Positions 1 to 20,000 of a DNA stretch of 20,000 nt are shown here, piece after piece (positions within the stretch are counted from its first letter, which is position 1; each line of letters opens with the position of its first letter). This DNA comes from an uncultured virus (IMG/VR IMGVR_UViG_3300050821_002105) (lineage: Duplodnaviria; Heunggongvirae; Uroviricota; Caudoviricetes). The notes beneath the pieces were generated by a model. It was not told where the DNA came from. It saw only the letters and a list, made by a program, of their open reading frames with translations, and did not search any database. The position numbers and the translations under genes were made by a program. The stretch lies in IMG/VR virus record IMGVR_UViG_3300050821_002105; one strand, 5' to 3'.

Positions 1-10
1 ATACTGGCTA

Positions 11-261
11 GATTTAGGTGGGTGGCGGGATTGGCTACCCGCAACGTAGGACTCAGAGTTGCCTATGATTGGTTACCTACGAACTACCTAGTTCTGCTTG
101 TCGATTTTCAACCCTTGCAAGGGGTTTTACTACCCTATCCCTCAGGCGCTAGCCCACCAGTCAAGCGTAGTTTTCCTCCGACCTAAGCGTGTATTATCCC
201 CCAGCCTGAGCTATAAGGATTCTTCTACCACACCCTATGGGTTGCCGTCGCTACCCAAATC
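11..261 (-). ncRNA. Candidate structured ncRNA (~250 nt), family unassigned
   Basis: Begins ~7 nt downstream of a consensus leftward promoter (269-297). The 5' end GAUUUGGGU (261-253) pairs with the 3' end ACCUAAAUC (19-11). Internal helices: CCUUAU-AG-CUCAGGC / GCCUGAG-GG-AUAGGG, CCCU-UGCA-AGGG, GUUGA-AAA-UCGAC, GAACU-AGGU-AGUUC, CGUAGG/CCUACG and GCGGG-UAGCCAAU-CCCGC. No credible ORF; lies next to tRNA genes. Confidence 0.7.
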
Positions 262-268
262 AATTACA

Positions 269-297
269 ACCTTAACACATTTCGCTCTGGTTGTCAA
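269..297 (-). promoter_or_regulatory. Sigma70/SigA-type promoter for the candidate ncRNA
   Basis: Minus strand: TTGACA (297-292), 17 nt, TAAGGT (274-269), with extended -10 TG. Confidence 0.8.
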
Positions 298-298
298 G

Positions 299-382
299 TC
301 CGTCGTGTAGGGATCGAACCTACCGTGTTACTAGAACGCCAGATTTACAGTCTGGTGCCACCACCATTGGGGCCTACGACGG
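299..382 (-). tRNA. trnY: tRNA-Tyr (anticodon GUA), long variable arm, C1-G72, CCA not encoded
   Basis: Acceptor CCGUCGU/ACGACGG plus A73, anticodon arm CCAGA-CUGUAAA-UCUGG, variable arm GUU-CUAGU-AAC, T arm GUAGG-UUCGAUC-CCUAC. Confidence 0.93.
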
Positions 383-546
383 ATGAGTGGGTGGTTGCCT
401 GGCCCTCTTAACGAGGCAGATGCCGCTCCCACTTATTCATGGTATTTATCTATGATTCCTGCCTCTGGGGCTGCCAGGCGGTTTTCTCTGTCAATGTGCA
501 TATAGGTCAGCCGAAGCTGAACAGAAGGTTAAAAACCCTCTCTGAG

Positions 547-617
547 CGGGGAATGAGCTAATCGAAAACTCGCTAACGGGTTTGGAAGCCGTTGTACTAC
601 CACTATACGAATTCCCC
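547..617 (-). tRNA. trnW: tRNA-Trp (anticodon CCA), non-canonical pairs, CCA end not encoded
   Basis: Acceptor GGGGAAU/AUUCCCC plus G73, D arm GUAU-AGUGGUA-GUAC, anticodon arm ACGGC-UUCCAAA-CCCGU (C31-C39 mismatch), T arm GAGUU-UUCGAUU-AGCUC. Confidence 0.85.
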
Positions 618-627
618 AAGGAACGCT

Positions 628-656
628 ACTATAACATAGTTGCCGCTGAATGTCAA
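628..656 (-). promoter_or_regulatory. Leftward promoter immediately upstream of tRNA-Trp
   Basis: TTGACA (656-651), 17 nt, TATAGT (633-628), extended -10 TG. Confidence 0.85.
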
Positions 657-705
657 GCCCCCGGAAAGATTTCTTTCCTTTTACAATCCGGTTGCCGACA
701 AAACA

Positions 706-735
706 AGTATAGCACATGCAACCCCTATTTGTCAA
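706..735 (-). promoter_or_regulatory. Second tandem leftward promoter
   Basis: TTGACA (735-730), 18 nt, TATACT (711-706), extended -10 TG. Confidence 0.75.
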
Positions 736-786
736 TAGGTAGAGGCAATATTTTTATTACGATCATGTTAACGCAGCCTGAGATTC

Positions 787-815
787 ACCTTAGCATAAAA
801 CGTCCAGCTTGTCAA
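787..815 (-). promoter_or_regulatory. Third tandem leftward promoter
   Basis: TTGACA (815-810), 17 nt, TAAGGT (792-787), extended -10 TG. Confidence 0.75.
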
Positions 816-844
816 CCCTTTTTCTACAAATCCCATAAACTTAC

Positions 845-873
845 TTGACAAATCAGTATTTCCCTGCTATACT
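845..873 (+). promoter_or_regulatory. Rightward promoter for ORF 918-1523, divergent from the RNA cluster
   Basis: TTGACA (845-850), 17 nt, TATACT (868-873), extended -10 TG. Confidence 0.85.
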
Positions 874-892
874 GCCATAGAGCACATAAGTG

Positions 893-904
893 GAACATAT
901 GTTC
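893..904. promoter_or_regulatory. Putative LexA (SOS) operator, Gram-positive type GAAC-N4-GTTC
   Basis: Perfect palindrome GAACATATGTTC between the predicted transcription start (~880) and the start codon (918). The flanking bases are G/A rather than the consensus C/G. Confidence 0.55.
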
Positions 905-917
905 ACGGGGATGGTAT

Positions 918-1523
918 ATGCCGCACAAGATTAGCAAGGGCGTTCAGAATAGAGTCACTGGTATCGTCAAGCAGCTAGACAATATAGCAAAGTACATAGG
1001 ACTGATTGATGAGCCGCAAATCACCGAGCTACTCAGGCGAGCGTCTATCGGGTCCACTCCGGATGGATTTGGTCCCGGCAAATCCCTTGGAGAAGGTGGT
1101 GGGCGCGGTGGGTCCACGGAGGACGGCATCTCTCGGCCTACTGAGTCTATGGCGCTCAATCAGCGCCGAACTGTAGACCCGGTAAAGGCACAAGCGAAGA
1201 AGATCCAAGACTGGATTTGGAACGCTGAAGCCGATTTAGCTGACGCGGTGGACGCTTTAAAGTATATAAACATCCAGCTAGAAGAAGAAAAAGAACGTCC
1301 GACAACAGTTCCATGCCTTGTTTGTCAGTTGCTTCCCGCCACCAAGAGAGGAATGTGTGATAGCGATTATCACGATTGGTGGAAGCACGGAAAGCCTGAC
1401 TTTCAGGCATGGGTTTTCTTTAAAACAAAGCAGCGAAATCAAGAGAACCTACTGCTGGTTTCTGAATGTCCACCCCCTAGTGATGGCAATAAGGCCATCC
1501 GCGGACCCCACAAAGCAAAGTAG
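918..1523 (+). CDS. Hypothetical protein with a Cys-rich (putative Zn-binding) C-terminal domain; possible late-gene regulator
   Basis: 201-aa ORF after a consensus promoter, with a GGGG RBS, helical N-terminal part, Gly-rich linker and CxxC-x10-C motif. The regulator role is inferred from position only. Confidence 0.75.
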   Translation: MPHKISKGVQNRVTGIVKQLDNIAKYIGLIDEPQITELLRRASIGSTPDGFGPGKSLGEGGGRGGSTEDGISRPTESMALNQRRTVDPVKAQAKKIQDWIWNAEADLADAVDALKYINIQLEEEKERPTTVPCLVCQLLPATKRGMCDSDYHDWWKHGKPDFQAWVFFKTKQRNQENLLLVSECPPPSDGNKAIRGPHKAK

Positions 1524-1652
1524 GTGGTAACACTCTTATGACGCTTAAAGTTACCAGGCAAATCTCGAGTTTCGCCAGGTCAGCAGCTTATTTGGATCTC
1601 GACTTGACAGATGGTGTAAACTTACTTTTAGATATCACTTTAATGGACTTTT

Positions 1653-1820
1653 ATGTCTAACGACAACGTTCGGCCATCCGAAAAGGATCTACGTCTTGTT
1701 GGCTTTAACCGCCACCAAATGAATGTATTGGCTCAATTGCCAGATGACGTTGTGCAAGAAGCATACTATACACAGCTAGAACTTCTTATGAGTGGTAACG
1801 ATATAACGCTAGATTTCTAG
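1653..1820 (+). CDS. Small hypothetical protein (55 aa, MSNDNVRPSEKDLRLVGFNRHQMNVLAQLPDDVVQEAYYTQLELLMSGNDITLDF)
   Basis: ATG to TAG ORF below the track cutoff that fills the gap in operon orientation; weak RBS. Confidence 0.6.
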   Translation: MSNDNVRPSEKDLRLVGFNRHQMNVLAQLPDDVVQEAYYTQLELLMSGNDITLDF

Positions 1821-1842
1821 CACATGCAAGTGGAGGAACACT

Positions 1843-2142
1843 TTGCCTGATCCAGAAGAGTTCAAATTCGAAGATATGTTTGACGACTCTGATGTTACGT
1901 CTGTGGTTGGAGATGCCGAAATCGCCCTGCGTAAGCAGATGGGTGATGACAACTTCGAAAAGATGATGCACTATCAGCGTGCTACTGCTGACAATGATCT
2001 GGCGCTCACACAGGGCCACATTGATAGAGTAAACGCTGTTGCTAGAGTATGGACGGCTGTAGAGCAGTCCATTAAGGTTGCCGCGGCCTTAGCTGTGGCC
2101 TGGTCGATTTATTCTTGGACTCTTGGGCGCATCTTTAAGTAA
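1843..2142 (+). CDS. Small membrane-anchored protein (acidic N-terminus, C-terminal hydrophobic helix)
   Basis: TTG start with a GGAGGA RBS; hydrophobic VAAALAVAWSIYSWTLG followed by basic RIFK. Confidence 0.8.
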   Translation: MPDPEEFKFEDMFDDSDVTSVVGDAEIALRKQMGDDNFEKMMHYQRATADNDLALTQGHIDRVNAVARVWTAVEQSIKVAAALAVAWSIYSWTLGRIFK

Positions 2143-2338
2143 CGACCCGGAGTGCAGCCTTGAAGACTGCAAGCATCCGGCAGAATACGCTATTTATCCA
2201 GATCGCTTTCGGCGCATTGAGTTGGCCGTCTACCTCTGCACGCCACATCGCGATACGGCAAACGAGCGCGTCGTCGGCAAGCAAGAGCTATACCAGGTGG
2301 CGTGTCAGATGATAAGAGAAAGCCTTGGCTACAGCTAA
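2123..2338 (+). CDS. Small hypothetical protein with a Cys/His Zn-finger-like motif
   Basis: C-x4-C...C-x2-H pattern; overlaps both neighbours in operon fashion; start uncertain. Confidence 0.6.
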   Translation: MGASLSNDPECSLEDCKHPAEYAIYPDRFRRIELAVYLCTPHRDTANERVVGKQELYQVACQMIRESLGYS

Positions 2339-4901
2339 AAAGAAGCGCGCCCCCGATCATTTCAGCAATGTCCTTACTGAGACGATCAACCCTAGCGTTA
2401 TAGATGCCTTCACTCCCTTAGGATACAACCCCACACCTAAGCAGAAAATCTTTCACGATCTTTCTCAACAGAAGGTTCACGCTATCCTTTACGGTGGCGC
2501 CCGAGCCGGTGGCAAGAGTTGCGCCATGACGATGGAGGCGATCCATTGTGCTGTAAACTTTCCCGGCATGAAGATCCTCTGCCTCCGACGCACTTACCCA
2601 GAGCTAGAAGAGTCTTTCCTAGCTGAGCTAAAGAAGCGTCAGTACGCTGCCCCGCTGGGTGGCAAGTGGAACCAGACAGACAAGAAGCTTAGGTTTGCCA
2701 ACGGCTCTGAGATAAACTTCTCCTACGCCGAGACAGAGATCGACATCTCCCGCATCCTTGGTGGTGAATACCAACTCATCGAGATTGATGAGGCTTCTAG
2801 AACGCTCCCTATCATCATAAAGCACTCCGAAGAGAACCTGCGATCTGGAAGCCCAGCCATTCCGGTGATGGGACTACGGCTTGCTACAAATCCCGGAGGC
2901 ACCGGGCACTGTCTACCATATGGTGACGTTCTAACCCCCAATGGTTGGCGTCGAATTGAAGACATTACTACAGGTGATCCAGTATACACCGTGCGACCTG
3001 ATGGCGTGATGGTCGAAACCACCGTATCTAGGACGTTCGAATACGACTGGGATGATGACATAATTGAAGTCAACGCTCGCGGGCTTTCTATGGCGATGAC
3101 TCCAAATCATAGAGTGGCGAAGGTTGGCGGCACAAAGACCAATCAAAAGACAAAATTCTCGTTGGTCCCTTTTGAAGAACTCCCCGGTCAGGCTACCATC
3201 TTGCGTTCTGTAGAGTGGCAAGGCAAGCCGTTGCCATCGTTCACTCCAGATCCAATAGAGACAAGAAAGCGCAAGTTGGAACAACCAGCAACGCTTTCTG
3301 GTGATCTATTTGCAGAACTCTTGGGCTGGTACCTATCAGAAGGTTCGGTAGTACGCTCTGGTCCAAAGGCTTTCGACATAGCTCAATCGAAACCAGACGG
3401 CAGAGACGCGATACAGAAGCTTCTAGATAGGTGTGGGCTTCAAGGGACTTGGGGTGAAAAGTCAGTAAGGATTTACGCTGCTGATTGGTGGTGGTATTTC
3501 TCGCAGTTTGGTTATTCCTATGAGAAATTTATTCCTGACTGGGTAAAGGCTGGGAGTCGAGAAGATCTTCAGATTCTCCTGAACGCGCTCATGGCTGGTG
3601 ATGGGCACTGGCAGTCTAGAACTGGTGGTGCATACTATACGATCTCTAGACAATTAGCCGACGATGTTGCAGAGATAGCCGTCAAACTCGGCTATCTAGT
3701 GTTAGTAACTGAGTTTCAGAGGCCAGATAGAGTTGGTCCTAGTTTTACTGTAAACATTAAGAAGGTATTGTCTGGGGGGAGTGAACTCCTTACTGGGAAT
3801 CATCTTTACGACGTAAAGACAATGACCCAGCGTTCTTCTAACATTAGAAGAAACCATTATACTGGTAAGGTCTACTGTCTTGGCATAGATGATACCGAGA
3901 CGTTTATCGTTAGACAAAACGGATCAGTCTGGGTAAGCGGCAACAGTTATCTCAAAGAACGTTTCATCAAGCCAACAGAGCGCGGTCAGCATCTCGCTAT
4001 CGACGCCGTTGGACGCCGAGTGGCGTTTATCCCTGCGCTCTACACAGACAACCCGTACATCAATCAAGAACAGTACAAGCAACAGCTTGACGCGATTGAT
4101 GATCCTGCTCGTCGTGCTGCTATGCGTGACGGCGACTGGGACGCCCAGGTTGGTCAGTTCTTCGAACAGTGGAGTCATTTCAAGCACGTTATCGACAGAC
4201 ATTGGGATCTCCCGATGGAGTGGCAACGTTACTGTGGTATTGACTACGGTGTTCACGCTCCATATGCCGCCGTCTGGGCGGCTGTAGATAACGATGGCAG
4301 AATGTGGGTTTACCGTGAGCAGTATGCTCGCGGTGTAGATGCGCGTTCACAAGCCATGAATATTCTCGAAGCCGAAGAAGCTGCTGGCGAGTACGAAGTG
4401 ATACGAGTTGCCGACCCTTCCATGTGGGGCAATCGTGGCACGCCAATGAGTATTGCTGATGTGTATGGCTTAGAGGGTTGTGGCATCATGCAAGCTGACA
4501 ACAACCGTCCTAACGGTTGGGCGCGGTGCCACCACTTCTTAAATGATGGACCAGCTTGCGAATATCACACCGAGATGGGCTGGGAAGAGTGCCCAATGAT
4601 GCACGTCTTCGGTGATGAGTGTCCTAGCTTTGTGGAAACAGTTCCAGAGCTACCGCGCCATCCGCTCAACCCAGACGACGCCGAGACTAAGAACGTAGAG
4701 GACCACATCCCAGACGCCTGGCGTTACCTCTGCATGACCGCTGGAACCAGCGGTGGACCTGTTATTTACGACAATGACGCAAGGGAGGCTACGTCAGCGG
4801 ACGTGCGCCAACTCCACGAAGAAGAAGGCGCAGCCTACATGCCAGAAAGCGCTAGGCAAATAGGCCCCTTCGTGGTTGGCGACTTGCGAATGAACCTCTG
4901 A
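2325..4901 (+). CDS. terL: Terminase large subunit (intein-containing precursor; ~513 aa after splicing)
   Basis: Walker A YGGARAGGKS, Walker B LIEIDEA, coupling motif ATNP, nuclease motifs GIDYG and DHIPDAWRY; located upstream of portal. Confidence 0.96.
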   Translation: MATAKKKRAPDHFSNVLTETINPSVIDAFTPLGYNPTPKQKIFHDLSQQKVHAILYGGARAGGKSCAMTMEAIHCAVNFPGMKILCLRRTYPELEESFLAELKKRQYAAPLGGKWNQTDKKLRFANGSEINFSYAETEIDISRILGGEYQLIEIDEASRTLPIIIKHSEENLRSGSPAIPVMGLRLATNPGGTGHCLPYGDVLTPNGWRRIEDITTGDPVYTVRPDGVMVETTVSRTFEYDWDDDIIEVNARGLSMAMTPNHRVAKVGGTKTNQKTKFSLVPFEELPGQATILRSVEWQGKPLPSFTPDPIETRKRKLEQPATLSGDLFAELLGWYLSEGSVVRSGPKAFDIAQSKPDGRDAIQKLLDRCGLQGTWGEKSVRIYAADWWWYFSQFGYSYEKFIPDWVKAGSREDLQILLNALMAGDGHWQSRTGGAYYTISRQLADDVAEIAVKLGYLVLVTEFQRPDRVGPSFTVNIKKVLSGGSELLTGNHLYDVKTMTQRSSNIRRNHYTGKVYCLGIDDTETFIVRQNGSVWVSGNSYLKERFIKPTERGQHLAIDAVGRRVAFIPALYTDNPYINQEQYKQQLDAIDDPARRAAMRDGDWDAQVGQFFEQWSHFKHVIDRHWDLPMEWQRYCGIDYGVHAPYAAVWAAVDNDGRMWVYREQYARGVDARSQAMNILEAEEAAGEYEVIRVADPSMWGNRGTPMSIADVYGLEGCGIMQADNNRPNGWARCHHFLNDGPACEYHTEMGWEECPMMHVFGDECPSFVETVPELPRHPLNPDDAETKNVEDHIPDAWRYLCMTAGTSGGPVIYDNDAREATSADVRQLHEEEGAAYMPESARQIGPFVVGDLRMNL
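2910..3944 (+). mobile_element. Intein with LAGLIDADG homing endonuclease (345 aa, TerL residues 196-540)
   Basis: Starts CLPYGDVLTPNGWRRIEDI, block B MTPNHRV, LAGLIDADG-type helices LLGWYLSEGS and LLNALMAGDGH, block F VYCLGI, ends VSGN before Ser+1. Removing it restores NPGGTGH-SYLKERF. Confidence 0.95.
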
Positions 4902-4911
4902 CGGAGCACGA

Positions 4912-6423
4912 ATGGCCCTGATTAAGCTAAGCCGCGAAATCTCTGAGGCTACTATTTCGACGCCCTCTGGCGCTGCTGTGGCCCCAACGGGTCGCCGTGG
5001 TTGGGTTCCAGGGATTCCAATCGGTGGTTCAACAGAATCGAATCCAGGCCAGTCAACTACGGCTGGCGCCTTGACGCGTGCGTCCTGGATGACGCAGTTA
5101 TTCCAGTCTTACCTAGCCTGCACTTATGTATCAGATTGCATTGACGTTATCGCCCGTACTATTACGGCTGGTGGCGTGCAGGTTGTTCCAAACAATATGT
5201 CGCTGGAGGGGGATACCATCCCTACCCCTCCACCCGCCGTACAGGCTGTCCAGCAGCTTCTTGAATACATCAATGATGAGGAAGACACCCGCCAGCTTAT
5301 GCGTGGTGTGGTGACTGATCTTCTGGTATTCGGTGATTCGTTCACTGAAATCGTGTATCTTAACAAGAAGCCGATAGCATTGTACCCACTGGATCCGAGC
5401 ACAATGGATGTGCTGGCTGACGAGCATGGCACAGTGTTAGGATACCACCAGACTATGGGTACAGGTAGGGAGCAAGATTTCCTGCCGCACCAGGTCATCC
5501 ACGTTAAGATGGACGCGCCTGGGTCTGGGCTGTACGGTGTTTCGCCAATCCAGAAGAACTACGTTCCAATCACGAACTATCTTTTCACCGCTGGATTGAT
5601 CCAAGAGACAATGAAGCGTGGCGACCCATCTAGGTTGCACGTTGACTGGCCTATCGCTCTGCCTATCTCCGTTCAGGAACGCTTGCAGCAGCAGTACCAG
5701 TTTAAGAATCTTGGTGCGAAAAACATCGGCAACCTCTTTGAGACAAAGGGACAGACCGGCGTTCAGGAACTTGGAACCAACAAGCTTAGCGACTGGAAGA
5801 TGATTCTTATCACTTGCCGTGATGAGATCATTTCTGGACTTGGCGTACCACCATCAAAAGTGGGGGTTATCGAATCTGCAAACATCGGTGGTGGTCAGGG
5901 TACTTCTCAGGACCGTTCGTTCCGAGTAAACACTTGTGGACCAATTGCTGAGTTGGTGCTTGAAAAGTTCAGCTTCCGCCTTCTGTACCAGTGCTACAAC
6001 GTGAACGACTGGCACCTGAAGTTTGGTGAAGTTGACTGGCGTGACGACCTGACTATTGAGCAGATTCGCGATATGCGTCTGCGTAATGGTAGCTGGCTAT
6101 TGAACCGCTACCGTACCGACATTGGCGAGCCACCAACCGAAGGTGGAGATGTTGCCGTGCTGGTTGACCGTCAGAATCTTGTTGCATGGCGTGATATGTC
6201 TGACCTGTCCGCTGCTAACCTAGCCGCCATTATGGCGCAAAGCGCACAGTCTGATGCTGCTGGTGTTGGTGGAGCGAAGACCGCACCCCAGCCTGGCGAT
6301 CCACCAGAGAGTCCAAAGCCTACTGAGCACATTCCGTTTGACCACTTGGCCTATCGGGATGACTGGGAAGCCTGGAGAGAGGCCCGCAAAGAGTTAGCAA
6401 TTGAGGAACTGCTAGGGAATTAA
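4912..6423 (+). CDS. Portal protein (HK97-like)
   Basis: Follows terL. Motifs DLLVFGDSFTEI, LYPLDPSTM, VIHVK...GLYGVSPI, IISGLGVPPSKVG and R..IGEPPTEGGD are typical of portals. Confidence 0.92.
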   Translation: MALIKLSREISEATISTPSGAAVAPTGRRGWVPGIPIGGSTESNPGQSTTAGALTRASWMTQLFQSYLACTYVSDCIDVIARTITAGGVQVVPNNMSLEGDTIPTPPPAVQAVQQLLEYINDEEDTRQLMRGVVTDLLVFGDSFTEIVYLNKKPIALYPLDPSTMDVLADEHGTVLGYHQTMGTGREQDFLPHQVIHVKMDAPGSGLYGVSPIQKNYVPITNYLFTAGLIQETMKRGDPSRLHVDWPIALPISVQERLQQQYQFKNLGAKNIGNLFETKGQTGVQELGTNKLSDWKMILITCRDEIISGLGVPPSKVGVIESANIGGGQGTSQDRSFRVNTCGPIAELVLEKFSFRLLYQCYNVNDWHLKFGEVDWRDDLTIEQIRDMRLRNGSWLLNRYRTDIGEPPTEGGDVAVLVDRQNLVAWRDMSDLSAANLAAIMAQSAQSDAAGVGGAKTAPQPGDPPESPKPTEHIPFDHLAYRDDWEAWREARKELAIEELLGN

Positions 6424-6585
6424 ATGCCAACACAGGCCCAAGAAGAGACTGGTTACCTATACCCCGTAGTCGGTGATCCCGTTTACGGCATTAACGGTGG
6501 TCCAGTTGAGGGACCAGTTGGCACCTTGGGTGTTCCTTTGACTGCCGCTGCTGCCGCTGCTCTCATCCAAAAGGAAGTGGGCTAG
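6424..6585 (+). CDS. Small hypothetical protein (53 aa, MPTQAQEETGYLYPVVGDPVYGINGGPVEGPVGTLGVPLTAAAAAALIQKEVG)
   Basis: The ATG abuts the portal stop and the TAG abuts the next GTG start, so it fills the gap exactly. Confidence 0.75.
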   Translation: MPTQAQEETGYLYPVVGDPVYGINGGPVEGPVGTLGVPLTAAAAAALIQKEVG

Positions 6586-7053
6586 GTGGCGAAGCCGCTT
6601 ACATCTAAGCAGCGTGCAGCCGATCTAGCCAACTTAGCGAAAGCCCGTGCTGCACTTCGAACGAAGCCTCGGACACCGGCTCAGGTAGCCGCTTCAGCTA
6701 AGAATCTAACGCTGTCCAGAACGCGAGTACGCAGCACCAAGTCGGTTGCATCCGCTGCCGCTAGGCGTCACGTTAGTTCTGCTGGTATGTCCCGCTACGG
6801 CGGTGTTTTGGGACGCGCTCCTATCGGTGGGCGTCACGTTACCGACACTTTAACTGTTTCCTTCGCCCACCGTAAGCCTACTGGAATCAACAAGAAGTTC
6901 CAGAAGCGCATCTCTTCTACGATCTACGACCAGAGGGGCAAGTGGGAAGCAAGCAGAGTCCACCACTTCAAGAAGCGTCTACGCCAGCGCAAGCCGCGCC
7001 GTTCGCATCTGAAGCATTGGCGCACAAGACGCCGCAGTATCGGCCCGAAGTAA
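6586..7053 (+). CDS. Highly basic Arg/Lys-rich protein, possibly nucleic-acid binding
   Basis: 155 aa with about 40 R+K versus 4 D+E; GTG start directly after the previous stop, with AAGGAAG upstream. Confidence 0.7.
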   Translation: MAKPLTSKQRAADLANLAKARAALRTKPRTPAQVAASAKNLTLSRTRVRSTKSVASAAARRHVSSAGMSRYGGVLGRAPIGGRHVTDTLTVSFAHRKPTGINKKFQKRISSTIYDQRGKWEASRVHHFKKRLRQRKPRRSHLKHWRTRRRSIGPK

Positions 7054-7925
7054 CAGAAGCATTCGCTCATGGCTACTCGGAATGGTTTGCTTTCCCATCT
7101 CCGAGAGCCAAGCGAGAGCATGATTTTTTGCTTGGTTATCCCGTTCCACCTGGGTTTGTAGAAGCCCGCGGCGGGATGCATGGCCTTGTAGACAAGCTCT
7201 ACATGCGTAAAGATCACATTGAGCATTCTTTATTCTTAGCTATCATAGCTTGGTGTAAGAAGTTCTCTACGGTTGTCAACGCTGCCGTGCTAGAGAAGAT
7301 TCTACGGGATGACTCAGAGAAGGACAAGAAGGGTTCAGCCTTAGCGTCCCTGACGGCCACCCTCAGTCACGAACCGACGCTCAGCAGACAACTTAGAGGG
7401 ATTCTCTCTTCTCATGCTGCCACAGCAGCAGCAGAGGGCACTGTAGCCGCTGGAGCGGTCATTAACAAGAAGGCTGGGGTCGCTGTCCCAGACCTAGACG
7501 ATCAGTACAAGAAAGAGCACACAGCGGTTGTCAAGTCTGGTGTCCACACAAACGGAGTGGATGCTACGGCTACCTTAGTGCTTTCAGGAATAGCGGGCGA
7601 TCTCGCTCGCCAGATTCCAGGCCAAAAATACGACGGCCAGACGAGCGACAACATTCAAGGCTCTGTAAGCGCTGTAGTAGCGGCTGGACTCGGGGCGTCC
7701 CTATATGCCGAGATGGCTACGCACAGCATCTACGCCGCCGCCCAACTACAACAGATAGCCGATGCTGGCGAACGAGTGGACTTTATCACAGTAGGTGATG
7801 GCCGGGTTTGCCAGGATTGCGAAGATGCTGAAGCTGGAAGTCCGTACACCATAGACGCCGCTCCTTCTATCCCACAGCATGTGGGATGCCGCTGTTGGTA
7901 CGGAGCAGCAGGCGCAATTAGTTAG
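6942..7925 (+). CDS. MuF / SPP1 gp7-like minor head morphogenesis protein
   Basis: C-terminal motif DGRVCQDC...IPQHVGCRC; lies between portal and protease; GTG start with a GAGGGG RBS. Confidence 0.85.
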   Translation: MGSKQSPPLQEASTPAQAAPFASEALAHKTPQYRPEVTEAFAHGYSEWFAFPSPRAKREHDFLLGYPVPPGFVEARGGMHGLVDKLYMRKDHIEHSLFLAIIAWCKKFSTVVNAAVLEKILRDDSEKDKKGSALASLTATLSHEPTLSRQLRGILSSHAATAAAEGTVAAGAVINKKAGVAVPDLDDQYKKEHTAVVKSGVHTNGVDATATLVLSGIAGDLARQIPGQKYDGQTSDNIQGSVSAVVAAGLGASLYAEMATHSIYAAAQLQQIADAGERVDFITVGDGRVCQDCEDAEAGSPYTIDAAPSIPQHVGCRCWYGAAGAIS

Positions 7926-7936
7926 GAGTTGTTTAG

Positions 7937-9718
7937 ATGGGCAAGGCTCGCGTAGCGACCATTAAGGGAACCTTCCTTGTTCCCACAGTAAGCAAGAATC
8001 GCAGAATGTATACAGTGGAGAATATCGGTAACGCCGTTTCCCGTATGCAGAAGCGCTTGACCGGGAACGACGGATTACCGTTGACGATGTTCCCCTCTCA
8101 CAGCACGGCAGATACCGACAACGCCTTGATGACCATCGGCAAGATTACTAAGGTGGCGCAAGAAGCGGATGGTTCCGCTACCTTCGAGGCAGACATTGCA
8201 GACACTACTGCTGGTCGCGATATGGCAACCTTGGTTGATCCAAGCAACCCATTCGTGAAGGGTCTTTCGATCCGCGGCGCGTGGATGGCTGAACCTAAGA
8301 CAGTCGAAGCAGAAGACGGCAAGGATGCTACTACGGCGTCTGATCTTGATGTGTTCGGCATTGACTGGACCGGTCGCCCTGGAGTTGAAGGTGCTCAGAT
8401 CACTGACGCCAAGCTCTACGAATCCGTTGGTCTTCCTGTATACGATGGTTTCATCTTCGAGTCCGCAGACGGCGAGGCTTTCTTTGATGAGGCGACCGAA
8501 GAGGATGACCACAAAAATCGCAACCTTTCTGAAGTAGCTGACGCTCTGCGTAACGCAGCCGATCTGCTTTCCGAAGCGGGGGATGCCCCAGGCGACGGCA
8601 GCAAGCCATACGGTAATGTGACTTACGCCGACCCCGGCTATCAGAAGGACAAGAAGAAGCGCTATCCGATGGATACCGCTGCTCACGTCCGCGCTGCATG
8701 GGCTTACATCAGTAAGGCTAAGAACGCTGGAGCGTATACCGCTCAGCAGCTTGCTCGCGTTAAGAGCAAGATCAAGTCTGCCGCTGGCAAGTTCAAGATA
8801 GACATCAGTGAAGACGTTACAATGCTTCCTCTTCAAGAAGCAATGGAAGTCTATGAGGCTTACGCTTCGATGTGCATCTACAATGCCGATGGAAACATTA
8901 GCGCAAGTGGTTCCGCTGATGCGGATGAGATCCAGAACCTTGCACGTCGCATCGCTTTTGCAGCAATCTCTGGTATCAACGCTCTAGATCCTGATAACGA
9001 CGACGACATTGACCTGACGGCGCCATCAGGAGAAGCAGCACCAGTCCCAGATGACAACAATATGGAAGGTTCCCAGGTGTGCCCTGAGTGCTCCGAAGCG
9101 GACATTCCACCAAACTTTATGTTCTGCCCTCAGTGTGGAGCATCCTTAGCAAATGATGAGTCTTCAGAGGAAGAGTCCGAAGAAGAAACCACTAATACAG
9201 AGAGTGAGGAAGCCATCGTGGCTGACGAAACTACAACTACAGAGGCAGAGACGACAGAAGAGTCGGCTTCAACCTCAGAGACGCCAGCCGCAGCGCCAGC
9301 TATCACAATGACTGCTGACCAACTGACGGCTCTTGTAACTGGTGCTGTTGAAGCAGCGGTAAAGGCTGCTACGCCTGCTCCCGTTACTGAGACTGAGCCA
9401 CAGGAAAGCGCAGAAGAGGCAGCCCTAAAGGCGCTTGTTGCGTCTATCCGTGAGGAAGAGAAGACAAGGGCAGACAACGAGGCACTGGAGGCCGTTCGTG
9501 CCGCTGGCCTTGTTCCTGGTCCTTCCGGTCTACAGGCTGGCGCACGCGCTGGTCAGTTCTCAACTCCAGTGGCCGAGGCAGGCAAGATCCCTTCCGCTCA
9601 GGAGCTATCTGAGATGAGCGAAGAGGATTACCTAGCCAACACATATGAGGCGCTTGCGGCTCACCCAGGTTGGTCACGTCTGATGAACCGTGCTGATGCA
9701 CACGCTCGCGGCTTCTAA
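7937..9718 (+). CDS. Prohead protease fused to an accessory domain, a Zn ribbon and a scaffold-like acidic C-terminus
   Basis: N-terminal protease-like motifs SKNRRMYT, SH, GLSIRG and IDWTGRPGV; AGGAG RBS; PYGNVTYADPG domain; CPEC/CPQC; E/T/A-rich tail; located directly upstream of the capsid gene. Confidence 0.85.
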   Translation: MGKARVATIKGTFLVPTVSKNRRMYTVENIGNAVSRMQKRLTGNDGLPLTMFPSHSTADTDNALMTIGKITKVAQEADGSATFEADIADTTAGRDMATLVDPSNPFVKGLSIRGAWMAEPKTVEAEDGKDATTASDLDVFGIDWTGRPGVEGAQITDAKLYESVGLPVYDGFIFESADGEAFFDEATEEDDHKNRNLSEVADALRNAADLLSEAGDAPGDGSKPYGNVTYADPGYQKDKKKRYPMDTAAHVRAAWAYISKAKNAGAYTAQQLARVKSKIKSAAGKFKIDISEDVTMLPLQEAMEVYEAYASMCIYNADGNISASGSADADEIQNLARRIAFAAISGINALDPDNDDDIDLTAPSGEAAPVPDDNNMEGSQVCPECSEADIPPNFMFCPQCGASLANDESSEEESEEETTNTESEEAIVADETTTTEAETTEESASTSETPAAAPAITMTADQLTALVTGAVEAAVKAATPAPVTETEPQESAEEAALKALVASIREEEKTRADNEALEAVRAAGLVPGPSGLQAGARAGQFSTPVAEAGKIPSAQELSEMSEEDYLANTYEALAAHPGWSRLMNRADAHARGF

Positions 9719-9766
9719 GTAACACTTTCCATACATTCCTCCGATTCTTGAAAGGATCACTCCCTA

Positions 9767-11161
9767 ATGGCTACCCCTCTTGAAGAGGCGCTTACAGCGG
9801 TAGGCGCACAAGCGCTTATCCAGAAGCGTATTGACCCTAACTTGCTGGAGTACCAGCGCCGTTACGCTCCACTTGTGCGTACACTGCCTACTACACCTTG
9901 GAACTCCACGGTGTACTACTTCAACAACCGCACGCAGCAGCCTTCCGGTGGTTTCGTAACTGACGGTGGCGCACGCGCTGTGACCACTTCGACGTACAAC
10001 CAGAACCTATACCCAATCAAGCTCTTGCAGGTTGTGGGTGCAGTGACTGGTTACGCTCAGGCTGTGACCGCAGACCTGATCGGCAACTTGCGCGCCAAGG
10101 AAATCATGGGCGCCGCAAAGCGTCTGTACTGGTCGGTTGAGAACGCTATCTGCTGGGGCAACGCTACCGCTACCGCTGGTGGCCCATACCCTCAGTTCGA
10201 CGGCCTTGACACCATCGCTAACGTTTACTCCGGTTCGACGCAGAACGCCATCAACTTCCAGGGTGGCGCATTCGACCTGGGTGCTCTTGACCAACTGATT
10301 GACCTGGTTGAGAACAACGTTTCCGAGGATGTTTGCAACAGCGAGTGGATGTTCGTCCTTTCGCCAACCGCTGTTAGCCGTCTGGCTCAGTTGTTCACCA
10401 ACCAGCAACGCTTCGTTGACGAGGTTGAGGTTGCAACTGGTCTGATCGTTCCTTCCTACCGTAACGTTCCACTTGTGAAGACGAACTTCTTGTCTCCACG
10501 CGGTTCTGCTATGAGCGCCATCACGGCTGCTGGAGTTAGCTCCGGTGGTGCGCTGGCGAACGGCACCTACTACTACTACGTTTCGTTCATTGTGGACGTG
10601 AACGGTGAGTCTCAGGTGCAGCAGCTAGAGGTTAACGCCTCCGTTACTGGCAACGGTGTCATCACGCTGTCCTTCACGCCTCCTACCGGCTTCGAAAATG
10701 GTGTGCCTCTGTCCTACAAGGTTTACCGTGGCACGTCGTCCGGTGCGGAGTCTCTGCTTGGATACGTTGATGCTAACGTTAGCCCAACTCAGGGTCAGGC
10801 TCAGCCTTCTGACATCGTTCAGGCAAACCAGATCATCGACAACGGTGTAACGCTGATTCCTCAGTACAGCGTTGGAAGCGTGCAGAATGCCTCTAACCCG
10901 GCTACCTACGCTGCGATTGGTGAGAACTCCAATGAGTTCCCTCTAAACACCAACTCGGGTCAGAAGGTATACCTGATCGCACGCAACTCGGACTACATCA
11001 TGCGTCCTTACGTTCGTGAGTTCACGCCAGTTGACGTGTACCCAACCACTGCTTCGCCTGACTCGTTGCCATTCGCAACGGTAACGGACACCACGCTTGC
11101 CGTGCGTGCTCCTAAGTACATGGGCAAGCTGGCTAACACCACCGTAAGCCTGTCCAGCTAA
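9767..11161 (+). CDS. Major capsid protein with an inserted beta-rich (Ig/FN3-like) domain
   Basis: Follows protease-scaffold; AAAGGA RBS; capsid-like motifs ENAICWG...QFDGL and LDQLID; strong codon bias; followed by a strong hairpin. Confidence 0.88.
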   Translation: MATPLEEALTAVGAQALIQKRIDPNLLEYQRRYAPLVRTLPTTPWNSTVYYFNNRTQQPSGGFVTDGGARAVTTSTYNQNLYPIKLLQVVGAVTGYAQAVTADLIGNLRAKEIMGAAKRLYWSVENAICWGNATATAGGPYPQFDGLDTIANVYSGSTQNAINFQGGAFDLGALDQLIDLVENNVSEDVCNSEWMFVLSPTAVSRLAQLFTNQQRFVDEVEVATGLIVPSYRNVPLVKTNFLSPRGSAMSAITAAGVSSGGALANGTYYYYVSFIVDVNGESQVQQLEVNASVTGNGVITLSFTPPTGFENGVPLSYKVYRGTSSGAESLLGYVDANVSPTQGQAQPSDIVQANQIIDNGVTLIPQYSVGSVQNASNPATYAAIGENSNEFPLNTNSGQKVYLIARNSDYIMRPYVREFTPVDVYPTTASPDSLPFATVTDTTLAVRAPKYMGKLANTTVSLSS

Positions 11162-11174
11162 GGCTGACGACACT

Positions 11175-11231
11175 TTCTGGGACAGGGGTAGAGCGTAGCC
11201 GTTCCTCCGACCCTCTACCCCTGTCCTGGAA
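11175..11231 (+). promoter_or_regulatory. Long RNA hairpin after the capsid gene (terminator, processing site or switch)
   Basis: Perfect 14-bp stem GGACAGGGGTAGAG (11180-11193) / CTCTACCCCTGTCC (11213-11226), extendable to ~19 bp; 19-nt loop; followed by TTTATT. Confidence 0.85.
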
Positions 11232-11250
11232 TTTATTGGAGGAACAATAA

Positions 11251-11568
11251 ATGAGCGACAAAGTACAGTTAACAAGCGCTGGTGCCCCAAATGGCATTGA
11301 CGAGTATCACTGGGAACACACGGATTCGGTTGTGGCTGTTCCCCAGGAAGTAGCAGTGCAACTGTTGCGTATTCCAGGTGGCGGCTATGCTGTAGTTGAA
11401 GCATACAAGGCACTTCCGGTTCCATCTGCACCACCGGCTTTTGCACAAAAGGCTGAAGCACCGGCAAAGAAGGCACCGGGTCGCCCCAAGAAGGCCGCTG
11501 CATCCCCAGAAGAAGACAAGCCATCGTTGGTGGCAGCGCTGGGGTTGGTAGAGAACAAGGCAGGATAG
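11251..11568 (+). CDS. Small hypothetical virion-associated protein
   Basis: GGAGGA RBS; Ala/Pro/Lys-rich C-terminus with KKAPGRPKK; post-capsid position. Confidence 0.8.
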   Translation: MSDKVQLTSAGAPNGIDEYHWEHTDSVVAVPQEVAVQLLRIPGGGYAVVEAYKALPVPSAPPAFAQKAEAPAKKAPGRPKKAAASPEEDKPSLVAALGLVENKAG

Positions 11569-11586
11569 CGATAGAGAGGCTGAGCG

Positions 11587-12288
11587 GTGACTGAACCAGA
11601 GATTACTCAGGATCTAGACTATCAGATTCCTGGTGCGCTCACTACCGTTGGTCGATTTATGCGACGTTATCCAGAGATAGCCAAGCAGCGCGATCCGATT
11701 GTTATCGAAGAAACGCTGATTGAAGCTACGGCGGATCTGGAGTCTATGACTTCACGCCGCCTGGTACCATTTAACAACATAGTATACGAGGATATGCTGA
11801 ACGGCATTGATCCGAACGAATACGGTGACGCCAACACTAGTATGCCATTGAGCATCTATGGCTCGCTGGGCATCTCGTTCGCCAATGCTATAGGTGCCGA
11901 CGACCTGGTACGTCACTTCTTCTTGGATCACTATGCTCCACTCTACTCTGAGCTATGGACATACGATATCCAGTCTATGGAGATATTCCTAACCTACGGC
12001 AACTCTCAGCCCATCGACTTTGTTGGTGGAGGGATTGTCGGTCCTGAGATTAACTCAGGTCACTGCTGGTTGCGACTTGGCACGTTCTCTCCTGAGGGCA
12101 CGCGCATTAAGGTTGTCTACAGCGGTGGCTACACGGTGGGTATTCCACCTGACCTACAGCGCGCCTGCCTGATGCAAGCCGCTAAGCTATTTGCCATCGA
12201 CGGTACTATCGTTATGCGTGACGGTGTAAACCTGAACGAAGTTAGCGACACCATCGACCGTGCCTTGGCTCCTTGGATGAGGTACTAG
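11587..12288 (+). CDS. Head-to-tail adaptor / head completion protein
   Basis: GAGG RBS; motifs LIEATADLESMTSR and IKVVYSGGY..IPPDLQRACL; synteny. Confidence 0.8.
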   Translation: MTEPEITQDLDYQIPGALTTVGRFMRRYPEIAKQRDPIVIEETLIEATADLESMTSRRLVPFNNIVYEDMLNGIDPNEYGDANTSMPLSIYGSLGISFANAIGADDLVRHFFLDHYAPLYSELWTYDIQSMEIFLTYGNSQPIDFVGGGIVGPEINSGHCWLRLGTFSPEGTRIKVVYSGGYTVGIPPDLQRACLMQAAKLFAIDGTIVMRDGVNLNEVSDTIDRALAPWMRY

Positions 12289-12764
12289 TGGGTGTTGAAA
12301 TACTTCCTGGCACGGACGCCTTTCAACTACACCTAAAGGAAATAGAGGCTAGGGCATTAGACTTTATGCCCGCCATGCCAGCGATGGCTGAAGTTTTCTA
12401 TCAAGCCGAGAAGCAAGTCTTTGCCGAAGAGGGTCCGAGTTGGGCGCCTCTTGCTGATTCTACGATCATTCGCAAGCAAGGCTTGTCTGACGAGATGATG
12501 GTTCGTGGGGACATAGGCAGCGAAGGTCTGAAGCAAAGCCTGACTTCGCACTCTGCCCACTCTGTTTACCGTGCGACTCCACTCTCCTTGGACATTGGCA
12601 CAAGTGTTTCGTATGCAGCCTTCCACCAGGAAGGTGCCGAGGGTTTCTCCCCTATCAGAAAGATCGTTCCAGGGATTTCGTCTTCGAATGGCTTCTACAT
12701 GGTTGCCACTTGGTTCGAGATTCTTCAGAACTACTTAGTCCACGGAATTGCCGGTAAGTTATAA
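12288..12764 (+). CDS. Virion morphogenesis / neck protein (Mu gpG-like)
   Basis: Motifs WAPLADSTIIRK and GTSVSYAAFHQEG. The start is probably GTG 12288, overlapping the upstream stop (the track start is 12273). Confidence 0.8.
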   Translation: MGVEILPGTDAFQLHLKEIEARALDFMPAMPAMAEVFYQAEKQVFAEEGPSWAPLADSTIIRKQGLSDEMMVRGDIGSEGLKQSLTSHSAHSVYRATPLSLDIGTSVSYAAFHQEGAEGFSPIRKIVPGISSSNGFYMVATWFEILQNYLVHGIAGKL

Positions 12765-13477
12765 TGCCTGGATTCCCAGACCCAACTACACCTTGGTGGC
12801 AGGATTGGGGGCTGAGCTACGTTGGTGATCCCTACGGTCCTATCCTTGGTGGACACTCCGTACAAATCGCAACGCTCCGCACCCTAAGAAAGTGGCTGCC
12901 GGTCTACATCAAAGACGTGAATCGCCAGCTTGGCGGCAACGTTCTCAGGATAGTCGAAGATTCTTTCCACCCATTTGAGGATCGCGTCTGGAGTACAGAC
13001 GAAGATGTTCAGATAGACGTGATCGTACCAGGAACAACAGGCAAGCCCGCATTGTTCACCAATGGCGGCTACCAGTCCTGTTGGAAGATGGAGATCCACA
13101 TAAACGTCTATGCGGGATCAGACTGGCAAGAGACGTTAGCGTTAACCTACGCTTACGCAGCCGTCGCTCGTGCAGCAATCATTCAACACCGCGACCTAGA
13201 AGGGTTCTCCCAGACCACCATGTGGACCGGCGAGCAATACTTCAAAGGCAAGGATACCGGCGATAGATATGTCGGTATGGCTACCGTAGGTTTCGAAGTC
13301 ACGGTTTCCACAACCGTTGATCCATTTGCCGGTCCACCAGCGCCTCAGTTCGCTGCGGAGGGAACGCCGACCGAGCCATCATTGCTTCCGTTGCCGCCTT
13401 TCCCAGAAGTGCTCCAGACCGACGTTTCGGTTGAGCAGCAGGCGCTAACCAATCCGAACGGAAGCCCCACTCAATGA
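12764..13477 (+). CDS. Putative tail terminator / tail completion protein
   Basis: TAATG coupling to the previous gene; position between neck and sheath genes; function from synteny only. Confidence 0.65.
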   Translation: MPGFPDPTTPWWQDWGLSYVGDPYGPILGGHSVQIATLRTLRKWLPVYIKDVNRQLGGNVLRIVEDSFHPFEDRVWSTDEDVQIDVIVPGTTGKPALFTNGGYQSCWKMEIHINVYAGSDWQETLALTYAYAAVARAAIIQHRDLEGFSQTTMWTGEQYFKGKDTGDRYVGMATVGFEVTVSTTVDPFAGPPAPQFAAEGTPTEPSLLPLPPFPEVLQTDVSVEQQALTNPNGSPTQ

Positions 13478-13701
13478 GCAAAATCACAGTAGTTGCACAA
13501 GCTCCTTATCCCATTCCGGTGGACGACGGACGCCATCTAGTGCCAGGAGAGATTGCCAAAGTTGAGCACACTCCAGAAGTAGACAGCCAGATTACTCTTG
13601 GCTTCCTTCGTGTTGTGCCCGACAAAATTGAAGAACCAGAACAACCTACAATCCGCAAGCCGAGGGCTAACGCCCGTGACGAGAATCAGGAAACCACATG
13701 A
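13474..13701 (+). CDS. Small hypothetical protein preceding the sheath gene
   Basis: ATGA overlaps at both ends. Confidence 0.75.
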   Translation: MSKITVVAQAPYPIPVDDGRHLVPGEIAKVEHTPEVDSQITLGFLRVVPDKIEEPEQPTIRKPRANARDENQETT

Positions 13702-15245
13702 CCATCGTAAACAGTGAGGCACCCGGCGTATACGTTAACGTTATAGCCGCACCACCATCTCCGAACGGGAACGCTCCTACCGGTACATGGTTTGTGACAG
13801 GTCAGCCAGCACAGGGTCCAACCGGCCTAGCTGTCCCTGTTACATCCATGACTGACTACGCTAACTTCCTGGGTGCTCGTACATCTCAGGCATCCACGAT
13901 CTATGACTCGCTAGACGAGTTTTTCCATGACGGTGGCGTTCTTGCATACGTTTCCCGTATCGTCGGGCCATCTGCTGTACCGGCTACCGTGACTCTGAGC
14001 GACACGGGATCTCCCTCTCCAGCGGCTACCCTGACGATCACCGCTAACGGAGCAGGAACCTGGGCCAACTACAGCAACCCTTCCAGCGGACCGATTGGTG
14101 TGCAGGTTGTGGTTGCAGCAGGCACCGTGAGTGGTAGCTACACAATCGCCATTGTGAACAATGGAACCACTGTAGCAAAGTCGCCCAACCTATTCGTTCC
14201 TCAGGACGCGATCACATGGGCGTCTTCTCTGGCTCCTTGGCAGGTTCTCGTAACTATCACCAACAATGGTTCGGCTACTGCACCACCAAACAACAACCCA
14301 GCTACCGGAACCTTCCCGCTGAGCGGTGGAGTTGATGACTTCGCTGGCGTGAGCGAGACTCAGTGGACGAATGCCCTATCAGCTTTCACCGCCAGCTTTG
14401 GCCCAGGACAGGTGTCTGCTCCTGGTCACACCACGGCGCCTGGCTACACCAATCTTAACGCACACGCTATTGCATTCAACCGCGTGCCCCTCCTGGATGT
14501 AGCCGACAATAGTTCTGCTGGACCGCTCCTAAGTCAGTCTTCTACCTTCCAGGGTAGTGCTCAGAATCCATCTTACGGTGCGTTCTTCGCTCCTTGGGTG
14601 CAGATCCCTGGCATCTTCCCAACCAACCCAGCCGCTAACTCGCCCATTCCTCTGCGTACCGTGCCACCTTCAGCGCTAGCCGCTGCCCTGATGGCACGCA
14701 ATGACCAGACGAATGACGCCAACTCTCCTGCTGCCGGTCCTAATGGACAGAGCACCTACGCCGTAGGCGTGACGCACCAGTACGTTGCGAGCGATCTTGC
14801 CAACCTGAATGGTGCGGGGATTAACGTTATCCGTCCGATCCAAAATACTGTCACGCTATATGGTTACCGCTCTACCTCTACTGATCCGAACTGGGTCTAC
14901 CTGAACAATGTTCGCTTCCGTATGCAGGTTGTGAACGACTTCCAGATCATTGGTGAAGAGTTTATCTTCGAAGAGATCGACGGTCAGGGTCACTTGTTCT
15001 CGGCCTTCAATGGCGCCCTAGCTGGTAAGTGCCAGTCATACTGGACTAACGGCAGCCTGTACGGCACCACACCGGCTCAGGCGTTCCAGATCAACACCGG
15101 ACCACAGGTTAACACGCCGAACACGATTCAGGCGGGACAGCTTAACGCAGAATGTCTCTTGCACATGAGCGCGTTCGGTGAGTTCGTAACTGTCAACGTA
15201 ACGAAGTACCTGTTGACCAACGCCTTCCCCGGCCAAACTCAGTAG
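13698..15245 (+). CDS. Contractile tail sheath protein
   Basis: N-terminal PGVYV and FFHDGG..AYVSRI; C-terminal PPSA, LNGAGINVIR, YGYRS, WVYLNNVR and FIFEEID. Confidence 0.93.
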   Translation: MTIVNSEAPGVYVNVIAAPPSPNGNAPTGTWFVTGQPAQGPTGLAVPVTSMTDYANFLGARTSQASTIYDSLDEFFHDGGVLAYVSRIVGPSAVPATVTLSDTGSPSPAATLTITANGAGTWANYSNPSSGPIGVQVVVAAGTVSGSYTIAIVNNGTTVAKSPNLFVPQDAITWASSLAPWQVLVTITNNGSATAPPNNNPATGTFPLSGGVDDFAGVSETQWTNALSAFTASFGPGQVSAPGHTTAPGYTNLNAHAIAFNRVPLLDVADNSSAGPLLSQSSTFQGSAQNPSYGAFFAPWVQIPGIFPTNPAANSPIPLRTVPPSALAAALMARNDQTNDANSPAAGPNGQSTYAVGVTHQYVASDLANLNGAGINVIRPIQNTVTLYGYRSTSTDPNWVYLNNVRFRMQVVNDFQIIGEEFIFEEIDGQGHLFSAFNGALAGKCQSYWTNGSLYGTTPAQAFQINTGPQVNTPNTIQAGQLNAECLLHMSAFGEFVTVNVTKYLLTNAFPGQTQ

Positions 15246-15264
15246 TCTAAGAAAGAGATAATAC

Positions 15265-15705
15265 ATGGCTAATCCAAGTTCTTCTTCCATTGGGAACGCT
15301 ACTGAGCAGCAGTTCCTACCTAGCATCTCTATTGATGGCTATGGCAACCTGGGGACATATGACAAGTGGAGTGGTGGTGATGTAACCGCTACGATCACTA
15401 AGTATCGTCCGGGTGGCATGGGTCCAGAAATCACCTATCCATCGCTTTCCATCATTGGAGATGTGACGGTCAGCCGCGTGTTCGTGACTGAGAGAGATGC
15501 TGCGCTTGTAGCCGCTCTCCAGCCACAAGCCGGTCTGGTCTACGGAACCATCACGCTTCAGCCGTTAGATGCCACAGGGAATGCCCTGGGCAACCCCACG
15601 ACATACCGTGGTCGTCTGGCTGCCGTGAAGCCGGGTAACACCGACTCCACAAGCTCTGCCCCTCGTATGTATGACCTAATGTTTGCTATTGAAACGGTAA
15701 ATTAA
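15265..15705 (+). CDS. Tail tube protein
   Basis: 146 aa directly after the sheath gene; motifs YRPGGM and GDVTVSR. Confidence 0.85.
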   Translation: MANPSSSSIGNATEQQFLPSISIDGYGNLGTYDKWSGGDVTATITKYRPGGMGPEITYPSLSIIGDVTVSRVFVTERDAALVAALQPQAGLVYGTITLQPLDATGNALGNPTTYRGRLAAVKPGNTDSTSSAPRMYDLMFAIETVN

Positions 15706-15735
15706 ACCGCAACACCGTTGGAGGAACAACACTAA

Positions 15736-16374
15736 ATGCCTGACATCAAAGTAGTACACGATGGCGTAGCACCTGAGCCTTTTCATGGATCGGGTACCGT
15801 AGAAGCCCCAGAGGAAGCAGTTGCTCCAGAGGTTGCCCCTACCGCCCCAGACAACAAGCCAGCGAGGATCACTCCGCGTCTTGCTCTTGCAGCACAGCGC
15901 CAAGAGATTCTTAGCACGCTGCACCTTGACCTAAAGGTGCCACGCTGGTCCGACCCTGAGATCTATGTGCGCTACCGTCCTATTGAGGCCGGTCAAGTAG
16001 AGAAGTCCATGAGACGCCGTGCGGCTGGTGCAGAAGATCAGCAAAACGATGCTTCTCTTTTGTTCCATGCCGACGTGCTTATCAGTGCGTGTCTCGGAGT
16101 CTTCGCTGTTTTGGACGGCGATCTGAAGAAGAAGTACAGCCTAGGACTTGGCGATGATGGGCTTCCATCTGACTGGCCTTCTGACGATCCTGCTGACTGG
16201 ACGCGCTTTGACCGCGATCTTGCTGAAGCTCTTGGACTTGAAGAGTGGAAGTGGGGACAAGCGACAAACATTGTTCGCGCTCTTTACCTGACGGACGGCG
16301 ATCTGATTGATGCCTCTACCGAATTGTCTGCCTGGAGCACCAGGAAGAACGAAACGGCGGCAGAGGATTTTTAA
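15736..16374 (+). CDS. Tail assembly chaperone (G-like)
   Basis: GGAGGA RBS; lies between tube and tape measure; ends in the slippery sequence G GAT TTT TAA. Confidence 0.82.
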   Translation: MPDIKVVHDGVAPEPFHGSGTVEAPEEAVAPEVAPTAPDNKPARITPRLALAAQRQEILSTLHLDLKVPRWSDPEIYVRYRPIEAGQVEKSMRRRAAGAEDQQNDASLLFHADVLISACLGVFAVLDGDLKKKYSLGLGDDGLPSDWPSDDPADWTRFDRDLAEALGLEEWKWGQATNIVRALYLTDGDLIDASTELSAWSTRKNETAAEDF

Positions 16375-16577
16375 AAGCCCTAGAGGATGACCCGTTCATC
16401 GACTTAGCTGCGCGGATCCTCTTTCTAGGGGGCAACTATGATGCGATGCTAGATGCAGATATCGAAACTGATTTGCTCATCCATCGCAAAATAGCATCAA
16501 GGGCATTTGAAATGCACTTAGAAGAGTTTAAACAAGAACTGGAAATCGCTGCCGGGAGGTCACTACTCGGTCTATAA
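16371..16577 (+). CDS. -1 frameshift extension of the tail chaperone (68 aa, LKALEDDPFIDLAARILFLGG...GRSLLGL; GT-like fusion ~280 aa)
   Basis: An open -1 frame starts at the slippery site 16365-16371 and has no start codon of its own at its beginning. Confidence 0.8.
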   Translation, partial: LKALEDDPFIDLAARILFLGGNYDAMLDADIETDLLIHRKIASRAFEMHLEEFKQELEIAAGRSLLGL

Positions 16578-16652
16578 ATCTAAGGGATGACCATCGTATG
16601 AAATTTTCCAGCGTAGACCAGCTTTTCTACGACGGTCTTCAGTTCTTTAAGG

Positions 16653-16685
16653 GAGCCGTCGCTTTTAGGAGCGGCGGCTTTTCCT
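16653..16685 (+). terminator. Terminator/attenuator-like hairpin upstream of the tape measure gene
   Basis: Stem GAGCCGTCGCT (16653-16663) / AGCGGCGGCTT (16670-16680) followed by TTCCT. Confidence 0.6.
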
Positions 16686-16699
16686 ATCTGGTGGCATAA

Positions 16700-19630
16700 G
16701 TGGCATCCGAAGAGATCGGCGCTAGGCTTGTCCTAGACCCAGGCACCTTCCTTGCAACCATCAAGGAAGCCAACACCGCATTAGACGACCTGAAGAAGAA
16801 CCTTGGCGAAGTCGGCCTAGCAATGGACAAGGTAGAGGCGTCCGCTGCAAAGATGGGCGAGTCTACGGCTGCCGCTGGCGCTGAGTCTACCGCCGCCGCT
16901 GGCAAGTCCGAAGAGGCTGCCATTGTTGCCGGGGATGCTGGTGTTGTGGCTGCCGGTCAACACAAGACAGCGCTGGACAAGGTTAAGGCATCGACAACCG
17001 CTGCTGATGATGCTACTAAAAGTTTCAGTGGCACCTTAGAGAAGCTTGCTTCTGGTCCTGTAGCAAAGTTTGGCAAGTGGGGCATCGTTGGTGCTCTTGG
17101 TATCGGTGGCGAGTCCATAGACCAGTATATGAAATACCAGAAGTCAATGACGCAGCTTGTCACTCAGGCTGGCCTGGCTTCTAGTCGCCTACCCGCTATT
17201 ATGCAGGGTGGACTGAACATCGGCAAGTCTACCGGACTGGACTTCAACGATATTGCTAATCAGTTATACCGTATTGTCTCGGCTACCTCTGGTCTGAAGG
17301 AAACCAACAAGCAAATTCTCGCTCTTGGACAAAGCGCTGCTGACATCGCTGTTCTTTTCCGTGTGGCTCCGGGTGCCCCAACTGAACAGGTTGCTCGTTT
17401 GTTTGGAGCGTTGACCAACGTGGGGCGTAGTGGCAACCTTCAGGGCGTGCCGACTACCGCTGCCGGTCAAGCCGCATTGCTGAACGCCACTGTAGGTACG
17501 GGTGACATTCGTGGGCAAGACCTGGTGGGTGCCCTTGGTCGTGGTGTGCTACAGGCCGGTGAGGTTGTTCACGCCCAGCTTCCTGATATTCTCTCCTGGC
17601 TTGACTTGAGTACCCGATTGGGTTCACAGCCATCGACTTCCGGTACTCTGATCGCTCACGCTATCCAGATGATGACAGGATCAACCGAGCAATCCAAGCA
17701 CGTTATGGAAATGATCGGCCTGTCACCTTCACAGATGCAACAGGCAATAGCTGGTCCTGGTGGTATTGCATCTGCAACTGCCCTGCTGACGCAGCACATG
17801 AAGACGTTTAATCCTGAAAGCTACTATCCTGTCTTCAGTGGTAACGCCGCTGGTGCGCCCTCCGCTGCGGCCCAGCTTGCCGCTTGGGGTATTCTAACTC
17901 CAACCCAGCAGCAGCAATGGGCATCAGGCCAGAACCCAACGCTTAGTATGCAGGCTAACGGTCAGCCGTTTACTCTTCAGGACTATGTACAATCTCAGCT
18001 AACCGCTAAGATGTTCGGTGGTGCTCGTCAAGAAGTTCCATATGCCAGTCTTAGTCAAAACCTTCCGTTGTTCCAAGCTATTGAAGCACAGATATTAGCT
18101 CAGTCAAACTCTGGAACGTATAACAAGGATCTATCTACGGCTCTTGGTACTCCATCTCAACAGATGGATATCGCGATGCGTAACTTGCAGGCATATAGCA
18201 TAGAGTTGGGCAAGGATCTTACTCCTGCGTTGCTGAAGTTTGTTCACGGTATCGTAGATGCAGCTAAGTGGCTGTCTGGCAATCGCGCTGTACTAGATGC
18301 CATTGGCGCAACATTGGCTGCGTTTGTCGGGCTTGGTGCTGCTGTATATGTTGGTGGTAAAGTTGCTTCAGTTATTACTGGACTAACTAATTTCTTCAAG
18401 GGTTTAAATGCTCTCAATCCATTTAGTAGCGGGTCGAAGACGACTGGCTTGGCAGGTAACACTGGCGCCCTAGAAACCAACACTGGCGCCATTACTCGTC
18501 TGACCGAAGTAATGACAGTGGCAGACGGAGAGGGCGGTCGCGGTCTAACCGGAAGGTCGATTCCACTAGGAGCGGGGCCTTCAACTTCTGGAAAGACCAT
18601 TGCCGTTGATTCTGCTGGCAATGCTTTCGTCCAAGACGTAGAGAAGAATCCACTAACGGCAATGGGGGCAGCGCGGCTTAGTCTTACCGAAGCTGGCGCT
18701 ACCATAGGTGCCGGAATCCTAACTTATGTGCAGACCAAGAGGTCGTTTACAGGCCAGGCTCCATATAACCCACTACACATTCCTGCTGATCCGTTGGTGA
18801 CTTTACATAACAAGACTGCTTCTCCAGGCGGTATACTAGACCAAATTCTTCATCCTTCAAGGTGGCTGGATGCTTTTGGTCTTGGTGGCGGTTCCACTCC
18901 AGCCCCTGCCGTATCGTCAAATCAACACGCCCTGAATCGTGCTGTAGCACTGAACAACACTTCTACAGGGCAGGCAGCACAACAAAAGTTTATGGAAAAC
19001 GAACTAGCACGCCTAAACACAACAGGTGTATATATGGGTACTGGTTCGACGGCTTATAAGAATCAACTTCAGTTGTTCTATGCTAACGCGCAGAAACTAT
19101 TTGGTACTAGCGGAATAGCTTTTCCAGCGGGTACCCTTCCTGCCGGTGGGTCGGCTGCTGTTCTTCAGAAGTGGCTTACAGCAAGAGAGACTCCGCAGCA
19201 GAACAAAGCCAACACGGCAGCCCTCTATGCTACGCTGACCGCTAATGCCGCAGCCGCTAAATTGAAGAAGGCCGAGACAACTGGCGGGGGTCTAGATAAG
19301 ACCGAGTGGCGTATTAACCGTCTAGAGTTTGACGTTAAGAGGTACGAGAAACTTGGTCTTTCGAGTGACCAAATCAACGCCACCAAAGACCAACTAAAAG
19401 GCGAGCAAGAGCACCTGGACAAACTCCATAATGATCTATCAAAGGTTAGCAAAACTACTGATACTCAGGAAGCTAAGAACGCCCTGAAACTAGCTATCGA
19501 CTCTAATGGTAGTACAACAAATGGCTTACTGCAACAAATCCTAACGGCCCTACGGACAACAGGTGTTCCAACCACCAGTCAGAGCGGCATGGTACCAAAC
19601 TCTACAGGGAACAACCCGGCCCGTGGCTAA
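16700..19630 (+). CDS. Tail tape measure protein
   Basis: 976 aa, Ala/Gly/Gln-rich and helical; N-terminal IGARLVLD; hydrophobic segment; follows the chaperone genes. Confidence 0.92.
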   Translation: MASEEIGARLVLDPGTFLATIKEANTALDDLKKNLGEVGLAMDKVEASAAKMGESTAAAGAESTAAAGKSEEAAIVAGDAGVVAAGQHKTALDKVKASTTAADDATKSFSGTLEKLASGPVAKFGKWGIVGALGIGGESIDQYMKYQKSMTQLVTQAGLASSRLPAIMQGGLNIGKSTGLDFNDIANQLYRIVSATSGLKETNKQILALGQSAADIAVLFRVAPGAPTEQVARLFGALTNVGRSGNLQGVPTTAAGQAALLNATVGTGDIRGQDLVGALGRGVLQAGEVVHAQLPDILSWLDLSTRLGSQPSTSGTLIAHAIQMMTGSTEQSKHVMEMIGLSPSQMQQAIAGPGGIASATALLTQHMKTFNPESYYPVFSGNAAGAPSAAAQLAAWGILTPTQQQQWASGQNPTLSMQANGQPFTLQDYVQSQLTAKMFGGARQEVPYASLSQNLPLFQAIEAQILAQSNSGTYNKDLSTALGTPSQQMDIAMRNLQAYSIELGKDLTPALLKFVHGIVDAAKWLSGNRAVLDAIGATLAAFVGLGAAVYVGGKVASVITGLTNFFKGLNALNPFSSGSKTTGLAGNTGALETNTGAITRLTEVMTVADGEGGRGLTGRSIPLGAGPSTSGKTIAVDSAGNAFVQDVEKNPLTAMGAARLSLTEAGATIGAGILTYVQTKRSFTGQAPYNPLHIPADPLVTLHNKTASPGGILDQILHPSRWLDAFGLGGGSTPAPAVSSNQHALNRAVALNNTSTGQAAQQKFMENELARLNTTGVYMGTGSTAYKNQLQLFYANAQKLFGTSGIAFPAGTLPAGGSAAVLQKWLTARETPQQNKANTAALYATLTANAAAAKLKKAETTGGGLDKTEWRINRLEFDVKRYEKLGLSSDQINATKDQLKGEQEHLDKLHNDLSKVSKTTDTQEAKNALKLAIDSNGSTTNGLLQQILTALRTTGVPTTSQSGMVPNSTGNNPARG

Positions 19631-20000
19631 TCCATCAGCACTCGTAACCCTTACGCCAATCAGTAGCACCAATGGAGCGCCGACAGGCAGCGGCATAACG
19701 TTCGGACTTCTTGGAGACGCTGACTATACCCCAGCTAGTGGTGGACAGGGCGGTTGGCAGATTATAGATCGTCCACGTCAGGTTGCTGCTACTCAGTGGT
19801 ACGACAGATCTCCTATGTCGCTTAAGATGGATCTGATGATTTCGTCTGAGATTATCTACGGCATTGGGGGACAGTCCATAGAGTTAATATGTCTGATCGT
19901 GGATGGCTGGCAGGATAAGCTTCCGGGTACGAATCAGCCTCCAATCTTTGCTGTGGCTGGACCAATCCCTGGTATCCAACATCAATGGTGTCTTTACACA
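19623..20000 (+). CDS. Post-tape-measure tail/baseplate protein, possibly tube initiator (partial; runs off the window)
   Basis: GTG 19623 overlaps the TMP end; open for 126 codons (MANPSALVTLTP...GGWQIIDRPRQVAATQWYDRSPMSLKMDL...). Confidence 0.75.
   Translation, partial: MANPSALVTLTPISSTNGAPTGSGITFGLLGDADYTPASGGQGGWQIIDRPRQVAATQWYDRSPMSLKMDLMISSEIIYGIGGQSIELICLIVDGWQDKLPGTNQPPIFAVAGPIPGIQHQWCLYT

Follow-up and report, generated by a model that had tools for sequence, protein, structure and literature searches.

What is the RNA of about 250 nt on the minus strand at positions 11-261 of this DNA? The window, the whole 20,000-nt stretch of uncultured phage DNA analysed here, had been given a sequence-only reading that proposed an unannotated structured RNA with its own promoter at the end of a phage tRNA cluster, and left open a kinship to raiA-motif or ROOL RNAs. 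We find that it is a real RNA and not a new family: it is a divergent, enlarged relative of manA, one that works like manA and is not a formal member of RF01745. The evidence supports a discrete and structured non-coding RNA on the minus strand that has a promoter of its own, and most of the claimed novelty is lost because the RNA is a full-length relative of manA that scores below the family threshold.

The Rfam manA model (RF01745) is matched over its full length, 1-192 of 192 positions, by window 255-15 (-) with 41.8 bits and an E-value of 3.2e-9, short of the gathering cut-off of 55.2 bits. A scan at gathering score calls tRNA-Trp alone and not the manA-type RNA, which is seen with an E-value threshold (7 Rfam matches in all at E up to 10); the cmscan comparison originally recommended thus returns manA end to end, but not at gathering score. 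Our model R1, built from 14 other manA-type RNAs with the window left out, scores window 259-13 at 69.3 bits, with the next match in the 20 kb at 8.3 bits; a small circularity enters through one member, L192, which a pattern derived from the window had retrieved. When used as query in a search by sequence alone, the window RNA recovers cyanophage manA over its full length (best E 1e-4), and all conserved manA motifs are present in order across the full model. The middle 100 nt do not align to RF01745, which together with the score under the gathering cut-off would suit an unrelated family that merely resembles manA; the ordered motifs and the agreement of two models with the sequence-only search have largely refuted that reading already, and we regard it as extremely unlikely.

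Kinship to raiA or ROOL does not hold up, as neither they nor GOLLD are matched in the Rfam scan or in single-family searches. raiA (RF03072) gives 0 of 1 record at E<=1 and does not appear among the Rfam scan matches; ROOL (RF03087) gives 0 of 1 in a single-family search run without a positive control, is absent from the Rfam scan, and has a length of ~570 nt compared with 250 nt; GOLLD (RF02032) has no match in either search. Like the window RNA, all three are large structured RNAs of unknown function; unlike it, they are described by models of 416 (GOLLD), 574 (ROOL) and 209 (raiA) positions that find no match here.

Table 1. Features of the manA-type RNA, its surroundings and selected relatives (window positions unless a record is named; paired strands are separated by a slash).
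Feature	Position	Strand	Remarks
manA-type RNA, ~250 nt	11..261	-	RF01745 and model R1 matches, RNA contigs
Promoter-like site	269..297	-	TTGACA 297-292, 17-nt spacer, TG-extended -10 TAAGGT 274-269; function inferred
tRNA-Tyr(GTA)	298..382	-	ends at the -35 hexamer of the promoter-like site
tRNA-Trp(CCA)	546..617	-	first tRNA of the cluster
P0, end-closing helix	261-253/19-11	-	9 bp, one G-U; pair probability 0.33-0.41
P1 hairpin	256-250/245-239 (239..256)	-	family GACG loop, one A-A mismatch
P2, long-range helix around the core	235-231/24-20 (20..235)	-	homology and fold
P3	228-227/192-191 (191..228)	-	flanks the conserved GAA...UAA internal loop
P4 hairpin	219-215/201-197	-	loop contains CUCAG 210-206
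P5	188-183/91-86 (86..188)	-	by homology, 6/6 pairs; pair probability 0.04
Enlarged peripheral domain within P5, ~100 nt	86..188	-	carries the extra length
Peripheral hairpin	125-122/114-111 (111..125)	-	7-nt loop with palindrome UUGCAA 120-115
P8 stem	81-76/50-45 (45..81)	-	interior contains CUGAG 56-52 (P4-loop partner) and GGC 63-61
P9 hairpin	42-38/29-25 (25..42)	-	family UA...AAU loop, shortened to 8 nt
Circularly permuted tRNA-like element	window 8-1; L131 797-868 (+)	- in window	begins 2 nt past P0
C3PO manA-type RNA	L248 795-984		unannotated, between tRNA-Trp and tRNA-Ser; below Rfam cut-off
P1201 manA-type RNA	L249 773-959		unannotated, beside or between tRNA genes; below Rfam cut-off
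manA-type RNA of L022, 262 nt	L022 1300-960	-	identical in L124; own promoter, terminator-like hairpin, no tRNA within 1 kb

The core folds as in manA (Table 1; the P and L numbering is our own), with P1, P2, P3, P4, P5, P8 and P9 all able to pair. The at least six further helices expected earlier are exceeded in number, and several do include G-U pairs. Over 18 aligned sequences, 93% of core cells are paired, compared with 40-47% in slid controls, and 37 of the 42 pairs carry double changes; the model had been built with 14 of these 18, which tilts the count towards the structure. P2 is paired in 100% of cells, with double changes at three of its five pairs. Covariation, which the sequence-only reading had named as a test, is therefore present in the core helices across manA-type sequences, but without a close full-length homologue, none having been found by our searches. 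The centre of the P9 loop has 3 nt versus 5-7 in manA, and the conserved 3' tail is present.

Folding energy is not unusual relative to shuffles (z -0.22, and 0.06 in a second test; plus strand z 0.27), and six cyanophage-type manA members give z of -1.4 to -2.7. In the free ensemble the manA-like P2 and P5 are improbable (pair probability 0.03-0.04), and constraining the RNA to the complete manA fold costs 4 kcal/mol relative to the free minimum, or 11 with the tertiary strands open. P5 is preferred over the minimum-energy helix 187-182/146-141 because the latter is broken at 186 in a near relative from soil run X6, whose contig does not reach the P5 partner. The 9-bp helix proposed to close the RNA exists and is rare, since only 3 of 1000 shuffles yield an end-joining helix of this kind. 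Four bases of its 5' strand, however, also belong to the conserved P1 hairpin, with only the outer 5-6 bp compatible with P1, and the probabilities of P0 and P1 are about 0.4 and 0.6. A related sequence said to occur twice is indeed present as two 11-mers at 77-67 and 39-29, no more than expected by chance, since 164 of 1000 shuffles contain an 11-mer repeated with no more than one mismatch.

Tertiary contacts are best seen between the P4 loop and the P8 interior, which can form 5 bp in the window RNA (210-206/56-52). Among 10 representatives, scored at fixed offsets, the mean is 5.4 bp for loops of the same RNA and 3.5 for cross pairs (2 of 200000 permutations); an earlier version, which picked loops automatically and wrongly for L013 and L196, gave 54 of 40320, and the windows in both tests were chosen after the pattern had been seen. 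Two records retrieved after the pairing idea form 8 and 6 bp. The pairing is kept by different letters in each subgroup, may equal L3-L8' of a recent cryo-EM preprint (10.64898/2026.07.01.735769), and occurs as the same CUCAG/CUGAG pair in 3 of 36 manA seed rows examined from PMC2864571. Taken alone, the 5 bp of the window RNA are not significant (p 0.08-0.14), and a second candidate partner for the P4 loop, of 6 bp, lies at 146-141. The L8-L9 contact amounts to 3 bp (p 0.64), with a 5-bp alternative partner at 154-150, and for L5-L7 there is a UGGU at 159-156, the sole ACCA of the RNA being at 73-70, inside P8 and not in the usual L7 place.

The palindromic loop of the peripheral hairpin 125-111 is predicted to form a self-duplex of -24.7 kcal/mol; a palindromic hexamer with at least four flanking pairs is found in 5 of 13 other representatives, and such a loop alone is weak evidence. 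The only near relative, a 151-nt contig in soil run X6 that is 90-95% identical, by eye preserves P3 thanks to an A-to-G change at 192 that leaves a wobble pair, and the 180-166 hairpin through another wobble change, and shows two compensatory pair changes in hairpin 125-111, with the same palindromic loop, at a loose contig end.

The surrounding DNA is that of a phage: its plus strand encodes terminase, portal, capsid, sheath, tube and tape-measure proteins (12 of 20 proteins have PHROGs matches). All 7 listed runs containing it are from soil; the capsid has named relatives from Streptomyces and Ca. Dormibacteria at 52-55%, and the best cultured phage reaches 26%. Window 1-1500 is found at full identity in record G001, the continuation of which (L131) is identical to the window over 804 nt and, beyond the window edge, adds 19 tRNA genes and a tmRNA. 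The supposed end of the cluster is thus an effect of the window edge, and a canonical T arm starts just beyond it (L131 806-822). tRNAs and the tmRNA fill the ~1 kb between the manA-type RNA and the first plausible protein gene downstream, and no terminator-like site is found at the 3' end of the RNA. That the RNA is not a tmRNA is confirmed, as RF00023 has no match at 11-261 and the phage's own tmRNA sits at L131 1373-1741 (+), where it scores 48.2 bits and was overlooked by ARAGORN.

Several other features of this DNA were recorded. The terminase large subunit (window 2325-4901, +) is split by a ~345-aa insert, residues ~197-543, that is intein-like in appearance. Divergent promoters lie at window 628-873, those on the minus strand (815, 735, 656) facing the tRNAs and that on the plus strand (845) facing a 201-aa ORF. 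The tRNA-Trp/tRNA-Tyr spacer (383-545, -) holds several hairpins, with a Fibrobacter-1 match at chance level (E 9.2). In L131 we also see an 8-bp-stem hairpin between the permuted tRNA-like element and tRNA-Ala (885-926, +) and, at ~1160-1305, tRNA-Lys- and tRNA-Pro-like units whose T loops are unusual by eye and which ARAGORN and Rfam overlooked. An ORF of HNH type, its motif recognized by eye, lies within the tRNA clusters of L131 (1753-2319, +) and L044 (~4190-3740, -), at differing positions.

A start of its own is plausible for this RNA. The promoter-like site, missed by a consensus promoter scan, follows a pattern common to the phage's other promoters and predicts a start at ~261-263 (-), in line with the ~262 of the sequence-only reading. 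On the cluster strand of L131, five of nine TTGACA hexamers have TANNNT at exactly 17 nt; the -10 hexamer TAAGGT recurs at window 815, the first 13 nt of the site are shared, letter for letter, with a perfect-consensus promoter at L131 4119, and a near-identical promoter precedes tRNA-His. Soil metatranscriptome contigs cover the RNA in all four runs examined, which were chosen with window 1-1500. The X5 contig spans only 12-250; that of X4 runs from 247 to 145 nt beyond the window edge, into tRNA-Ala, and so spans both the RNA and the permuted element; that of X3 runs from 343, within tRNA-Tyr, through the tmRNA; and that of X6 covers 48-229, with no other cover in 9 kb. The stops at 247 and 250 in X4 and X5, from two studies, are a weak hint of a 5' end. 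Positions 344-1200 are without contig cover in all four runs, which is uninformative; coding regions are also covered in X3, X4 and X5, and DNA in the RNA libraries is possible. The proposed discrete ~250-nt transcript is therefore backed by RNA contigs in four runs, one of them at 12-250, but the contigs carry no strand, end or level. It seems that the RNA is made in its own right and is not the switch of a neighbouring gene.

How widely such RNAs occur was addressed with motif, sequence and model searches. A 3' motif drawn from the window and cyanophage S-CREM1 retrieves 34 loci from viral contigs, 15 with manA above the cut-off and 3 below, and a 5' motif retrieves 46, including two further divergent copies, L192 and L196. 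The latter led to copies in the Corynebacterium phages C3PO (47.2 bits) and P1201 (40.9 bits); phage Cruella shows the same blastn match as these two. The sub-threshold RNAs (L192, L013, L022, L196, C3PO and P1201; 36.7-52 bits with RF01745, all below the cut-off) share the core and the tertiary pairing with the window RNA, and L192 also its core length, but differ in their peripheral domains, and none is a close homologue; blastn and nhmmer give no link to them stronger than to cyanophage members. Fourteen of 16 manA-type representatives start right after a tRNA, the window RNA and L022 having a promoter instead. The RNA is an accessory unit, because it is absent from the syntenic relative L044, which has the same Trp-Tyr-Ala order, and none of 80 portal-related records, most of them fragments, has manA above the cut-off, with G001 as positive control.

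Other searches add little. No match is returned by blastn of window 1-300 against phages and plasmids, by an exact 24-mer scan of viral contigs (0), or by the portal as single query (0 loci), and a second 3' pattern yields 42 loci with no new manA-type member. A metagenome pattern scan finds five loci, two of them identical to the window and one to L022; a genome scan finds 12, with one weak 20.9-bit match and one real copy (L134), identical in sequence to that of S-CREM1; and R1 over 151 genomes of G054's class, with 15 candidates scored per genome, finds the known copy and a 19.7-bit partial match. L134 belongs to an Acidimicrobiaceae bin (G054), and as its manA and flanking tRNAs match S-CREM1 it is probably mis-binned phage DNA. 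Discarded candidates comprise the three loci of a first relaxed pattern, none of them manA, the other two metagenome loci, judged by eye to be chance and without a manA match, and a 15.4-bit R1 match in L110 that by eye falls within terminase coding sequence.

Immediately downstream of the RNA lies the circularly permuted tRNA-like element, in the order T arm, loop-closed acceptor, D arm and closing stem, with T stem 5/5, acceptor 7/9 (two mismatches) and D stem 3/3 pairs. This permuted arrangement of T arm, loop-closed acceptor and D arm is that of YrlA Y RNA (RF02553) as described in PMC4201824, from which the element differs in having no GNCGAA motif, no RF02553 match and no Ro60 gene in the 27% complete record. 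YrlA of M. smegmatis is cleaved by RNase P and gains CCA (PMC4201824). With this precedent one could envisage a single longer RNA, a manA domain joined to a tRNA mimic with a YrlA-type head, which RNase P could open to give a manA RNA with a T arm and CCA, an adaptor to tRNA-binding proteins. The well-paired mimic 2 nt past P0, the presence of both parts on the X4 contig, and an acceptor 3' strand that also pairs 8/9 with the 5' end of the manA-type RNA speak for it; yet that long-range pairing has a probability of 0.0 versus 0.85-1.0 for the local acceptor, the acceptor has its two mismatches, the X5 and X6 contigs end at 12 and 48, and such an element follows none of 15 other representatives (from 53 nt or tRNA maps; by annotation for L248 and L249). 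We hold the composite RNA to be quite unlikely.

Y-RNA-like signals are seen elsewhere. L044 has, at ~4864-4380 (-) after tRNA-Ala, a YrlA-like RNA with a GNCGAAG motif, T arm, closed acceptor and D arm, and three further Y-RNA-like modules (4713, 4570, 4396); it has no RF02553 match, and the 33% complete record has no TROVE gene. The tRNA clusters of G012, G044 and G050 give sub-cut-off YrlA matches (best E 7e-7) without TROVE genes, a signal that tandem tRNAs can mimic. A T-arm/D-arm pattern found nine loci, all read as adjoining ordinary tRNAs.

The manA family was placed in possible 5' UTRs by Weinberg et al. 2010 (PMC2864571), a location that applies neither to the window RNA nor to the above-cut-off member of S-CREM1. 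A manA has since been detected in transcriptome data of a tRNA- and tmRNA-carrying Bifidobacterium megaplasmid, in a paper that notes the tRNA adjacency (PMC10832533), so that tRNA-adjacent manA is already known in print. The preprint (10.64898/2026.07.01.735769) shows by cryo-EM that five manA RNAs assemble into closed, pentamer-based oligomers via kissing loops, among them RNA-only decamers and a 60-mer cage, gives no biological role for them in the text available, and describes GOLLD and ROOL as RNA-only multimers; the words 'tRNA' and 'in vivo' are absent from its main text. The window RNA shares with manA the P1 GACG loop, P2, P3 with GAA...UAA, P4, P5, P8, and P9 with UA...AAU and the 3' tail, all in the same order, the P4-loop/P8-interior pairing, and a site among phage tRNAs like those of S-CREM1 and the Bifidobacterium megaplasmid (PMC10832533). 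It departs from manA in length (~250 nt versus 172-224 in 36 seed rows examined from PMC2864571), in the enlarged peripheral domain with its palindromic loop, the short L9 and the extra end-closing helix, in L5-L7 and L8-L9 contacts that are not evident in their usual form, and in having its own promoter in a soil phage, without abutting a tRNA and with no protein gene downstream. A promoter-led, enlarged soil-phage form of manA was not found described in the literature searched, the coverage of which leaves out most subscription papers.

What, then, does the RNA do? The likely explanation overall is that the tRNA/tmRNA cluster of this phage includes a free-standing gene for a divergent manA-type RNA of enlarged size. 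We infer, with good confidence, that its sigma-70/sigma-A-type promoter would start a read-through stable-RNA transcript at ~261-263, with this RNA as its first unit, and that the 3' side of the RNA would be trimmed to the end-closing helices near 11-19 so that a stable RNA of ~250 nt accumulates. By analogy with the five manA RNAs of the preprint, there is an even chance that the core is locked by the P4-loop/P8-interior pairing and that peripheral loops join copies into closed oligomers. The job is the least certain part: judged from location and reasoning alone, the most likely, and still doubtful, is that of a putative stable trans-acting decoy or scaffold that would help the infecting phage to sustain its own tRNA and tmRNA supply, for instance by engaging host proteins that cut or bind RNA.

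The read-through seen in X4 and X3, with the RNA at the head of the transcript, and the 14 of 16 representatives that directly follow a tRNA would equally suit an element acting in cis within the stable-RNA precursor, as a leader that protects the 5' end or aids tRNA/tmRNA maturation and has no role after release. L022, with promoter, RNA and terminator and no tRNA, does not fit such a leader, nor does L044, which keeps Trp-Tyr-Ala without the element, and the tertiary pairings are more intricate than a leader needs; we consider it unlikely. A riboswitch or other cis-regulatory element that attenuates the downstream tRNA operon would accord with the published 5' UTR placement (PMC2864571) and could exploit the overlapping P0 and P1 as alternatives, but this reading is weakened because there is no protein gene for ~1 kb downstream, the 3' end has no terminator-like site and most relatives are tidily placed between tRNAs, all of which makes it very unlikely. 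The patchy distribution of the RNA, its near-zero folding z and weak L8-L9 pairing, and an HNH-type ORF 1 kb downstream could instead betray a passenger, decaying or selfish, that has lost its function and travels from one tRNA cluster to another. Against this stand intact core helices, an intact promoter, RNA contigs in four runs, and the near relative that keeps its pairs through two wobble and two compensatory changes, and a passenger appears highly improbable. On the best reading this manA-type RNA is free-standing and probably assembles with itself. Bolder, and rather unlikely as a whole, is the view that manA RNAs are not riboswitches and are free-standing phage RNAs that form cages in infected cells. 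In that view the soil variant would be produced in nature from a promoter of its own and would have rebuilt its contact surfaces, with a self-complementary loop, maintained by compensatory change, serving for two-fold contact; it may also be attached to a tRNA mimic that recruits host tRNA-handling proteins.

The advance is moderate, tRNA-adjacent manA being in print already. manA is catalogued as a cis-regulatory riboswitch candidate. The present copy, which has a promoter to itself, shows signs of being expressed in soil and lacks a protein gene downstream, favours seeing manA RNAs as stand-alone; the family extends, below the Rfam cut-off, well past the marine cyanophages. The copies between tRNA genes in the cultured Corynebacterium phages C3PO and P1201 provide a system for testing function and assembly, and if the cage reading is true, the soil variant would represent a natural particle made of RNA alone that acts during phage infection.
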